Source: an uncultured Candidatus Saccharibacteria bacterium
GTDB taxonomy: Bacteria > Patescibacteriota > Minisyncoccia > CAIUEV01 > JAHKAQ01
NCBI GenBank assembly: GCA_964598205.1
Contig: CAZRBB010000001.1
Location: 156,199 to 220,198 of the forward strand
Reading direction: 5' to 3'
Length of the DNA stretch: 64,000 nucleotides
Shown here: positions 1 through 64,000 of the stretch, piece after piece
Position numbering within the stretch: the stretch's first letter is position 1
Layout: every line of letters starts with the position of its first letter
The notes under the pieces: generated by a model
The model's input: the letters and a program-made list of their open reading frames with translations, nothing else
Told to the model about the DNA's origin: nothing
Database searches by the model: none
Program-made: the position numbers and the translations under genes

Positions 1-1433
1 TGAAACTTAGTAGCCAAAAGAGCTAATTCTTGTTTTATTAATGGGTTTTCTTTCAAAGAAATATAGCGAAAAAGCAGGACTAAAGAAGGAATAAGAATAA
101 TTGTTGCCACAAACAGAGACAGTGATCCTAGCTTTTTAGCACTTTTATGAATTAGAAAAATAGTACCAAGTGCTAGGAATGGAAGAACGGCAAACAAATA
201 TCGTCGCAGAATCCAAGGGTGGTCTAGAGAAATGTTTGGTTTTAAAAAATAAATTAAGAAAGGACCAAGAAAGAGCAAGAGTAGAAGCTCTATTTGGGAA
301 AGCTTTCTCCTAAAAATTCCGCCAAAAATGATAATCAAAATATAAACAATTCCCAAAATCAACAAAGGAAAGAGTTGGTAATTTAAAAAAACTTTTAGCA
401 CATAAAGAGTTTTGGGAAGCAAATATCCAAAAGGGGAAAAGCCCAAAAAGGAAGGATTAATAGGGGAATATCCCAAAACATCTTTAATCATTTTTTTATA
501 GAAGGGGAGAATACTAAGAGAGTAAGCAAGGAAGATTAAAAAGGAGCCAACAAGAAGTGCCTGAAATTTTTTAGATCGAAAGAGAGGGAAGCCAACTTTT
601 TTATCTTGGAAAAATAGATAAATCAAAAGAATTGCCATTAAGAAAACTCCTTCAATTCTTACAAGACAAAAAACCAAAAGAGAAAAAAAAGCACTAAAAA
701 GAAAACTAAAATTTTTCCCTTTGGTTTTTTGATAAAGAAATAGACTATAAATAAAAGTAAAAAGTAAACCAAAAGCGGTTGTTTCGGCTAGGTTTTGGCG
801 AGCATGCCAGAAGAAAGGAAATGTAAAAGCGATTAAAGGAAGGGAAGCAAGACCCCAAACAGAGCTTTTTGTTTGGGCTTTTGTTAAATAGAAAATTGCC
901 AAAAGACCAATAAAAATTCCTGGGATATTAGCAAATTTTAATCCCCAGTCTCCCAAAAAAGAAAACCAAAAAGCTAGGTAAGAAATATATCCTAAGTTAA
1001 ACTGGGTCTTTAATTGATTATCTTCGGTAATAATAAAACCAGGGAAGTTTAATGCCATGTGATTGGAGTTTTGGCTATTCAAGAACTCCAAGGCAGCCGG
1101 ACGAAAAGTGATTTTTTGGTTTTGAGAAAGCATTACGGCCGCTTCTACCATGGCACCAGGATCTCTTCCTCCTAGGTAGCTAATATTGAAATTCAAAAAA
1201 ACAATCAATGACCAAAAAGTAGCAAAAAGAAAAGCCAAAAGCTCCCAGCGGTCCAGGGTTTTTTCAAAAGAAAAAAGCTTGGTTTTTTTAGCCAAAAAAA
1301 GACAGACAATTAGAAGGGAAAGGCTGATTAACAGAGGATGGAAAAATTTTAAAAAAGCAAAAAACACGCAAAGAAAAACAGAAAGAGTAAAAACAAAAGA
1401 GAGCGCCAAAAAAAAGCGACCTGATTTTAACAT
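1..1433 (-). CDS. Polytopic membrane protein, 5' part only (gene continues off the left edge); possibly a GT-C/ArnT-PMT-like glycosyltransferase
   Basis: Minus-strand frame open from ATG at 1433-1431 down to position 1. Translation is F/L/I-rich with many predicted TM helices (e.g. ...ISYLAFWFSFLGDWGLKFANIPGIFIGLLAIFYL...). Not in the ORF track because no stop falls inside the window. Family assignment is weak. Confidence 0.5.
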   Translation of the reverse strand, partial: MLKSGRFFLALSFVFTLSVFLCVFFAFLKFFHPLLISLSLLIVCLFLAKKTKLFSFEKTLDRWELLAFLFATFWSLIVFLNFNISYLGGRDPGAMVEAAVMLSQNQKITFRPAALEFLNSQNSNHMALNFPGFIITEDNQLKTQFNLGYISYLAFWFSFLGDWGLKFANIPGIFIGLLAIFYLTKAQTKSSVWGLASLPLIAFTFPFFWHARQNLAETTAFGLLFTFIYSLFLYQKTKGKNFSFLFSAFFSLLVFCLVRIEGVFLMAILLIYLFFQDKKVGFPLFRSKKFQALLVGSFLIFLAYSLSILPFYKKMIKDVLGYSPINPSFLGFSPFGYLLPKTLYVLKVFLNYQLFPLLILGIVYILIIIFGGIFRRKLSQIELLLLLFLGPFLIYFLKPNISLDHPWILRRYLFAVLPFLALGTIFLIHKSAKKLGSLSLFVATIILIPSLVLLFRYISLKENPLIKQELALLATKF

Positions 1434-1451
1434 TCTTTTTTTTAAGACTTA

Positions 1452-2609
1452 CTACCCTAACCGTTTAACAATAAGAGGCTTAGCTAGGGCTCCTTCTAAG
1501 GAAGAGATCTTTTGGGTTAACTTTTTTAAATTGCCTTCGTCTATCTCTGCTGCCAAAATAATAAGAGTAGAGCATCTTTCCACACATTTTCTGGTAAGAG
1601 GAAGGCCAATGCGACCTAAAAAGAAACTTCCAAAGTCGGTTAAGATTTCGTTTACTTTGCCCGCGTTTTCGGTCCGATTAGAAAGAAAAATAGAAATTGT
1701 GGCTAAGTAGAGAGGTGGAGCGGAGGGGGCTTCGCCCTTTGCCTTATTAACGGTTGGAGGAGTTTTTTTCGGTTCTTTTTTTTTCTGCTCAGACCCTGTC
1801 TTGCTATTAGTATTTGAAAATTTTTGACCTTGGTTCAAGCGATCAGCATTGACACTATTATTCTGAACACTACTCGACTTATTAATAGGCTTGCTTTTTA
1901 GATCAACTTTCACTGCCTCAACATCTTTATTGGGCTTATTTTCCAGATTACTTTCCTTGACTGGTTCTTTGGTGGGTTCTTTACTAGGAACAACTTCTTT
2001 TCCTTTTGTTGTGATTTCTTCTTGGGAAAAAACAAAATCTATTCTTTTTTCTGGATAAACTGTTGGCGGCATCTGAGTTTCTTGCCCTTGATTATTCTCT
2101 ATTACTTCCTTTTGGATTTGGTCTTGTTGTGGGTTAAAATTTTGATTTTCTAAGAGTGGTTTTTTTAGTTTTGGTTGCTCTGAGTTTTGTCTAGAAGAGT
2201 GGGAATCAATTTGTTCTGAAAAATTAAAAGGGCTGGGGCTTTCTTGTTCGGAAACAATTGGTCCCGAATTACCAGTTTCCAAACTACTACTTAAGCTTTC
2301 CAGGTTTCCACCGCCACTCGGTTTATAAGCTGTTGGAGAAGTTATAGGGGGAACGCTAGGGGGAGTAGTTGGAGGGGAAAACGATAGAAAGGGAGAAGGA
2401 GCAGGAGCAGGAATGGGAGAAGGAGCAGGAGCAGGAATGGGAGCAGGAGAAGGAGAAGGAGCAGGAGTAGGAGCGGGATTAGGAGTGTTAAAGCTGGGAG
2501 TGGCGGTTGGTTGAGAAATGGGAGAAGAATTAACTTCCGAATCCGAAGAAGGAATTCCAGACAAAAAAGAAAGCACATCATCATCTCTCCGATTGTTTAG
2601 GGGTGACAT
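1452..2609 (-). CDS. TM1266-like ACT-domain protein (putative iron-only hydrogenase system regulator) with a long Pro/Ser/Ala-rich low-complexity N-terminal region
   Basis: C-terminal ~85 aa (LYLATISIFLSNRTENAGKVNEILTDFG...RIGLP...LIILAAEIDEGNLKKLTQKISSLEGA...PLIV) matches the TM1266/TIGR03959-type ACT fold as I recall it. N-terminal 300 aa is P/S/A/Q/N-rich, including tandem PAPAPSPIPAP repeats. ATG at 2609. Divergently oriented to the hydrogenase operon. Confidence 0.5.
   Translation of the reverse strand: MSPLNNRRDDDVLSFLSGIPSSDSEVNSSPISQPTATPSFNTPNPAPTPAPSPSPAPIPAPAPSPIPAPAPSPFLSFSPPTTPPSVPPITSPTAYKPSGGGNLESLSSSLETGNSGPIVSEQESPSPFNFSEQIDSHSSRQNSEQPKLKKPLLENQNFNPQQDQIQKEVIENNQGQETQMPPTVYPEKRIDFVFSQEEITTKGKEVVPSKEPTKEPVKESNLENKPNKDVEAVKVDLKSKPINKSSSVQNNSVNADRLNQGQKFSNTNSKTGSEQKKKEPKKTPPTVNKAKGEAPSAPPLYLATISIFLSNRTENAGKVNEILTDFGSFFLGRIGLPLTRKCVERCSTLIILAAEIDEGNLKKLTQKISSLEGALAKPLIVKRLG
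2389..2500. repeat. Tandem short GC-rich repeats (ggagcaggagcaggaatggga...) encoding a (P-A-P-S/I)n low-complexity tract inside the 1452..2609 CDS
   Basis: Visible direct repeats of ~30 nt units. The alternate frame gives a poly-Leu artefact ORF (2342..2584). Confidence 0.7.
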
Positions 2610-2700
2610 TTTTGTTTTTTATTTTATTGCTTGATTTTTGATTGCTAAAAAAAATATAACAAGATCAGTATAAAACATTGCACGATAGTTATCAATCTTT

Positions 2701-2800
2701 AAGAATTTCTAATTTCTAATTTTGAATTTCGATTAAAACTTGAACTTTTAATTTTAAAATTTAATCAAAATTCAAAATTCAAGATTAAAAATTTACTACC
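2701..2800. promoter_or_regulatory. AT-rich repeated motif family (AATTTTGAATTTCGA and its complement) upstream of the hydrogenase operon
   Basis: taattttgaatttcga ... caaaattcaaaattcaag dyad. Related copies at 30668-30805 and 63700-63790. Confidence 0.4.
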
Positions 2801-2838
2801 AGATGGAACGATAAATTGGTTTATGCTAAAATCGCGTT

Positions 2839-3279
2839 ATGACTATTCAGAAAATTTTATTAGATTTTGAACCGCAAAAAAAAAATCTATTACCCCTTTT
2901 GAACAGGGTTAGTACCTGTTTTGGCTTTATTTCCAAAGAGCAACTTTACTTGATTGCCGATTACTTTGGAATGGCGCCAGCAAAAGTTTTTTCTGTAATT
3001 ACAGCTTCCGAAGTTCTAAAATACGAAAAGCCCAAGTTTTTAGAAGTTAAAATTTGCATGGGTCCTCATTGTCGGATCAAAGGAGCAAAAAGAGTCTTGG
3101 AAGAAGCCCAAAAAGTTATAGGGGTTCGTGCTGACAAAAAATCAGCGGGGAAATTTGATCTTCAAACTACCAGCTGTATTGGGCATTGTCTTTCTGGTCC
3201 TGTGGTGAAAATAAATGGAACCGTTTTTAATGGTGTTCGTTCCTTTGAAGTTGACGATTTGTTAAAAAATTACCTTTAA
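2839..3279 (+). CDS. NADH-dependent hydrogenase small diaphorase subunit, NuoE/HoxE-like thioredoxin-fold [2Fe-2S] protein (HydC/HndA-type)
   Basis: Cys pattern CMGPHC ... CIGHC typical of NuoE-type 2Fe-2S. Lies immediately upstream of NuoF-like and HydA genes. Confidence 0.8.
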   Translation: MTIQKILLDFEPQKKNLLPLLNRVSTCFGFISKEQLYLIADYFGMAPAKVFSVITASEVLKYEKPKFLEVKICMGPHCRIKGAKRVLEEAQKVIGVRADKKSAGKFDLQTTSCIGHCLSGPVVKINGTVFNGVRSFEVDDLLKNYL

Positions 3280-3303
3280 GCAAACCACTGCTGAATTTTT
3301 TAG

Positions 3304-4581
3304 TTGATTTTTCTAAAAATAATGAAAGAAACAAAAATAATTACTAGATTGTGGGGCAAGATTAATCCTTGCCTTATTGACTCTTACATAAATGAAGGGG
3401 GCTATGTTTGCTTTGGAAAATGTCTTTCTGGAAAATTATCGCCAGAAAAAGTAAGAAAAATAATTATTGATTCCGGTCTTAGGGGAAGAGGCGGGGCAGG
3501 CTTTAAAACAGGAGAGAAGTGGGAACTTGCGACCTCTACGGCCAGAAGATCTAAAAAGAATCCTATCCTAATAATTAATGCCGACGAATCACAACCAGGA
3601 ACCTTTAAGGACCGGCTAATGCTAGAAAAAAATCCTCAGCTAGTAATAGAAGGAGCACTGATTGCCGCCTACGCTCTTTCGGCCAAGAAAGTTCTATTCT
3701 ATATCAATGGTAATTATCGGGAACAGTTTAAAATAGTAGAAGAAGCCATTAAACAAGCCGAAGCCAAATGTTTTCTAAGCACCACTCAAGAATCCGGGAA
3801 AAAAATAATTGTTCAGCCGATTCGTGGTGCTGGTGGCTATATTTACGGAGAAGAAACGGCTCAAATTAATTCTCTAGAAGGTCAACGGGGAGAGCCAAGA
3901 GTAAAACCGCCATATCCGGTAGTAAAGGGATTGTTTGGCCGGCCAACGGTGGTTAATAATGTGGAAACGATTGCCAACATTGTTCCTATTTTAGAATTAG
4001 GTGTTAGCGAATTTAAAAAATTTGGAGTGCCGGGTTCTTGGGGAACTAAATTGTTTTCTGTTTCGGGAACGGTTAAGAATCCAGGAGTTTTTGAACTCCC
4101 CCTGGGATCTTCATTGGGAAATGTCCTAAAAGATTGCTGTGGATGGATGGCTAATCAAAAGCAATTTTCTTTTGCAAGAATTGGTGGAACGGGAAAATTT
4201 TTAGGAAAAGAGGCTCTTTCGTATCCCTTAATTTACGGAGATGCTCCCGGAGAAATAAATGTTGGCTTGGGAGATATTCTGGTGGTAGATAAAAATGTTT
4301 CCTTAAAAGATTTAATGGAAGCTTGGTCTTCTTTCTATCGGCGAGAGTCTTGCGGACAGTGTACTCCTTGCCGGGAAGGAACTTTTATTCTGGCTCAAAT
4401 GGCAGAAAGAATGAAAGAGAATGATCTAAAAGAAAATGACTGGCTTAATTTAGAAAATCTTTTAGAAGCTTTAGAAAAAACGGCCCTTTGCCCCTTGGGT
4501 GGATTTGCTACCAAGCATTGGCGAGAATTTTTAAGGATTAAAAAGGAAAGTCGTTTAAAAAAAGAAAAAAATAAAAAATGA
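3304..4581 (+). CDS. NAD(P)H-binding FMN/[4Fe-4S] subunit of hydrogenase, NuoF-like (HydB/HndC-type)
   Basis: GLRGRGGAGFKTGEKW (NuoF NADH/FMN motif) and ESCGQCTPCREG (4Fe-4S). Overlaps the downstream hydA by 4 nt (ATGA). Confidence 0.9.
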   Translation: MIFLKIMKETKIITRLWGKINPCLIDSYINEGGYVCFGKCLSGKLSPEKVRKIIIDSGLRGRGGAGFKTGEKWELATSTARRSKKNPILIINADESQPGTFKDRLMLEKNPQLVIEGALIAAYALSAKKVLFYINGNYREQFKIVEEAIKQAEAKCFLSTTQESGKKIIVQPIRGAGGYIYGEETAQINSLEGQRGEPRVKPPYPVVKGLFGRPTVVNNVETIANIVPILELGVSEFKKFGVPGSWGTKLFSVSGTVKNPGVFELPLGSSLGNVLKDCCGWMANQKQFSFARIGGTGKFLGKEALSYPLIYGDAPGEINVGLGDILVVDKNVSLKDLMEAWSSFYRRESCGQCTPCREGTFILAQMAERMKENDLKENDWLNLENLLEALEKTALCPLGGFATKHWREFLRIKKESRLKKEKNKK

Positions 4582-6404
4582 AAGAATTCTTTATAGAAAT
4601 TAATCAAAAAAAAGTACCAGTAAAAGAAGGAGAGTCTGTTTTAGATGTTTGCCGAAGAGAAAATATAGAACTGGCCTCTCTTTGTAGCCATCCTAATTTT
4701 AGCGACTGTCGACCGTCTGATTCTCTAACCTACAAAAGCCACTCTTCTTGTCGGCTTTGTCTAGTCAAAGTTCTTTTTAGTGGAGAAAAAAAGGAACGGT
4801 TGTTGCCAGCCTGCGATCTTAAAGTAGCACCGGGGGAGAAAGTAACAACGGAAGATAAGGAAATTATTAGAACCAGAAAAATCAATTTAGAACTTTTATT
4901 CGCCAGCCACGCCGGTCTTTGTGCTCATTGCTATCGCAACGGTGATTGTGAATTGCAAGAACTAGCTTCGCGCTACGATATAGACGAATACCGCTTTGCG
5001 CCACGATTTAGAGGAATTTCTCATCAAGAAGAAATGGCTCTTTTGTTCGAAAAGATGGTTAATCGCAAAGTAGATCTAAACAATCCATCTGTGGCAAGAG
5101 ATTCGGAGAAGTGCATTAAATGTCGTCGCTGTATTAAAGTTTGTCGTGACACGCAAACAGTCGAAGCTTATGCTTTTGTTGGCAAAAGCATAGAGGCGTC
5201 CGTGGGTACAGAATTTAATACTCCCTTGGAGTGTACTTATTGTGGGCAATGTACAGCGGTTTGTCCTACTGCCGCTCTAACGGAAAAAAGTCAGATTAAA
5301 AACTTCTTAGAAGCCATAAATGATCCCCAAAAAAAGGTGGCAGTCCAAATTGCTCCTTCAGTACCTTTTTCGTTAGGAGAAGAATTCGGAATGCCAGCGG
5401 GGTCTGTGGTAACAGAAGAAATGGTGACGGCATTAAAAAAAATTGGTGCAGATTTAGTCTTTAATACTAATCTAGGCGCCGATCTAACAATCATGGAAGA
5501 AGCCCATGAATTAATAGAAAGAATTAAATATCCCAAAAAAGACAAGCCATTGCCACTCTTTACCAGTTGTTGTCCATCTTGGGTGCTTTTTATGGAGCAG
5601 AATTATCCGCAACTTTTAGGCAATCTTTCTTCTTGTAGTTCTCCTCACATAATGCTGGGTTCGTTGATTAAGAATTATTACGCTTCCAAAAATAAACTAG
5701 AAAAAGAAAAAATATTTACTGTTTCCATTATGCCTTGTTTGTCCAAAAAATATGAAGCCGCAAGGCCGGAATTTTCTAAAAACGGAATAAAAGAAGTGGA
5801 CTGTGTATTAACTACCAGAGAATTGGGCAAACTTTTAAGGGAAAAGAAGATTGAACTTTCAGAACTAGAAGGTACGCCTTTTGATTCTGCGCTAGGAACG
5901 GGAACTAGTGCTGGTGCTATTTTCGGCGCTTCTGGAGGAGTGGCAGAAGCGGCATTGCGTACTGCTGTTTTTTTCTTAACCGGTAATAATCCGGCCATTA
6001 TTGATTTCAAAGAAGTCCGTGGAGATTTAGGCATTAAAATTGCCACAGTGAAAATTGCTGATCTGGAATTAAGAGTGGGGGTGGTTAATGGACTAGGTAA
6101 TGCTCGTCAAGTTTTAAAGGACTTAGGTTCCGGTGAGTTAAAATTAGATTTACTAGAAGTAATGGCTTGTCCTGGAGGTTGTATTGGAGGTGGTGGCCAA
6201 CCAATTCCTACTAGTCCAGAAATAAGGAAAAGACGAGCCGCTTCTATTTACAATCAAGATAAAAATTCTGTCTTAAGATTGGCTCATGAAAATCCGTTAA
6301 TAGAAAAAATATACAAAGATTTCTTATTTTCTCCGGGAAGTAAGAAAGCCCAAAAATATTTGCATACCAAGTACTATCCCTACCAATATCGCTATCGGCA
6401 ATAA
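4578..6404 (+). CDS. hydA: [FeFe]-hydrogenase catalytic subunit HydA with N-terminal ferredoxin-like domains
   Basis: H-cluster signature motifs present: L1 TSCCPSWV, L2 MPCLSKKYEA, L3 EVMACPGGCIGGGGQP. Upstream CIKCRRCIKVC and CTYCGQCTAVCP 4Fe-4S ferredoxin motifs. Confidence 0.9.
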   Translation: MKEFFIEINQKKVPVKEGESVLDVCRRENIELASLCSHPNFSDCRPSDSLTYKSHSSCRLCLVKVLFSGEKKERLLPACDLKVAPGEKVTTEDKEIIRTRKINLELLFASHAGLCAHCYRNGDCELQELASRYDIDEYRFAPRFRGISHQEEMALLFEKMVNRKVDLNNPSVARDSEKCIKCRRCIKVCRDTQTVEAYAFVGKSIEASVGTEFNTPLECTYCGQCTAVCPTAALTEKSQIKNFLEAINDPQKKVAVQIAPSVPFSLGEEFGMPAGSVVTEEMVTALKKIGADLVFNTNLGADLTIMEEAHELIERIKYPKKDKPLPLFTSCCPSWVLFMEQNYPQLLGNLSSCSSPHIMLGSLIKNYYASKNKLEKEKIFTVSIMPCLSKKYEAARPEFSKNGIKEVDCVLTTRELGKLLREKKIELSELEGTPFDSALGTGTSAGAIFGASGGVAEAALRTAVFFLTGNNPAIIDFKEVRGDLGIKIATVKIADLELRVGVVNGLGNARQVLKDLGSGELKLDLLEVMACPGGCIGGGGQPIPTSPEIRKRRAASIYNQDKNSVLRLAHENPLIEKIYKDFLFSPGSKKAQKYLHTKYYPYQYRYRQ

Positions 6405-6448
6405 ACAATTTGCGCGTTTAATACATTAATTAATTTAATTTTAAGAAA

Positions 6449-7453
6449 ATGCTAAACATTGCAATCAACGGATTTGGAAGAATTGGTCGTGCCGCACTAA
6501 AAATTATTCAGGAAAGAAAAGGAGTTAAAGTAATAGCAATCAATGATCTTTCTGGAGTAAAAATGGGTGCCTATCTTTTAGCTTACGATTCAGTTTTTGG
6601 CCGCTATTCCCAAAAAGTGAGCGTTAAAAAAAATTCCCTAGAAGTTGGAGAAGATTCTATTGCTTTTCTTTCCGAACCAGACCCAGCTAAATTACCTTGG
6701 AAGGAAATGGGAATAGATTTAGTTTTGGAATGTACCGGTGTTTTCGAAACCAAAGAAAAAAATCAGGGACATTTAGATGCGGGAGCCAAGAAAGTAATTA
6801 TTTCTTCTCCGCCTAAAGATGAAACACCGATTTTTTGCATGGGTTGTAATGAAAAAAAATATCGTCCCGAAAAAGACCATATTGTTTCTAACGGATCCTG
6901 CACTACCAATTGTTTAGCACCGATTGCCAAAGTATTGAACGACGAAATTGGGATTGATAAAGCTCTAATGACCACTATTCACAGCTACACGGCTAGCCAA
7001 AGCCTAGTAGACGCTTCCGTAGGAGACGAACGCCGTTCTCGCGCAGCAGCATTAAATTTATCTCCTTCTACTACCGGGGCGGCAATTGCGGTGACTCGAG
7101 TATTGCCAGAACTTGCCGGAAAATTCGACGGGATGGCTGTTCGAGTTCCTACTCCTTGCGTTTCTTTGGTGGACTTGGTTGCGAAATTAAGAAGGAATGT
7201 TACCATAGAAAAAATAGCCAATCTTTTTATTGGTGCTTCTCGGGGGGAAATGAAAGGGATTTTAGCGGTAGAAAGCCTGCCTTTGGTTTCTTCTGATTTT
7301 ATTGGCAACAAGCATTCGGCAATTGTTGATTTGGAAGAGATCATGGTTTTAAAGGGCGACATGGTAAAGGTTATTGCTTGGTACGACAACGAGTGGGGCT
7401 ATTCAGAACGACTCGTTGATTTGGCTGTTTATTTGGGTAAATTTCTAAAGTAG
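6449..7453 (+). CDS. gap: Glyceraldehyde-3-phosphate dehydrogenase
   Basis: NGFGRIGR Rossmann motif and SCTTNCLAP active-site Cys motif. 334 aa. Confidence 0.95.
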   Translation: MLNIAINGFGRIGRAALKIIQERKGVKVIAINDLSGVKMGAYLLAYDSVFGRYSQKVSVKKNSLEVGEDSIAFLSEPDPAKLPWKEMGIDLVLECTGVFETKEKNQGHLDAGAKKVIISSPPKDETPIFCMGCNEKKYRPEKDHIVSNGSCTTNCLAPIAKVLNDEIGIDKALMTTIHSYTASQSLVDASVGDERRSRAAALNLSPSTTGAAIAVTRVLPELAGKFDGMAVRVPTPCVSLVDLVAKLRRNVTIEKIANLFIGASRGEMKGILAVESLPLVSSDFIGNKHSAIVDLEEIMVLKGDMVKVIAWYDNEWGYSERLVDLAVYLGKFLK

Positions 7454-7465
7454 TTAAAAAACAAA

Positions 7466-7873
7466 ATGTCTAAAAAAAAATATTCCAAGAAACGTGGCTT
7501 CTCTTTAGTAGAGATGTTGGTGGTGGTAGCAATTATTGGAATGCTCGCCACTATCCTTTTGATCAATTATACTGGCCAATTAAAAAAGAGCCGTGACCAA
7601 AAAAGACGCACCGACGCCGAATCTATTAAATTGGCTTGCAATATGTACGCCAACCAGAACCAAAAATTCCCGGTGCAAACCGTGAACTCTACTGCTTGGG
7701 GGGCCCTGGTTACAGATCTTGATCCATATATTTCTCTTAGTTCCATTACGGATCCGCAGCAAGCAGGAGGAGGGGCTCATATTTATACTTATGTTGGGGC
7801 TGTGAATAATTGCACAATTACTTTTTATTCAGAAGTAAGTGGAGCCAATCAAACTATTCATTGTATAGATTAA
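7466..7873 (+). CDS. Type IV pilin-like / pseudopilin (prepilin-type N-terminal cleavage/methylation domain)
   Basis: KRGFSLVEMLVVVAIIGMLATILL: class III signal peptide with G-F-S-L-V-E motif followed by a hydrophobic helix. Confidence 0.7.
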   Translation: MSKKKYSKKRGFSLVEMLVVVAIIGMLATILLINYTGQLKKSRDQKRRTDAESIKLACNMYANQNQKFPVQTVNSTAWGALVTDLDPYISLSSITDPQQAGGGAHIYTYVGAVNNCTITFYSEVSGANQTIHCID

Positions 7874-9450
7874 TGGGAATGAATTATCTTATTAAAAACG
7901 GAACTATTGTTGATGGCACAGGAAAAATCCCTTATGAGGGAGATCTTTTGGTTGAGAACGGAAAGATTGCCGACCTTGGCGACCTAAAAGAGCAAGGTGA
8001 TTTTAAAGTAATTGATGGCGAAAATTTAGTAGTTTGCCCGGGATTTATAGATGTTAGTAATCATTCCGATGTTTACTGGACTCTCTTTGATTATCCTGTT
8101 CAAGAAAGTTTAATTACTCAGGGAATAACCACGATTATTGGGGGGAATTGTGGCACTTCTTTGGCTCCGCTTTTAAATGAAGAAGCGCTAAATTCTCTTC
8201 AAAAATATACCGAAATTAACAAGTCTCAAGTCCGTTGGGACTCTTTTGGTAGCCTAATGGAGTTTCTTTCCACTAGGAAATTTAATCCCAATTTTGCCAG
8301 CTTAGTAGGGCACTTAACGCTAAGACGGGCGATTGTGGGCGATGAAATGCGGCAACTTAGAAGTGATGAATTACAAATAATGGCCGAAGCCCTGGAAAGA
8401 TCCCTAGAAGAAGGAGCTTTAGGATTTTCTAGCGGATTGGTTTATAGCCATACCAGAATTGCTTCTGGAGAAGAAATAATTAAGATGGCAGAAATCACGG
8501 CAAAAGCTGGCAAAGTTTTTTCGATTCATCTAAGAGAAGAAGGAAGAGAAATTTTAAGCTCAGTAAGAGAAGCGCTGGCCATTGCCGAAGCCACCCAGGT
8601 TAAATTGCAAATTGCTCATTTAAAGGTTTGTGGTAGAAAAAATTGGCGACTACAAAAAGAAGTTCTGACTATTATCAATGAAGCTCGGAATTGGGGATTA
8701 GATGTTAGTTATGATGCTTATCCATACGCTTGGTCTGGGCCGGTTCTCTACACTCTTCTGCCTAAATGGGTTTCAGAGGGAGGTAAAGGACCACTTCTTT
8801 CCCGGATTAAAGATCCCCAAGAAAGGCATAGAGTTATTCAATCAATGCAAGAAAGTGGCTTTGACTATGGCGGTGTAATTGTGGCGACTTCTAATGTAGG
8901 GAAAAGTTTAGCCAATCACCGAGTAGCGGTTATTGCCAAAAATCAGGAAAGATCAATAGAAGAAGTATTTTTGGATTTGGTTTCTGTTTCCGAAAATCGG
9001 ATTACGGGATTGGTAGAAAATATTAATCAAAAGAATATAAAACAGTTGATTGCCGAAGAAGGTTCTTTTGTTTCTACTAATGGTGCTGGATACTCTTCTC
9101 GGCATTTAAAAGAAGGAGAGTTGGTTCATCCGCGTTGCTTTGGTGCTATGCCTTATTTTTTAAGAAGCTTTGTTTTTTCAGAAAAGATTCTTTCCCTAGA
9201 AGATGCTATTGCTAAAATAACCAGCGGTCCAGCCACTAAATATGGTCTTCTTCGTCATAAGGGGACCCTTGAAAAAGGCAAAGATGCTGATATAGTTGTT
9301 TTTGATCCTCGAAAAATTAAAGGCAAGGCGACCATTGATTCCCCTTTTGTTTATTCAGAGGGAATTAAAGAACTGTTCATTGGGGGGAATCAAGCAATAT
9401 CCAATTATAAAATTACTCAAGATAAATTAGGTCGTCCGCTTACTATTTAG
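7873..9450 (+). CDS. Amidohydrolase, N-acyl-D-amino-acid deacylase (D-aminoacylase) family
   Basis: NGTIVDGTG...LLVENGKIADLG...PGFIDVSNHSD metal-dependent amidohydrolase N-terminus. Start moved to ATG 7873 (TAATG overlap with the pilin stop) rather than the track start 7810, which overlaps the pilin gene. Confidence 0.7.
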   Translation: MGMNYLIKNGTIVDGTGKIPYEGDLLVENGKIADLGDLKEQGDFKVIDGENLVVCPGFIDVSNHSDVYWTLFDYPVQESLITQGITTIIGGNCGTSLAPLLNEEALNSLQKYTEINKSQVRWDSFGSLMEFLSTRKFNPNFASLVGHLTLRRAIVGDEMRQLRSDELQIMAEALERSLEEGALGFSSGLVYSHTRIASGEEIIKMAEITAKAGKVFSIHLREEGREILSSVREALAIAEATQVKLQIAHLKVCGRKNWRLQKEVLTIINEARNWGLDVSYDAYPYAWSGPVLYTLLPKWVSEGGKGPLLSRIKDPQERHRVIQSMQESGFDYGGVIVATSNVGKSLANHRVAVIAKNQERSIEEVFLDLVSVSENRITGLVENINQKNIKQLIAEEGSFVSTNGAGYSSRHLKEGELVHPRCFGAMPYFLRSFVFSEKILSLEDAIAKITSGPATKYGLLRHKGTLEKGKDADIVVFDPRKIKGKATIDSPFVYSEGIKELFIGGNQAISNYKITQDKLGRPLTI

Positions 9451-9464
9451 AAAACCGTAAAGCT

Positions 9465-10874
9465 ATGCAAAAGAATTTTAAAGGAAAAAGAGTAACGATA
9501 ATGGGCCTGGGATTACAGGGAAGCGGAATAGCAGCGGTCAAGTTCTTTCACCGAGAAGGAGCCAAGATTACGGTCACCGATATCAAGACAAAAGAAAAAC
9601 TCAGTCCTTCTTTAGAAAAATTAAAGGATTTAAAAAATATTGAATATGTTTTAGGCCAGCACCGGCAGGAAGATTTTAGTCGTGCCGATTTAATAATTAA
9701 AGGTCCAGGCATTCCTTTTGATTCTAAATATCTAAAAATTGCCAGAAAAAATAAAGTTCCAATAGAAACAGAAGCCGGTGTTTTTTTTGATTTACTCTCC
9801 AATCCTTTAATTGGAATCACAGGGACTAGGGGGAAATCCACAACCTCGCAATTAATTTACGAAATTATAAAGCTTTCTGGTAGAAAAGTTTCCTTAGGAG
9901 GAAACATAAAAGATAAGCCCCTTTTAGCTCTTCTGGAGAATATTAAGAAAGATTCTTGGTTGGTAGCCGAACTTTCTAGTTTTCAATTAGAGAGTTTGGG
10001 TCCCAAAAGTCAAAGCCCTCACATTGCAGTCATGACCAATCTCTTGGAAGATCATTTAAATCGTTATGAAAACTTAGAAGCCTATCATGCCGCTAAAGAA
10101 GCAATTATTAGAAATCAAACAGAAGATGATTTTGCCGTTTTAAACTATAATGACAAGCGGGTACGAGTCTTGTCTGCTAAAACCAAAGCCCAAATTTGTT
10201 TTTTTTCACAGAACAGAATTACCGGTGGCCGCCGGGTTTTTGTTTCCGACCGTAAAATTTTTACAGCCAAAGGCCTAGAAGAAGAATTAGTTTTAGATTT
10301 AGACAGACTAAGTTTAATCGGTGGTCATCGAGTAGAAAGTGTTTTAGCGGCAGTAGCAGTTGCGGTGATTATGAAGATTGATTTTTCTGTTATAAAAAAA
10401 GCTGTTTACGGCTTTAAAGGGCTAGAGCACCGGTTAGAAGCAGTAAAAGAAGTGGCTGGTGTTCTTTATATTAACGACACAACAGCGACCACGCCTCAGG
10501 CGGCCGCTAAGGCGATCGCTTCTTTTGGGGAGCCAACTATTCTAATTGCCGGCGGTGCAGATAAAGGCTTGGATTTTAGCCCCCTGGTTGATTCAATAAT
10601 TGGCTCGTCCAATCTAAAAAAAATAATCTTGTTAAAAGGAGATGGAACTATACGATTAGAAAATATGTTTAAAAAAATGGCACCAGCTGATTTCCTCCTC
10701 TCATTATTTTTAAAAAGGGATTGTGATTCATTAGAAGAAGCTTTAATCCTGGCTCAAAAGGTTGCCGTGGCTGGAGATGTAGTGCTTCTTTCGCCGGGGT
10801 GCTCCAGTTTTGGAATGTTCGAAAATGAGTTTGCCCGAGGGGATATTTTTAAAGAGTTAGTTAATTCTTTTTAA
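9465..10874 (+). CDS. murD: UDP-N-acetylmuramoylalanine--D-glutamate ligase
   Basis: KRVTIMGLGLQGSGIAAVKFF Rossmann N-terminus and GITGTRGKSTT Mur-ligase P-loop. 469 aa. Confidence 0.9.
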   Translation: MQKNFKGKRVTIMGLGLQGSGIAAVKFFHREGAKITVTDIKTKEKLSPSLEKLKDLKNIEYVLGQHRQEDFSRADLIIKGPGIPFDSKYLKIARKNKVPIETEAGVFFDLLSNPLIGITGTRGKSTTSQLIYEIIKLSGRKVSLGGNIKDKPLLALLENIKKDSWLVAELSSFQLESLGPKSQSPHIAVMTNLLEDHLNRYENLEAYHAAKEAIIRNQTEDDFAVLNYNDKRVRVLSAKTKAQICFFSQNRITGGRRVFVSDRKIFTAKGLEEELVLDLDRLSLIGGHRVESVLAAVAVAVIMKIDFSVIKKAVYGFKGLEHRLEAVKEVAGVLYINDTTATTPQAAAKAIASFGEPTILIAGGADKGLDFSPLVDSIIGSSNLKKIILLKGDGTIRLENMFKKMAPADFLLSLFLKRDCDSLEEALILAQKVAVAGDVVLLSPGCSSFGMFENEFARGDIFKELVNSF

Positions 10875-10918
10875 TTTTATTTGGTTCTCTTTTAATAATT
10901 TTTCTCCAAAATAAGTTT

Positions 10919-12457
10919 ATGTTTTGGAGAAATTTTTTTATTATAGCCAACTCGGCTTTTTTAGTCGGTCTTCTGAGTTGTTTTTTAATTGGCGGGGAAT
11001 TAGGTTTAAAAAAAGAAACTCTTTTTCTTTGGGCTGTTCTTTTGGTTTTTGTTTTTCTTTTTTTTAAAAAAAGAAAAAAAGTAAGAGTCATTATTTTTTT
11101 CTTGTTCTTTTTTGTAGTAGGTTTTAGTCGCTTGTTTTGGGCGGAATCTTTTTTTAATCAAGGCGAATTACTGAATTTTAACAATCAGGAAGTTATTGGT
11201 TTTGGTTCCCTAGGAGAATGCCAAAGAAAAGCTCCAGGAATGGAAGAATGTTTTCTTTCTGATCTGGAAATAAACAAAATTGGTCAAAAAGAAAACATTG
11301 ACCTGGGGAGAAACAAACATTTATTGGTTCTTTTTTACAACAGAGAAAAAGAAATCGGCGAAGATGAATTTTTTAGAGTGGGTTTTCGTGGGCAGTTGGT
11401 GATTCCAGAGGATTTTGGTCGCTCTCTTTCTGGTGCCGAGCGAACCAGTTTATTCAAAAGACAAGCAGTAGGTATTCTAAAAAATCATCGTTTTGATTTT
11501 TTATATCCCGAAAAAAAAGAATTCAGCCTTAATCATTTCTTTTCAATCCTAAGAGAGAAGGTTTTTAATTCTTCTCGCCAATTTTGGGAAGATGATAATT
11601 TAGGATTGGCCTTGGCTTTTTTAACTGGAGACAAAAGCCAGCTTTCCTTGGAGCTTAAAAAAATAATTAATTGTCTAGGATTAGCTCATTTAATTGCAGT
11701 TTCGGGAATGCAATTTACATCTCTTGGCTTTCTGTTAGAAGCTGGGCTTTTTTTTCTTAATTTTCCTCACAAAGTGCGTTTCTACTTAATAATGGCTGTC
11801 CTTTTATTTTTTCTTCTTTTTATTGGTGCACCAGCCGCTGCCAGCCGTGCTTTTTTAATGGATTTTTTAAATAGATTGGCGGTGCGTTGTGGTAGAAAAA
11901 TTACTTTTTGGGCTTCTTTTCTGTTCTCTGCCAGCCTTCTCTTGTTATTTAATCCTTGGAGTCTATTTTATGATCTGGGATTTTTGTTTTCTTTTTTTGC
12001 TATTTGGGGTTTATATTTTTTTGGCGATTTTTTTAGAATCCAATCTTTACCAACGGCCTTACAAGAAAGTTTGGCTCTTAATTTGGCCGCTCAAACAGCG
12101 ACCGCCCCATTGGCTCTTTTCTATTTTCCTTACTTTTCTCCGTTGAGCGTGGTTGTTAATCTCCTGGTCGGTTGGTTGGCAATTCCCCTGATCGTTCTTT
12201 CTTTTGGCGCTCTTCTTTTAGCTCCTTTATTTCTCCCTTTAGCAGAACTGCTTTCTTCTTGTGCTACCTGTTTAGTTTTTTATTTTGTTTTGATTTTAGA
12301 AAAAATAAAATCAATTTCTTGGTCCTGTCTTTCCCTAGAAAATAACATGTTTTGGGCTGGAGTGTTTTTTGCGGTAGTAGCACTCCTAGCCTTTGGTTTA
12401 AAAATTTTTAATTTAAAAGAAAAAAATGAAAAAGATCGGTTTTTTAGTGTTGGCTAA
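10919..12457 (+). CDS. comEC: ComEC/Rec2 DNA-uptake channel, N-terminal and competence (TM) domains
   Basis: Polytopic membrane protein with GLAHLIAVSGMQFTSLGFLL competence-domain motif. Ends 32 nt after the next ORF begins. Confidence 0.7.
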   Translation: MFWRNFFIIANSAFLVGLLSCFLIGGELGLKKETLFLWAVLLVFVFLFFKKRKKVRVIIFFLFFFVVGFSRLFWAESFFNQGELLNFNNQEVIGFGSLGECQRKAPGMEECFLSDLEINKIGQKENIDLGRNKHLLVLFYNREKEIGEDEFFRVGFRGQLVIPEDFGRSLSGAERTSLFKRQAVGILKNHRFDFLYPEKKEFSLNHFFSILREKVFNSSRQFWEDDNLGLALAFLTGDKSQLSLELKKIINCLGLAHLIAVSGMQFTSLGFLLEAGLFFLNFPHKVRFYLIMAVLLFFLLFIGAPAAASRAFLMDFLNRLAVRCGRKITFWASFLFSASLLLLFNPWSLFYDLGFLFSFFAIWGLYFFGDFFRIQSLPTALQESLALNLAAQTATAPLALFYFPYFSPLSVVVNLLVGWLAIPLIVLSFGALLLAPLFLPLAELLSSCATCLVFYFVLILEKIKSISWSCLSLENNMFWAGVFFAVVALLAFGLKIFNLKEKNEKDRFFSVG

Positions 12458-13292
12458 TTTATTTTTAGCTTTTTATTCTTCTTATTATTTTTATTGGGGA
12501 AGCCATCTTAATGTTCTTCCAATAGAACCAACAATCACTGCGTTTAATATTGGCCAAGGCGATGCGCTTTTTGTTCCTATTCCCAAAACTTCTATTCAGA
12601 TATTAATAGATGGTGGTCCTCCCAACAAAAATCTAATCGAAAAAATAAAAAAGGAAATGCCAAGAGGGGATAAAACCATTGATTTAGTTTTTCTTACTCA
12701 TTGTCATGAAGATCATTTAGGAGGATTGGGAGAAGTTTTAGATAATTTTAAAGTTGGTCTTTGGGTAGAAACGGGGGCAGTCTGTGAAAATAATCTTTAT
12801 AAAGACTTGGAATCAAAAATTAATTCCCAAAAAATACCTCGTCTTTACTCGGCGCGTGGGCAAAAAATAAAAATTGGCAACTTCTTTTTGGCAGAAGTTG
12901 TACATCCTTTCTTTTCGGTTGGAGCAGAGTATAAAAACGAAAATGAAGCTTCGCTGTCCCTGCTTTTGGATTACGCCGGGAAAGTGGTTTTTTTGTCGGG
13001 TGATTTAGAAAACAAAGGCGAACAAGTACTTTTAAACTATTTAGAAAGCAAACCAGAAATCAAAGAAAAATTAAAAAATACTTCCATGCTAAAAGCTAAT
13101 CACCATGGAAGTAGCGGTTCTAACTCCAAAGAATTTTTTTCTTTATTTCCTAGTGGAACTAACATTCTAATTTCTTCTGGAAAGGAAAATAAATTTGGTC
13201 ACCCCGGAGAAGAGGCGATTAAAAGAATGAAAGACAAAGAGTTTAAAATTAAGCGTACAGACCAAGACGGAGAAATAACCTTACTTTTTTAG
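12426..13292 (+). CDS. ComEC C-terminal metallo-beta-lactamase domain, encoded as a separate overlapping ORF
   Basis: N-terminal TM helix, then FNIGQGDALFV ... THCHEDHLGGL ... ANHHGS MBL motifs. Confidence 0.75.
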   Translation: MKKIGFLVLANLFLAFYSSYYFYWGSHLNVLPIEPTITAFNIGQGDALFVPIPKTSIQILIDGGPPNKNLIEKIKKEMPRGDKTIDLVFLTHCHEDHLGGLGEVLDNFKVGLWVETGAVCENNLYKDLESKINSQKIPRLYSARGQKIKIGNFFLAEVVHPFFSVGAEYKNENEASLSLLLDYAGKVVFLSGDLENKGEQVLLNYLESKPEIKEKLKNTSMLKANHHGSSGSNSKEFFSLFPSGTNILISSGKENKFGHPGEEAIKRMKDKEFKIKRTDQDGEITLLF

Positions 13293-13300
13293 TAAAAAAT

Positions 13301-13567
13301 TTAATGAAAAAGTTTCCCCCAAAAAGAACCACCACCGCTAGAGCGGTCGATTCTCTTTAATTCGCTGGAATTCATCTGTAAAAGATCTCTAGAAGAAACA
13401 GGTTTTTGATCTTCTTGCTGAACTTTTTTTTCATAACTAGAATATTCTCTAGCTGCTTCTCTGGCTTTGCTATTTATTTCTCCCAAGGACATTCTTTGTT
13501 CGGGATCCAAGTTCCGATTTTCTTGACTAAATTTTCTTCTAAAATCTGATTCTGCTCCAGAAGCCAT
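13301..13567 (-). CDS. Hypothetical small charged protein
   Basis: 88-aa ORF. No recognisable motif. Confidence 0.3.
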   Translation of the reverse strand: MASGAESDFRRKFSQENRNLDPEQRMSLGEINSKAREAAREYSSYEKKVQQEDQKPVSSRDLLQMNSSELKRIDRSSGGGSFWGKLFH

Positions 13568-13654
13568 TTTTTTATTTTAATAATAAATTAAGTAACCGTA
13601 ATTATATTATATTTTTAGGTTTTTAAAAACGCTGGTCAAAGGTTACAAGCTGGT

Positions 13655-15025
13655 TTACTTCTTTTGATTCAAGGCTTCCTTAAAAATAGTAACTACTTCC
13701 CTAAATCCTTCCTTGTCTTCACTGCCAGCGGCAATTCGGAATAATTTTTCTCCCAATGGTAAGATCCAAGTTTCCGGATGACCAAAGCTTCCGCCAATTT
13801 TAATTTTTCCTTGACCTTTTTCATAGACTCTCCGGACCAATTCTTCGCTAGTCATTTCTTTTAGCTCAGCATAAAATAAAGACACAATTCCTTGAGGAGA
13901 AAATTTATCTGCCAATTCCTTATCGGGATGACCAGGGAGGTTGGGATGGTAGACTCCTTCCATTTGCTCTGATGCAACTAGTTCTGTTGCCAATACTAGA
14001 GCGTTCTCGGCGTGGCGAGTCATTTTTTCTTTCATTTGCGCCAAAGAAGATTCAGGGACTTTTTTAAGACTAGAAGGTTGTAGGTAAGCACCAATCAGCG
14101 TTCTTGTTTTTCTTATCGCTTCTATTTTTTTAGGGTTATTAGAATAAGCAACTCCTAGGGTAACTTTGTCTTCTCCTTGTTGGTAATGCTTGGTTCCGCT
14201 TTCCACAACTACAACATCTGTGGCGGAATCCTGAGGGATATTTTTAAATATATTTAAAAGTTCAGGAGAGGGGAGAGTGTTGTCTATAATTAAGCTTAGC
14301 TTTTTTCGCGCGGCGCCGTTGATATACCCAACAATATCGACTAGGTCACCAATAATTTCTTTTCGGTCCAAACTGGATCCTTTCTTCATTTCTCTAACCG
14401 CCTCCCTAAAGCAGAAATAATTATTTGTTTTATTAAAGGTGGTAATGGAACTTAAAATTTCTTGTTTTGCTTCTTCATCTAAACTTGAATATCTTTCCCT
14501 AAATCTAGTAGCAATTCTTTTGTCTAAAAGTTTTGCCGGGGTTCTTTCCTGGTATTGTTCGTTGATTTGGTCAGTGAATTTAATAACCGATTCTATGTCT
14601 GTCACTCTCATTTCTGGACTGTTTGCCACGCTTTCAAAAAAAATAGAACGGGGAGAATTTTGTTGGGCCAATTCTTCTAAAGCCTTGGTATTTCCAGGTT
14701 TAAAAGTAACAACCTTTATTCCTCTTTTTTTTAAATCCAAAAACAAGTCACCTGTGCAATCGTAAACACCAGTACTTACCAAGATTGTTTCTCCGGGTCT
14801 TAATCCTTCAGCTTCCGTGGCGGTGTGAATTGCGGCCATCCCAGAGTTGGTAACTGCTACTTCTGGTACGCCTATTTTTTCGGCTAGCTGACCTTCCCAG
14901 GCTCGTTCTTCTTGGTAGCCGTATCTAGCATAAGCATCGGTTTCGCGGAGTTTGCCGGCCATAAAAAGAGCTCCCTGATCCTTGATTGATTCCGGAGTGT
15001 GCGGGGTAGTTATTTTTTCGTACAT
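13655..15025 (-). CDS. PLP-dependent enzyme of the Cys/Met-metabolism family (cystathionine gamma-synthase / O-acetylhomoserine sulfhydrylase-like) with a ~100-aa insertion
   Basis: VTNSGMAAIH..., ESVANSPEMRVTDI and VVVVESGTKHY (putative PLP-lysine) motifs. 456 aa is longer than typical family members. Confidence 0.55.
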   Translation of the reverse strand: MYEKITTPHTPESIKDQGALFMAGKLRETDAYARYGYQEERAWEGQLAEKIGVPEVAVTNSGMAAIHTATEAEGLRPGETILVSTGVYDCTGDLFLDLKKRGIKVVTFKPGNTKALEELAQQNSPRSIFFESVANSPEMRVTDIESVIKFTDQINEQYQERTPAKLLDKRIATRFRERYSSLDEEAKQEILSSITTFNKTNNYFCFREAVREMKKGSSLDRKEIIGDLVDIVGYINGAARKKLSLIIDNTLPSPELLNIFKNIPQDSATDVVVVESGTKHYQQGEDKVTLGVAYSNNPKKIEAIRKTRTLIGAYLQPSSLKKVPESSLAQMKEKMTRHAENALVLATELVASEQMEGVYHPNLPGHPDKELADKFSPQGIVSLFYAELKEMTSEELVRRVYEKGQGKIKIGGSFGHPETWILPLGEKLFRIAAGSEDKEGFREVVTIFKEALNQKK

Positions 15026-15070
15026 AAAAAAAGTCTATTTATTTTTAATTTTTAAAAACGATTCTTGTAG

Positions 15071-15307
15071 TTATTCTACGCTAAACACCTTGTTCCGAGA
15101 AGTAGCACCAGCCAAAATACTGATTCTTCCAGGAGCAATTCCTAAGTGATTGGCCAAAAGGGTAATTGCTTTTTGATTAGCCTTGCCTTTTTCTGGTGGT
15201 ATCGAGACTCGGATTTCGTAATGGCCAGGGGTAATTTCTTTAATAGAATTTTCTTTGGCTTTGATTTTTATTTTGGCAAAAATTTGCATATTAAAAAATT
15301 GAATCAA
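15071..15307 (-). CDS. DUF167 / YggU (UPF0235) family protein
   Basis: IRVSIPPEKGKANQKAITLLANHLGIAPGRISILAGATSRNKVF matches the YggU consensus pattern. Confidence 0.65.
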   Translation of the reverse strand: MIQFFNMQIFAKIKIKAKENSIKEITPGHYEIRVSIPPEKGKANQKAITLLANHLGIAPGRISILAGATSRNKVFSVE

Positions 15308-15369
15308 TTGTGTTAATTTCTTGGCAATAAATTTATTTTAAAATTCCGTAATTACAAAAATAATCTTAA

Positions 15370-15407
15370 TTTAGACGAGCGAAATTGGGAAATAACGCTC
15401 GTCTAAA
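15370..15407 (-). terminator. Rho-independent terminator-like hairpin downstream of the kinase-like gene
   Basis: 11-bp perfect inverted repeat ttagacgagcg/cgctcgtctaa with a T-rich tract after it on the minus strand. Confidence 0.5.
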
Positions 15408-15417
15408 TATAAGCCAG

Positions 15418-16029
15418 TCACGGCCTACCTTTTTGGTAAGTCGCTCTAAATCTTTCCAGTCGCCGGCAGAATTTTTTCTGCTGCTCTTTTTGGCTAAAAA
15501 GTAACGGCTGAAAGGGGTAGGTGGAACGGCCCATCCGCTTTACATCGGTCAGGACTGGTCGCCACTCTTGAGGGGAAATTTTGCGAACTAGAATATTGTT
15601 CCCCCGATAAAAAACATCCAGTAAAAACAATTGCCGCACCAAAAGGATCTCCACGATTTTATTAACATGGATCCAAAAAGCAACATTAGAGACACTGCCC
15701 ATTTCTCCTACTGTCTGAGAATAGGCACCGTCATAATCGCGTGGTCGCTCCATTATTAATAAATCTTCTTTCATCTGGAGATTTCTAGGAAAATAATCAT
15801 GAAGCTCTTTAGGTAGGCTTTTAAAAATCTTGTATTCCCATTGGTTGAAATCGCAAATTCCAAATTTTAACCGAGTATAGAGAGTTGATGAAAAGTAAAT
15901 GTTAATCTTTCCCCAATAACTCTTAGTTATTTTTTTCTTAAGACTTTTAGCACAGAGATTAGTATTTAATACTTCCCAGCATTCTCTGTAGCCGCCCTCG
16001 CCAATTTTTTCCCCAATATTTAAAGCCAT
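15418..16029 (-). CDS. Atypical protein-kinase-like fold protein (YrbL/PhoP-network-like)
   Basis: Gly-rich loop IGEGGYRECW, a following AK Lys, a D-x4-N catalytic-loop-like DVFYRGNN and a TDVK motif. Confidence 0.35.
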   Translation of the reverse strand: MALNIGEKIGEGGYRECWEVLNTNLCAKSLKKKITKSYWGKINIYFSSTLYTRLKFGICDFNQWEYKIFKSLPKELHDYFPRNLQMKEDLLIMERPRDYDGAYSQTVGEMGSVSNVAFWIHVNKIVEILLVRQLFLLDVFYRGNNILVRKISPQEWRPVLTDVKRMGRSTYPFQPLLFSQKEQQKKFCRRLERFRATYQKGRP

Positions 16030-16213
16030 TTTACCTTCCTCCGATTTAAGTAGACTTGGCTGTTTTGTTGTAAAATGATAAGGAGCTAGCGAACGGGTAA
16101 TTCTAATCCAGCTATAAAAAAAAGAGAAGAGGAGATTCTTAAATATTCAGATTAGATCACGCTTTTAATGTTATAATCGATCAAATAAGGTTCGCTAATT
16201 TGGTCTAAAAAAA

Positions 16214-16528
16214 ATGGATAACAAATTAAAAATTTCCGATTTTCAAAAAATGGTTTACGCAGCTACTCAAAAAATTCCCAAAGGAAAAGTGGCAACTTAT
16301 GGCTGGGTGGCGCGGGCTATCGGATTTCCGAACGCAACGCGTGCGATCGGAAACGCCTTAAACAAAAATCCTTTTGCGCCCCGAGTGCCTTGCCATCGGG
16401 TAATAAAAAGTAATGGATCGGTCGGTGGTTTTGCCGATGGCACCAGAAAGAAAATCGAATTACTAAAGAAAGAGGGGATAGTGATTAAAGACGGAAGGGT
16501 ATCTAACGGGAAATATTTTTTAATGTAA
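16214..16528 (+). CDS. Methylated-DNA--protein-cysteine methyltransferase DNA-binding/active-site domain protein (MGMT/Ogt family, stand-alone C-terminal domain)
   Basis: VPCHRVIKSNGSVGGFADG contains the PCHR active-site Cys motif. Only ~104 aa, as in YbaZ-like short forms. Confidence 0.8.
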   Translation: MDNKLKISDFQKMVYAATQKIPKGKVATYGWVARAIGFPNATRAIGNALNKNPFAPRVPCHRVIKSNGSVGGFADGTRKKIELLKKEGIVIKDGRVSNGKYFLM

Positions 16529-16603
16529 TAAATTATTAAGTAATGTTTTTCTTGCTAGGGTTTTAAAATGGATAAACCAACAGACAAATCTTTTCCTCTT
16601 CTC

Positions 16604-17221
16604 TTATTTCTTTCCAATCTTAAATCTTGGCTTTCTTAAAACAAAAAATAAACTAACCGCCGAAAGCGCCCCCAAGGTGTCGGCTAGCATGTCTTTTTGA
16701 GCGTCCCAAATATCACCCTGACTGCCTAGATAGGCAATTCCTGCTTCTGGATTAGCCACTGCCGCGTAAATCCATTCAATTAATTCATAGGTCATAGCAA
16801 CGGTAGCAATTACAAAAACCGGATAAGTAAAAAGCAAAAAACGATTGCCAACTAATCTTCCTCGCCAAATCCATTCAGCAATTAAGAAAGCATAAAAACC
16901 CACAGAAAAATGGGCCAGTCGGTCAAAATGATTCCGGCTAAAACCAAAAAAATCAGTTATCCAGCTAAAGGGCACCAAGGCAAAGGTATAATGACCGCCA
17001 ATGGTATGGAGATAAATTAAAACGCTCGCCAAAATATAAGCCGTGTTAGAAAATCTAATTCCTTTTAAATAAAAACCAATAATCACTGCCAATATAATCC
17101 AAACAGTCAGGTTTTCTACAAACCAAGTTGGTCGATCAATGGGATTAAAAGCTAAAATAGTAAACAAAAACAAATAGCCAAGGAGCAAATAAATTGGCAA
17201 CTTTTCTTTTGGTTTTTCCAT
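16604..17221 (-). CDS. Integral membrane protein, possibly YjdF/DUF2238 family
   Basis: 5-6 TM helices. Assignment by weak pattern resemblance only. Confidence 0.4.
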   Translation of the reverse strand: MEKPKEKLPIYLLLGYLFLFTILAFNPIDRPTWFVENLTVWIILAVIIGFYLKGIRFSNTAYILASVLIYLHTIGGHYTFALVPFSWITDFFGFSRNHFDRLAHFSVGFYAFLIAEWIWRGRLVGNRFLLFTYPVFVIATVAMTYELIEWIYAAVANPEAGIAYLGSQGDIWDAQKDMLADTLGALSAVSLFFVLRKPRFKIGKK

Positions 17222-17263
17222 TTGGTTTTTTATTATTTAGGCGAATTGATTATTTCAATAAAT

Positions 17264-17845
17264 TTATTTCCCAATATAAACTTCAATTTCTGATTTTATT
17301 TTTAGAAATAACTTAACATGTCCTTGGGTATTGGGGTGTAGTCCGTCATCCAAGTCTTCATCTCCTAAAAGACTATTTACGGAAATGAATTTTAATTTTT
17401 TTTCTAAGCAGAAAATTTCAATGATTTGTTCTAACCGTTTTATATTTTTATTGAAATAACTTTTATCTGGGCTCCAAGGAATCGGCTTTGTCTTTGATTC
17501 ATTGACCATGGTTGGTCCTACAAAAATTATTTTGGGAGTAAATTTTTTAGCGACCGTGTAAATTCTTTTTAAGTTTTTCTTAAAATCATCGTCCGAAATT
17601 CTATTACTGTTGGTTGAATGAATAAATTGGGCGTCGTTTATTCCAATTGCCAAAACAATAATTTCTGGTTCTCTAGCCCTGGCTTCAACTTCTAGGTGGT
17701 CGAGTAATCCAACGGTATCGTCACCAGGAATTCCCAAGTTGTAAATTTCAGAATCCCTATCTTTTTCTTCAAAATAATTTCGCAGACGGTTAGCCCAGCC
17801 ACCGACTCCGGGATCATAAAATCCCCAAGCAATGCTGTCGCCCAA
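17264..17845 (-). CDS. SGNH/GDSL hydrolase family protein
   Basis: Block I MGDSIAWGF (catalytic Ser), GINDAQF, and DGLHPNTQGH (catalytic His block). Confidence 0.8.
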   Translation of the reverse strand: MGDSIAWGFYDPGVGGWANRLRNYFEEKDRDSEIYNLGIPGDDTVGLLDHLEVEARAREPEIIVLAIGINDAQFIHSTNSNRISDDDFKKNLKRIYTVAKKFTPKIIFVGPTMVNESKTKPIPWSPDKSYFNKNIKRLEQIIEIFCLEKKLKFISVNSLLGDEDLDDGLHPNTQGHVKLFLKIKSEIEVYIGK

Positions 17846-17886
17846 AAATACAGATATTCATCAGTTTAAAATTATTATCTCTAACC

Positions 17887-18453
17887 TTACTTCATTGTGA
17901 AAAATTTAAAAAGAATATGGTGCCGTTTTTGAATCATCTTTTTGGCAAAATCAAAAAATATTTTTTTATTATAATCTCTGTCTAATTTCTCTAATGCCCA
18001 CTTTCTAAAGCTCCCCAAGTCTTGATCTCTGGTAATAAGAATATGCAGATAAAAGTCATTGATGTAATGAGACATTGCGTCTGCCGAGGCAAGAATTTTT
18101 CCTTCTATGATTTTCGGAACCAAATGATTATCTTCGCAAGTATGGGTTAGAATTATTTCTTTAACGTGCTCTATTGTTTTTTCTGAATATCCAAATTGCT
18201 TCATTACTTTTTCTGCTTCCATGGCTCCCACTTTTGCATGATCACCTTTCAATCCCCTTATTCTTTGTAAATCGTGCAACCAAACACCAAGCAAAACAAT
18301 CTCTCCATTAGCCTTAGGTAATTTTTTTAAAATTTCTTTTGCAAACTTCTCAACACCCAATAGATGAACGCTATAAAACCATTTCCTAACAAATCCCAAA
18401 TTAAGACATTCGTCTTTTACTAGGCTTTTTATTTGGTTTATTTTATTGTTCAT
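17887..18453 (-). CDS. HD-domain phosphohydrolase
   Basis: GVWLHDLQR contains the H...HD metal-binding signature. 188 aa. Confidence 0.65.
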   Translation of the reverse strand: MNNKINQIKSLVKDECLNLGFVRKWFYSVHLLGVEKFAKEILKKLPKANGEIVLLGVWLHDLQRIRGLKGDHAKVGAMEAEKVMKQFGYSEKTIEHVKEIILTHTCEDNHLVPKIIEGKILASADAMSHYINDFYLHILITRDQDLGSFRKWALEKLDRDYNKKIFFDFAKKMIQKRHHILFKFFTMK

Positions 18454-18458
18454 GGTTT

Positions 18459-19298
18459 TTAACGCAAATATTCTTTATTCCTTAATTTTGGAAAAAAACT
18501 ATTACCAGTCACCACTTTCTTGCCGGTTTTTTCTTCCAGTTCTAGCCGTGCATTTTTAGCTATCTGTCCGCCTCTTTTTGCTGGAACCTTGTTTTCTTTT
18601 AATCCCTTAGCCTTTATTGTTTCTGCTATTTGCCGTGTAGATAATTCAGCGAGAGCGGTAAATACCAGCTCTGCATCCGTTAAATGATCACGCAAATTTC
18701 CCCGTTTTATGTTTTTCAGGGCTTTGTGCTTCTTAATTGTTAAATCGCTCCACTCCTGATGGATAATATTTGTCAAAATAGCGTACTCGTCTTTTTCTTT
18801 GACTTTATTACTTTTCCAATAATCAGTTAACTTATTTCTGATTTCCTGACCCATCATTCGTTGCTGGATCCATTTTTGACTTCGGCCCATCTTTTGCCAA
18901 TAATTGCGCGAACGATTCAGTGCTTTTTCTGGATTGGATATTTCTTGGATTCTTTCATAGCCAACCCTAGCCAACCAAATTTTAATTGGTTCCGCTTTTG
19001 AACTTGGTACGGATTGAATAAGGCGCAATAAATGCTCTGGGCTTCCGGCTAGAATTTTTCTTTTTTTACCATTTTCCCCGATCATTTCTACCTGGGGACA
19101 ATTTGTCCCTAGGTAATTGGCGAGTAGATGATCTCTTTTCCTTAATTTTTTTAAATAATCCGTTGGATTGACGCTGTTAGTAAGCACTTTAATAACATCC
19201 ACAACTGAAAAATACCATTTTTCTTGTTTTTCATTCCAAGCTCGGCGGATTTTTTTACCTTCAAAAATAGCTAATTTTTTTTTATCTTTTTTCATCAC
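18459..19298 (-). CDS. Bro-N domain protein (phage antirepressor-like)
   Basis: N-terminal FEGKKIRRAWNEKQEKWYFSVVDVIKVLTNSVNPTDY fits the Bro-N pattern. Adjacent to tRNA-Ser. Confidence 0.55.
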   Translation of the reverse strand: MMKKDKKKLAIFEGKKIRRAWNEKQEKWYFSVVDVIKVLTNSVNPTDYLKKLRKRDHLLANYLGTNCPQVEMIGENGKKRKILAGSPEHLLRLIQSVPSSKAEPIKIWLARVGYERIQEISNPEKALNRSRNYWQKMGRSQKWIQQRMMGQEIRNKLTDYWKSNKVKEKDEYAILTNIIHQEWSDLTIKKHKALKNIKRGNLRDHLTDAELVFTALAELSTRQIAETIKAKGLKENKVPAKRGGQIAKNARLELEEKTGKKVVTGNSFFPKLRNKEYLR

Positions 19299-19371
19299 GA
19301 TTCAAAATTTAAAACTCTTAAAATCCTATCACACAAATAATAAAAAAGTTTTAAATAAAAAAAGTAAAACT

Positions 19372-19461
19372 TGGCGGAGAGGCAGGGATTTGAACCCTGG
19401 GTACTCTTGCGAGTACACTTGATTTCGAGTCAAGCCCATTCGACCACTCTGGCACCTCTCC
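19372..19461 (-). tRNA. tRNA-Ser (anticodon CGA), long variable arm, CCA encoded
   Basis: Reverse complement folds as GGAGAGG acceptor, anticodon stem-loop CTTGA-CTCGAAA-TCAAG, long variable arm GTACTCGCAAGAGTAC, T-arm CCAGGGTTCAAATCCCTG, and ends CCA. Confidence 0.85.
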
Positions 19462-19552
19462 AAGAAATATTCAACAGATTTAATCTAGCACTATAAAAAT
19501 TAATCGATAAGCATTTAAGAGGAATATCTCGTGTTTTTTAAAGCCAATGTTT

Positions 19553-19675
19553 TTTAAGGAGGCCCCTTGTTCTCTCCTACTAAAGTTTAAGCTTTTTAGG
19601 CAAAAGAGAAAAAGAACAAGGTGGAGCGAGGCCCGGTCGAGCGCGAGCGTACTCCGAAAAAAATATTGGCTTTAA
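19553..19675. repeat. GC-rich palindromic intergenic repeat, family 'GGAGGCYCCTTGTTC...GAACAAGGYGGAGCGAG...CGAGCGTACTCCGAAAAA' (copy A)
   Basis: ~80% identical over ~115 nt to 22268..22376. Contains internal inverted repeats. The 69-aa minus-strand ORF here is a translation artefact. Confidence 0.7.
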
Positions 19676-19757
19676 AAAAGAAACATAGATTTTTAAAAGA
19701 AAAAGCCGAGCGTCTCTTAGAGAGACAATTTGAATAGTTATTGGCCAGTTTCCAAAT

Positions 19758-19831
19758 GCGCGCCCGAGAGGATTTGAACCTCTGATCTCTGGCTTCGGAG
19801 GCCAACGCTCTATCCAGCTGAGCTACGGGCG
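19758..19831 (-). tRNA. tRNA-Arg (anticodon CCG)
   Basis: Reverse complement GCGCCCGTAGCTCAGCTGGATAGAGCG-TTGGC-CTCCGAA-GCCAG...GGTTCAAATCCTCTCGGGCGCG gives a cloverleaf with anticodon loop CTCCGAA. Confidence 0.85.
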
Positions 19832-19922
19832 CAATTGATTATTGTAATCCCTAATCCTAATAAACTGCCATCTATTTTTACCGCTATTTTTTGTTTTTGC
19901 CTAGCTGTTTTAGAAATCAACA

Positions 19923-20040
19923 GGACTTCTCCATTTGGTGTAGTTCAAGGCAAAACCGAGTAAGCGAGCGACGCGTAATTATGTTACGAAGAGCGAGCGA
20001 CGGAGGTTTTAACGAAGAAATGCACCAAATGGAGAAGTCC
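19923..20040 (+). repeat. Structured repeat element copy 1: 18-bp perfect terminal inverted repeats enclosing a conserved 81-nt GC-rich core
   Basis: ggacttctccatttggtg (19923-19940) is the exact reverse complement of caccaaatggagaagtcc (20023-20040). The core is identical to 21515-21596. Overlaps the rlmN stop and its last ~10 codons. Confidence 0.8.
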
Positions 20041-21037
20041 TATTTCCCGCTAATTGACCACAAGCCGCATTAATACTAGTTCCGCGGCTTTTCCGTACAA
20101 CTACCTCTATCTGCAACTTTTCTAATTCTTTCCTAAAAGCCATCACTGTTTCCTTGGAAGCTGGCTTAAAATCACCGACTGGGTTGCCACTTAAAAGATT
20201 GACCATAAACAAGCCACCCAAGCCCTTTTTTAAAAGTCTCCCCAATTCTTGGGCATCGGCAGGGGAGTCGTTTATTCCCAAAAACAAGGCGTATTCAATC
20301 ATTATTTTACGACGCCTGATTTTTAAATAATCGCGCAAAGCTCCTAGAACCTCTCTTGTCGGATTAGTTATTTCTACCGGCATATATCTTTGTCTTTCCG
20401 CACTATTAGAAAAATGCAGGGAGAAAGCTAAATTTACCTGCCAGTCTTCTTGGGTAAAGGCGCGAATTCCTTCTGTAATACCGGCAGTAGAAACGGAAAT
20501 TTTCCTAGCACCAATATTCAAACCCTCTGGATCATTAATTGCTAGAATCGCTTTTTTTACTTCTTCATAATTCAAAAACGGTTCGCCCATTCCCATAAAA
20601 ACCACGCTCGTTATTTTTTGGTTCTCCTTTTTTAATTCGCGCGCCCAAAAAATAAGTTGCAAAAGAATTTCCCAATTAGTTAGGTTTCTTTTGAATCCGG
20701 CCTGACCAGTAGCACAAAAAGTGCAAGCCAATTGGCAACCAGCCGCCACCGAAACACAAACCGAATTGTTGCCTTCACTGCCTTTAATTAAAACTGTTTC
20801 TACTCGTACTCCGTCAAAGGTTAAGACCGCTTTTTGAGTCTGGTTATCCGTATCCGCTTTTTTTTCAACATCAATACTCAATGGCAGATCTTTTCCTAAT
20901 TCTTCTTTTAGTTCCTTGGGCAATACGGAAACTTGTTCCCAAGAATCAAAAAGGGAAACAAAAATAGCGCGCTTAATCTGTGCCACACGGAAGCGGGGAA
21001 GTCGGCTTAAAATATTAACTAGCTTTTCTTGGTACAT
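20009..21037 (-). CDS. rlmN: 23S rRNA (adenine2503-C2)-methyltransferase, radical SAM
   Basis: CQLACTFCATGQ radical-SAM CxxxCxxC, GMGEP, and C-terminal AACGQL motif. 342 aa. Confidence 0.9.
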   Translation of the reverse strand: MYQEKLVNILSRLPRFRVAQIKRAIFVSLFDSWEQVSVLPKELKEELGKDLPLSIDVEKKADTDNQTQKAVLTFDGVRVETVLIKGSEGNNSVCVSVAAGCQLACTFCATGQAGFKRNLTNWEILLQLIFWARELKKENQKITSVVFMGMGEPFLNYEEVKKAILAINDPEGLNIGARKISVSTAGITEGIRAFTQEDWQVNLAFSLHFSNSAERQRYMPVEITNPTREVLGALRDYLKIRRRKIMIEYALFLGINDSPADAQELGRLLKKGLGGLFMVNLLSGNPVGDFKPASKETVMAFRKELEKLQIEVVVRKSRGTSINAACGQLAGNRTSPFGAFLR

Positions 21038-21122
21038 TTTTTAAAAATCAATCAAACAATCAACCTCACCGCAAATCAGAGCTCGGCCTTGCTCTAATAA
21101 ATTCGTGTCGTGTAATTTTAGC

Positions 21123-21458
21123 TTAGGTTAAACGGTAAAGTAGAGAGATAGAAACAACGGCCAGGAATAGCCCCAAAATCTCTATTGGTAAAAGTTGCTC
21201 TTTAAAGTAAAAAACGCTGATTAAGGCAGAAGAAATTATAAAAGTGAGAGTAAAAATAATTCCAGCGTTTAAGAATTCCATTTTTTTAAAAACAAAGAAC
21301 CAACCAAAAACTGAGAAAAAGTAAATTAAACCGGCCACTCCCAGAAAGATCGGTACGGAAAAAACTTGTTTTAACGCCGCTTTCTTTATTAAGAGGTCCG
21401 CAATAACAATCAAGAAGCTAAAAGATAAAATGACCGGTAGGATACTAAATTTTCCCAT
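21123..21458 (-). CDS. Small 4-TM membrane protein (DMT/EamA-like half-transporter?)
   Basis: 111 aa with four hydrophobic helices. Confidence 0.4.
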   Translation of the reverse strand: MGKFSILPVILSFSFLIVIADLLIKKAALKQVFSVPIFLGVAGLIYFFSVFGWFFVFKKMEFLNAGIIFTLTFIISSALISVFYFKEQLLPIEILGLFLAVVSISLLYRLT

Positions 21459-21496
21459 GGCGATTTTTTACTTTTTATGGAACTGTTTGGCTGGGA

Positions 21497-21613
21497 CTTT
21501 GTGTATTTGAATGCAGTTCAAGGCAAAACCGAGTAAGCGAGCGACGCGTAATTATGTTACGAAGAGCGAGCGACGGAGGTTTTAACGAAGAAATGCATTC
21601 AAATACACAAAGT
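21497..21613 (+). repeat. Structured repeat element copy 2: 19-bp perfect terminal inverted repeats enclosing the same 81-nt core as copy 1
   Basis: ctttgtgtatttgaatgca (21497-21515) is the reverse complement of tgcattcaaatacacaaag (21595-21613). Sits immediately 3' of the clpP stop (21618-21620). Confidence 0.8.
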
Positions 21614-21617
21614 TCAT

Positions 21618-22193
21618 TTATTTAATAATTTTATCTATTACGCCATACTTCTTGGCTTCTTCCGCGCTCATGTAGAAATCACGATCAGTGTCTTTTTCTA
21701 ACTGTAATATTTTTTGACCGGTAGTTTGCGCTAAAATTTTATTTAATTTTTCTTTGGTTTTTAAAATGTGCCTAGCAGAAATTTCTACATCAGAAGCTTG
21801 ACCTTCGGCACCACCCATTACCTGATGAAGCAGGACTTCTGAATTAGGAAGAGCCAGTCTTTTTCCTTTGCAACCAGCAGAAAGCAGTACCGCCGCCATG
21901 CTAGCAGCAATACCCACGCAAATTGTGGATACATCACATTTTACATAATTCATGGTATCAAAAATTGCCAAACCAGCAGTAACGCTTCCGCCAGGAGAAT
22001 TAATGTAAAGCTTAATATCTTGTTCCTTGTTTTGGCTTTCCAAGAAAAGAAGTTGGGCAATAATAGTATTGGCAGTAGGGTCGTCAATAGCACCAGAAAG
22101 AAAAACAATTCTTTCTTTTAAGAGGCGAGAATAAATATCGTAAGCTCGCTCTCCGTATTGTGATTTTTCAATAACAGTAGGTATAAGATTCAT
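21618..22193 (-). CDS. clpP: ATP-dependent Clp protease proteolytic subunit
   Basis: [32 protein letters not shown] (catalytic Ser) and HQVMGG (His) motifs. Confidence 0.95.
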
Positions 22194-22267
22194 AAAATTA
22201 AATTAAAATATTATTCGATAAGTTTAGTATATCCTCTTGACTGGCATCATTTCCAAGCAGATGTCTT

Positions 22268-22376
22268 TAGAGGAGGCTCCTTGTTCCCGCCCATTAAGCT
22301 CCAAGCTTTTTAGAGAGAACAAAACAGGAACAAGGCGGAGCGAGACCCGGTCGAGGTCGAGCGTACTCCGAAAAAG
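22268..22376. repeat. GC-rich palindromic intergenic repeat (copy B of the family at 19553..19675)
   Basis: gaggaggctccttgttcccgcc ... ggaacaaggcggagcgagacccggtcgaggtcgagcgtactccgaaaaag. The ORF 22310..22495 is an artefact. Confidence 0.7.
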
Positions 22377-22425
22377 AATATCGTCTTAGGGAAGGCTCTC
22401 TGTGTTAACTTGTGGTCGCATTGCT

Positions 22426-22493
22426 GATTCTTGGGAAGACTCGCGTAGGCAGACTCAGAGCCTTGTCTGCCCAAGCGAGTCTTCCCAAGAATC
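22426..22493. repeat. Nested perfect hairpin immediately 3' of tig
   Basis: 19-bp perfect inverted repeat gattcttgggaagactcgc/gcgagtcttcccaagaatc with an inner 7-bp inverted repeat ggcagac/gtctgcc. Confidence 0.7.
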
Positions 22494-22501
22494 AAGCGCT
22501 T

Positions 22502-23797
22502 TTAAACCTCCAAGAATTCTTTCTTTAACCAAGCAATCACCTTCTGTTTACTCAAAAAGTTTTCGGCATAGGCTTTGACTCGCTCTGGATCTATATCTTT
22601 AGTTTCGGCCCCGCTTTGACGGAATTCGTTGAGCAATTTTTCTGTTTCTTTTTCTATTTCTTCTTTTGTGGCGCTGATTTCTTTTTCTTTGCCGATGGTC
22701 ATTAATGCTAGTTCGGTCTTAACTCTTTTTTTGGCATCATCGTGCCAATCACCTAAAAGAGCCTTTTTGGTTGTTTTTACTTTTTCCAAATAAGTTTCCA
22801 AGGAAAGTCCCATATGGGTAAGCTGGTTTTCTAGTTCCGAAAGCATTTTATTTTTTTCTTCTTCCACAAAAACATTGGGAATTTCCGTCTTGGTTTCTTC
22901 GGCAATCGTCTTTATTAAATCCTCTAATGATTCATGAATCATTTTTGCTTCCTTTTCGTTTCTTAGATTATTTCTTAGGCTTTCTCTTAAATTTTCTGCA
23001 CTGGTAAAACGACCCAGTCCCTTAGCAAAGTCATCGGTTACTTCTGGTAGCTCTTGTTCCTGTACTAATTTCATTAAAATCTCGAACTCTCCTTTTTTAC
23101 CTTTTAGATTGTCGTCGTAATAATCTTTAGGAAAATCAAGAGAAAAATTTTTCTTTTCTTCGGCTTTTAATCCAATTAGTTGATCTTCAAAGCCGGGAAT
23201 AAATTTTTCTTCGCCAATAACCAGCGGATGATTCATGCTAGAACCACCCTCCACCGGCACTCCAGAGAAAGAAAGCTTAAAGTTTATTTCTACCAAGTCA
23301 CCCTTCTTAGCTTCACGATTCACAGTAACTGTTTTGGCTCGTGATTTTCGCAGATGGTCTAAGACTTTAGTTGTTTCTTCTTCTGTAATTTTAATTTCTT
23401 CTAAATTTGGTTTTTTAAATTTTAATTTTTTAAGATCTGGTAGTGTTATTTCGGGGAAAACACTTATTCGGGCTTCGTAAATCAAACCGGTTTCTGGGGA
23501 ATTTTCTTTAACATCTATTTTAGGGGAACCAAAAATATCTAGCTTTTTCTCCAAAAGAGCTGCTAAAAATGTTTTATTGATTGCTGTTTCTAAGACTTCT
23601 TTTTTAAAACCTTCTTCTCCGGCCACTTTTTTCACTGCTTCTACGGTAGCCTTGCCAGGGCGGAAACCAGGGAGAGGGTTTTTCTTGGAATAAATCAACG
23701 CCGCTTTTTTGGCAAAAGAAGCTAGTTCCTGTTTAGAAATGTTTATTTCTAAAATAATTTCTGATTGAGGTAAATCTTTTAGGGTAACTTTTGGCAT
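22502..23797 (-). CDS. tig: Trigger factor
   Basis: N-terminal ribosome-binding region with GFRPGKA motif. FKBP-like middle and C-terminal chaperone arm domains. 431 aa. Confidence 0.85.
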   Translation of the reverse strand: MPKVTLKDLPQSEIILEINISKQELASFAKKAALIYSKKNPLPGFRPGKATVEAVKKVAGEEGFKKEVLETAINKTFLAALLEKKLDIFGSPKIDVKENSPETGLIYEARISVFPEITLPDLKKLKFKKPNLEEIKITEEETTKVLDHLRKSRAKTVTVNREAKKGDLVEINFKLSFSGVPVEGGSSMNHPLVIGEEKFIPGFEDQLIGLKAEEKKNFSLDFPKDYYDDNLKGKKGEFEILMKLVQEQELPEVTDDFAKGLGRFTSAENLRESLRNNLRNEKEAKMIHESLEDLIKTIAEETKTEIPNVFVEEEKNKMLSELENQLTHMGLSLETYLEKVKTTKKALLGDWHDDAKKRVKTELALMTIGKEKEISATKEEIEKETEKLLNEFRQSGAETKDIDPERVKAYAENFLSKQKVIAWLKKEFLEV

Positions 23798-23801
23798 AGG
23801 G

Positions 23802-24734
23802 TTATTTTAATTTCTTTTCGAATTCGGGAACAATCTGTTTTTTACGGGAAACTACTCCGGGCAGCCGAAGCATTCCTTCTTCTAATTTGGCATTAGGAAA
23901 AACTTTTCTGGCCGCTTCTTCTTCCTCTCTGCCAATCAACAAAAGATCAGTGTGACTTTTTAAAATATCTACAATCCCCAAAAATATTAAGTCCAACTTT
24001 TCTTTCTTCTTATGCTCAGAAAGCGCTTTTCTTAATTTCCTCTCCAATAACAAGGCCCCTTGGGAATCAACTGTTTCTAAAACCCCGATTCCGGTTTTAA
24101 ATTGACCAAACCGAAATTTTTTGTAATCGGTGGTAATAATTTTCTTAGGCGGAATACCAGACAAGTCCGATTTGGCTTGAAACATTTCTTTGGCTAGTTG
24201 GTCAATATTAACACCAGAAACGACAGCTAATTCTTGAGCTATTTGTTTATCTTCTGTGGTTGTAGTGGGAGAGGAAAAATTCAGAGTGTCGGAAACAATA
24301 CCGGCTAAAAGCAGACCAGCTGTTTTTTTGTCTAAAGTTATTCGCCAATCGCAAGACATCTTGTAAACAATAGAAGAAGAACTTCCCAGTGGCTCCACTC
24401 TAAAAAAAATCGGATATTCCTTTTTAAAATTAATAGAAAGCTTGTGATGATCTATTAAGCCTTCAACGATTACCTTAGAAAAAAGAGCGGGAGATTGTTC
24501 CTCCTCGTTAAAATCTACTAAAAAAACTTTTTCCCCTTTTACCAGTGCACGCTTTTGTGGTTTTTTAAAATCAAATTTTTTTAAAACCAATTCAGTTTCC
24601 CTGTTTGGCTGATCAGAAATAATGGCCTTGGCGTGGTAACGACCGGCCTTGGTTAAAATTTTTGCCAAGACCAAAGAGGCGACCGTGGCATCGGTATCTT
24701 GGTTGGTGTGCCCTAAAACGGTAATTTTTTCCAT
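23802..24734 (-). CDS. DHH/DHHA1 phosphoesterase (NrnA-like nanoRNase/pAp phosphatase)
   Basis: LGHTNQDTDATVAS (DHH motif I), LIDHH (motif III), and a GG-containing DHHA1 C-terminus. Confidence 0.8.
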   Translation of the reverse strand: MEKITVLGHTNQDTDATVASLVLAKILTKAGRYHAKAIISDQPNRETELVLKKFDFKKPQKRALVKGEKVFLVDFNEEEQSPALFSKVIVEGLIDHHKLSINFKKEYPIFFRVEPLGSSSSIVYKMSCDWRITLDKKTAGLLLAGIVSDTLNFSSPTTTTEDKQIAQELAVVSGVNIDQLAKEMFQAKSDLSGIPPKKIITTDYKKFRFGQFKTGIGVLETVDSQGALLLERKLRKALSEHKKKEKLDLIFLGIVDILKSHTDLLLIGREEEEAARKVFPNAKLEEGMLRLPGVVSRKKQIVPEFEKKLK

Positions 24735-24744
24735 TTTTCTTGAC

Positions 24745-26049
24745 TTACTTCTTAGGTTTTTCTTCTTCTTTTTTCCCCTTGGTCTTTTTCTTTGCTTTCT
24801 TTTTAGGTTTTTCTTCTGCCGGAACTTCTTTTTCTATTTCTTCTGCCGTTGCTTTTGGATTTGTTGCGACTTCTTCATTCTCCACTTCCAAAAGATCAAC
24901 ATCTTCTGAATTAACAATATCAACCTTCCAATCGGTTAAGCGAGCGGCTAATCGAACATTCTGACCGCGTTTACCAATGGCCAAACTTAATTGATCGGGA
25001 TCAACTACTACGGTTGCCGTTTTTTCGGCTTCCTTTATTTCCACGAACTTTACTTTAGCTGGAGACAGGGCATGACTAATAAAAATTTCTGGATCTTCAT
25101 TGTATTCAATGATGTCTATTTTTTCTCCACCAAGCTCGTCTATCACTGATTGGACTCTGATTCCCTTTTGACCAACACAAGACCCAATCGGGTCAACGCC
25201 TTCTTCTTTAGATCTTACGGCGATTTTTGAGCGAGAACCAGCTTCTCTGGCAATAGAAAAAATTTCCACCGCTCCAGAAAAAATTTCTGGCACTTCTAGA
25301 GAAAACAGCTTGGCTACTAGCTTAGGATTGGAACGAGACAAAACCACGGTGGTATCTCTAAGGTCTTTATTCACTCTTTCCACATAGACCTTGATTCTTT
25401 GACCGGCGCGATAGTTTTCTTGACTAACTTGTTCTTGTGGTAAAAGGACACCAATCATTTTGCCAAGATCCAAAAATACATTGCGGTTTTCTACCCGCTG
25501 AACAGTAGCGGTTACCACTTCTCCTTCTTTGTTTTTGAACTCGGTATAAAGATTTTCTCTTTCCGCTTCTCGTAATCGCTGAATAATAACCTGCTTGGCG
25601 TTTTGGGCGGCCACGCGACCAAATTGGTTCTGAGTTTCTAGTTCTATTTCTAATTCTTCCCCTAGTTCTATTTCGGAATTTGTTTTTTTAGCCTCTTCCA
25701 AAAGAATGTCTCTTTCCTTATTAAACCGTGGAGTTTTTTCTGTTTCGTCTTCTCTTTCTTCTCTAAATTCAGATTCGTTTTCCGTTTCTTCTTCTGGAAT
25801 CTCTTCCATATTACGAGTAGTTTCGTCTACTACTTCCTTGATTTGAAAAAAAGCGGCAGTTTGTTTTTCGGGATCAAATTTGGAACGAATAATCTGACCT
25901 TTCTTGCCGTAATCTTTTTTGTAAGCGGCGGCTAAAGATTCTTCCACAATTTCCATTACTTTTTCTTTGGCTAGACCCTTTTCATCACAGACTAAGGAGA
26001 TGGCGGCGGAAAGCTCTTTTAGGTTAATGTTTCCAATAGCTTCATTCAT
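24745..26049 (-). CDS. nusA: Transcription termination/antitermination factor NusA with acidic insertion and Lys-rich C-terminal tail
   Basis: NusA N-terminal domain, S1 and KH domains (GSCVGQKGIRVQSVIDELGGEKIDII). A 4-nt gap separates it from the DHH gene. Confidence 0.85.
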   Translation of the reverse strand: MNEAIGNINLKELSAAISLVCDEKGLAKEKVMEIVEESLAAAYKKDYGKKGQIIRSKFDPEKQTAAFFQIKEVVDETTRNMEEIPEEETENESEFREEREDETEKTPRFNKERDILLEEAKKTNSEIELGEELEIELETQNQFGRVAAQNAKQVIIQRLREAERENLYTEFKNKEGEVVTATVQRVENRNVFLDLGKMIGVLLPQEQVSQENYRAGQRIKVYVERVNKDLRDTTVVLSRSNPKLVAKLFSLEVPEIFSGAVEIFSIAREAGSRSKIAVRSKEEGVDPIGSCVGQKGIRVQSVIDELGGEKIDIIEYNEDPEIFISHALSPAKVKFVEIKEAEKTATVVVDPDQLSLAIGKRGQNVRLAARLTDWKVDIVNSEDVDLLEVENEEVATNPKATAEEIEKEVPAEEKPKKKAKKKTKGKKEEEKPKK

Positions 26050-26119
26050 CTGATTTTAGTTTTAAAATTTATGGTTAAATAAGGAAGTGCACCAAACACA
26101 TAAGCTCTTGCTTTAAAAA

Positions 26120-26165
26120 AAAGAATCCGGTCCCAGCCGGATTAATAATCTTTCTTCACTTCTTC
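26120..26165 (-). terminator. Rho-independent terminator (minus-strand orientation) downstream of the ArsP-like gene
   Basis: aatccggtcccagccggatt hairpin followed by a T-run on the minus strand. Confidence 0.55.
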
Positions 26166-26231
26166 CTTGAGTTTAATGGGAAAGGGGGTGACTGTCAATA
26201 AAGCTAGGAATTTTTTAATAAAAATTGAAAA

Positions 26232-26289
26232 ATAACCCAATAACTATTTTAAACAGAATTGAGTTGCTTCTGTTTAAAATAGTTATTGG
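26232..26289. repeat. 23-bp perfect inverted repeat (hairpin/operator-like) just 3' of the ArsP-like gene
   Basis: cccaataactattttaaacagaa - ttgagttgc - ttctgtttaaaatagttattggg. Confidence 0.7.
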
Positions 26290-26318
26290 GTTATTTCCTC
26301 TTCTACATAAAAATGCTC

Positions 26319-27287
26319 TTACAAAATCCAATTAAACAAATATCCCGTAAAAATTATGCCGATTCCCACAACGCCAGCAAAAATAAAGATCAATTTGATT
26401 TTCATCACCTTTTTTAAAATCATAAACTCCGGCAAAGACAATGCCGTTACGGCCATCATAAACGCCAGTGTTGTTCCTAGGGCAACGCCTTTTTCCACCA
26501 AGGCACTAACCAGTGGAATAATTCCAGCCACATTAGAATAAAGCGGAATGCCGATTAAAACTGCTAGTGGCACGGCATACCATTTATCTGCTCCGGCGTA
26601 CTTTGCCAAAAAATCAGTCGGCACATAACCATGAATCCAAGCACCTAAGCCAACCCCGATAATAATATATGGCCAAACTTTTTTAATAATATCGATAGTA
26701 TAACTTTTTGCGTAACTAATTCTTTGCTCCCATGTCATTTCCGGTAATTTCAGTTGGTCATTGAATTTTATTTTGTACACAAATTCTTCTACCAAGCTTT
26801 CTACCCTAAGATGCCCAATCACAATTCCCGAAAGAATAGCAATCACTAGTCCGCTTGTAATGTAGAGTAGGGCAATCTTCCAGCCGAATAATCCAAAAAG
26901 CAAAACCAACGCCACCTCGTTGATCATTGGTGAAGCGATTAGAAAGGAAAAGGTTGTTCCCAATGGCACGCCGGCTTCTAAGAAACCTAAAAACAGTGGA
27001 ATTGCCGAGCAGGTGCAAAATGGAGTGATTATCCCTAAGAGTGCCGCTAGGATATTACCAAAATATTTCTTGTCTTTGGCTAAAATTTTTCTAATTCTTT
27101 CTGGCGGAAGGAATGATCTAATAATCGAAACTGTAAAAATAATAACAATGAGCAAAAGAAAAATCTTGATCGTATCGAAGATAAAAAAATTGACAGCACC
27201 AGCCAGGAGCGTTCCAGGAGCAATATTAAAAATGGAGTAAGTTAGCCAGTCGGCAAATAATTGAACAGGATAAAATATATTAGTCAT
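26319..27287 (-). CDS. arsP: UPF0718/PF03773-family permease, ArsP-like (organoarsenical efflux permease family)
   Basis: Polytopic membrane protein with the ITPFCTCSAIPLF motif (TPFcSCS-type Cys pair characteristic of ArsP-like permeases). Confidence 0.7.
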   Translation of the reverse strand: MTNIFYPVQLFADWLTYSIFNIAPGTLLAGAVNFFIFDTIKIFLLLIVIIFTVSIIRSFLPPERIRKILAKDKKYFGNILAALLGIITPFCTCSAIPLFLGFLEAGVPLGTTFSFLIASPMINEVALVLLFGLFGWKIALLYITSGLVIAILSGIVIGHLRVESLVEEFVYKIKFNDQLKLPEMTWEQRISYAKSYTIDIIKKVWPYIIIGVGLGAWIHGYVPTDFLAKYAGADKWYAVPLAVLIGIPLYSNVAGIIPLVSALVEKGVALGTTLAFMMAVTALSLPEFMILKKVMKIKLIFIFAGVVGIGIIFTGYLFNWIL

Positions 27288-27386
27288 AAGTTTTAATCAA
27301 AAACAAACAATAACAACATTAATGCCGATTGACCAAATGAGATTTTTAAAAGCGGTAGGATGATTATGATTTTGTTCAGGCATATT

Positions 27387-27839
27387 TTATAAATTGATCA
27401 AATATTTTACCAAAAATTGTAAATAATAGATCCCGGCCAAAAGAAAAACCGTGGCTACACCATAACGCATTACTTTTTCAATCTTCATCATTGCATTATA
27501 CATTTTGCTGATTTTCCCAACGCTAAAAGCCAAAATAAAAGAAAAAAAGATTACCGGCAAACCGGTTCCTAAAATTTTGATGTTCATTTTATTTATTTTA
27601 AAAAGTTTTTTGTATTTTTTGACTGCTTCTTTATTTAAGCGATAGCGAATGAAATTACCTTCGCGTTTTTCGCTTAACAATCCTATATTCTTTAATTGCT
27701 TAAGATGATGAGATGCTAATTTATTAGAAATTCCTATTTCATGAACGATTTCGCAAACGCATTTAGCGCCACAGTCAAGGGCACAAATTATCCCTAAGCG
27801 ATTCGGATCCGCTACCGCCCTGAGAAATTTGTATACTTC
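27387..27839 (-). CDS. arsR: ArsR/SmtB-family wHTH regulator fused to a C-terminal 2-TM segment; no canonical start codon in frame (possible frameshift or non-canonical initiation)
   Basis: Frame open from the stop at 27842-27840 gives EVYKFLRAVADPNRLGIICALDCGAKCVCEIVHEIGISNKLASHHLKQLKNIGLLSEKREGNFIRYRL (CVC metal site, SHHLK recognition helix), then TM helices. The only in-frame start is the TTG at 27680 used by the ORF track. An ATG at 27846-27844 is in a different frame. Confidence 0.55.
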   Translation of the reverse strand, partial: EVYKFLRAVADPNRLGIICALDCGAKCVCEIVHEIGISNKLASHHLKQLKNIGLLSEKREGNFIRYRLNKEAVKKYKKLFKINKMNIKILGTGLPVIFFSFILAFSVGKISKMYNAMMKIEKVMRYGVATVFLLAGIYYLQFLVKYLINL

Positions 27840-27847
27840 TTATCATG

Positions 27848-30613
27848 TCAACGACTTAATTTTTTTCTTGCCTCTTCAAACAAGAACACTCCCAAGAAGG
27901 AAACCCCTACCATCAACCAGTCCCAGCTATCGATTGGTGACATTCGCAAATATTTTTGGAAAAAAGGAGCGTACATAAAAATCAATAGAATTCCCAAGGA
28001 AATAAAGGCCGAGCCAATAGTGTATTTATTTTTGAAAAATCCCAAGGCAAAAGGGGAGAGAGTTTCGCTTCGGGATTGAAACAAATTGGCCATTTGCGAC
28101 ATTGCTAGAACGGCATAAGTGGCGGTAGTGGATTTAATATAGAGCGCGGAATCGCTGGACATTAATTCTCCAAATTGCCACCCACCCCTAATCATTGACC
28201 ACAAAAAAGTGATTGTTCCGGCCATGGCCACTACAATTCCAATCATTATAATTCTCTTAAAACAGGCAAAATCAATTATTTCTTTTTGTTGATTGCTTCT
28301 GTTTCTACTTTTGGAATTTATTTCTGGTGGCTCAAGTCCTAATGAAAAAGAAGGAAAAACATCGGTTGCTAAATCAATAGAGAGGATTTGAATCGCTGTA
28401 ATGGGAAAGGGAATGTGAAGTAGAACACCAAAAACAGTGGTAAACAGTTCGCTGGAATTAGAAGAAAAGACATAGTAAACAAACTTTTTTAAATTGGTAA
28501 AAAGAGTTCGTCCTTCTCTAATTCCATTAACAATCGAAGCAAAGTTATCGTCTAAGAGAATCATGTCGGCAGCTTCTTTGGAAACATCTGTTCCCATAAT
28601 TCCCATAGCTATCCCAATATCTGCCTTCTTTAGGGCTGGAGCATCGTTCACACCATCTCCAGTCATGGCGATTGTTTGTTTATTTTTAATCAAAACAGAA
28701 GCAATCCTTAATTTTTGAAGTGGACTAATCCTGGCAAAAACACAAGTCCCTTTTTTTATTCTTTGGTAAAGCTCCTGATCTCCTAGGATTTCTAATTCTT
28801 TACCGCTAATCACTTGATTCTTTTGGGAATTTTGTGGCAATAAACCGATTTTTTTGGCGATTGCCTTGGCTGTAATTTCATAATCGCCGGTAATCATTAT
28901 TGTTTTAATACCTAACTCATGGCATTCGCTAAGGGCTACTGTTACTTCCTTTCTGGGAGGATCGGTCATGGCCATCATTCCTACCCATACTAAATCTTTT
29001 TCTGCTTCCTTTTTTATAAAACCTGTATTTTTTAGTTTTTCTTCTTTTATTTTACTTAAATCACGATAAGCCAAGGCTAATACGCGCAATGCTTCTTGAG
29101 ATAATCGATTGTATTGTTCTTTGATTTTTTCTTTTTCTTTCTGGGAAAATGAAATTAGCCGATCACCGATTTTTATTTGATTGCAAAGATCTATTAATAC
29201 ATCTGGAGAACCTTTTACGAAAGAAATTACTCGGCTATTTTGATAAATTACGCTCATCCGCATTCGGTCGGAAGAAAAAGGATTTTCGCCGATTTTCTTT
29301 TCTCCTTTTTCAAAAAAACCTTCTTCGCTATTGAATTTTTTTCCGGCTACAATCATGGCACCTTCTGTTGGATCGCCGATTATTTTATACCCTTTTTCTT
29401 CTTGGATTAAACTGGCATCATTGCACAGCGTTCCGATTCTAAAAAGTTCTTCTAGATTTTCTACTTCCAAAGGATCAACCCGCTGTCCTTCTAAGAAAAA
29501 TTCACCATTCGGTTCATAGCCATTACCAGTTAAATCAAGTTCTTGGTTAGGTAGGATTACCTTTGTAACGGTTAGTTCGTTTTTGGTGATGGTTCCAGTT
29601 TTGTCCGTGCAGATTATAGATACTGATCCCAAGGTTTCTACGGCACTGAGTTTTTTAGCTAAAACATTCTTTTTTAAAAGCTTTTTCATTCCTACGGATA
29701 GGGCTACAGAAATAGCCGCCGGCAGACCCTCTGGAACCACGGAAACAGCCAACGCTAAAGCAAAAAGAAAACTTTCGTAAGCGTTAATCTTAAAAAAATA
29801 ACCGACCATCATTACTACTACTCCAATAATTAAAGAAATCACGGTAATTTTTTTGCCCAGAATTTTCATTTTTCGCTGAAGAGGGGTGGGATTTTCTTGG
29901 ATCAGTTGAGCCATGGTGGCAATTCTTCCCAGTTCCGTTTCCATTCCAGTGGCTGTTACTACAAATTTTCCTTCCCCATTAGTCACTGATTCTCCAAGAA
30001 AAACCATGTTGGAAATATCGGACAAAATAACTTTTTCTTTTTTCATTGCTCCGGTTCTTCTAAACTCATCTTTTGATTCCCCCGAAAAAACAAACCCGTT
30101 AATTTTTAATTCGTAAGCTTCAAAAAGATAACCATCGGCTGGGACAGCATTGCCTGCCGATAAAAAAATAACATCTCCTAAAACCACTTCTGTTACTTTG
30201 ATTTCTTTTTTTTGGCCATTTCGAATAACCAATGTTTTGTCTGTAATTAAATTTTTTAATTTGTTTATGATTTGCTCCGCTTTGAATTCTTGAAAAAACC
30301 CCACCAAGGAATTAATTAAAACAATTATTAAAATAATTACTACATCACGAATCTCTCCAAAGAAAAAAGCCAATCCGGCTGCAACCAGTAGGATCCAAAT
30401 CAGAGCATCTTTAAATTGATCACCAAATATTCTTAATTTTTGCCAGCCAACCCGTTCCTTTATTTTATTTTCTCCGTATAATCGCAGTCTTTCTTCCGCT
30501 TCTTTATCTAGAAGACCTTTTTCATTGGAACTAAAAAATTCCAAAACTTCTTGGGGAGTGGCATTGTAAATTTCGCTACTAAATTCTTTTCCCATGGAGG
30601 ATTGATCTGCCAT
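27848..30613 (-). CDS. Cation-transporting P-type ATPase (P2-type, Ca2+/Mg2+-like)
   Basis: ICTDKTGTIT (phosphorylation site), TGD, MITGDYEITAKAIA and AMTGDGVNDAPALKKADIGIAMG motifs. ~10 TM helices, 921 aa. Confidence 0.9.
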   Translation of the reverse strand: MADQSSMGKEFSSEIYNATPQEVLEFFSSNEKGLLDKEAEERLRLYGENKIKERVGWQKLRIFGDQFKDALIWILLVAAGLAFFFGEIRDVVIILIIVLINSLVGFFQEFKAEQIINKLKNLITDKTLVIRNGQKKEIKVTEVVLGDVIFLSAGNAVPADGYLFEAYELKINGFVFSGESKDEFRRTGAMKKEKVILSDISNMVFLGESVTNGEGKFVVTATGMETELGRIATMAQLIQENPTPLQRKMKILGKKITVISLIIGVVVMMVGYFFKINAYESFLFALALAVSVVPEGLPAAISVALSVGMKKLLKKNVLAKKLSAVETLGSVSIICTDKTGTITKNELTVTKVILPNQELDLTGNGYEPNGEFFLEGQRVDPLEVENLEELFRIGTLCNDASLIQEEKGYKIIGDPTEGAMIVAGKKFNSEEGFFEKGEKKIGENPFSSDRMRMSVIYQNSRVISFVKGSPDVLIDLCNQIKIGDRLISFSQKEKEKIKEQYNRLSQEALRVLALAYRDLSKIKEEKLKNTGFIKKEAEKDLVWVGMMAMTDPPRKEVTVALSECHELGIKTIMITGDYEITAKAIAKKIGLLPQNSQKNQVISGKELEILGDQELYQRIKKGTCVFARISPLQKLRIASVLIKNKQTIAMTGDGVNDAPALKKADIGIAMGIMGTDVSKEAADMILLDDNFASIVNGIREGRTLFTNLKKFVYYVFSSNSSELFTTVFGVLLHIPFPITAIQILSIDLATDVFPSFSLGLEPPEINSKSRNRSNQQKEIIDFACFKRIIMIGIVVAMAGTITFLWSMIRGGWQFGELMSSDSALYIKSTTATYAVLAMSQMANLFQSRSETLSPFALGFFKNKYTIGSAFISLGILLIFMYAPFFQKYLRMSPIDSWDWLMVGVSFLGVFLFEEARKKLSR

Positions 30614-30866
30614 CTATTTTTTTTAATTTTGACTCATTTTCTCACAAATTTTAAGATTTGTCTTTTATTTAATCCCAGGAGATAAATTTTTAATTACGAA
30701 TTTTGAGTTTTGATTAAAATTCTAATTTTGAATTTTAAAACAATTTAGAATTTTGAGTTTCCAATTTTATTCAAAATTAAAAACTCAAAATTAAAAATTA
30801 AGGGTAGCGTTTTCAATTCTGATTGGATTCGCTACAATTAAAAAATAACAGTAAGTATTCAAAATC

Positions 30867-32090
30867 ATGAGCGTAGCCAATGTTCCAGTATTAAAGGACC
30901 AAAAACTAATCGATCTTTTTTTAGAGAGGGGAACAGACAAAATCTATCCTTCTCCTTCCGCTCTAAAAAAGAAATTACTTTCTGGAGAAAGAATTAAAGT
31001 TTATCAGGGCTTTGACCCCTCCGGTCCGCACCTGCATGTTGGCCATGCAATAGGCATTAGGGCTTTAAGGATTTTGCAACAGTTGGGCCACGAAGTGATT
31101 TTTTTAGTAGGGGACTATACTGCCAAAGTAGGAGATCCAGACAAAGAAACAACCAGAAAAATGTTAACCGACGAAGAAATAGAAAAAAATATGGCTGGTT
31201 GGAAAACTCAGGCGGCGCAGTTGATTGATTTTTCTGGCAAAAATCCAGTAAGTTTTGAAAGAAATTACCATTGGCTTAGTCATTTAAAAATGGAAGACAC
31301 AATCAAATTAATGTCTAATATTACCGTTCAGCGAATGTTAGAGCGGGATCTTTTTGAAAAGCGAATCAAAAACAATGAACCTCTTTATCTCCACGAATTT
31401 ATCTACCCTCTTTTGCAGGGATACGATGGTGTGGCCATGAAAGTAGATTTAGAAATTGGTGGCAGCGATCAAACTTTTAACATGCTAGTGGGGCGGGAAT
31501 TAGTAAAAAGTTATTTAGGAAAAGAAAAGTTTGTGCGCACTAATCGCATGATGGAAGCAGCCGACGGCCGAACCATGAGTAAAACCAAGGGTAACGGAAT
31601 TAATTTGGCCGATTCGCCAAAAGAAATGTACGGCAAGGCTATGGCCTATCCTGATAGTTTGATTATTACTGGGTTAGAATTATTAACGGAACTAACCCCC
31701 GCCGAAATTAAAGAATGCGAACAGGCCATAAAGAATGGTACCAATCCAATGGAAATCAAAAAAAAGTTAGCCTTTGAAATTGTCCGATTGATTAAGGGGA
31801 GTACAGAAGCCACAGAAGCCGAGCAAGCTTTTATAAAAACTTTTTCCTTACGAGAAACACCAACCGACATTCCTAAAATTAAAGCGGGTAACGAGATGGT
31901 GATTTTAGAAATTCTAAAAACCTGCCTTAAAAATGAATATTCCGGCAGTCAATTAAGAAAACTAATTACAGAAGGAGCGGTGCGCTTGGATGGCGAAAAA
32001 ATTCAAGACTTAAATCAAAAAATCACAGTCAAAAAAGGAGGGGCTGAGTTGAAGGTAGGGAAAAGAAAGTGGTTTCGACTGGTAAATTAG
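30867..32090 (+). CDS. tyrS: Tyrosyl-tRNA synthetase
   Basis: HVGH (HIGH) motif, KMSKT-like TMSKTKG, and a C-terminal S4-like domain. Confidence 0.85.
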   Translation: MSVANVPVLKDQKLIDLFLERGTDKIYPSPSALKKKLLSGERIKVYQGFDPSGPHLHVGHAIGIRALRILQQLGHEVIFLVGDYTAKVGDPDKETTRKMLTDEEIEKNMAGWKTQAAQLIDFSGKNPVSFERNYHWLSHLKMEDTIKLMSNITVQRMLERDLFEKRIKNNEPLYLHEFIYPLLQGYDGVAMKVDLEIGGSDQTFNMLVGRELVKSYLGKEKFVRTNRMMEAADGRTMSKTKGNGINLADSPKEMYGKAMAYPDSLIITGLELLTELTPAEIKECEQAIKNGTNPMEIKKKLAFEIVRLIKGSTEATEAEQAFIKTFSLRETPTDIPKIKAGNEMVILEILKTCLKNEYSGSQLRKLITEGAVRLDGEKIQDLNQKITVKKGGAELKVGKRKWFRLVN

Positions 32091-32280
32091 TTTTAGAAGA
32101 AATTTTCCTATTTTTTTCTTTTTTTTAATAATTTGTTTTTTATAATAAAGGAAATAAACTTTATTCAATCATTCATGGCAGGGGATTGGAAAGTTTTTTT
32201 CTACTTCGCTATAAAAATAATTTTCATTTACAAATTAAATTAAGAGAAATGTATAACTAATTTCTTTAATCTCGGAAAAT

Positions 32281-33060
32281 ATGACAGCAATAGATACAAA
32301 ATACTTTAAAGAATATAGAGAGAAACTTGGCTTTACTAATCAGTGCGAAGTAAAAGCATTTTGGGCTGCAAAAGATATTACCCCCACGGTTGATTATGCT
32401 TATATCAACTTACTAAATAAAAGATTGTTCGAAATTGTTGAGAAAATAAACAATCTGGTTGTTGATGAAATTAAGGTTGAAAATCTAAATGGTTTTTGTG
32501 TTGAAAACATAAAATCAGTTTTTAAAAAATTAAAAACCCACAACATTATTTCGAAACTAAACAATCAGGGGAGAAGACCCGAGGAAGTCTATTTTTCATG
32601 GATGAGAGGCTTTATAATCTCATCCTATTTCTTAAGTGCTTTAAGCAGGGTCTTTGAGGTCAATATTGAAAATATTGAATTGATTGGTGATGATGATTTG
32701 ATAAATATTGAAACTTTCAAAAGAACACCAAAGGCAGATTTACAAATCAATTTAAGAAATGGTGAGAAAGTTAGGATTGAAGTTCAGTCTGGATTTCAAG
32801 GAATAAACGACATTAAACAGCACAAGGTTTTAGAAGCTAAAAGAATAAAAAGAGAAAAAAGTGTTTCTTCATTAGTAATTCATTTCGACTTATTTAATGG
32901 CCAAGTTTCTTTTATTAAAATAGATGAGATTGAAGATGACAGTATAAATTGGATAACAAGACAACAAATGGAGGGACAAACTGTATTTAACATAGATCAA
33001 AACTATTTTGTTTGGAAATTAACTGAAAATCCTCCTAAGTTTACAGATCTATCTTTCTAA
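32281..33060 (+). CDS. Hypothetical protein, probable type II restriction endonuclease partner of the downstream C5-methyltransferase
   Basis: 259-aa ORF with no recognisable motif. It ends 3 nt before the methyltransferase start and has the same orientation and local AT-richness. The REase call is by position only. Confidence 0.4.
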   Translation: MTAIDTKYFKEYREKLGFTNQCEVKAFWAAKDITPTVDYAYINLLNKRLFEIVEKINNLVVDEIKVENLNGFCVENIKSVFKKLKTHNIISKLNNQGRRPEEVYFSWMRGFIISSYFLSALSRVFEVNIENIELIGDDDLINIETFKRTPKADLQINLRNGEKVRIEVQSGFQGINDIKQHKVLEAKRIKREKSVSSLVIHFDLFNGQVSFIKIDEIEDDSINWITRQQMEGQTVFNIDQNYFVWKLTENPPKFTDLSF

Positions 33061-33063
33061 ATC

Positions 33064-34188
33064 ATGGGAATAGTTAAAAAAATCAAAATAATAGATTTAT
33101 TTGCGGGTGTTGGAGGGTTAAGCTATGGATTCGCCCATGATAATAATTTCAAAATTGTTACTGCAAATGAAATTTTGCCCAATATGGCGAAAGCTTACAA
33201 GTTAAACCACCCTACCGTAAAAGTTTATTGCAAGGATATTAAAGAATTCGGTATTAATGATTTAGAACGGGATCTTAATATTAAAAAAGGTAATATTGAT
33301 CTAGTTATTGGCGGTCCTCCTTGTCAGGCATATTCGACAGTAGGAAAGAGATTAATTGATGATCCAAAAGGCAGATTATTCCAAGAATATTATAGAATTT
33401 TAAAAGAAATAGAACCTAAAGTTTTTCTTTTTGAAAATGTAAAAGGTCTTTTATCTATGCAAGGAGGTAAATTATTAAAGACGATCATTTCATTATTTGA
33501 ATCATTAAAATACAAAGTTGTTTATAGAGTTCTAAACTCAGCAGATTATGGGGTTCCGCAAATCAGGGAGAGAGTTATTGTAATAGGGACAAAATTAAAT
33601 TCAAAGTTTGATTATCCAGAACCGACTCATTACAATTCAGAAAATGGACAAACGGCTTTGACCCAAGAATTACTACCATATCTAACATTATCAGATGCAA
33701 TAAGCGATTTACCTTTTATTAAAAGTGGAGAAGAAAGTTTTAATTATGCGGATGAACCAAGAAATGAATTTCAAAAATTAATGAGAAATAATTCTCCTAA
33801 AAAATTAATGGATCATAACGCTCCAAACAATAATAAAAATTTGGTAAAAATTATGGAAAGTTTACCTGACGGTGGGACTCCTGAGGATTTGCCAGAAAAA
33901 CTAAGACCCAAAAGCGGTTTTGCCAATACTTATTGTAGATTATGGTGGAACAGACCAAGTACAACTATTACAAGAAACTTAAGCACTCCTTCTTCATCGA
34001 GATGTATTCATCCAAAAGCACCAAGACCATTGACCACAAGAGAAGGAGCGAGAATACAATGTTTTCCTGATAATTATTTCTTTTATGGTTCAAGGAGCGA
34101 TAAAAATTTACAAATTGGAAATGCCGTACCTACGCTTCTGTCAGTTGCATTAAAAGAATCTATTAGAAAACATTTTTTAGGAAAATAA
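33064..34188 (+). CDS. dcm: DNA (cytosine-5)-methyltransferase
   Basis: Motif I LFAGVGGLSYGF, motif IV GGPPCQAYS, motif VI ENVKGL, motif VIII QIRERVIVIG, motif X GNAVP. Confidence 0.9.
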   Translation: MGIVKKIKIIDLFAGVGGLSYGFAHDNNFKIVTANEILPNMAKAYKLNHPTVKVYCKDIKEFGINDLERDLNIKKGNIDLVIGGPPCQAYSTVGKRLIDDPKGRLFQEYYRILKEIEPKVFLFENVKGLLSMQGGKLLKTIISLFESLKYKVVYRVLNSADYGVPQIRERVIVIGTKLNSKFDYPEPTHYNSENGQTALTQELLPYLTLSDAISDLPFIKSGEESFNYADEPRNEFQKLMRNNSPKKLMDHNAPNNNKNLVKIMESLPDGGTPEDLPEKLRPKSGFANTYCRLWWNRPSTTITRNLSTPSSSRCIHPKAPRPLTTREGARIQCFPDNYFFYGSRSDKNLQIGNAVPTLLSVALKESIRKHFLGK

Positions 34189-34200
34189 TAATTTTTATCA

Positions 34201-34228
34201 AAAAACTCCCCTTTCGGGGAGTTTTAAC
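34201..34228 (+). terminator. Rho-independent terminator after the methyltransferase gene
   Basis: aaaactcccc-tttc-ggggagtttt perfect hairpin followed by T residues. Confidence 0.6.
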
Positions 34229-34231
34229 TTG

Positions 34232-34304
34232 TTGCGGGGGGCGGACTCGAACCGCCAACCTTGAGGTTATGGGCCTCACGAGCTGCCAATTGCTCCACCC
34301 CGCG
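34232..34304 (-). tRNA. tRNA-Met (anticodon CAT), initiator-like (apparent C1:A72 mismatch)
   Basis: Reverse complement CGCGGGG-TG-GAGC-AATTGGCA-GCTC-G-TGAGG-CCCATAA-CCTCA-AGGTT-GGCGG-TTCGAGT-CCGCC-CCCCGCA-A. The 7-bp acceptor stem has an unpaired first position. Anticodon loop has C at position 33. Confidence 0.75.
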
Positions 34305-34399
34305 ATGCCTCTATTTATAGTTGTTCAGTTAGATAAGGTCAAGCTTTATATAAGAGATTTTCCTGTTTGAGTATATTTCATTGTTAAAGCCTTGCCGTT

Positions 34400-36622
34400 T
34401 CAACTATTATCCGGAGTTCTTTTTTCTAAATCTACGCTTAAAAGTTGAGAGGTGCCGTCTTTTCTTAAGGTAACTCCATAAAGTAAGCGGACTTCTTTCA
34501 TTATTTCTCGGTTGTGAGTGATTACAATAAATTGAGAATGGCGGGCCATATTTTTTACCACTTTGGTAAAGTTGGCAGAATTGGTTTCGTCCAAGGAAGC
34601 GTCTACTTCGTCTAATAAAACAAAAGGAGGCGGGTTGCTGCTAATAATTGCAAATAAAAGCGCCAAAGAAGTTAATGTTTTTTCGCCACCAGAAAGCATG
34701 CTGGTGCTTTTGATTCTTTTTCTAGGAAGACTCATTTTTATTTCTATTCCTTGAGGCATATTTTGTTCTTCGGTTGAATATTCTGTTTTTTCCGTTTCTT
34801 CTTTTTCTTCCAAAACTAAAACAAGTTCGGCCTGCCCACCTCCAAAAATAATTTCAAAATATTTCTGGAATTTTCCATTGACCTTTTCTAAGGTTAAAGA
34901 AAAACGGGTATTAATCTCCTTGTCTAATTCTTTGATCATTTTTCTGAGCGTTTTTTCTGTTTCTTTAATGTCTTTTGTTTCTTCCTTTAAAAATATAAAT
35001 CGTTCTTTTGTTTCTTGGTACTCTTTTAATACTTCTTCTCCAATGGAATCACAAACCTCTAGCTGTCTTTTAAGCATTTCTAGTTGTGAATCGGCGACTA
35101 GAATCTCTTTTCTTTCTAGCTCTTCTTCCTTTTTTAGATCCAAAAAATCTGGCAGCTTTCCTAAAAGTCGCTGTGCTTTTTCGTTTTGCCGTTCTTCTGT
35201 CATTGCTAAGCGGGAAAATTCTATTTTTAACGAATTGATTCGGTCCTTGATCGTCTCTTTGAAACGATTTCTTTGTTCCGCTTCTTCGGCTAATTGATAA
35301 AACCGTCTCTTTTTTTCTGTTTCTTTCTTATCCAAAAAAGCAATCTCGCTTCTAATCGCCACATCCTTACTGCTCAAAACACTTATTTCTTTTTCTTGAT
35401 TTTTTATTTCTAAAACTTCTTTTTCCAATGCTTTTTTAAGTTCAATTACTTTTTCTTCTCCGCCAGTTCGGATAACACCTTTTTGCAAGGCAGATTTTAA
35501 ATTCAGGATTTCTGTTTTAGTTTTTTCCAAGATCTCTTTAATAGAGGAATCTTTTTTCTCCCAAAGGGTGATTTTATCTAAAATTGTTTCTAGCTTTTGT
35601 TCCACAAAGGGAAGATCCACCTTCTTTACCAAGAGCGATTCTTCTAGCTTTATTTTTTCTTTAATAATTTCTATTCGGCCATCACTAATAGCGCGTTGTC
35701 TTTCGGATTCGTTTTTTTGGATCCTTATTTTTTCTAATTGTTTTTCCAATTCTTCTGTTTTTGGTTCGGTGCAAGTACTTTCTTTAGCGGTCGCTTCTAG
35801 CTCTTGGTTTATTTGAGTAGTTTCTTGATTTTTTTGATCTAGAATTTTCTGCTCCTTTTCTAGCTTTAAAGAAATAGCTTCTTTTTTATCTTGGTGTTCT
35901 TTTTTTAGTGTTCCAAAATAGCGCCTAGCCAATTCGTTAAAAGCCGATTGTAACGCTTTCTCTTCGGTTTTTTTTTCGGCGGTTGCCTCCAAGCTTTCTA
36001 CTCGGGGTTTTATTTCTAAAAGAGAGGCTTCTGTTTTGGCCAAGTTAAAAAGTGTTTCTTCTAGATTTTTTCTTGAGTCTTCCTTTTTTATTTCCAAATG
36101 TTTAACGCAGGCGGCTTCTTCCAAAATTTTTCTTCTTTCCAATGGGGAAGCGGCCAACAATCGGTCGGCCATTCCTTGATTCACAATGGAATAGCTTTCC
36201 CTGCCAATACCGGCTTCTCCTAAAAGACTAACGATTTCTTTTAGGGAGGCGCGACTGTTATTTAGAAAATATTCATTTTCACCGCTTCTATAGATTTTTC
36301 TAGAAATAGTGATTTCGGAAAATTCTACCGGAATTTTTTTTCCGCTGTTGTCAAAAAAAAGCGTTACTCTGGCAGCAGAAAGAGGTTTTTTAAGTGGGCT
36401 ACCGGCAAAAATAACATCTAAGTTTTTTTTACCGCGAAAACTTTTCTTACTTCCTCCGCCTAGCCCCCATTTAATAGCGTCGGCAATATTGCTTTTGCCG
36501 GAACCATTTGGCCCTACAATGGCCGTTATTTCTGGGTTTCCTTCCAAGGAATCGGGAAAAACAAGAGTTGTTTTGTGGTAGAAAGACTTAAAACCGGCGA
36601 GCTCTATTTTCTTTAAGCGCAT
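34400..36622 (-). CDS. smc: SMC-family chromosome condensation ATPase, unusually short (740 aa)
   Basis: N-terminal MRLKKIELAGFKSF...IVGPNGSGKSNIADAIKWGLG...DVIFAG, long coiled coil, C-terminal LSGGEKTLTSLALLFAI ... LLDEVDASLD signature/Walker B motifs. Confidence 0.8.
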   Translation of the reverse strand: MRLKKIELAGFKSFYHKTTLVFPDSLEGNPEITAIVGPNGSGKSNIADAIKWGLGGGSKKSFRGKKNLDVIFAGSPLKKPLSAARVTLFFDNSGKKIPVEFSEITISRKIYRSGENEYFLNNSRASLKEIVSLLGEAGIGRESYSIVNQGMADRLLAASPLERRKILEEAACVKHLEIKKEDSRKNLEETLFNLAKTEASLLEIKPRVESLEATAEKKTEEKALQSAFNELARRYFGTLKKEHQDKKEAISLKLEKEQKILDQKNQETTQINQELEATAKESTCTEPKTEELEKQLEKIRIQKNESERQRAISDGRIEIIKEKIKLEESLLVKKVDLPFVEQKLETILDKITLWEKKDSSIKEILEKTKTEILNLKSALQKGVIRTGGEEKVIELKKALEKEVLEIKNQEKEISVLSSKDVAIRSEIAFLDKKETEKKRRFYQLAEEAEQRNRFKETIKDRINSLKIEFSRLAMTEERQNEKAQRLLGKLPDFLDLKKEEELERKEILVADSQLEMLKRQLEVCDSIGEEVLKEYQETKERFIFLKEETKDIKETEKTLRKMIKELDKEINTRFSLTLEKVNGKFQKYFEIIFGGGQAELVLVLEEKEETEKTEYSTEEQNMPQGIEIKMSLPRKRIKSTSMLSGGEKTLTSLALLFAIISSNPPPFVLLDEVDASLDETNSANFTKVVKNMARHSQFIVITHNREIMKEVRLLYGVTLRKDGTSQLLSVDLEKRTPDNS

Positions 36623-36870
36623 TTTAGATTCTTTTTATTTTCTCTTTCGTTTCTTTTTAAACACTTTTGTCTAAGCTGAGCCTAGTTCTTTTTCATTAAC
36701 AGGAACAATCATAGCATATTTAAAAATCAGTCTAAAGTCGGCTAATTACGAATTATGTTCCGTTTTTTCTCGGAAGCAATGTTCCCAGAGGAAGCTTCTT
36801 GTTCCCATGAAAGAGACCAGAGGAGTATCCATTGGGTAGACTAACGAGGAGGCTCCTTATTCCCACGAAA

Positions 36871-36938
36871 GAGAGTAGAGGAGTATCCATTGGGTAGACT
36901 AAGAGCCATGTCTACCCAATGGATACTCCTCTACTCTC
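36871..36938. repeat. 29-bp perfect inverted repeat (10-nt loop) in the smc/response-regulator divergent intergenic region, preceded by two ~57-bp direct repeat units
   Basis: gagagtagaggagtatccattgggtagac (36871-36899) is the reverse complement of 36910-36938. The upstream units at ~36786-36900 share GGAGGCTCCTT(G/A)TTCCC with repeats A and B. Confidence 0.8.
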
Positions 36939-37001
36939 TAAGCCAGACCCTTGACCTAGAAAAATAAAAATGCCAGCTTTACCCGTTAATTATTTTTTTC
37001 T

Positions 37002-37706
37002 ATGAAAATCCTAGTTATTGAAGATCAAAAAGAAAGTGCCAATTATTTAGTTAAAGGGCTAACAGACAACGGCATGGTAGTGGACTGGGAAGAAGACGGG
37101 GAGAAAGGCTTTTGGCGAGCCTGTTATACGCGTTACGATGTTATACTTTGCGATTTTCATCTTCCCAATAAAAATGGTCAAAAGATTTTGGAAGATTTAA
37201 GGGAAAAAAAGAACGAAACCCCCTTTATCATGGTAACGGTGGAGCGGGAAGTGGAAGAAAAAATAAAATCACTAGACATTGGGGCCGACGATTACATCAC
37301 CAAGCCTTTTCCCATTGGAGAGCTCTTGGCAAGGATCAGGGCAGTGTTGCGGCGGAAAATGGGAAAAAGTCCAGAAAAAAAGCTAATCTTAAAAGATATT
37401 TCTTTAGATTTAGAGAATTACAAAGCGGAATATAAAAACAAAAAACTTTCCCTAAGAAGAAAAGAATTCGATCTCCTTTATTGTTTTATGCTTAATCCTG
37501 GCCGGGTTCTTCCCCGAACTCTTTTATTAGAAAAGGTTTGGGATATGAATGCCGATCCCTTTACTAACACGGTAGATGTCCATGTTCAGAGCCTAAGAAG
37601 GAAATTGAAAGACAAAAAAGGGAAAGTTATTAGGACTATTTATGGAAGAGGCTATGAATTTTTATTAAAAAAAGATGACCGAAAGAGTTTTTTCCCAGAG
37701 AATTAA
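37002..37706 (+). CDS. OmpR-family response regulator
   Basis: Receiver domain (MKILVIEDQ..., DVILCDFHLPNKNG, KP motif) plus a winged-helix C-terminus (TVDVHVQSLRRKL...YGRGYEF). Confidence 0.9.
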   Translation: MKILVIEDQKESANYLVKGLTDNGMVVDWEEDGEKGFWRACYTRYDVILCDFHLPNKNGQKILEDLREKKNETPFIMVTVEREVEEKIKSLDIGADDYITKPFPIGELLARIRAVLRRKMGKSPEKKLILKDISLDLENYKAEYKNKKLSLRRKEFDLLYCFMLNPGRVLPRTLLLEKVWDMNADPFTNTVDVHVQSLRRKLKDKKGKVIRTIYGRGYEFLLKKDDRKSFFPEN

Positions 37707-38886
37707 TTTTCTTAAAATTGGCCTTCCTGGTTTCTTAAATTCAAAATGGAATTACTTTTTTGGTTTACAAACGCCAGCCTTAAAAGAGGTGCAATTTAAA
37801 AACAAGCTCTTAGACATCTTTTCGGGAGAGTATCAGCCTTCTCTTGGTTTATCTTCTTTTTTTAATTTGCTCCTTTCTTTCTTAAAAGTAGAAGAATTAT
37901 TTTTTTCTTTAGAGATTCCCAAAAAAGACACGGTTTTGTCTTTTAAAAAAACTAAGCATGGTCAATTAAAAACCGCGGTTCTAAAAAACAGTTCAAAAAA
38001 ACCAACCATTCCTTTTCTTTTCTTTATTTTTCCAAATTCCCAATCTAGGATTGCTTTTTACGCTACAGGGAGAAAGGTTATTGAAAAAAGTAATTTAAGA
38101 TTTATTCAAAAATCACTTACTCCCTTTTCTTTAAAGCTAGAAAACTATCTTTTATGGTTCTATTTAGAACAGGAGATTGTTTTTCAAAAAAAGAAACTTC
38201 CCCAAGATTCACTTTCTAAAAACTCTGCCACCACCTTTCTCCGTTTTAGTCATGAATTAAAAACACCACTCGCCATTGCCAAAAACTTGGTTTGGCAAGA
38301 ATTAGCCAACAGTACCGATTGTTTCTGTGAAAAGATTTCTCTTTCCTTAGAAAAGATAGCTCAATTGGCAGAAGATTTCTCGTTCTTTCTAAAACTCAAT
38401 CATGAACCAGTATTAATCAGTGATTCTTTTAGGCTCAATCTTTCAGAATCTTTAGACGAAATTTTTTGCGACTTGGAACTTTTGGCGGAAGGAAAAAAAA
38501 TAATTTTTAAAAACTATTGTTCCAAAAATATTTTTGTAATGAGTGCTAAAAAGGGAATAGAAAAAGCCTTACGCAATCTAATTTTCAACGCCTTTATTTA
38601 TAATCACTCCGGTGGAGTGGTAGAGGTTTGTTCTTCTTTGAATAAGGGAACTGTGCGCTTGGTTATTTTAGACACAGGAAAAGGCATTGCCCAAAAAGAT
38701 CTAAGCTTTATTTTTGATTTATTTTACCGTTCGCCATTAGCCAAAGAGATTTATCCAGAAGGTAGCGGCTTGGGACTCCCAATAGCTAAAAAAATAATAG
38801 AAAAACACAACGGTACTCTGGCCGCCGAAAGCGAAGAAGGTAATGGTTCAATTTTTGTAATTACTTTACCGGCCTCTTCTAATTAA
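37675..38886 (+). CDS. Sensor histidine kinase (HisKA + HATPase_c)
   Basis: H-box FSHELKTPLAIAKN, N-box LRNLIFNAFIYN, G-box GSGLGLPIAKKIIEKHNG. N-terminus overlaps the response-regulator 3' end, so the true start may lie downstream. Confidence 0.8.
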   Translation: MTERVFSQRINFLKIGLPGFLNSKWNYFFGLQTPALKEVQFKNKLLDIFSGEYQPSLGLSSFFNLLLSFLKVEELFFSLEIPKKDTVLSFKKTKHGQLKTAVLKNSSKKPTIPFLFFIFPNSQSRIAFYATGRKVIEKSNLRFIQKSLTPFSLKLENYLLWFYLEQEIVFQKKKLPQDSLSKNSATTFLRFSHELKTPLAIAKNLVWQELANSTDCFCEKISLSLEKIAQLAEDFSFFLKLNHEPVLISDSFRLNLSESLDEIFCDLELLAEGKKIIFKNYCSKNIFVMSAKKGIEKALRNLIFNAFIYNHSGGVVEVCSSLNKGTVRLVILDTGKGIAQKDLSFIFDLFYRSPLAKEIYPEGSGLGLPIAKKIIEKHNGTLAAESEEGNGSIFVITLPASSN

Positions 38887-38951
38887 AAAAAATCAAACAA
38901 TATTATCAAAACTTTCGTGTTTCACCTTGAACTATGCCAGGCGTGCTAGTC

Positions 38952-41273
38952 TTAATTAACTTCAATTATCTTTTCCAAAAAAGCTAAAGGAAGAATTGCT
39001 GGTTTTTCGGCGGCAGCTTGATGATAAATTACAGTAGAAGGAGTAAGTGCTGGAAGAGTATTGGCTTCTATTAAAATTACTTCTTTTGTTTGGAGATTAA
39101 AAAAAAGATCCAAGCGAGCATAACCAGAAATACCCAAGGCCGAAGCCGCTTTTTGGGTAAGGTCTTGAACAATTTTTAAATCACGAGAAGAAAACCATTC
39201 CTCTGGTGGTGGGGTAAAATTAATACCAGTTCCACCTTGAAATTTTTCTTCTAAAGAAAGAATTTTACCAGAGGCGATTGTTTGGCTAGGAGTTAAAGAT
39301 TTTAATTGATTACCTTGGCCCAAAACTCCTACCGAAAGCTCAATCCAGCCATGAATCTTTTTTCGGTGAAGTTTCTTTCCTAAAATAGCAACCGAATCGG
39401 TTAGAATAAATTTTTCGGCTATTGCTTCAGAGCAAAAACTTTTAGGCAACTCTACGGCTGCGGGATGATCCTTGAGTAGCCCACCAGGGATACAGATTTT
39501 ATTGCTAAGAAGATGATCAAGATAAATTTTTAATTCAGCAGCACTGTTGATTTTAGCAACACCAGCAGAACAGCCATCAGACCGTGGTTTTAAGACTAAT
39601 TCTTTTGCATTAAGTTGGCTGGTAATTTTTTTCCAAAGGGCCTGGGAATCATTTTTTCCACCGAGCTTTATTAAGAACTTGGGGAGACTTTTAAGTTTTG
39701 GGTGGTTTAATTCAGTAATAACTCGCCCGGTTTCCCATTTATCCATTCCTAGTTGAGAAGCCTTAGCACCAGATCCATTAAAGGGAACTTTTAATTGAGC
39801 AAGCTCCGACTGAAAAGTACCATCTTCTCCAGTGCCACCATGGAGCGCTAAAAAAATAAAATCAAATTCTTTTGCCAGTTTTTCTAAAGTAGTTTTTTGA
39901 GGTAGAAAAAGTGATTCGCTTTTAAAATCAGCAGGGATGCCAAGTTCCCAAAGAGTCTTTACTCCCATTTCTTGGAATTTCTTTATTTTTTTGCTGTTAG
40001 TTTTGCAAATCAAATAATCGATTTCTTCTACTGTATGGTGTAGAGCAAAAAAATAAGGGATTCGCCAAAACTCTCCTTTTGGTGAAAGAAAAATAGGCTC
40101 CGGCTTAAACTTGGAAGAAGATTTTAATTTAATAAAAACATTAGTTCCCGAAAGAAGCGAGATTTGCCGCTCTGCTGTTTCTCCTCCAAAAATTACCGCT
40201 ACTTTCTTTTTCTTTATAGGCTCTCCCTTCTTTGAACTACCATTTTTAATGGTTCGCTCCGCCGCTCTTTGGGCTAAATAGTTCAAAAGCTCAGCGTGAT
40301 TTAATCCCAAAAAAGCGGCTTGTCTAAAAATAAAACTATTTTGCTCCATGCCGGTAATCGGATTTATGTCGCTAAACCAAATTTTATTATCTTCCAAAAG
40401 CCAGCCATCAAACCGTGCGTAATCTCGTAAGTTAAACAGTGAGAAAATTTTTTTAGCTTCTTCTTGGATTTTTTGAATAACCGAATCGGAAAATCGGGGA
40501 GGAGTAAAAAAATGAATATGATCGCTGGCTAAATATTTTTTTCTAAAACTAAAGAAAGAATCACTTCCCTTTTTAAAACCGATTTCGGTGGGGATAAGCG
40601 GGATTGGTTCTCCGTTTTTATTTTCTAAAATAAGGATTGTAAATTCTTTTCCTGGGCAAAATTTTTCCAAGACGGCTTCGTCCCCATAATTAAAAACATT
40701 CACTAACTTTGACTTTAATTCAGAAGGAGAATCTAAAAACTCTACTCCCAAAGAAGAGCCGGACCGATTGGGTTTTAAAACATAACGACCCTTTTTAATT
40801 TTTGGTAGGACTCCTCCTTTTTTTATTAATTCCGTGCCCCAAGTATAAAAACCGTTTGCTTTTAATTTTTTTTGGGCTAGGTGTTTATCAATAGTTTCCT
40901 GGGCCCCTTTTTCTTTTACACCAACAAAATTTACCTTGGCATTAGTCAGTATCTTTTGGATTTCTCCATCTTCACCAAACTCGCCGTGCATAATTGGCCA
41001 AACCAAGTCTTGAGATCCTAAATATTTTTTAAACTGGGAAGTGGTTAATTTTTGGCCAATCTTTTTGATTTTGAATTCAAAATCAAAAACGGTATTGGAA
41101 TAAAGCTGGAAAGAGGGGATAAGGTAAGGAGTCTTTTGGGAATCAAAATAAACAATAGAAATTAAAAAGTGTTCTTTGTCTAAATTATCTAAAACCGAAC
41201 GAGTAGAATTTAGAGAAATGCTTTTTTCTGGTGATGGCCCTCCACAAAGTAGGGCAGTTTTTATTTTAGGCAT
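38952..41273 (-). CDS. ddl: Fused tandem D-alanine--D-alanine ligase (two complete Ddl-like ATP-grasp modules in one 773-aa protein)
   Basis: Module 1: ALLCGGPSPEKSISL, HGEFGEDGEIQ, KPNRSGSSLGV, ARFDG...INPITG. Module 2: VAVIFGGETAERQISL, HGGTGEDGTFQ, KPRSDGCSAGV, ARLDLFF...EANTLPA. Confidence 0.8.
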   Translation of the reverse strand: MPKIKTALLCGGPSPEKSISLNSTRSVLDNLDKEHFLISIVYFDSQKTPYLIPSFQLYSNTVFDFEFKIKKIGQKLTTSQFKKYLGSQDLVWPIMHGEFGEDGEIQKILTNAKVNFVGVKEKGAQETIDKHLAQKKLKANGFYTWGTELIKKGGVLPKIKKGRYVLKPNRSGSSLGVEFLDSPSELKSKLVNVFNYGDEAVLEKFCPGKEFTILILENKNGEPIPLIPTEIGFKKGSDSFFSFRKKYLASDHIHFFTPPRFSDSVIQKIQEEAKKIFSLFNLRDYARFDGWLLEDNKIWFSDINPITGMEQNSFIFRQAAFLGLNHAELLNYLAQRAAERTIKNGSSKKGEPIKKKKVAVIFGGETAERQISLLSGTNVFIKLKSSSKFKPEPIFLSPKGEFWRIPYFFALHHTVEEIDYLICKTNSKKIKKFQEMGVKTLWELGIPADFKSESLFLPQKTTLEKLAKEFDFIFLALHGGTGEDGTFQSELAQLKVPFNGSGAKASQLGMDKWETGRVITELNHPKLKSLPKFLIKLGGKNDSQALWKKITSQLNAKELVLKPRSDGCSAGVAKINSAAELKIYLDHLLSNKICIPGGLLKDHPAAVELPKSFCSEAIAEKFILTDSVAILGKKLHRKKIHGWIELSVGVLGQGNQLKSLTPSQTIASGKILSLEEKFQGGTGINFTPPPEEWFSSRDLKIVQDLTQKAASALGISGYARLDLFFNLQTKEVILIEANTLPALTPSTVIYHQAAAEKPAILPLAFLEKIIEVN

Positions 41274-41470
41274 CTTTTATCTTGTTGATTCTTAGAATTT
41301 TTAGAATAGTATTTTAGATTAAACAAAACAAGCTCCCCTAAGCAATTAATGGGGATTTTATTCTTTTTTCTTTTGCTTTTTTAATCACTTTTTGCTACAA
41401 TTTTCCGAGACAAGGAAAATATTAAACAACTTTCTGTGTATATATAATAGAAGACATTTTTAGAAGATAT

Positions 41471-41818
41471 TTGGTCTGTATGCAAAAAAATCTTAGTAAA
41501 ATCTTAATATTTATTATCAACGGTCTTTTAATGGCGATTACTTTTTTGGTAATTAAAGACCAGGATCGGAAAAATTTAGCAATTAAAACGGACACTAACT
41601 CAACCATTAATTCAATTAATTCCAATATCTTAGATTCGCAAAACGCTATTTCTACTAATCGAGAAAATAAATTGCGCGAACTAAACAACACTCCTCAAGA
41701 ACAAAAAAATCAACAAACCATAACAACAAAGACAATAACTGACACAGCCCCAACAATTACTGTCACCCCTGCTCCTCCCAAAATAAAAAAAGCCAGCCGA
41801 ACAACAAAAAGCTCTTAA
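41471..41818 (+). CDS. Hypothetical membrane-anchored protein with Thr/Pro-rich tail
   Basis: N-terminal TM helix, then low-complexity sequence. Confidence 0.3.
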   Translation: MVCMQKNLSKILIFIINGLLMAITFLVIKDQDRKNLAIKTDTNSTINSINSNILDSQNAISTNRENKLRELNNTPQEQKNQQTITTKTITDTAPTITVTPAPPKIKKASRTTKSS

Positions 41819-41822
41819 AAAT

Positions 41823-42140
41823 ATGCAAAAAATAACTGGAATTAAATTTTATCTACTAGCTCTACTACTTTTGGTTTTTTGTTTAACCTCTTTGGGTTTT
41901 GCTCTAGCCAAAGATGAAGACTCCCCAACAAATAATTCAACCAGCAGTTCGGATGTTATTATTGGACCAGAAGGGAACGAAATAAAAACAACAACCGACA
42001 TAAGCACAGAAACAGTTATTCAAAAGGACAGCGACGGCGATGGACTCCTAGACGAACAAGATCCTCACCCCAATATTCCGGAAATATATATTGTGACCGA
42101 TGATAACAGAAATGGCATTGTTGATCAGTTCGAGAAATAA
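41823..42140 (+). CDS. Secreted protein with calcium-binding-like DxDxDG repeats (thrombospondin type 3-like)
   Basis: Signal peptide plus DSDGDGLLDEQDPHPN. Confidence 0.4.
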   Translation: MQKITGIKFYLLALLLLVFCLTSLGFALAKDEDSPTNNSTSSSDVIIGPEGNEIKTTTDISTETVIQKDSDGDGLLDEQDPHPNIPEIYIVTDDNRNGIVDQFEK

Positions 42141-42143
42141 AAA

Positions 42144-43073
42144 ATGAAGAAATCAGACATAGTAGAAAAAGAATTTAAGGCGCTAGGAACAGACATCTAT
42201 TTACAACTAGTTTGCAGTAGTAACTCAAAAAAAAGAGCAAGCAAAGATTTGAGTGTCGTAGCCGATTTCTATTTGGCTACAGAAAATATTTTTAGTCGCT
42301 TTAAAAAAGACAGTGAGCTTAATTTTTTTAATCAAAATTTAGGAAATTTTTTTAAAGCTTCGCCACATTTTCTGTTAGTAGCGAAAGAAATTCTACGCTA
42401 CCATGCATTAAGCAAGGGGATGTTTGATCCGCGGGTAATTGAAGTCTTAGAATGGGTTGGCTACAAGGAAGATTTTAAAAAAAACCAGCCATTGCCTGCA
42501 GCTGGGAAATCTTTTCCAAAAATAAATATTAAAAATCTCAAAAAAGATTTGGTAATTCGGGGCAAGGAAGTCTTGTTCAATCATCGGATGGATTTTGCGG
42601 GGATCACTAAGGGGCACATTACAGATACAGCGGGGGAAATGTTAAAATCTTTTGGTTGGGAAAATTTCTTAATAGATTCTGGTGGTGACATGTGCGCTTT
42701 TGGGAAGGATCAAAAACAGGAAAGTTGGAAAGTTGATATAGAAGGAATTACAGAAGAAAAAATATTACTTACGCTAAACAACGAAGCGATCGCTACTTCG
42801 GGGATTGGTAGGCGAAAATGGGAAAGCAAGGGAAAAAAATTTCATCATTTAATTAATCCTAAGAACCCAGAAAAATTTTCTTTTGATTTAAAATCGGTTA
42901 CGGTTATTTCTCCGACAGCCATTGAAGCGGATTTTTGGGCAAAAGTTTTGTTTTTATTAGGCAAAGAGGATGGAAGAGAGTTTTCTCTGAACAACAAAAT
43001 TAAAAGCATCTTTTTAGATTATCGTGGCGATGCCTTTCTTTCCCTAGAAATGAAAAAAAATCACAACCAATGA
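42144..43073 (+). CDS. apbE: FAD:protein FMN transferase (ApbE family)
   Basis: FKALGTDIYLQLV start and GITKGHITDTAGEMLKSFG...LIDSGGDM match ApbE conserved blocks. Confidence 0.65.
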   Translation: MKKSDIVEKEFKALGTDIYLQLVCSSNSKKRASKDLSVVADFYLATENIFSRFKKDSELNFFNQNLGNFFKASPHFLLVAKEILRYHALSKGMFDPRVIEVLEWVGYKEDFKKNQPLPAAGKSFPKINIKNLKKDLVIRGKEVLFNHRMDFAGITKGHITDTAGEMLKSFGWENFLIDSGGDMCAFGKDQKQESWKVDIEGITEEKILLTLNNEAIATSGIGRRKWESKGKKFHHLINPKNPEKFSFDLKSVTVISPTAIEADFWAKVLFLLGKEDGREFSLNNKIKSIFLDYRGDAFLSLEMKKNHNQ

Positions 43074-43912
43074 AAAAGTTATTATTCATTATCGCAATAA
43101 TTATTACAGGAGCAAGCTTTAGCGTGGCATTGGCAGAAGAACAAAAAGTGGATTATAAAAATAATCCAGTCCTAGATAGTGATTTAGACGGACTAACAGA
43201 CGAAGGAGAAAAACAGATTTACAATACCGATCCTAATATTGCCGACACAGACGGGGACGGTATTTTTGACGGGGCAGAAGTGCTTACCAACACCAATCCA
43301 AAAGACAATACTAGCCCAAGCGCTATCCAAGAAACCACTATTTATAAATATCCAGAAGAAGAAAGAATTCTCTGGTCTTGGTATTTATCTAGGTCGGGGG
43401 GCTTGATTTCTTTTCTTCTCCTTTATTTATCTATTTTTTTCGGCGTAGCCATCCGTTTGCCGTTTTTAAAAAAGATTACCAAACCAATCTACTCCTTTAG
43501 TATTCATCGCTGGCTTTCGGTCCAGGCGCTTATTTTTGCTCTTATCCATTCCCTTGTTTTACTGACGGATAAATATCTTAAATTTAGTTTTAAAGATATT
43601 TTTGTACCTTTTGCTTCCACTTACAAGCCAGAAATGATTACGCTCGGTGTTTTAGGGATGTATTCCATGATCGCTCTTCTTCTTACTTCTTATTTTCGTA
43701 AGTTTATTTCTTATCGTATTTGGCGGCTTGCCCACTTTTTAAACATTGTTCTCTATGCAGTTGCTTTTACTCATGCTTTCTATTTAGGAACAGATTTAAA
43801 GGCTGGTTTAATGCGGGAAATTTTTATTGGGTTAAATATTTTATTAGCTGGATTATTTTTATTAAATCTCTTGTTGAAAATAAAAAAGCCGCCCCAAGAG
43901 GGGCGGCTTTAG
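43070..43912 (+). CDS. Ferric-reductase-like (bis-haem b) transmembrane domain protein with N-terminal extracytoplasmic Ca-binding-like repeats
   Basis: DSDLDGLTDEGE...DTDGDGIFDG repeats. TM helices carry paired His residues 13 apart (HRWLSVQALIFALIHS and AHFLNIVLYAVAFTHA), typical of FRD/YedZ-type haem ligation. Confidence 0.55.
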   Translation: MKKLLFIIAIIITGASFSVALAEEQKVDYKNNPVLDSDLDGLTDEGEKQIYNTDPNIADTDGDGIFDGAEVLTNTNPKDNTSPSAIQETTIYKYPEEERILWSWYLSRSGGLISFLLLYLSIFFGVAIRLPFLKKITKPIYSFSIHRWLSVQALIFALIHSLVLLTDKYLKFSFKDIFVPFASTYKPEMITLGVLGMYSMIALLLTSYFRKFISYRIWRLAHFLNIVLYAVAFTHAFYLGTDLKAGLMREIFIGLNILLAGLFLLNLLLKIKKPPQEGRL

Positions 43913-43927
43913 AATTCTTTCTGAAAA

Positions 43928-44260
43928 TTAGATTTTAAGATCATCTACAACATCGGCAATGTCTTTTCTTTCCTTCTCTCTTTCTTCTCTGTGGCCACGG
44001 CGAGATCCTTCTGGCTCGTTTATTTTAAGATTGACTCGAGCATTGTTTCTGGCGCCAACAACTCGTAAAAGAGTGCGTAGTGATTTGGCAGTGGCTCCTT
44101 CTCGGCCAATAACCATTCCCATGTCTTCTGAATGGACATTGAGGGTGATTAATACGCCCATTTCATCTACTGTTCGTTCGGTCTTAACATCTTCTGGATG
44201 ATCAACCAAAGCGCGGACAACATACTCCACAAACGTTTGATCTTGGATTTCTTCTGTCAT
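43928..44260 (-). CDS. khpA: KH-domain RNA-binding protein KhpA (YlqC/UPF0109) with basic C-terminal extension
   Basis: VLITLNVHSEDMGMVIGREGATAKSLRTLLRVVG KH motif. Confidence 0.8.
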   Translation of the reverse strand: MTEEIQDQTFVEYVVRALVDHPEDVKTERTVDEMGVLITLNVHSEDMGMVIGREGATAKSLRTLLRVVGARNNARVNLKINEPEGSRRGHREEREKERKDIADVVDDLKI

Positions 44261-44521
44261 GTTTTAGCCTTACTTGATTAGCATGGCTCTTTCGGAGCCC
44301 AAACAAGGAAACCAGATGAATAAACAGCCAGCATCCTTACGCTTGATTGTAAATAAGATTCGCTTTATAGTCAATAAGCCATTAGTTGAAAATTATGGTA
44401 ATAACTGATGGTTTTTGCCAATTTAAGCGGTAATCAGCGGTGTGGTTTTAGTAAGAAATACGCCAATCATCTGAATCTTAAAAAAATAGGGCAAAAGATC
44501 TTAATTAATCGCACAAGAATC

Positions 44522-45193
44522 ATGAATTTTGACATTTTAACTATTTTTCCTGCCATTCTGGACTCTTATTTTAAAGAGGGAGTAGTTGGTCGGGCAGTGA
44601 AGAATAAAAAAATCAATATTCAAACTCACAATTTGCGAGATTGGACCAAAGACAAACACCGAACGGTAGACGATACTCCTTATGGTGGTGGCGCCGGCAT
44701 GGTCTTAAAGATAGAGCCGATCGCCTTAGCGCTTAAAGATTTAAAAAAGAAAGATTCTAAACGAACACGGACTATTCTTTTTTCGGCTAAGGGCACTTTA
44801 TTTAACCAAAAAAAAGCACAGGATCTTTCTAGTTATGAGCGATTAATTTTTGTTTGCGGTCGCTATGAAGGGGTAGATGAAAGAGTTGTTAAGCACTTAG
44901 TCGATGAAGAAATTTCCATTGGAGAGTTTGTTCTTTCTGGTGGAGAACTTGCCGCCGCCGTTCTGATTGATTCAGTTTCGCGGCTCCTACCTGGAGTCTT
45001 GGGGAATGAGGAATCTTTAATTGAAGAGTCGTTTCAAAAAAAAGGAATGGCTGAATATCCACAGTACACTAAGCCAGAAGATTATAAAGGCTGGAAGGTG
45101 CCTCCAGTGCTTCTTTCTGGCAATCATTCATTAATACGGGTTTGGCGAGAAAAACAAAACAAGAAAAATAATGGAAAAAAAACCAGCCGATAA
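44522..45193 (+). CDS. trmD: tRNA (guanine37-N1)-methyltransferase
   Basis: MNFDILTIFPAILDSYF...PYGGGAGMVLK... TrmD SPOUT motifs. Start set at the internal ATG (44522) rather than track start 44408. Confidence 0.9.
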   Translation: MNFDILTIFPAILDSYFKEGVVGRAVKNKKINIQTHNLRDWTKDKHRTVDDTPYGGGAGMVLKIEPIALALKDLKKKDSKRTRTILFSAKGTLFNQKKAQDLSSYERLIFVCGRYEGVDERVVKHLVDEEISIGEFVLSGGELAAAVLIDSVSRLLPGVLGNEESLIEESFQKKGMAEYPQYTKPEDYKGWKVPPVLLSGNHSLIRVWREKQNKKNNGKKTSR

Positions 45194-46268
45194 AATTCTC
45201 TTAATCGCTATCTTCTCTTTGGTGATTTTTGGATTGATTATGATTTTCTCCGCAAGCGTAGTGCTTTCTTTGGACAATTTTGGTGTTCCTTATTACTATT
45301 TTTATCATCAACTTTTTTACGGAATTATTCCTGGATTAATACTGTGGGGGATTATTCAGCATATTGATTATCGGCGTTGGGAAAAATTTGCACCAATTAT
45401 TTTTTTAATTGCCCTCTTACTTTTATTCGCTGTATTAATCCCCGGTATTGGTCAAACCCAAAAGGGTGCGGCTCGCTGGATTTATATTGGCTCTTTCAAT
45501 TTTCAGCCGGCAGAAATAGCAAAATTGGCCCTAGCACTTTATCTTGCTGCTTGGCTAGCTTCTAAGGGCGAAAAAATAAAAAGTTTTTCGGAAGGATTTG
45601 TCCCTTTTGTGGCTATTGTGGGTATGTTGGCTTTCTTGATTATTAATCAACCAGACATTGGTACATTAGGAGTGATTTCTTTAATGGCGCTAACCATCTT
45701 TTTCTTGGCTCGTTGTCGTTTAAGTCACTTTTTTCTTTTGATTGTTTCTGGCATTTCTTTTTTGTTTATTATGATAAAGATTGCCCCTTATCGTTTAGCA
45801 CGCCTAACTGTCTTTCTTAATCCTGGTGCCGATCCGCAGGGGATTGGCTACCAGATCAATCAGGCGCTTTTGGCAATTGGCTCAGGAGGATTATGGGGAG
45901 CGGGGTTAGGACACAGCAAGCAAAAATTTCTTTACTTACCGGAACCTATTGGAGACTCAATTTATGCTATAATAGCCGAAGAACTTGGTCTTTTGGGGAG
46001 TGTTTTTCTTTTAGCTCTTTTTTTAACAGTGGGAATAAGAGGAATGCTTATTGCCAAAAGAACCCCGGATCTTTTTGGAAAACTTTTGGCTGGGGGAATT
46101 ACTGCTTGGATTGTTTTTCAGGCGTTAATCAATATGGCGGCAATCACTTCCTTAATTCCTTTAACGGGAGTTCCGTTACCATTTATTTCTTACGGCAGTA
46201 CGGCTCTAGTAGTGGTTCTTTCGGCTTCGGGGATCCTTTTAAATATCTCTAAAAAAACAGATCCATGA
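45171..46268 (+). CDS. ftsW: SEDS-family peptidoglycan glycosyltransferase FtsW/RodA
   Basis: 10-TM protein, LIAIFSLVIFGLIMIFSAS N-terminus. Sits upstream of murG-murC-murB. Confidence 0.85.
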   Translation: MEKKPADKILLIAIFSLVIFGLIMIFSASVVLSLDNFGVPYYYFYHQLFYGIIPGLILWGIIQHIDYRRWEKFAPIIFLIALLLLFAVLIPGIGQTQKGAARWIYIGSFNFQPAEIAKLALALYLAAWLASKGEKIKSFSEGFVPFVAIVGMLAFLIINQPDIGTLGVISLMALTIFFLARCRLSHFFLLIVSGISFLFIMIKIAPYRLARLTVFLNPGADPQGIGYQINQALLAIGSGGLWGAGLGHSKQKFLYLPEPIGDSIYAIIAEELGLLGSVFLLALFLTVGIRGMLIAKRTPDLFGKLLAGGITAWIVFQALINMAAITSLIPLTGVPLPFISYGSTALVVVLSASGILLNISKKTDP

Positions 46269-47413
46269 AAATTATTCTAACAGGTGGTGGAACTGGCGGT
46301 CATCTTTTCCCCCTTTTAGCAGTCGCCCGAGAATTAAAAAGAATTAAAGGCCCAGAACTGGAACTTCTTTTTTTGGGGCCGATTAATCGTTTTTCTAAAA
46401 TAATTTTGGAAGAAAATGGGATTAAGACTTCTGGAATAATGGCCGGAAAATGGCGTCGCTATTCATCTTTTCAAAATATTGTGGATATTTTTAAATTTCC
46501 CATTGGCTTGGTCCAAAGTCTTTATAATGTTTGGAAGTTTATGCCAGATGCAGTGCTAGCTAAAGGCGGCTATGGTAGCGTTCCCCCAACAATCGCTGCC
46601 AGAATTTATCTTATTCCAATCTTAACCCACGAATCAGACGCCGTTCCCGGATATGCTAATCGTTTTTTAGCCAAAATTTCGGACAAAATTGCCGTTTCTT
46701 TTCCGTCTGCCGAAAAATATTTTAAGGCGGATAAAACAGTGCTTGTTGGAAATCCTATCCGCTCGGAAATTACTGCCGGTAACTTGGAAGAGGCACAGCG
46801 GATCTTTGGACTAAAAATAGATAAGCCAGTGCTTTTGGTATTAGGAGGGAGTCAGGGATCAAAACTAATCAACGAAAGAATTATAGAAATTCTTCCTCAA
46901 ATTTTGGAATTTTCCCAGGTGATTCACCAAATAGGGGAAGGTAATTTAGAGGCAGTAAAAAAACAAGTAGCTACTTGGGGGATTAAAATAGGTTATGCCG
47001 ATTATCATCCCTACGAATTCATTGGGCCGGAATTGATTCATGCTTACAGGGCTGCGGAATTAGTTATTTCTCGAGCGGGCGCTTCTACCGTTACAGAAAT
47101 TGCGGCAACAAAAAAACCTTCTATCCTTGTTCCTCTAGGAACAAGCGCGAATAATCATCAGCTTTTTAATGCCTATGCGGCAGCCAGTGTTGGTGGTGCT
47201 CTAGTAATTAAAGAAGAAAATTTTAAAGGCAATATTTTAATTAGTAAAATAGAAGAACTGATCAACAATCAAAGAGAACGAGAAGAAATGGGGCAAAAGA
47301 TTTTTGGGTTTTACAATCCAAAAGCCGCCACCGCATTAGCCGAAAGCTTAATCGGACTTTCTGAGGCGGGGAAGGTAGAGGGGGAGGGACTTTTTGACAA
47401 AAAAGTTATTTAA
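46265..47413 (+). CDS. murG: UDP-N-acetylglucosamine--N-acetylmuramyl-(pentapeptide) pyrophosphoryl-undecaprenol GlcNAc transferase
   Basis: ILTGGGTGGHLFPLLAVA N-terminal motif. 382 aa. Confidence 0.9.
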   Translation: MKIILTGGGTGGHLFPLLAVARELKRIKGPELELLFLGPINRFSKIILEENGIKTSGIMAGKWRRYSSFQNIVDIFKFPIGLVQSLYNVWKFMPDAVLAKGGYGSVPPTIAARIYLIPILTHESDAVPGYANRFLAKISDKIAVSFPSAEKYFKADKTVLVGNPIRSEITAGNLEEAQRIFGLKIDKPVLLVLGGSQGSKLINERIIEILPQILEFSQVIHQIGEGNLEAVKKQVATWGIKIGYADYHPYEFIGPELIHAYRAAELVISRAGASTVTEIAATKKPSILVPLGTSANNHQLFNAYAAASVGGALVIKEENFKGNILISKIEELINNQREREEMGQKIFGFYNPKAATALAESLIGLSEAGKVEGEGLFDKKVI

Positions 47414-48848
47414 TTTAAATAAATCAATGGATTCTGAGCTAATAATCGATTTTTCTAAAATAAAAAAAGTGCATCTTATTGGAATCAAAGGAGTGGCAAT
47501 GACTTCTTTGGCCGAAATATTAGCCGGTCACGGAATTAAAATTAGTGGTTCGGATACGGAAGAAATTTTTTTCACCGATGCCCTGCTTAAAAAGATTAAT
47601 GCACGACTCTTTGTGGGATTCAAGAAAGAAAATTTGTTGTCTGCCAATGCGGATTTAATTATTTATTCTACTGCTTATAATCCCAAGGCTAATCCAGAAC
47701 TAGCCGCCGCCTTAAAAAGTGAACCACCAGTTTTGAGCTATCCAGAAGCCTTGGGTCTTCTTTTTAATCAAAGCATTGGAGTGGCAGTTTCGGGAACGCA
47801 TGGCAAAACCACCACCACAGCCATGCTGGGGGAGATTCTTCAAAAGAACAAAAAAGAACCAACAGTTTTGGTGGGGAGTAAAATTATTAATTGGGATTCC
47901 GCTTCCTTGATTGGTAACGGTCCACACTTTATTGCCGAAGCAGATGAATACCAAAACAAGTTGCGATTTTTAAATCCCAAGGGAGCAATCACTACTAACA
48001 TTGATTTTGACCATCCCGACTTTTTTTTAAATCCAGAAGAATACCAAAAAGTTTTTCGGGATTTTTTTTGTCGTCTTCCCCGAAACGGATTTTTAGTTTT
48101 TAACGCCGATGATTCGGAAAGCCAAAGGGCAGTAAAAGGACTTGCAACTAAAATGATTTCTTTTGGTAAAAATCAAGCGGCTGATTTTCGATTAGAAAAA
48201 AGAGAAGTAGGTAACGCCGGGTTTCAAACGGTGTCGTTTACTTTTTCCGAGCATCTATTTTCTTTTAAACTTTTTCTAACTGGTGAACATAATGCTCTAA
48301 ACGCTTTGGCGGCGATTGCGGCGGCCCAAGAATTAGGAGTGTCAATAGAAGAATCATTGCTGGCATTAGAAGGTTTTTTAGGGAGTGAACGGCGATTCCA
48401 AAAAATGGGAGAGAAAGAAGGGGTGTTATTTTATGATGATTATGCGCATCATCCTGCAGAAATAGAAGCCACACTTTTAGGGGCGAAAGAATTTTTCCCC
48501 GGCAAAAAAATAATCGTTGCCTTTCATCCTCATACTTTTACCAGAACTAAAAGATTACTTCCGGAATTTGCGCTTGCGCTTACCATGGCCGACGAGTGTT
48601 TTATCTTGGATATTTACGCCTCAGCGAGAGAAGAAGCTGGAAAAATCAAAGTTCATGCTCGCGATTTAGTTTCCCTAATTAATAAAGAGGGAGGCCGCGC
48701 TTTTTACGCTCCTCAAATTAAAGACTTAACTAAGGCGGTGATAGATAAATTAAAACCCAATACTCTTTTTTTAACCATGGGCGCGGGTGATATTTGGAAG
48801 GCGCATGATCAGCTTTTAAAAAATAATCTTTTAACTTCTCCATGCTAA
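47394..48848 (+). CDS. murC: UDP-N-acetylmuramate--L-alanine ligase
   Basis: GIKGVAMTSLAEILAGHG and VSGTHGKTTTTAML Mur-ligase P-loop. Confidence 0.9.
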   Translation: MTKKLFNLNKSMDSELIIDFSKIKKVHLIGIKGVAMTSLAEILAGHGIKISGSDTEEIFFTDALLKKINARLFVGFKKENLLSANADLIIYSTAYNPKANPELAAALKSEPPVLSYPEALGLLFNQSIGVAVSGTHGKTTTTAMLGEILQKNKKEPTVLVGSKIINWDSASLIGNGPHFIAEADEYQNKLRFLNPKGAITTNIDFDHPDFFLNPEEYQKVFRDFFCRLPRNGFLVFNADDSESQRAVKGLATKMISFGKNQAADFRLEKREVGNAGFQTVSFTFSEHLFSFKLFLTGEHNALNALAAIAAAQELGVSIEESLLALEGFLGSERRFQKMGEKEGVLFYDDYAHHPAEIEATLLGAKEFFPGKKIIVAFHPHTFTRTKRLLPEFALALTMADECFILDIYASAREEAGKIKVHARDLVSLINKEGGRAFYAPQIKDLTKAVIDKLKPNTLFLTMGAGDIWKAHDQLLKNNLLTSPC

Positions 48849-49834
48849 CCATTAAAAAAGATTTTAACATCAATGGCCTAGGGTCTTTTAAAATTGGTGG
48901 CACGGCTGATTTTTACGCGGAGGTAGGCGCCAAAGAAGACTTAGAACCACTTTTTGCCGAAATCAAGAAAAGCAACAAGCCCTACTTTATTATTGGCGGG
49001 GCAACTAATGTTCTTTTCCCCACCAAGAACTATCCCGGTTGGATCGTAAAAATTAATCTTTGGAAACTAGAAGCTACTCCGCCAACTTACATAGCAGATG
49101 CCGGTATCCCCTTGGCAGTTCTGGTCCAAAAAACCAATCAAGATGGTTCTTCTGGGTTACAAAAGTTGGCTGGGATTCCCGGAACGCTTGGCGGGGCTAT
49201 TCGTGGCAATGCTGGGGCGTTTGGTGTTTCGATTGGAGAAAAAATTCAAAAAGTAGAGATTTTTCGCCCAGCTACCAGTACCTTTGAAACTTTTTCTTCT
49301 GGGGAATGTGCTTTTAGTTATCGCTCTAGTGTTTTTTCCCAAAAAAACGCTTTATCCCAAAACAATAATCTAGTAATTGTTTCGGCAGAAATTTTATTAG
49401 AAGAAGGAGACGCCACAGAACTAGAAAAAGAATCGGCCTTGATTTTGGATTCTAGGAAAAACCAACCTTACGCCAAGCATCCTTCCGTGGGAAGCGTTTT
49501 TAAAAATGTGGTAATTTCGGAAATAGAAAATAAGACGGCGCGTGAACGACTTTTATTTAATTACACAAAAGATAGAGAGAACAAAAACAAACCAACAGCT
49601 GGTTCTAAAAAAGATCCTCCACTATCCATTCCGGCCGGTTATTTAGTTGAAGAGGCAGGATTAAAAGGAAAAAGAATTGGTGGCGCGGAAGTTTCCCCGG
49701 AACACGGCAATATTATTGTAAACCTAGGCAACGCAACCGCCGAAGATGTGGTGATGTTGGTGGGCATAATCAAAACCAAGGTCAGAGATGATCTAGGTAT
49801 TCAGCTAAAAGAGGAAATGACTTATGTTGGCTAA
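48842..49834 (+). CDS. murB: UDP-N-acetylenolpyruvoylglucosamine reductase
   Basis: FAD-binding N-terminus (FKIGGTADFY, IIGGATNVLF) and a C-terminal MurB domain. Confidence 0.85.
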   Translation: MLTIKKDFNINGLGSFKIGGTADFYAEVGAKEDLEPLFAEIKKSNKPYFIIGGATNVLFPTKNYPGWIVKINLWKLEATPPTYIADAGIPLAVLVQKTNQDGSSGLQKLAGIPGTLGGAIRGNAGAFGVSIGEKIQKVEIFRPATSTFETFSSGECAFSYRSSVFSQKNALSQNNNLVIVSAEILLEEGDATELEKESALILDSRKNQPYAKHPSVGSVFKNVVISEIENKTARERLLFNYTKDRENKNKPTAGSKKDPPLSIPAGYLVEEAGLKGKRIGGAEVSPEHGNIIVNLGNATAEDVVMLVGIIKTKVRDDLGIQLKEEMTYVG

Positions 49835-49943
49835 TTTTGACTTTTACTTGTTCCCCGTTATGATGAAATTTGAGGTGTCAGTTATTATTTGCTAACAACG
49901 GCACAAGATTTTTAAATTTTTAAATAAATAATAAATATTTTTT

Positions 49944-51200
49944 ATGCTTTTTTCTAAATCTTTTTCCAAAACTAAAAAAGAAATAGGCAAGGAAGAGACC
50001 AGTCTTAACGCCCAGCTCTTACTGCGAGGTGGTTTTGCATCCAAGCTAATGGCAGGGGTTTATCATTTGCTACCGTTAGGATGGCGAGTAACAAGAAAGC
50101 TAGAGCAAATTATTAGAGAAGAAATGGACGCCATTGGCGGACAAGAAATGTTTATGCCGGCTTTGCAACCCGAAGAAAATTGGAAAAAAACCGGCCGTCG
50201 AGAATCAATTGGCGACGGGCTTTTTCTGTCTCAATCCCAAAGCGGTAAAGGTTTAGTTTTAGGGCCAACGCACGAAGAAGTGCTAGCGCCTTTGGCGGTG
50301 AACATAATTAATTCCTATAAAGATTTACCTTTTTCTGTTTATCAGTTTCAAAATAAATTCAGAAACGAAAAACGCGCCAAATCGGGATTATTACGCGGTC
50401 GGGAGTTTATTATGAAAGATCTTTATTCTTTTCATGCCGACGAAAAAGATCTAGATGCTTTTTATGAATTAGCCAAGGCGGCGTACCAAAGAGTCTTTGA
50501 GCGGTGCGGTATTTGGGACAAAACTTACCTAACTTACGCTTCTGGCGGTACCTTTGCCAAATATTCACACGAATTCCAAACCCTAACCGAATCTGGAGAA
50601 GACCTAATTTACATTTGCGACAATTGCCGAATAGCGGTGAATAAGGAAATAATCGCTGATCAAAAAAACGCTTGCCCAGAATGCGGAAACAAAAAGCTTA
50701 GAAAAGAAAAGGCGGTAGAAGTAGGCAATATTTTTAAACTGCGCACCAAATTTTCTGAACCGTTTAATCTTTTTTACTTAAACGAAAAAGGAGAAAAGTG
50801 TTTAGTAGAAATGGGTTGTTACGGCATTGGCTTGCAACGCTTAATGGGCATTATTTCCGAAATAAGCCACGATGAAAAAGGAATTATTTGGCCCCAAACA
50901 GTAGCGCCATTTAAGATTCATTTGGTGGGGCTAGATTTAGACAATCCAGAAATAGCCAAGCAGGCAGATGACTTATATCAATCGTTCCAAAAGGCTAGAA
51001 TAGAAGTATTGTACGATGATCGCCCAGACAAACAGGCAGGGGAAAAGTTTGCCGATGCCGATTTAATTGGGATTCCGTATCGGGTAGTGGTTAGCAAAAG
51101 GACAATGGCCAAGGACGGTTTTGAATTAAAGAAAAGGGAAGAAGCGGGTGATAAGGCTCAAATACAAAGCAAAGAACAATTGCTTAAGATATTGGGCTAA
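49944..51200 (+). CDS. proS: Prolyl-tRNA synthetase (short form lacking editing domain)
   Basis: Class II aaRS motifs and a ProRS-type N-terminus (LLLRGGFASKLMAGVYHLLPLGWRV). 418 aa. Confidence 0.85.
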   Translation: MLFSKSFSKTKKEIGKEETSLNAQLLLRGGFASKLMAGVYHLLPLGWRVTRKLEQIIREEMDAIGGQEMFMPALQPEENWKKTGRRESIGDGLFLSQSQSGKGLVLGPTHEEVLAPLAVNIINSYKDLPFSVYQFQNKFRNEKRAKSGLLRGREFIMKDLYSFHADEKDLDAFYELAKAAYQRVFERCGIWDKTYLTYASGGTFAKYSHEFQTLTESGEDLIYICDNCRIAVNKEIIADQKNACPECGNKKLRKEKAVEVGNIFKLRTKFSEPFNLFYLNEKGEKCLVEMGCYGIGLQRLMGIISEISHDEKGIIWPQTVAPFKIHLVGLDLDNPEIAKQADDLYQSFQKARIEVLYDDRPDKQAGEKFADADLIGIPYRVVVSKRTMAKDGFELKKREEAGDKAQIQSKEQLLKILG

Positions 51201-51233
51201 AACAAAAACAAAATCGCTAAATAATCGGTTTGT

Positions 51234-52298
51234 TTGTTTTTTATGTTGGATAAAATTTTTGGCCATTTTTCTCACGACATTGGCATTGACCTTGGTACGG
51301 CCAATACTTTGGTTTATGTTAAAGGCAAGGGGATTGTGATTAACGAACCTTCTGTAGTAGCGATTAACACTAAGACCAATCAAATTTTGGCAATTGGGAG
51401 TGAAGCCAAAAAAATGGTGGGCAAAACTCCCGGTCATATTATGGCCAAGCGACCATTAGCCGACGGCGTAATTTCTGACTTTGAAGTGACCGAGCAAATG
51501 CTGAAATATTTTATTAACAAAGTCCACAAGGAAAGTTTTACCCTTTTGCCTAGACCACGAGTAATTGTGGGGATCCCTTCTGGTGTAACCGATGTAGAAA
51601 GGCGCGCGGTGCAAGAGGCAGCCAAAAATGCTGGTGCTCGCGAAGCCTTTTTAATAGATGAACCAATGGCAGCGGCGATTGGCGCGCGACTACCGGTTCA
51701 GGAAGCGGCCGGCAATATGATTGTAGACATTGGTGGAGGCACTACGGAAATTGCGGTAATTTCTTTGGGTGGCGTGGTGGTTTCTCGGAGCTTGCGAGTG
51801 GCCGGAGACGAATTAAACGAAGATATTGTACGCTACGCTAGAGAAAGATTTAATTTACTTTTAGGAGAAAAAACGGCCGAAGATGTAAAGATTGCTATTG
51901 GTTCGGCCTACGAAATGCCCGAAGAAGTAGAAATGATTATCCGTGGTCGGGATTTGGTAACGGGGCTTCCCAAAGAAGTAATGATTACCGATGTCCATAT
52001 CCGCGAAGCCATGAGTCGTTCGGTGCGCATTTTAGTTTCCAATGTTAAGGCCATGATTGAAGAAACTCCACCCGAACTGGTTGCCGAAATTATGCAAAGA
52101 GGTATTATCTTGGCAGGCGGTGGAGGATTGTTGCGCGGTTTGGATCGCTTGATTTCCGAGCAGGTAGAAACACCAGTTAAAGTAATGGAAGATCCATTAA
52201 CAGCGGTGGTGCGGGGAGTAGGAATTGTGCTAGAAGATTTAGACAACCTTAGGAGCGTTTTAATAGAAGGTGAAAACGAAAAAGCGCCTAAGTGGTAG
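51234..52298 (+). CDS. mreB: Rod-shape determining actin homologue MreB
   Basis: IGIDLGTANTLVYVKGKGIVINEPSVVA phosphate-1 motif. 354 aa. True start may be the internal ATG at 51243. Confidence 0.9.
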   Translation: MFFMLDKIFGHFSHDIGIDLGTANTLVYVKGKGIVINEPSVVAINTKTNQILAIGSEAKKMVGKTPGHIMAKRPLADGVISDFEVTEQMLKYFINKVHKESFTLLPRPRVIVGIPSGVTDVERRAVQEAAKNAGAREAFLIDEPMAAAIGARLPVQEAAGNMIVDIGGGTTEIAVISLGGVVVSRSLRVAGDELNEDIVRYARERFNLLLGEKTAEDVKIAIGSAYEMPEEVEMIIRGRDLVTGLPKEVMITDVHIREAMSRSVRILVSNVKAMIEETPPELVAEIMQRGIILAGGGGLLRGLDRLISEQVETPVKVMEDPLTAVVRGVGIVLEDLDNLRSVLIEGENEKAPKW

Positions 52299-52319
52299 AA
52301 TAGAGTAAAAATAATTTTT

Positions 52320-52392
52320 GTCCCGGTAGCTCAGTGGATAGAGCAACAGCCTTCTAAGCTGTGGGCCGCAGGTTCAAGTCCTGCCCGGGACG
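52320..52392 (+). tRNA. tRNA-Arg (anticodon TCT)
   Basis: GTCCCGG-TA-GCTC-AGTGGATA-GAGC-A-ACAGC-CTTCTAA-GCTGT-GGGCC-GCAGG-TTCAAGT-CCTGC-CCGGGAC-G. Confidence 0.85.
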
Positions 52393-52396
52393 CAAG

Positions 52397-52433
52397 TAAA
52401 AAAAGAATGACCAATTTGGTCATTCTTTTTTTA
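52397..52433 (+). terminator. Rho-independent terminator after tRNA-Arg
   Basis: aagaatgacc-aattt-ggtcattctt hairpin flanked by A-run and T-run (bidirectional-looking). Confidence 0.7.
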
Positions 52434-52444
52434 CTTTTGACTAG

Positions 52445-52720
52445 CGCAGGACTTGAACACGAAGGGGGTCGGGGAAACTGTAGTTTCCCCGTTGGGGGTG
52501 ACAGCGAGTCCCGTTGAAAACGGGACGAGCGCCAGAGGGCGGAAGCCCTATGGAGAGCGAGCAAAGCGAGCGAGTGAAAGTCCTGCCATTAATATCTTGA
52601 ACGGGGATGGGGTCGGGAAACCGGGAGGTTTCCCGTGGCGGAGGAATCGGAACCGATGGGTTCCGAAGCGGAGCGAACCGCAGCGGAGCGGAGGTGAGTG
52701 AGCAGTGAAATTCCTGCCCG
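52445..52720 (+). ncRNA. GC-rich structured tandem element (two ~135-nt units), candidate structured RNA or tRNA-derived repeat; identity unknown
   Basis: Both units run from 'cttgaac' to 'gtgaaa(g/t)tcctgcc'. Each carries two strong hairpins at equivalent positions with different sequences (ggggaaactgtagtttcccc vs gggaaaccgggaggtttccc; cccgttgaaaacggg vs ggaaccgatgggttcc). All six reading frames are open, which is typical of non-coding GC-rich DNA. Confidence 0.4.
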
Positions 52721-52893
52721 AGGATATTCAAAATATTTAATATACTATAAAAATCTTCGAATCAATCATTGAATAATTTGTTATTGATCTTTTACAAAAT
52801 AAAGACCGCCAGTATTTGCCACTGGAAAGCAATGAATCATAAAGTTCCTAGTACACTAGGAACTAGGAACTTTTTTTGTTATGATATAAGCAC

Positions 52894-53887
52894 TATGAAA
52901 ACATCTAAGAAAATACTTGAATATATAGCGAAGAATGGTCACGCAAGCGGAAAGGAGCTTGTTGATAGTCTTGGTGATATTACCCCGAGAGCCGTGCGTA
53001 AGCAGTTAAAAAATCTTTTAGATGCTGGCGAGCTAAAAAAGATTGGGCGTCCGCCAAAGGTTTTCTATTCTTTAGTTCCCAAGATAGTAATGAGCACGCT
53101 TACGCTCCGAAGAGATTTTTTAAATGTGGATTTGAAAACACGCAATAGTATTGATAGTCAATATCTCTACATTACGCCTGCCGGTGAGATGAAGCTAGGC
53201 TGGGATGGATTTGTGGCATGGTGCGAAAAGACGAAACAGAATCCGGAAAAGACAGCGAAGGAATACTTATCAACTCTTCGGAAGTGTGATGTTTTTTTTA
53301 GAAATGGACTGATTGATGGGATGGGAAAAATCCAAAGCACATTCAAAGATGTATACCTTGACCAACTTTTCTATCTTGATTTTTATAGTATTGAGCGATT
53401 TGGAAAGACAAAAATCGGTCAGTTGCTTTTGCATGCCAAAAACAGTCAGGATCGGAAACTGATGAAACCATTGATTGATGATATCCGACCAAGGGTTGTG
53501 GCGTTGATAAAAAAGTATTCAATCGAAGGCGTTTTGTTTGTTCCTCCAACCGTGAGGCGTGAAATTCAGATTATGAAAGAAATCGAAAGAAACCTAAAAC
53601 TTCCCATAAGCACACTTGTTGTTGCAAAAGTGAAAACACAAATTGCAGTTGCGCAGAAAACGCTTTTAAAACTTGAGGATCGAATAGAAAATGCAAAGAA
53701 AACGATTGTTGTTGAGGATACTAGGACGTATGGCAATATTCTTCTAATAGATGATGCTGTTGGATCAGGATCGACTCTAAACGAGACCGCCGCTCAGATT
53801 CGAAAAAAGGGTTTGTGTCGTGGGAAGATTATTGGATTAGCGATTGTGGGAAGTTTCAAAGGATTTGATGTTATTAGTGAGATATAA
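52894..53887 (+). CDS. Winged-helix DNA-binding domain fused to a C-terminal type I phosphoribosyltransferase (PRTase) domain
   Basis: N-terminus KKILEYIAKNGHASGKELVDSLGDITPRAVRKQLKNLLDAGELKKIGRPPKVFYSL (wHTH). C-terminus VVEDTRTYGNILLIDDAVGSGSTLNETAAQI (PRPP-binding loop). Start set at ATG 52894, preceded by tatgatataa. Confidence 0.6.
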
Positions 53888-53950
53888 CCAAAATCTCTGA
53901 TCGCAATTATGCTATCTTATAATTAATTTTTAGAGTGCTAATCCTCACTA

Positions 53951-55069
53951 ATGTATTACAAAAACCATTTAGCCGAATCTAATCTAAAGAATACATTACA
54001 AGAAGAACTAGCAAAAAAAGACAAAGAACTAGCTGAGTTAAAAGCTGAAAAAGATCGTAATTTTGCAGAGCAATTAGCAAAAAAGGAATCCGAGATTGCT
54101 GAAATGAAATCAAAAATCACCAATGCTGAAACGGAGAAAAAATTAGCTGTCACACAAGCAGTCAATTCCGTAGAAAAAGAAAGGGATGATTTTAAAATCA
54201 AACTGCAAAGCAAAGAACATGAAATGCAACTCTGTGAAGTTTCATTAAAAGACAAATATGAAAATGAATTGAAATTAAAGGACGAAATGATTGAACGATA
54301 CAAAGACATGAAATTAAAACTCAGCACGAAAATGATCGGTGAGACACTTGAGCAACACTGTGAAACTGAGTTTAACAAAATTCGTGCCACGGCTTTTCCA
54401 AAAGCCTATTTTGAAAAAGATAATGATCCCAAAACTGGCAGCAAGGGTGATTTTATCTATCGCGAAACTGATGAAGACAAAAACGAAATCATTTCTATAA
54501 TGTTTGAAATGAAAAATGAAAGTGATGAAACCGCCACTAAAAAAAGAAATGAAGATTTTTTGCACGAGCTTGATAAGGACCGTACCGAGAAAAAATGCGA
54601 GTATGCTGTTCTTGTTACGTTCTTGGAAGCCGAAAATGAATTATATAACACCAGCATTGTTGATGTCTCTCATAAATACCCCAAAATGTATGTAGTTCGA
54701 CCACAATTTTTTATCCTAATCATTACACTACTCCGCAACGCAGCCATGAATTCTCTAAAATACAAAGCCGAACTGGCATTGATGCGAACACAGAATATTG
54801 ATGTTACTACTTTTGAAGGCCAATTAAATGATTTTCGCGAATCATTTGGCAGAAATTTCAGATTGGCATCCGAAAAGTTTAAAAACGCCATTGGTAGTAT
54901 TGATAAATCGATTGAGCAACTTCAAAAGACCAAAGAGAGTCTTTTGCGATCTGAAGATAATCTGCGCCTGGCTAATAATAAAGCTGATGATTTGACAATA
55001 AAGAAGTTGACACGTGGGAATTCTACGATGAAGGCAAAGTTCGAAGAGCTTCCCGATAAAAAGGAGTAA
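53951..55069 (+). CDS. DUF2130-family protein (coiled-coil N-terminus plus predicted PD-(D/E)xK-like C-terminal core)
   Basis: [62 protein letters not shown]...EYAVLVTF matches the DUF2130 conserved block as I recall it. The D...E.K spacing is suggestive of a nuclease fold. Confidence 0.6.
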
Positions 55070-55306
55070 GCCACTTGAACTCGGAACATAATTCACCCCT
55101 AACCATCCTCCCATCTCTCCAAACCCCAAAATAAATTTAATTTAGACGCTTGCCCACCATAGCTTTAGCGAAGGAGGGATAGCTCGTCAAAAAAAAGAAT
55201 ATCTCCGTTAATTCCATAATGAGTCTTATTATGGAATTAACATTTCCAATATTGGAATCATAATATCTACTTCAAACCTTCCCATCTTTTGACCTAATCT
55301 CTCCAA

Positions 55307-55489
55307 ATGCTAACCAAAATTTTAAAAAAATTAACTCTAAGGAAAGAACAGAAAGAATCTCCCCGCAAATCTTTTTTAGAGATGCCCATAAGAGACCAAA
55401 GGAAAATCATCAAAAAAGCGGTAGAAGAATCCAACAAGGAACAACGCAAACTCGTAGAAAGATACGAAAATAAATTTGGCCACGCTTAG
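55307..55489 (+). CDS. Hypothetical small basic protein (possible regulator of the downstream Fic gene)
   Basis: 60-aa K/R/E-rich ORF with no motif. Confidence 0.2.
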   Translation: MLTKILKKLTLRKEQKESPRKSFLEMPIRDQRKIIKKAVEESNKEQRKLVERYENKFGHA

Positions 55490-55564
55490 GGAAAAAGTTG
55501 CAAAGCACAGAGCTAGGGGAGTAGAAAAGAGATTTCAATGCTATGCACAAGCAGTGTGCAGACA

Positions 55565-55594
55565 TTGACAAATATGCACAAAAAACAGTAAAAT
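55565..55594 (+). promoter_or_regulatory. Sigma70-like promoter (TTGACA-18-TAAAAT) with overlapping TGCACA/TGTGCA palindromes upstream of the Fic gene
   Basis: ttgacaaatatgcacaaaaaacagtaaaat, with inverted repeats gcacaagcagtgtgc and atgcacaaa...tttgtgcat around it. Confidence 0.5.
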
Positions 55595-55625
55595 TTGTGC
55601 ATAACAAAAATAATCCAAAAACACT

Positions 55626-56714
55626 GTGTTTAATCGCAATATTCCCCACAATCAACTGCCATTACTTCCACCCGATTTTAATTTCAACGATGTGGATCTT
55701 TTAAAGTTGGTGAACAAAGCCAATAACTCTTTGTTCGAACTAAAAGGAATGGCTAATGTTTTGCCCAACAGCGGAATTTTAGTTTCCCCATTGACGATTC
55801 GTGAAGCGGTTGCCAGTAGTGGAATTGAAAATATTAACACAACTGTGGCGGAAGCCCTTAAAGCAGATGTTATTTATGAAAAGTCAGAACTCTCCGGAGC
55901 CGAAAAAGAAATCCTAAGGTATCGGGACGCTCTTCGTGAGGGATATAAAATGCTTAAGAAGAATGAGTTTTTAAACACGAATAGTTTTGTTGAAATTCAA
56001 TCAGTATTGGAGCCGAATAAAAAAGGTATTAGGAAAATTCCCGGAGTTGCAATTAGGAATTCAAAAACCGGCGAAGCCATTTATACCCCGCCGGAAGGAC
56101 ACGATGTTATATTAAAAAAACTCAAAAATTTTGAAGATTATTTTAATGATCAAAAAAACTTTGATGACATTGATCCACTAGTACGCATGGCGGTGATGCA
56201 TTATCAATTTGAGTCCATTCATCCATTTTTAGATGGTAATGGAAGAACTGGTAGAATAATTATGATTCTCTATTTGGTGCTAACAAAGCGTTTGGAATTG
56301 CCAATTTTATTCTTAAGCAAATATATCCTAGAAAACCGAGATGAATATTATAAAAAACTACGCGGAGTTACGGAAAACAAAGAATGGCTAAATTGGGTTT
56401 TTTATATCCTTCGGGGTATTGATATGCAAGCGCAGGAAACAAGAAAAAATATTTCACAGATCAAAAAATTAATGGAAGAATACAAAGAAATTTCTCTAAA
56501 AGAGGGCGTTCATATGACATCTCGCATGCTGGATTATCTTTTTTCAAATCCGTTTTATTCGCAAAAAAAGATGGCGGAGAGTCTCAGTATCCATAGGAAT
56601 ACTGCTGCAAAATATTTTCAAGAGCTAGAAAAATCAAAAATTGTACAGAAATTCAAGCACAAGCAAGGGTATATTTATTATAATCAAGCATTTCTTAATA
56701 TCATGAGCTATTAG
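55626..56714 (+). CDS. fic: Fic-family protein (class II: N-terminal inhibitory motif plus Fic core), C-terminal wHTH
   Basis: HPFLDGNGRTGR Fic active-site motif. N-terminal SSGIEN fits the (S/T)xxxE(G/N) auto-inhibition motif. Confidence 0.85.
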   Translation: MFNRNIPHNQLPLLPPDFNFNDVDLLKLVNKANNSLFELKGMANVLPNSGILVSPLTIREAVASSGIENINTTVAEALKADVIYEKSELSGAEKEILRYRDALREGYKMLKKNEFLNTNSFVEIQSVLEPNKKGIRKIPGVAIRNSKTGEAIYTPPEGHDVILKKLKNFEDYFNDQKNFDDIDPLVRMAVMHYQFESIHPFLDGNGRTGRIIMILYLVLTKRLELPILFLSKYILENRDEYYKKLRGVTENKEWLNWVFYILRGIDMQAQETRKNISQIKKLMEEYKEISLKEGVHMTSRMLDYLFSNPFYSQKKMAESLSIHRNTAAKYFQELEKSKIVQKFKHKQGYIYYNQAFLNIMSY

Positions 56715-56961
56715 AGTTTTCGATGTAACTTTAAGAATGAATTCTTAAAAATTGTTTTTGGTATAAATAAAACATTCAATCTTGAAAGGGAAAGAGGTGT
56801 GCGATTCCCCAAAGCCATCTTAACTTGGCTGGGGTAAAGTATGCTGTGCAAACCCTCTCAAAACCCCTTATAATTCGGTACAATTACCGTATTAAGTTCA
56901 GACAAACCCTTATTTTGGGATGCTGATCCCGCCAAAATTAATCTCAATAAGAACAATCAAA

Positions 56962-57933
56962 ATGGCCAAAAAAGAAATTATTATCTATCAATCAAAAAAC
57001 GGTGCTCTTAGGTTTAGGGGAGATTTTAAAAAGGAGACTATTTGGGCGAGCTTGCAACAAATTGCCAATCTTTTTGAAACCGACAAATCCGGTATCTCTC
57101 GCCATATTCAAAATATTTATCAAACTGGTGAATTGGAACCAAAGGCAACTGTTGCAAAAATTGCAACAGTTCAAACCGAGGGGAATCGAACAGTAAAAAG
57201 GGAAATTGAGTATTACAATTTGGATCTGATTCTTTCTGTAGGATATCGTGTCAATTCCAAAACAGCCACGAAGTTTCGCCAGTGGGCAACCAAGACACTG
57301 CGCGAGCATATTGTTACGGGCTACACCATCAACAAAAAGCAAATCGCTAAAAATTACGCTCAATTTTTACAAGCAGTTGAATCGGTAAAAAAGCTGTTGC
57401 CGGCCGGCGGGCAAATCGAGGTAGGAGACACGCTGGAGCTGGTTAAAATGTTTGCCAATACTTGGATGTCTTTGGATGCGTACGATAAGTCTTCCCTGCC
57501 CAAATCCGGCTCAACCAAAAAACAAGCCAAAATAACGGCGGAAGAATTAACGGAAGCAATCGCGGAATTAAAGAGGGACTTACAAAAGAAAAAGGAAGCT
57601 ACGGAACTTTTTGCCCAAGAACGCCAAAAAGAAGCGATTGCCGGTATTGTGGGGAATGTATTTCAATCGGTTTTTAGTCGCGACGCTTACGAAACGCTGG
57701 AAGAAAAATCGGCGCATCTGCTTTACTTTTTTGTAAAAAATCATCCGTTCGTTGACGGCAACAAAAGAAGCGGAGCGTTTGCGTTTGTATGGTTTTTAAA
57801 TAAAGCTGGGCTTTTACAAAAAGACAGAATGTCTCCCGAAGCGCTGACTGCGCTTACGCTTTTAGTAGCTGAAAGCAATCCTAAAGACAAAGACAAAATG
57901 ATCGGCCTAGTGTTGCAACTGCTTAAGAGGTAA
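56962..57933 (+). CDS. RhuM-family N-terminal domain fused to a Doc/Fic-fold domain (death-on-curing-like)
   Basis: N-terminus IIIYQSKNGALRFRGDFKKETIWASLQQIANLFETDKSGISRHI (RhuM). C-terminus NHPFVDGNKRSGAF (Doc-type HxFx(D/N)GNKR). Start at ATG 56962. Confidence 0.8.
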   Translation: MAKKEIIIYQSKNGALRFRGDFKKETIWASLQQIANLFETDKSGISRHIQNIYQTGELEPKATVAKIATVQTEGNRTVKREIEYYNLDLILSVGYRVNSKTATKFRQWATKTLREHIVTGYTINKKQIAKNYAQFLQAVESVKKLLPAGGQIEVGDTLELVKMFANTWMSLDAYDKSSLPKSGSTKKQAKITAEELTEAIAELKRDLQKKKEATELFAQERQKEAIAGIVGNVFQSVFSRDAYETLEEKSAHLLYFFVKNHPFVDGNKRSGAFAFVWFLNKAGLLQKDRMSPEALTALTLLVAESNPKDKDKMIGLVLQLLKR

Positions 57934-58109
57934 AGATAACAAAAGCGATTAGCTACATTCTCTTTCCCCTAAATGTCGGCCAGAGAAAAGTTTTCACTGT
58001 CAATGAAAACAATCCCAGAATAGTTTTCAATATAAATGAAAACATTTGCTTTAAAAAAGTCATCAGGAAAAAGCACCATGGTTGATAGTTGACTGTAAAC
58101 TGTAAACTA

Positions 58110-58604
58110 ATGAAAAATAAATTAAGAAAATCAGTTATTGTGACTTTTTTCCTCCTGATGTTATTAAGCGTTTCCGTATCTTTATTTAATTTTTGGCAAA
58201 TAAAAAATCTAAAGAGAACTAGCAACGCAAGGATAGAAGAGCTGGAATACTTCTACAATGATTTTAGGGAGATTTCTAGAAAAGAACCAAAGAAGAATAT
58301 ACCGGAAGAAATTTCTCCGGAAAACACAGAAAAAGCCTGGGCAATTCATGAGCAGGATAACGAAAACTTAAAAGAAAGATCGCTGAAACTTTCTCCAGAC
58401 GGAACAAAGAAGGCTTATTTTCAGGAAAAGTTTATCTCAGATATTAAAGATATTGGGAATACCGATTATATTTCTTTAATCGTAGAGAAAAAAAACGGGG
58501 ATAATGAAATCTATTTCAAATTCCACCGCCCAAACCCTATCAAAACCCCATATAATTTGGTACAATTACCACATCAAGCAAGAGTAAAACTGCAAAATAC
58601 TTAA
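58110..58604 (+). CDS. Hypothetical signal-anchored protein
   Basis: N-terminal TM helix. The 3' end overlaps a conserved 40-nt intergenic motif, so the real stop may be earlier. Confidence 0.35.
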   Translation: MKNKLRKSVIVTFFLLMLLSVSVSLFNFWQIKNLKRTSNARIEELEYFYNDFREISRKEPKKNIPEEISPENTEKAWAIHEQDNENLKERSLKLSPDGTKKAYFQEKFISDIKDIGNTDYISLIVEKKNGDNEIYFKFHRPNPIKTPYNLVQLPHQARVKLQNT

Positions 58605-58622
58605 TATTTTAGCGTTCAGAAA

Positions 58623-58874
58623 ATGACCCAAGACGATCTAGGAAAATATTTCTGGGATGTTGATGTTAAAGAGATTGATTTTGGCAAACATGCCCGTTTT
58701 GTTATTGAAAGAATCCTAAATTTTGGTAACGAAGAATCTGTTAGATGGCTACGAAAGCGCTATTCCGACAATGAAATAAAAGAGGTCGTTTTAAAGAGTA
58801 GAAATTTAAATAAAAAAGCTCGTAATTTTTGGAACATCATTTTTCAAATTAATTTTTCTAAGAACAATGGATAA
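58623..58874 (+). CDS. Small protein upstream of, and overlapping, the AbiEii-like nucleotidyltransferase; putative cognate antitoxin
   Basis: 83 aa. 8-nt overlap with the downstream gene, typical of TA pairs. Family not recognised. Confidence 0.4.
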   Translation: MTQDDLGKYFWDVDVKEIDFGKHARFVIERILNFGNEESVRWLRKRYSDNEIKEVVLKSRNLNKKARNFWNIIFQINFSKNNG

Positions 58875-59511
58875 TAATCTTCATTTGGAAGTTTTGCCGG
58901 AAGATCAGAGGCTATTATTACAAAAATTAGCAAAGGAAGACTGGCTTGGGGATTTTTATTTGGCCGGAGGAACGGCCTTGGCCTTGCAAATAGGACACCG
59001 CGAATCTATTGATTTTGATTTCTTTTCTAAAAAAGAATTTGGGCATCAAGAGATTATTCAAAAGCTGGAGAGAATCGGTTCCTTTGAATTGTTTCAGGGA
59101 GATGAGGGCACTATCAATGGTCGGCTTTCAGAAATTCGGATTTCTTTTTTTTACTACAAGTACAAAATCGTAGAAGATCCAATAGTTTATGAAAAATTAA
59201 ACATTGCCAATAAGCTTGATATTGCTCTTATGAAATTAGAAGCCATCTCGGGCCGTGGTAGTCGTAAGGATTTTATTGACCTTTATTTTCTCTTAAGAGA
59301 GTTTTCCTTAGAAAGACTATATTCTGATTATCCTCTAAAATACGGCCAAGGATTGGATAATAAATATCACTTATTAAAATCTCTAGCCTATTTTGAAGAC
59401 GCGGAAAAAGAACCTATGCCAAAAATGCTCATTTCTATTGATTGGGAAAAAATAAAATCGGCAATCTTAAAAGAGGTTGGCACAATTGAACAAAACATTT
59501 TAAAAGAATAA
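58867..59511 (+). CDS. Nucleotidyltransferase, AbiEii/DUF1814-like toxin family
   Basis: FYLAGGTALALQIGHRESIDFDFF matches the GGTAL...HR.S.DiDf motif of PF08843-type nucleotidyltransferases. Confidence 0.65.
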   Translation: MDNNLHLEVLPEDQRLLLQKLAKEDWLGDFYLAGGTALALQIGHRESIDFDFFSKKEFGHQEIIQKLERIGSFELFQGDEGTINGRLSEIRISFFYYKYKIVEDPIVYEKLNIANKLDIALMKLEAISGRGSRKDFIDLYFLLREFSLERLYSDYPLKYGQGLDNKYHLLKSLAYFEDAEKEPMPKMLISIDWEKIKSAILKEVGTIEQNILKE

Positions 59512-59584
59512 ATTTTCACCCCCGCACTCTAATAAAAGAGATACGAGGGTGAGTTGTTTTGTTCGGCTGGGTTTTGTTGCAATG

Positions 59585-59938
59585 TTAATCCATTACAATA
59601 ATAATTGTTCGCTCGGTCCGACCAAAGCGAACAATCTGTCCTGCTAGTCTTTCTATAATTCCCCTAATTCCTTGGCGCTCCTTGCCAAGGGTGGTACCAA
59701 AAACATTTTTTCCTTCTACCACCACCACCAGCTGGTCAAATCCCTTGTCAGGACAGCTATAGCTGGCGTTGCCGGTAAAGGAATGAAAGGTTATTCCGTA
59801 CCCTCCTTGAATCGTCTCATAAGTTTCTACGTAACCCAAGGGAAGTACTGCCTCTGCCTCTGCCTTTGCCGGATCGTTTATGAGCATTAATCCCAAAAAA
59901 AATAATCCAACAAATAAATTTTTTAAAAATTTCTTCAT
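59585..59938 (-). CDS. Hypothetical secreted protein
   Basis: Signal peptide (MKKFLKNLFVGLFFLGLMLINDPAKA). 117 aa. Confidence 0.4.
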   Translation of the reverse strand: MKKFLKNLFVGLFFLGLMLINDPAKAEAEAVLPLGYVETYETIQGGYGITFHSFTGNASYSCPDKGFDQLVVVVEGKNVFGTTLGKERQGIRGIIERLAGQIVRFGRTERTIIIVMD

Positions 59939-60131
59939 AAGGTTCTCCTTTTTTTGTTCCCACCCATCCGAACACCTGATTCTAGTCCATACAATTTTTG
60001 TTTACAAGGTTATTATAATTAAGTGACCAAGTATTTCTTTTTTGTTAAAATGATTTAGAAGTGTAGCAATTGTATTTTTTAAAGGTTGTTAAAACATTTT
60101 GAATAATTCTATTAACTAAATTTAATCAATT

Positions 60132-60956
60132 ATGCAATCCAAAAGATTTTTTTTCGCAACGGTTTTTTCCTTCTTTGTCTTGGTTCTTGCCGGCTGTTCG
60201 GCAGAGTCCGAAGCCACCAATCCTCTAGATCCAGAAGTCTTAAGAAAGGCAGGAAGTTCTGTGAACCAGGATAATAATTTGGAAAATAAAAGAGATCAAA
60301 GAAAAGAGCTGAGCATTGCCGGAGGGGATCTTCCTGCTCCTGATTCGGCAAAAGAACCCGACTCAGCCCAAAAACCAACGACTACCGAACAAAAAACCCT
60401 AAATAATAAAAATTCACCAACAAATATGGACAATCAAAAACCAGTTCCCCAAAATTCCGACTATGCTTCTAAGTATAAATCGGCAGTGATCAAAACTAAT
60501 TTAGGAGAAATTAAAGTTTCCTTTTTCGGCGCCGATTCACCAAAAACGGTCAATAACTTTTTAAAACTAGCTAACGAAGGCTTTTACAACAAAACAACTT
60601 TTCACAGGGTGATTAAGGATTTTATGATTCAAGGCGGTGATCCGCTATCTAAAGACGACGACTGGTCCAATGACGGCACCGGTGGTCCTGGGTACAGCTT
60701 TGCCGATGAGTTTAACGATCATAAGCTAGTGCGTGGTTCCTTAGCCATGGCCAATTCCGGCCCCAATACTAATGGCTCGCAATTCTTTATTGTTACCGCC
60801 GAACAAACACCTCATTTAGACGGCAAGCACACTAATTTTGGAGAAGTCACCGAAGGAATGGCAGTTTTAGATAAAATAGAAAATCAAAAGACTAACAACA
60901 ACGATCATCCCTTGGTAAATGTGGTAATCGAGGGGATTGAGCTATTAGAAAAATAA
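60132..60956 (+). CDS. ppiB: Peptidyl-prolyl cis-trans isomerase, cyclophilin type, lipoprotein with disordered linker
   Basis: Lipobox VLAGCS. FHRVIKDFMIQGGDP and SLAMANSGPNTNGSQFFI cyclophilin motifs. Confidence 0.85.
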   Translation: MQSKRFFFATVFSFFVLVLAGCSAESEATNPLDPEVLRKAGSSVNQDNNLENKRDQRKELSIAGGDLPAPDSAKEPDSAQKPTTTEQKTLNNKNSPTNMDNQKPVPQNSDYASKYKSAVIKTNLGEIKVSFFGADSPKTVNNFLKLANEGFYNKTTFHRVIKDFMIQGGDPLSKDDDWSNDGTGGPGYSFADEFNDHKLVRGSLAMANSGPNTNGSQFFIVTAEQTPHLDGKHTNFGEVTEGMAVLDKIENQKTNNNDHPLVNVVIEGIELLEK

Positions 60957-60966
60957 AAATAATTTT

Positions 60967-62709
60967 TTATTCCCCGCATTCTTGATAAAGCGCCCTAGTA
61001 CAACCACGGCACTTCTCTTTTTCAATGTATCTTTTAAAGGCCATCTTAATTGCTGCGGTAGTGTCTACTGCGATTCTTTTTTGAACTCGTCGAATAACTC
61101 CACTAGTCAAAAGAACTTCTCTGACCGCCGGTTTTATATTGGTAAAAATGACTTTTACTTTCTTTTCTTCTATTTTTTCTAAGAATTTTTCTAAAGCATG
61201 AACGCCACTGGCATCGAGTATCTCTACGCCTTTCATGCGGATAATAATTACTCTTTCGTTTCCGTTATGAATATCTCTTAATTTGTCTTCTAATTCTGCC
61301 ATTGCTCCAAAAAATAATGGGCCGTCTATTTGATAAACAGAAAGTTGAGGGCACCCTTCTTCATTGTTTTGGCATTCGTAAAGTTTTCGGCAAGGGCCCT
61401 TAGGAATAACTTTAGTGACTTGAGGATGGGAAACTTTTTTTAAAAACAGAGCTAAAGAAAAAAGAACACCAATATAAACTGCCATTTCTAATTCTAAAAG
61501 AAGAGTTGAAAGAAGAGTGGTTAAAAAAACAACTCGATCGGCGGTAGTGGCTTTCCAAGAAAGGGCGACTGCCTTTTTGTCTACCATGGAATAAGCAATC
61601 ACAATAATAATTCCGGCCAAGCTAGCAATGGGAATATTTTTTGCAAAAGGAGCTAGCGCTAAGAGGATAAAGAGAATAAACAGGCCAGAACCAATGCCAG
61701 ACAAGCGAGTTTTGGCGCCGGACTGAAAATTGACTGCCGAGCGAGTAAAGGAGCCACTTCCAGGAATAGAAGATGAAAAGGCGGCTAACGCATTAGCCGA
61801 TCCCTGAGCAATTAATTCCCGATTACCGTTTATTTTTTCACCGCTGGCACTGGCGATTGATTTAGAAATAGAAAAAGCTTCTACGATTCCCAAGATTCCA
61901 ATTGCTAAAGCAGAAGGAAAAAGCACGCGGATATTTTCTGGATCAAGGGAAAAATGAGAAAAGGGTGGTGGTGTTTGCGGAATGGTGCCGATTATTTTCA
62001 CTCCATTTTTCTCTAATCCCAAAAACGCTGTTAAAGATCCGCAAATAATAAGCACCAAAAGTGCCCCCGGAATTTTCTTAGAAATCTTTTTTAAAATCAA
62101 AATAAAGAAAATACTAAAAACTCCCAGAAAAAGAGACCAATTGTTAGTTTCCCGAAGATGGGAAAAAGTATTTCCCAGGTTGTCTAAAAAATGAGGACTA
62201 GCGGCAAACTTTAATCCCAACAGATTCTTTAATTGATTAACGCTAATTAGTAAACCAGCGCCAAAAGTAAAACCAACAACCACTGAGTGAGAAACAAAAT
62301 TAACTAAGCTACCAAATTTTATTAATCCTAAAAAAATCTGAACAAGACCAACCAAGAAAGAGAGTAGAAAAACAATCTCTATTTTTTGTGCTTCTGGTAA
62401 TGAATTGGCAATCGTTCCAGCAATAACCGTACTGGCCATGGTAGAAGAAACTACCATGGAAATAGCATTGGTGGGCCCAGCAATCAAAAAACGAGAGCTA
62501 CCTAAAATAGAAGAAATAATTACCGGAAGAATACAGGAATAAAGGCCGTACTTAGGATGGACTCCTGCAATCAAGGCATAGGCCATGGATTGCGGTAAGG
62601 CAATAACGGCAACTGTTAGGGCAGAAACAATGTCTGCCTTGAGCTTAATAAAATTATAATCAATAAGATCCGGAAAAAATTGGCCAAAACTCACTACCTT
62701 TAATCTCAT
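60967..62709 (-). CDS. SulP-family anion permease with C-terminal STAS domain and Cys-rich tail
   Basis: ALTVAVIALPQSMAYALIAG SulP signature region, multiple TM helices, STAS domain, C-terminal CRGCTRALYQECGE. Confidence 0.85.
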   Translation of the reverse strand: MRLKVVSFGQFFPDLIDYNFIKLKADIVSALTVAVIALPQSMAYALIAGVHPKYGLYSCILPVIISSILGSSRFLIAGPTNAISMVVSSTMASTVIAGTIANSLPEAQKIEIVFLLSFLVGLVQIFLGLIKFGSLVNFVSHSVVVGFTFGAGLLISVNQLKNLLGLKFAASPHFLDNLGNTFSHLRETNNWSLFLGVFSIFFILILKKISKKIPGALLVLIICGSLTAFLGLEKNGVKIIGTIPQTPPPFSHFSLDPENIRVLFPSALAIGILGIVEAFSISKSIASASGEKINGNRELIAQGSANALAAFSSSIPGSGSFTRSAVNFQSGAKTRLSGIGSGLFILFILLALAPFAKNIPIASLAGIIIVIAYSMVDKKAVALSWKATTADRVVFLTTLLSTLLLELEMAVYIGVLFSLALFLKKVSHPQVTKVIPKGPCRKLYECQNNEEGCPQLSVYQIDGPLFFGAMAELEDKLRDIHNGNERVIIIRMKGVEILDASGVHALEKFLEKIEEKKVKVIFTNIKPAVREVLLTSGVIRRVQKRIAVDTTAAIKMAFKRYIEKEKCRGCTRALYQECGE

Positions 62710-62830
62710 TTTGATTTTTATTAGGAAAGTTTATTAAGAAACAAAAAACTTCTCCCCCAAAAAGGAAGAAGGTTTTAAAATGTTGCTTTTAATACTACTT
62801 AAGTAGGTTGTGGTCGTCAAACCAAGCAAA

Positions 62831-63646
62831 CTATTCTATTTTTCCTAAAAGCTTAATTTGGACTTTTATTTTTTTACCCAGAATAGCTTGAACTAATTTT
62901 GGAGAATTAGAACTCCAATCAGAAAACCAATACTCATCTTCTGGGGTTTCTTTTTTGTGCGAGTGATCGGGGTTTTGGATAGATAGTTCTTCAGCCAGAG
63001 CCATTGACCCTTCTAAAAGAGAGACATTTTTTCCTAGAACTTTTTTAATAATCGGTTTTAAAAGAGGGTAGTGAGTGCAGCCCAAAACCAAGGCATTGAT
63101 TTTCTTTTTTTTGAGAGGAGTAAGGTATTTTATTGCCGCATCTAGAGAGATCTTATTTTTGAATAGACCTTCTTCTACAATCGGCACAAAAAGCGGACAG
63201 GCCACAGAGAAAGCCGTTACTCTTGGGCAGGCTATTTTAATTTCTTTAGGATAGGCCCGACTCTTAATTGTTCCATTGGTGCCTATTATTCCTAAGCGAT
63301 ATTTTTTTTGGGGAGATTTTAAGAAAAACAAAGAAGCTTCTTTTTCTATCTTTCTTACTGCCGGAGAAATAACATCGTAAAAACAAATAGTGGGAAATTT
63401 TTTGCAAAGATGATCATAGGCTAGCGCCGAAGCAGTATTACAAGCAATAACTATTTTCTTTGCTCCTCGGCTAATTAAAAAATCAGCCACTTCTTCGGCA
63501 TATTTACAAACTGTTGCCGGACTTTTATCTCCCCAAGGAACTCTGGCGGTGTCGCCGAAATAAATTATTTTTTCGTTTCCTAATTTTTTCTTAATTTCTT
63601 TTAGAACAGTTAGGCCACCAAGGCCACTATCAAAAACACCAAGCAT
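62831..63646 (-). CDS. murI: Glutamate racemase
   Basis: LGVFDSGLGGLTV, CNTASA and LGCTHYPLL (two catalytic Cys motifs). Confidence 0.9.
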   Translation of the reverse strand: MLGVFDSGLGGLTVLKEIKKKLGNEKIIYFGDTARVPWGDKSPATVCKYAEEVADFLISRGAKKIVIACNTASALAYDHLCKKFPTICFYDVISPAVRKIEKEASLFFLKSPQKKYRLGIIGTNGTIKSRAYPKEIKIACPRVTAFSVACPLFVPIVEEGLFKNKISLDAAIKYLTPLKKKKINALVLGCTHYPLLKPIIKKVLGKNVSLLEGSMALAEELSIQNPDHSHKKETPEDEYWFSDWSSNSPKLVQAILGKKIKVQIKLLGKIE

Positions 63647-64000
63647 TTTTTTTAAATAAAAATCATGTTCACTTTTTATAGCACATCTTTATTCAATTAT
63701 GAATTACGAATTTTGAATTTCGAAATAATTTAGAATTTAAAATTCGTAGTTCAATCGAAATTTCTAATTAACCACCAGCATAATTTAAATTCAAGAGGAG
63801 ACGCTCAATTTTTTCCGGCGAAAAATTTCGCTAGAATATTGGAAAAATTTTCGGAACCGAAAATATTTTCAAAGAGCATGCTCAACGGTTAATTCAAAAC
63901 AGACAAAATTTCACCTAGAGTCTTATTGAGGTTGTATTTAGAATTGGTAAATTTTTTTGAAGAAAATGAAATTCATAATAGTGACGAGGGTGAAAATATT

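Follow-up and report, generated by a model that had tools for sequence, protein, structure and literature searches.

Genes of the segment downstream of tRNA-Arg

The window, by which we mean the whole 64-kb stretch of DNA analysed here, belongs to a candidate-phyla-radiation bacterium, a small-genome Patescibacterium. Its tRNA-Arg (anticodon TCT; 52320-52393, + strand; ARAGORN, Rfam tRNA 73.5 bits) lies immediately 5' of position 52770, where an earlier note had placed the start of an accessory island. On its 3' side follow, all on the + strand, genes for a wHTH-PRTase protein, a DUF2130 protein, a SoFic, a RhuM-Doc fusion and an overlapping DUF6922/AbiEii pair, and the gene content given in that note is thus borne out by HMM matches and motifs.

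The first gene (52895-53887, start codon adopted from the gene call in L201) encodes a wHTH protein that carries a ComF/PsyrT-like PRTase domain at its C-terminal end and whose role is putative. Its matches are, in Pfam, all weak, HTH_DeoR (9.5e-5), HTH_24, and PRTase-CE and Pribosyltran under their cut-offs; in PADLOC the C-terminal region of PsyrT (1e-13) and PRTase_III-A (3e-7); in NCBIfam comF (7e-5, well under cut-off). It has no sequence relative in the PDB. The DUF2130 protein (53951-55069; Pfam 3.4e-87) has a coiled-coil-like N-terminal region, with neither a PADLOC match nor a PDB relative. These two are not established defence genes. A 60-aa ORF (55307-55489, called in L201 and L204), which has no match in Pfam, PADLOC or NCBIfam, precedes the gene for a SoFic-type class II Fic protein and predicted AMP transferase (55626-56714). 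The latter matches the PADLOC SoFic model over its full length (3.9e-104), contains the Pfam domains Fic_N, Fic and SoFic-like_C (SoFic_C) and the motifs SSGIEN and HPFLDGNGR, and scores 329.6 bits against NCBIfam SoFic, under the equivalog cut-off of 550. Judging from family membership, it would AMPylate its targets after release of the N-terminal inhibitory glutamate.

The gene at 56920-57933 (PADLOC PDC-S23, 6.5e-115) encodes a RhuM N-terminal domain (Pfam Virulence_RhuM, 2e-24) fused to a Doc-type Fic domain (Pfam Fic, 2e-12; NCBIfam DOC_P1, 39.9 bits with a cut-off of 38.65) with the motif HPFVDGNKR; as a member of its family, the Doc-type domain would phosphorylate a translation factor. 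It is followed by a gene for a hypothetical 164-aa protein with a hydrophobic N-terminus (58110-58604, called in L201 and L204; no match in Pfam, PADLOC or NCBIfam) and by the pair of DUF6922 (58623-58874; Pfam 3.4e-18), a small protein and presumed antitoxin partner, and an AbiEii-like nucleotidyltransferase, the presumed toxin (58867-59511; Pfam AbiEii 57.5 bits with a cut-off of 22.5, 2.5e-15; PADLOC AbiEii models ~3e-6). The two genes overlap by 8 nt, and DUF6922 would, if it behaves like its family, restrain the nucleotidyltransferase. A 48-nt repeat, D1 (two copies, none expected by chance), is found on the + strand 5' of RhuM-Doc (56849-56896, with TATAAT and the palindrome GGTACAATTACC within) and again 5' of DUF6922/AbiEii (58531-58578, overlapping the 3' end of the 164-aa gene). 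Outside this genome's own contigs D1 was not found, and its sharing by the 5' sides of two modules may hint at piecemeal acquisition of the cluster genes.

These genes occupy a variable slot bounded by mreB/tRNA-Arg on one side and PPIase/SulP on the other. Among 80 related Patescibacteria loci mreC directly follows mreB in 68 and pbp2 lies at most 6 kb downstream of mreB in 64, while in this genome the mreB-mreC(-mreD)-pbp2 linkage stops at mreB. In the relative L068 the order is lepA-mreB-mreC-mreD-pbp2-hyp-M23-SulP(-), so that mreB and SulP are flanks in common with different genes in between. The segment from 52.9 to 59.5 kb therefore looks accessory from its sequence setting, as had been proposed, and the label is based on remote relatives (MreB no more than 77% identical; closest ProS ~65-66% identical among 5.8 billion proteins), there being no cluster-free strain for comparison: the contigs with identical MreB or PPIase that reach into the segment all have the same arrangement.

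Two tandem units between the tRNA and the cluster

GC-rich repeats span 52446-52728 in two tandem units 144 nt apart (repeat family D2), with a local GC content of 0.51 against ~0.37 for the window and folding z-scores of -6.0 on the + strand and -8.8 on the - strand. They are two old, degenerate tandem copies of a small ORF-less element, which we will call E. Each unit closes with an incomplete copy of the T-loop, T-stem and acceptor strand of the tRNA (AAGTCCTGCC, 52578-52587; AATTCCTGCCCGAGGA, 52709-52724), in line with the tRNA-like repeats noticed previously at this boundary.

Between the tRNA and the first unit sits an AT-rich perfect hairpin, a bidirectional terminator-like palindrome found by repeat search and folding (52394-52436), whose pairing is prolonged at both ends, into the tRNA T-arm and into the inverted copy of the T-arm, giving an inverted repeat, I1, with 43-nt arms at 52372-52414 and 52416-52458 (86% complementary). 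Unit A (52446-52592, + strand; covariance model R1, 48.9 bits, E 2e-11, for 52447-52519) opens with this inverted T-loop and T-stem sequence (GCAGGACTTGAAC, 52446-52458), after which comes the conserved hairpin GGGGTCGGGGAAAC..GTTTCCCCG. It ends with GTGAAAGTCCTGCC, which repeats part of the tRNA 3' half in direct orientation (52578-52587), and its own 3' half is atypical. Unit B (52588-52728, + strand; R1 76.1 bits, E 2e-19, for 52591-52722) contains the hairpins P2 (CGGGAAACC..GGTTTCCCG) and P3 (GGAACCGATGGGTTCC) and ends with GTGAAATTCCTGCCCGAGGAT, in which the tRNA 3' end recurs in direct orientation and decayed form.

Distribution, fold and duplicated gene ends of element E

Element E is ~100-145 nt long and widespread: at least 120 metagenome stretches fit its pattern, while viral contigs, Rfam and the papers searched gave no match. 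Its carriers are metagenome contigs with Patescibacteria-like gene content and 2 of the 80 related MAG loci; homologues lie 3' of tRNA-Lys in L026 and L034, and tandem arrays occur in this window, L149 and L166. The usual place is 8-140 nt 3' of a same-strand tRNA, the ends of E matching the local tRNA, or the end of a conserved protein gene. Among the matches listed, a tRNA lies within 400 nt upstream in 58 instances, covering 18 amino-acid identities, and on the same strand in 57 of them; copies of E lie near contig ends in 19 cases where 9 are expected, an excess of about twofold, and the median similarity of cores is 0.81 within a contig and 0.69 between contigs. The only recurrent neighbour among the loci listed is a small GIY-YIG ORF (10 of 120). 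Neither an empty site, nor an excised circle, nor a catalysing enzyme was found for E.

The fold is conserved, with covarying helices. Across 111 copies aligned with the covariance model, pairing holds in 95.5% of cells, both sides have changed in 14 of 17 pairs, and the observed values were reached by none of 500 shuffles. By type there are 1635 Watson-Crick combinations, 14 G.T, 25 A.C and 53 other. The closing stem scores 9 or more in 23% of copies and in 0.8% of shuffles.

An inverted copy of the end of the gene lies 5' of E and a direct copy 3' of it, so that the general layout reads gene body - X - Y1 - (terminator or promoter) - X' - core - X - Y2. Here XY stands for the final 15-90 nt of a tRNA or conserved protein gene and X', the reverse complement of X, closes the structured core by pairing with the first bases of the direct repeat. 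Among the matches listed, a significant direct repeat of the upstream gene end, 15-88 nt long, is present in 61 of 97 testable copies and absent from 36; the duplicated protein-gene ends include the C-termini of ClpP and L18 and the N-termini of a GTPase and a PHP protein. Which of the two copies is the original? L019, L026 and L034 have a second terminator in common, which indicates that copy 2 is the ancestral end, and we take Y2 to be the original gene end, displaced. In L108 the gene-joined copy is AT-rich, unlike the gene body and the displaced copy, both of them GC-rich. In eight protein-coding cases, with reading frames picked by inspection, 47 of 56 codon changes between the copies are synonymous and 9 non-synonymous; two more cases are non-synonymous only (L155, 0:2; L130, 0:5), bringing the total to 47:16. 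The same layout surrounds unrelated cores in L019, L154 and L189, so it may stem from a general process and not from E itself.

Origin of element E and nature of the cluster

The most likely working model is that the unit Y1 - flank - X' - core - X would be a tiny integrative cassette, recombining at the conserved motif X and importing its own replacement gene end, so that the target gene would be kept intact. X'-core-X would fold into a hairpin mimicking the duplex target, by analogy with CTXphi attP(+) or integron attC, and an enzyme would have to be supplied in trans. The greater likeness of cores within a contig, the excess near contig ends and the tandem arrays are signs that E is or was active. 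X varies among targets, and a recombinase of fixed sequence specificity does not fit this.

Integrative elements that target gene ends, such as P4-like islands or SXT/R391 at the 5' end of prfC, supply a new terminal segment, leave the target intact and displace the old end as a direct repeat. Element E resembles them in its proposed replacement gene end, direct repeat and conserved targets (tRNAs, translational GTPases), but its units are only ~200-300 bp, without an integrase or any ORF, its crossover motif changes with the target, and it has an inverted target copy beside a structured core. CTXphi attP(+) and attC are folded single-strand recombination sites in which, as in E, architecture is conserved more than sequence; E shares with them inverted target-like copies ~100 nt apart, whose imperfect stem could imitate a duplex target, and a variable or structured interior. 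However, a dependence of E on Xer or IntI would be conjectural, the stem of E fits many targets instead of dif or GTTRRRY, and those systems do not produce the long duplicated gene end. MITEs, REP elements and small palindromic repeats are, like E, short, ORF-less, GC-rich, hairpin-forming, multi-copy and intergenic, but E lacks conserved terminal inverted repeats and a fixed-length target-site duplication: its ends copy the local target, and it is specific to the ends of conserved genes.

Could E instead be a structured non-coding RNA, made with or near the tRNA or mRNA and not mobile at all? It might then serve in stability, processing or regulation, the repeats being local duplications and the closing stem having evolved to pair with the adjoining conserved sequence. 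The covarying helices, the strong z-scores, the co-orientation of 57 of 58 tRNA-linked copies with the tRNA 5' of them and the terminator after many copies all suit such an RNA. Yet where E adjoins the 5' end of a protein gene it is on the opposite strand, so that its orientation relative to transcription varies, G.U pairs are not more frequent than other mismatches, Rfam has no such family, near-identical cores sit at different targets within one contig, and a local duplication whose spare copy decays would not be expected to diverge mostly at synonymous sites. We consider an immobile RNA unlikely.

The earlier note read 52.8-59.5 kb as a degraded integrative island. On this reading the segment would be what is left of a genomic island that integrated at the tRNA and no longer has an integrase, and the repeats would be its decayed attachment sites. 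The adjoining tRNA, the grouping of mobile-type toxin and defence genes, the synteny break exactly after mreB and the partial tRNA 3'-end copies speak for it. On the other hand, both copies are on the tRNA side, less than 400 nt from the tRNA, so the repeats do not bracket the island, and a tRNA 3'-end repeat, anticipated at ~59.5 kb, is absent there and elsewhere in the 64-kb window. ORFs of at least 60 aa on the coding strand between 52.7 and 60 kb match no integrase family, the lack of an integrase having been remarked on already, and no excisionase is found among the ORFs scanned in that range; the GC content of the segment (0.33-0.42) is like that of the remainder of the window. The repeats belong to a separate family present at at least 100 other loci, mostly amid housekeeping genes and not in islands (the next downstream ORF being read by eye), and no large-cargo versions of it were found. 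An integrase-borne island is thus not demonstrable here, and we regard it as quite improbable. A scar of general repair or replication, for example by fold-back priming or template switching at terminator hairpins, with E as the commonest filler homogenised by gene conversion, is very improbable: the unrelated cores in the same layout, the long palindromes that join the tRNA 3' half to X' across the terminator (as in I1) and the variable repeat length fit it, but not the recurrence of a ~100-nt core with covarying helices across many samples, at so many tRNA identities and at several protein genes, the precise geometry of X', or the synonymous bias, which points to import from another lineage.

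What, then, lies at this locus? Probably two distinct things that adjoin each other, a cluster of toxin and defence modules in a variable slot and old tandem copies of E. The cluster is an ordinary set of toxin and anti-phage genes, made up of several independent one- or two-gene modules. As in defence islands and toxin-antitoxin clusters at tRNAs, stand-alone modules unrelated to each other (SoFic, PDC-S23 RhuM-Doc, the AbiEii-like pair and the PRTase-domain protein) share a variable slot; unlike in those islands, there is no integrase, flanking att repeat or signal in base composition, the host is a Patescibacterium with a small genome, and DUF2130 and wHTH-PRTase are only putative members. 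For element E itself, the mostly synonymous differences between the copies of gene ends suggest horizontal spread together with a replacement gene end.

Toxin and defence genes clustered in a variable slot

The host belongs to the Patescibacteria (candidate phyla radiation), and among GTDB species representatives the MreB proteins closest to its own, 68-77% identical, come mostly from MAGs labelled Moraniibacteriota, Parcubacteria and like Patescibacteria groups, with some bearing other labels. Downstream of mreB the gene list of the earlier note (PRTase, DUF2130, Fic, RhuM-Doc and the small-protein/AbiEii-like pair) was borne out by ORFs and family profiles. The tRNA-Arg(TCT) gene (52320-52393, found with ARAGORN and Rfam), 22 nt past mreB, is followed, all on the + strand, by genes for a wHTH protein bearing a weakly matched, ComF/PsyrT-like PRTase domain (52895-53887) and a DUF2130 protein (53951-55069), both identified from family profiles, a 60-aa ORF (55307-55489) lying 5' of the SoFic gene, a class II Fic protein of SoFic type (55626-56714), a RhuM-Doc fusion (56920-57933), a 164-aa hypothetical protein (58110-58604), and a DUF6922 gene (58623-58874, Pfam) that overlaps an AbiEii-like gene (58867-59511; Pfam AbiEii 57.5 bits, cut-off 22.5).

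For a SoFic assignment we looked for HxFx(D/E)GNGRxxR, for the inhibitory (S/T)xxxE(G/N) at the N-terminus and for a profile match along the entire protein. The translation contains the Fic motif HPFLDGNGRTGR, in the form HPFLDGNGR, together with the inhibitory SSGIEN, and the PADLOC SoFic profile matches over the full length (3.9e-104, residues 12-360). This protein is a predicted member of the SoFic family rather than a proven equivalog, because the NCBIfam SoFic equivalog model scores 329.6, under its cut-off of 550. In the fusion protein HPFVDGNKR agrees with the Doc motif HxFx(D/N)(A/G)NKR, the NCBIfam DOC_P1 model scores 39.9 bits (cut-off 38.65), and the joining of the Doc domain to an N-terminal RhuM domain is the PDC-S23 architecture (PADLOC 6.5e-115); no small ORF with a family match that could be a separate Phd-type antitoxin gene is found 5' of it. 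The PADLOC AbiEii models give weak matches (about 3e-6) and the AbiEi (wHTH) antitoxin partner is absent, the overlapping upstream gene being DUF6922 by Pfam. The DUF6922/AbiEii pairing recurs, since a second pair, 34% and 40% identical to that of the window, was found in an unrelated metagenome contig (L154, 4677-5528), ~3 kb away from a tRNA-Arg(CCT) gene with a copy of element E, our name for the GC-rich structured repeat at 52446-52728. A 48-nt direct repeat, D1 (56849-56896 and 58531-58578, 88% identical), precedes two unrelated modules, RhuM-Doc and DUF6922/AbiEii; it holds TATAAT and the palindrome GGTACAATTACC, its second copy overlaps the 3' end of the 164-aa ORF, and it was seen only in contigs of the host's own genome. 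D1 may be a shared promoter/operator or a trace of piecemeal cassette gain. As a whole the cluster is ordinary, a routine gathering of toxin and defence genes at a tRNA locus, and offers another example of such loci, here in a small-genome, host-dependent bacterium.

The earlier note took this segment for a degraded integrative island, of which the accessory or variable character is supported and the integrase type is not. Its remark that no integrase is visible holds, as none of the ORFs at 52.7-60.9 kb matches an integrase family (Pfam, PADLOC, NCBIfam). The direct repeat of the tRNA 3' end that it predicted near 59.5 kb failed to appear: a 20-mer search allowing up to 3 mismatches returned only the tRNA itself, and a local-alignment scan of the whole window found only T-loops of other tRNAs, with no copy of the tRNA 3' end beyond 52.8 kb. 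Base composition is not deviant, with GC of 0.33-0.42 over 53-60 kb vs ~0.29-0.46 elsewhere in the window.

The case for a variable slot comes from linkage to mreB. Among 80 mreB-anchored loci of related Patescibacteria, mreC lies directly 3' of mreB in 68, starting ~12 nt after it, and pbp2 follows in 64 and mreD in 29. In the window mreB (51243-52298) ends the conserved operon, no homologue of mreC, mreD or pbp2 being present within the 64 kb; in distant relatives mreC-mreD-pbp2 occupy the place of the gene cluster. The host genome has a broken or partly lost rod-shape operon. The gene order lepA-mreB-mreC-mreD-pbp2-hyp-M23-SulP(-) in one relative (L068) shows that mreB and SulP flank different content in the two genomes. 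The comparison spans considerable distances, the MreB proteins of relatives in the GTDB scan being at most 77% identical and the nearest ProS among 5.8 billion proteins 65% identical. Contigs with identical MreB or PPIase keep the arrangement unchanged wherever they reach into the segment and represent the same population only; two Logan contigs of this population (L202, SRR35365870_4044, and L203, SRR35365835_3448) end 57 nt past mreB, inside tRNA-Arg. We conclude that defence and toxin genes are clustered here in a variable slot, with an island mechanism unproven.

Architecture and distribution of the boundary repeats

The GC-rich tRNA-like repeats that had been read as part of the island boundary are present, and belong to a separate element family. 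They are the interesting part of the region and worth follow-up, mattering more than the gene cluster: a small structured family matched by nothing in Rfam 15 or in the papers searched. The window carries two tandem units, A (52446-52592) and B (52588-52728), 144 nt apart, which fold far better than shuffled sequence (z-scores -6.0 and -8.8). Their copies of the tRNA end show several mismatches and truncations, and both units are old insertions, situated on that side of the cluster where the tRNA is. They are uninformative on how the toxin and defence genes, 6.7 kb in all, arrived.

With nhmmer, homologues were found in 2 of the 80 relatives (L026 and L034), each directly past tRNA-Lys(TTT) and a terminator. 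A search pattern built from the conserved hairpin, GGGGTCGGGRAAMC-N3-6-GKTTYCCCG, matches at least 120 metagenome stretches and, in pattern scans, no viral contig, on which basis we rejected E as phage-borne. A covariance model of the element (R1) recovers 111 copies in 99 element loci and scores unit B at 76 bits and unit A at 49 bits; when run on 1.39 Mb of unselected sequence from 81 genomes, it returns only the two window units and those of L026 and L034. A tRNA gene lies up to 400 nt upstream of 58 of the 133 pattern instances listed, on the same strand in 57 of these 58 and with 18 amino-acid identities. Some seemingly tRNA-free copies follow tRNAs missed by ARAGORN, such as those interrupted by group I introns (L122, L083). 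Group I introns adjoin E copies in L092 (476-739, +) and L122 (11083-11320, +), with Rfam scores of 82.7 and 67.1 bits; the former sits in an opposite-strand tRNA-like gene, as judged by eye, and the latter at a presumed tRNA, unreported by ARAGORN, to which its duplicated tRNA-like 3' end points.

We denote the end of the target gene as XY and the reverse complement of X as X'. At tRNA targets the order is tRNA, an optional bidirectional terminator hairpin, X', GGGAAA, hairpin P2 (GGGGT-CGGGAAAAC-loop-GTTTTCCCG), the linker TGGNGGAAGTA, hairpin P3 (NNNAAACC-Gnn(n)-GGTTTNNN), GGAG, a short hairpin (often GCGAAGC), CGACG, the direct tRNA copy and a second terminator. Here X' is the reverse complement of the T-loop and T-stem of the local tRNA, at times plus a few acceptor bases, and the direct copy runs from the T-loop to the tRNA 3' end and beyond, its T-loop often reading GTGAGAT in place of GTTCGAT. 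In the alignment of the 111 copies 95.5% of cells are paired and 14 of the 17 pairs show changes on both sides, values attained in none of 500 shuffles; the closing stem, formed by X' and the sequence right after the core, is also enriched over shuffles.

Such pairing makes it possible that E is a structured RNA, a reading which is nevertheless at odds with part of the data. The pairs comprise 1635 Watson-Crick, 14 G.T, 25 A.C and 53 other, so G.U is not favoured among the mismatches, and this lack of preference hints at a constraint at the DNA level or on both strands. A known RNA was rejected, as Rfam 15 at E values up to 1 gave no match for the window copies or for five canonical copies, and a scan of the whole window at gathering thresholds returned tRNAs only; nor did the full-text literature searched contain a description of an element like E. 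A processed, tRNA-like minihelix RNA was also rejected, because copies at the ends of protein genes share the layout.

Duplicated gene ends and neighbours of the element

In 61 of 97 testable copies, 15-88 nt of the upstream flank recur as a significant direct repeat just past the core. The targets include C-terminal ends of same-strand genes (ClpP in L197, L18 in L088) and, on the opposite strand, N-terminal ends of genes for translational GTPases (L110, L133, L155 and L174) and for a PHP-type protein (L108); wherever the case is clear, the first 10-14 nt of the repeat have X' as their reverse complement. Between the copy joined to the gene (Y1) and the displaced copy (Y2), codon changes in eight protein-coding cases, in reading frames picked by inspection, are 47 synonymous vs 9 non-synonymous (8:0 in L108, 9:0 in L133, 5:0 in L164, 4:0 in L174), or 47:16 with L155 and L130 included. 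This suggests that the two copies stem from different orthologous lineages, because a decaying spare copy should not diverge mostly synonymously. In L108 the gene-fused copy is AT-rich, and the gene body and displaced copy are GC-rich. E thus shows flanking direct repeats with one copy apparently of foreign origin, as the integrative-cassette model specifies.

Three relatives (L019, L026 and L034) share a tRNA-Lys/SerRS locus and a second terminator, which argues that the displaced copy is the ancestral end and that the insert consists of a new 3' end, terminator, X' and core. CCA encoding was tried as a guide to the native repeat copy and was uninformative. No empty orthologous site was found; at this locus L019 (17990-18175, -) holds a different insert where L026 and L034 carry E. 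Unrelated GC-rich cores in the E layout also occur in L154 (~5950-6145, -) and L189 (~7830-7986, -), with the common order of tRNA, terminator, inverted T-arm copy, GC-rich insert and direct copy of the tRNA 3' end. MITEs and other transposon-derived repeats are marked by terminal inverted repeats that are conserved and by a target-site duplication of fixed length; E has neither, since its inverted ends are local target copies that differ by locus and its direct repeats vary over 15-88 nt.

Several features may be signs of activity. The median core similarity is 0.81 within a contig vs 0.69 between contigs, the tRNA-Met and tRNA-Asp copies of L100 are 91% identical, and E forms tandem arrays in the window and in L149 and L166. 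In 19 of 129 cases, vs ~9 expected, the E motif lies up to 130 nt from the end of a contig, and the region of tRNA and E appears to break metagenome assemblies. Two contigs are bounded by, or contain, an inverted E pair ~4 kb apart (L167, 1-86 and 4007-4092, identical copies; L155, 1-71 and 4515-4621), and either an artefact of assembly or some composite structure might explain this.

No ORF lies within an E unit and no large-cargo versions were found. The sole recurrent neighbour is a small GIY-YIG (URI-domain) ORF of ~80-95 aa, present in 10 of the 120 element loci listed, absent from all 80 mreB loci, and packed within a few nt of E-bearing tRNA genes; it is upstream of the tRNA in L105, L135 and L168, downstream of E in L150, L178 and L186, and also occurs in L123, L156, L173 and L177. 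Neighbour clustering gave no other recurrent enzyme, and a search reaching 10 kb upstream gave no distant repeat partner, so we rejected the idea that E terminates a larger element with an integrase. A retron link to the adjacent PRTase gene was likewise dropped, there being no reverse transcriptase there and no PRTase beside other E copies. The first ORFs downstream of E are mostly housekeeping-like, as judged by eye, and therefore E is no island marker; its position next to the gene cluster may be incidental or a sign of a generally permissive locus.

A candidate integrative cassette

The best-supported reading is that E is a tiny integrative cassette supplying a replacement gene end, and it builds on the observed architecture, the conserved and covarying helices, the target-matched ends and the synonymous-biased divergence of the copies. 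A cassette of the form Y1-flank-X'-core-X would recombine at the conserved motif X, the probable point of crossover, and would bring a replacement gene end with it; X'-core-X would fold so as to mimic the target, in which it can be compared with CTXphi attP(+) or an integron attC. Circular or single-stranded intermediates and an enzyme acting in trans would presumably take part. A repair scar is also possible, which would account for the layout as such, but it is at odds with part of the data, where the core is conserved and covaries between loci. That the repeats are att remnants of true islands is possible as well and is similarly at odds with part of the data, as partial tRNA ends are duplicated at loci with mostly housekeeping ORFs downstream.

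Extending the cassette reading, we tentatively propose, with clearly less than even confidence, that E and the unrelated cores of the same layout constitute an undescribed class of ORF-less mobile cassette, which would colonise conserved gene ends (tRNAs, translational GTPases, ClpP, ribosomal proteins), bring a replacement end for the gene and a folded, target-mimicking hairpin, and spread horizontally by means of a trans-acting host enzyme that is either without sequence specificity or guided by pairing. In practical terms, partial tRNA-end repeats of the E type should not be taken as att sites of genomic islands. If mobile, these elements would show how gene-less DNA can insert into essential genes harmlessly, and would point to an unknown recombination activity.
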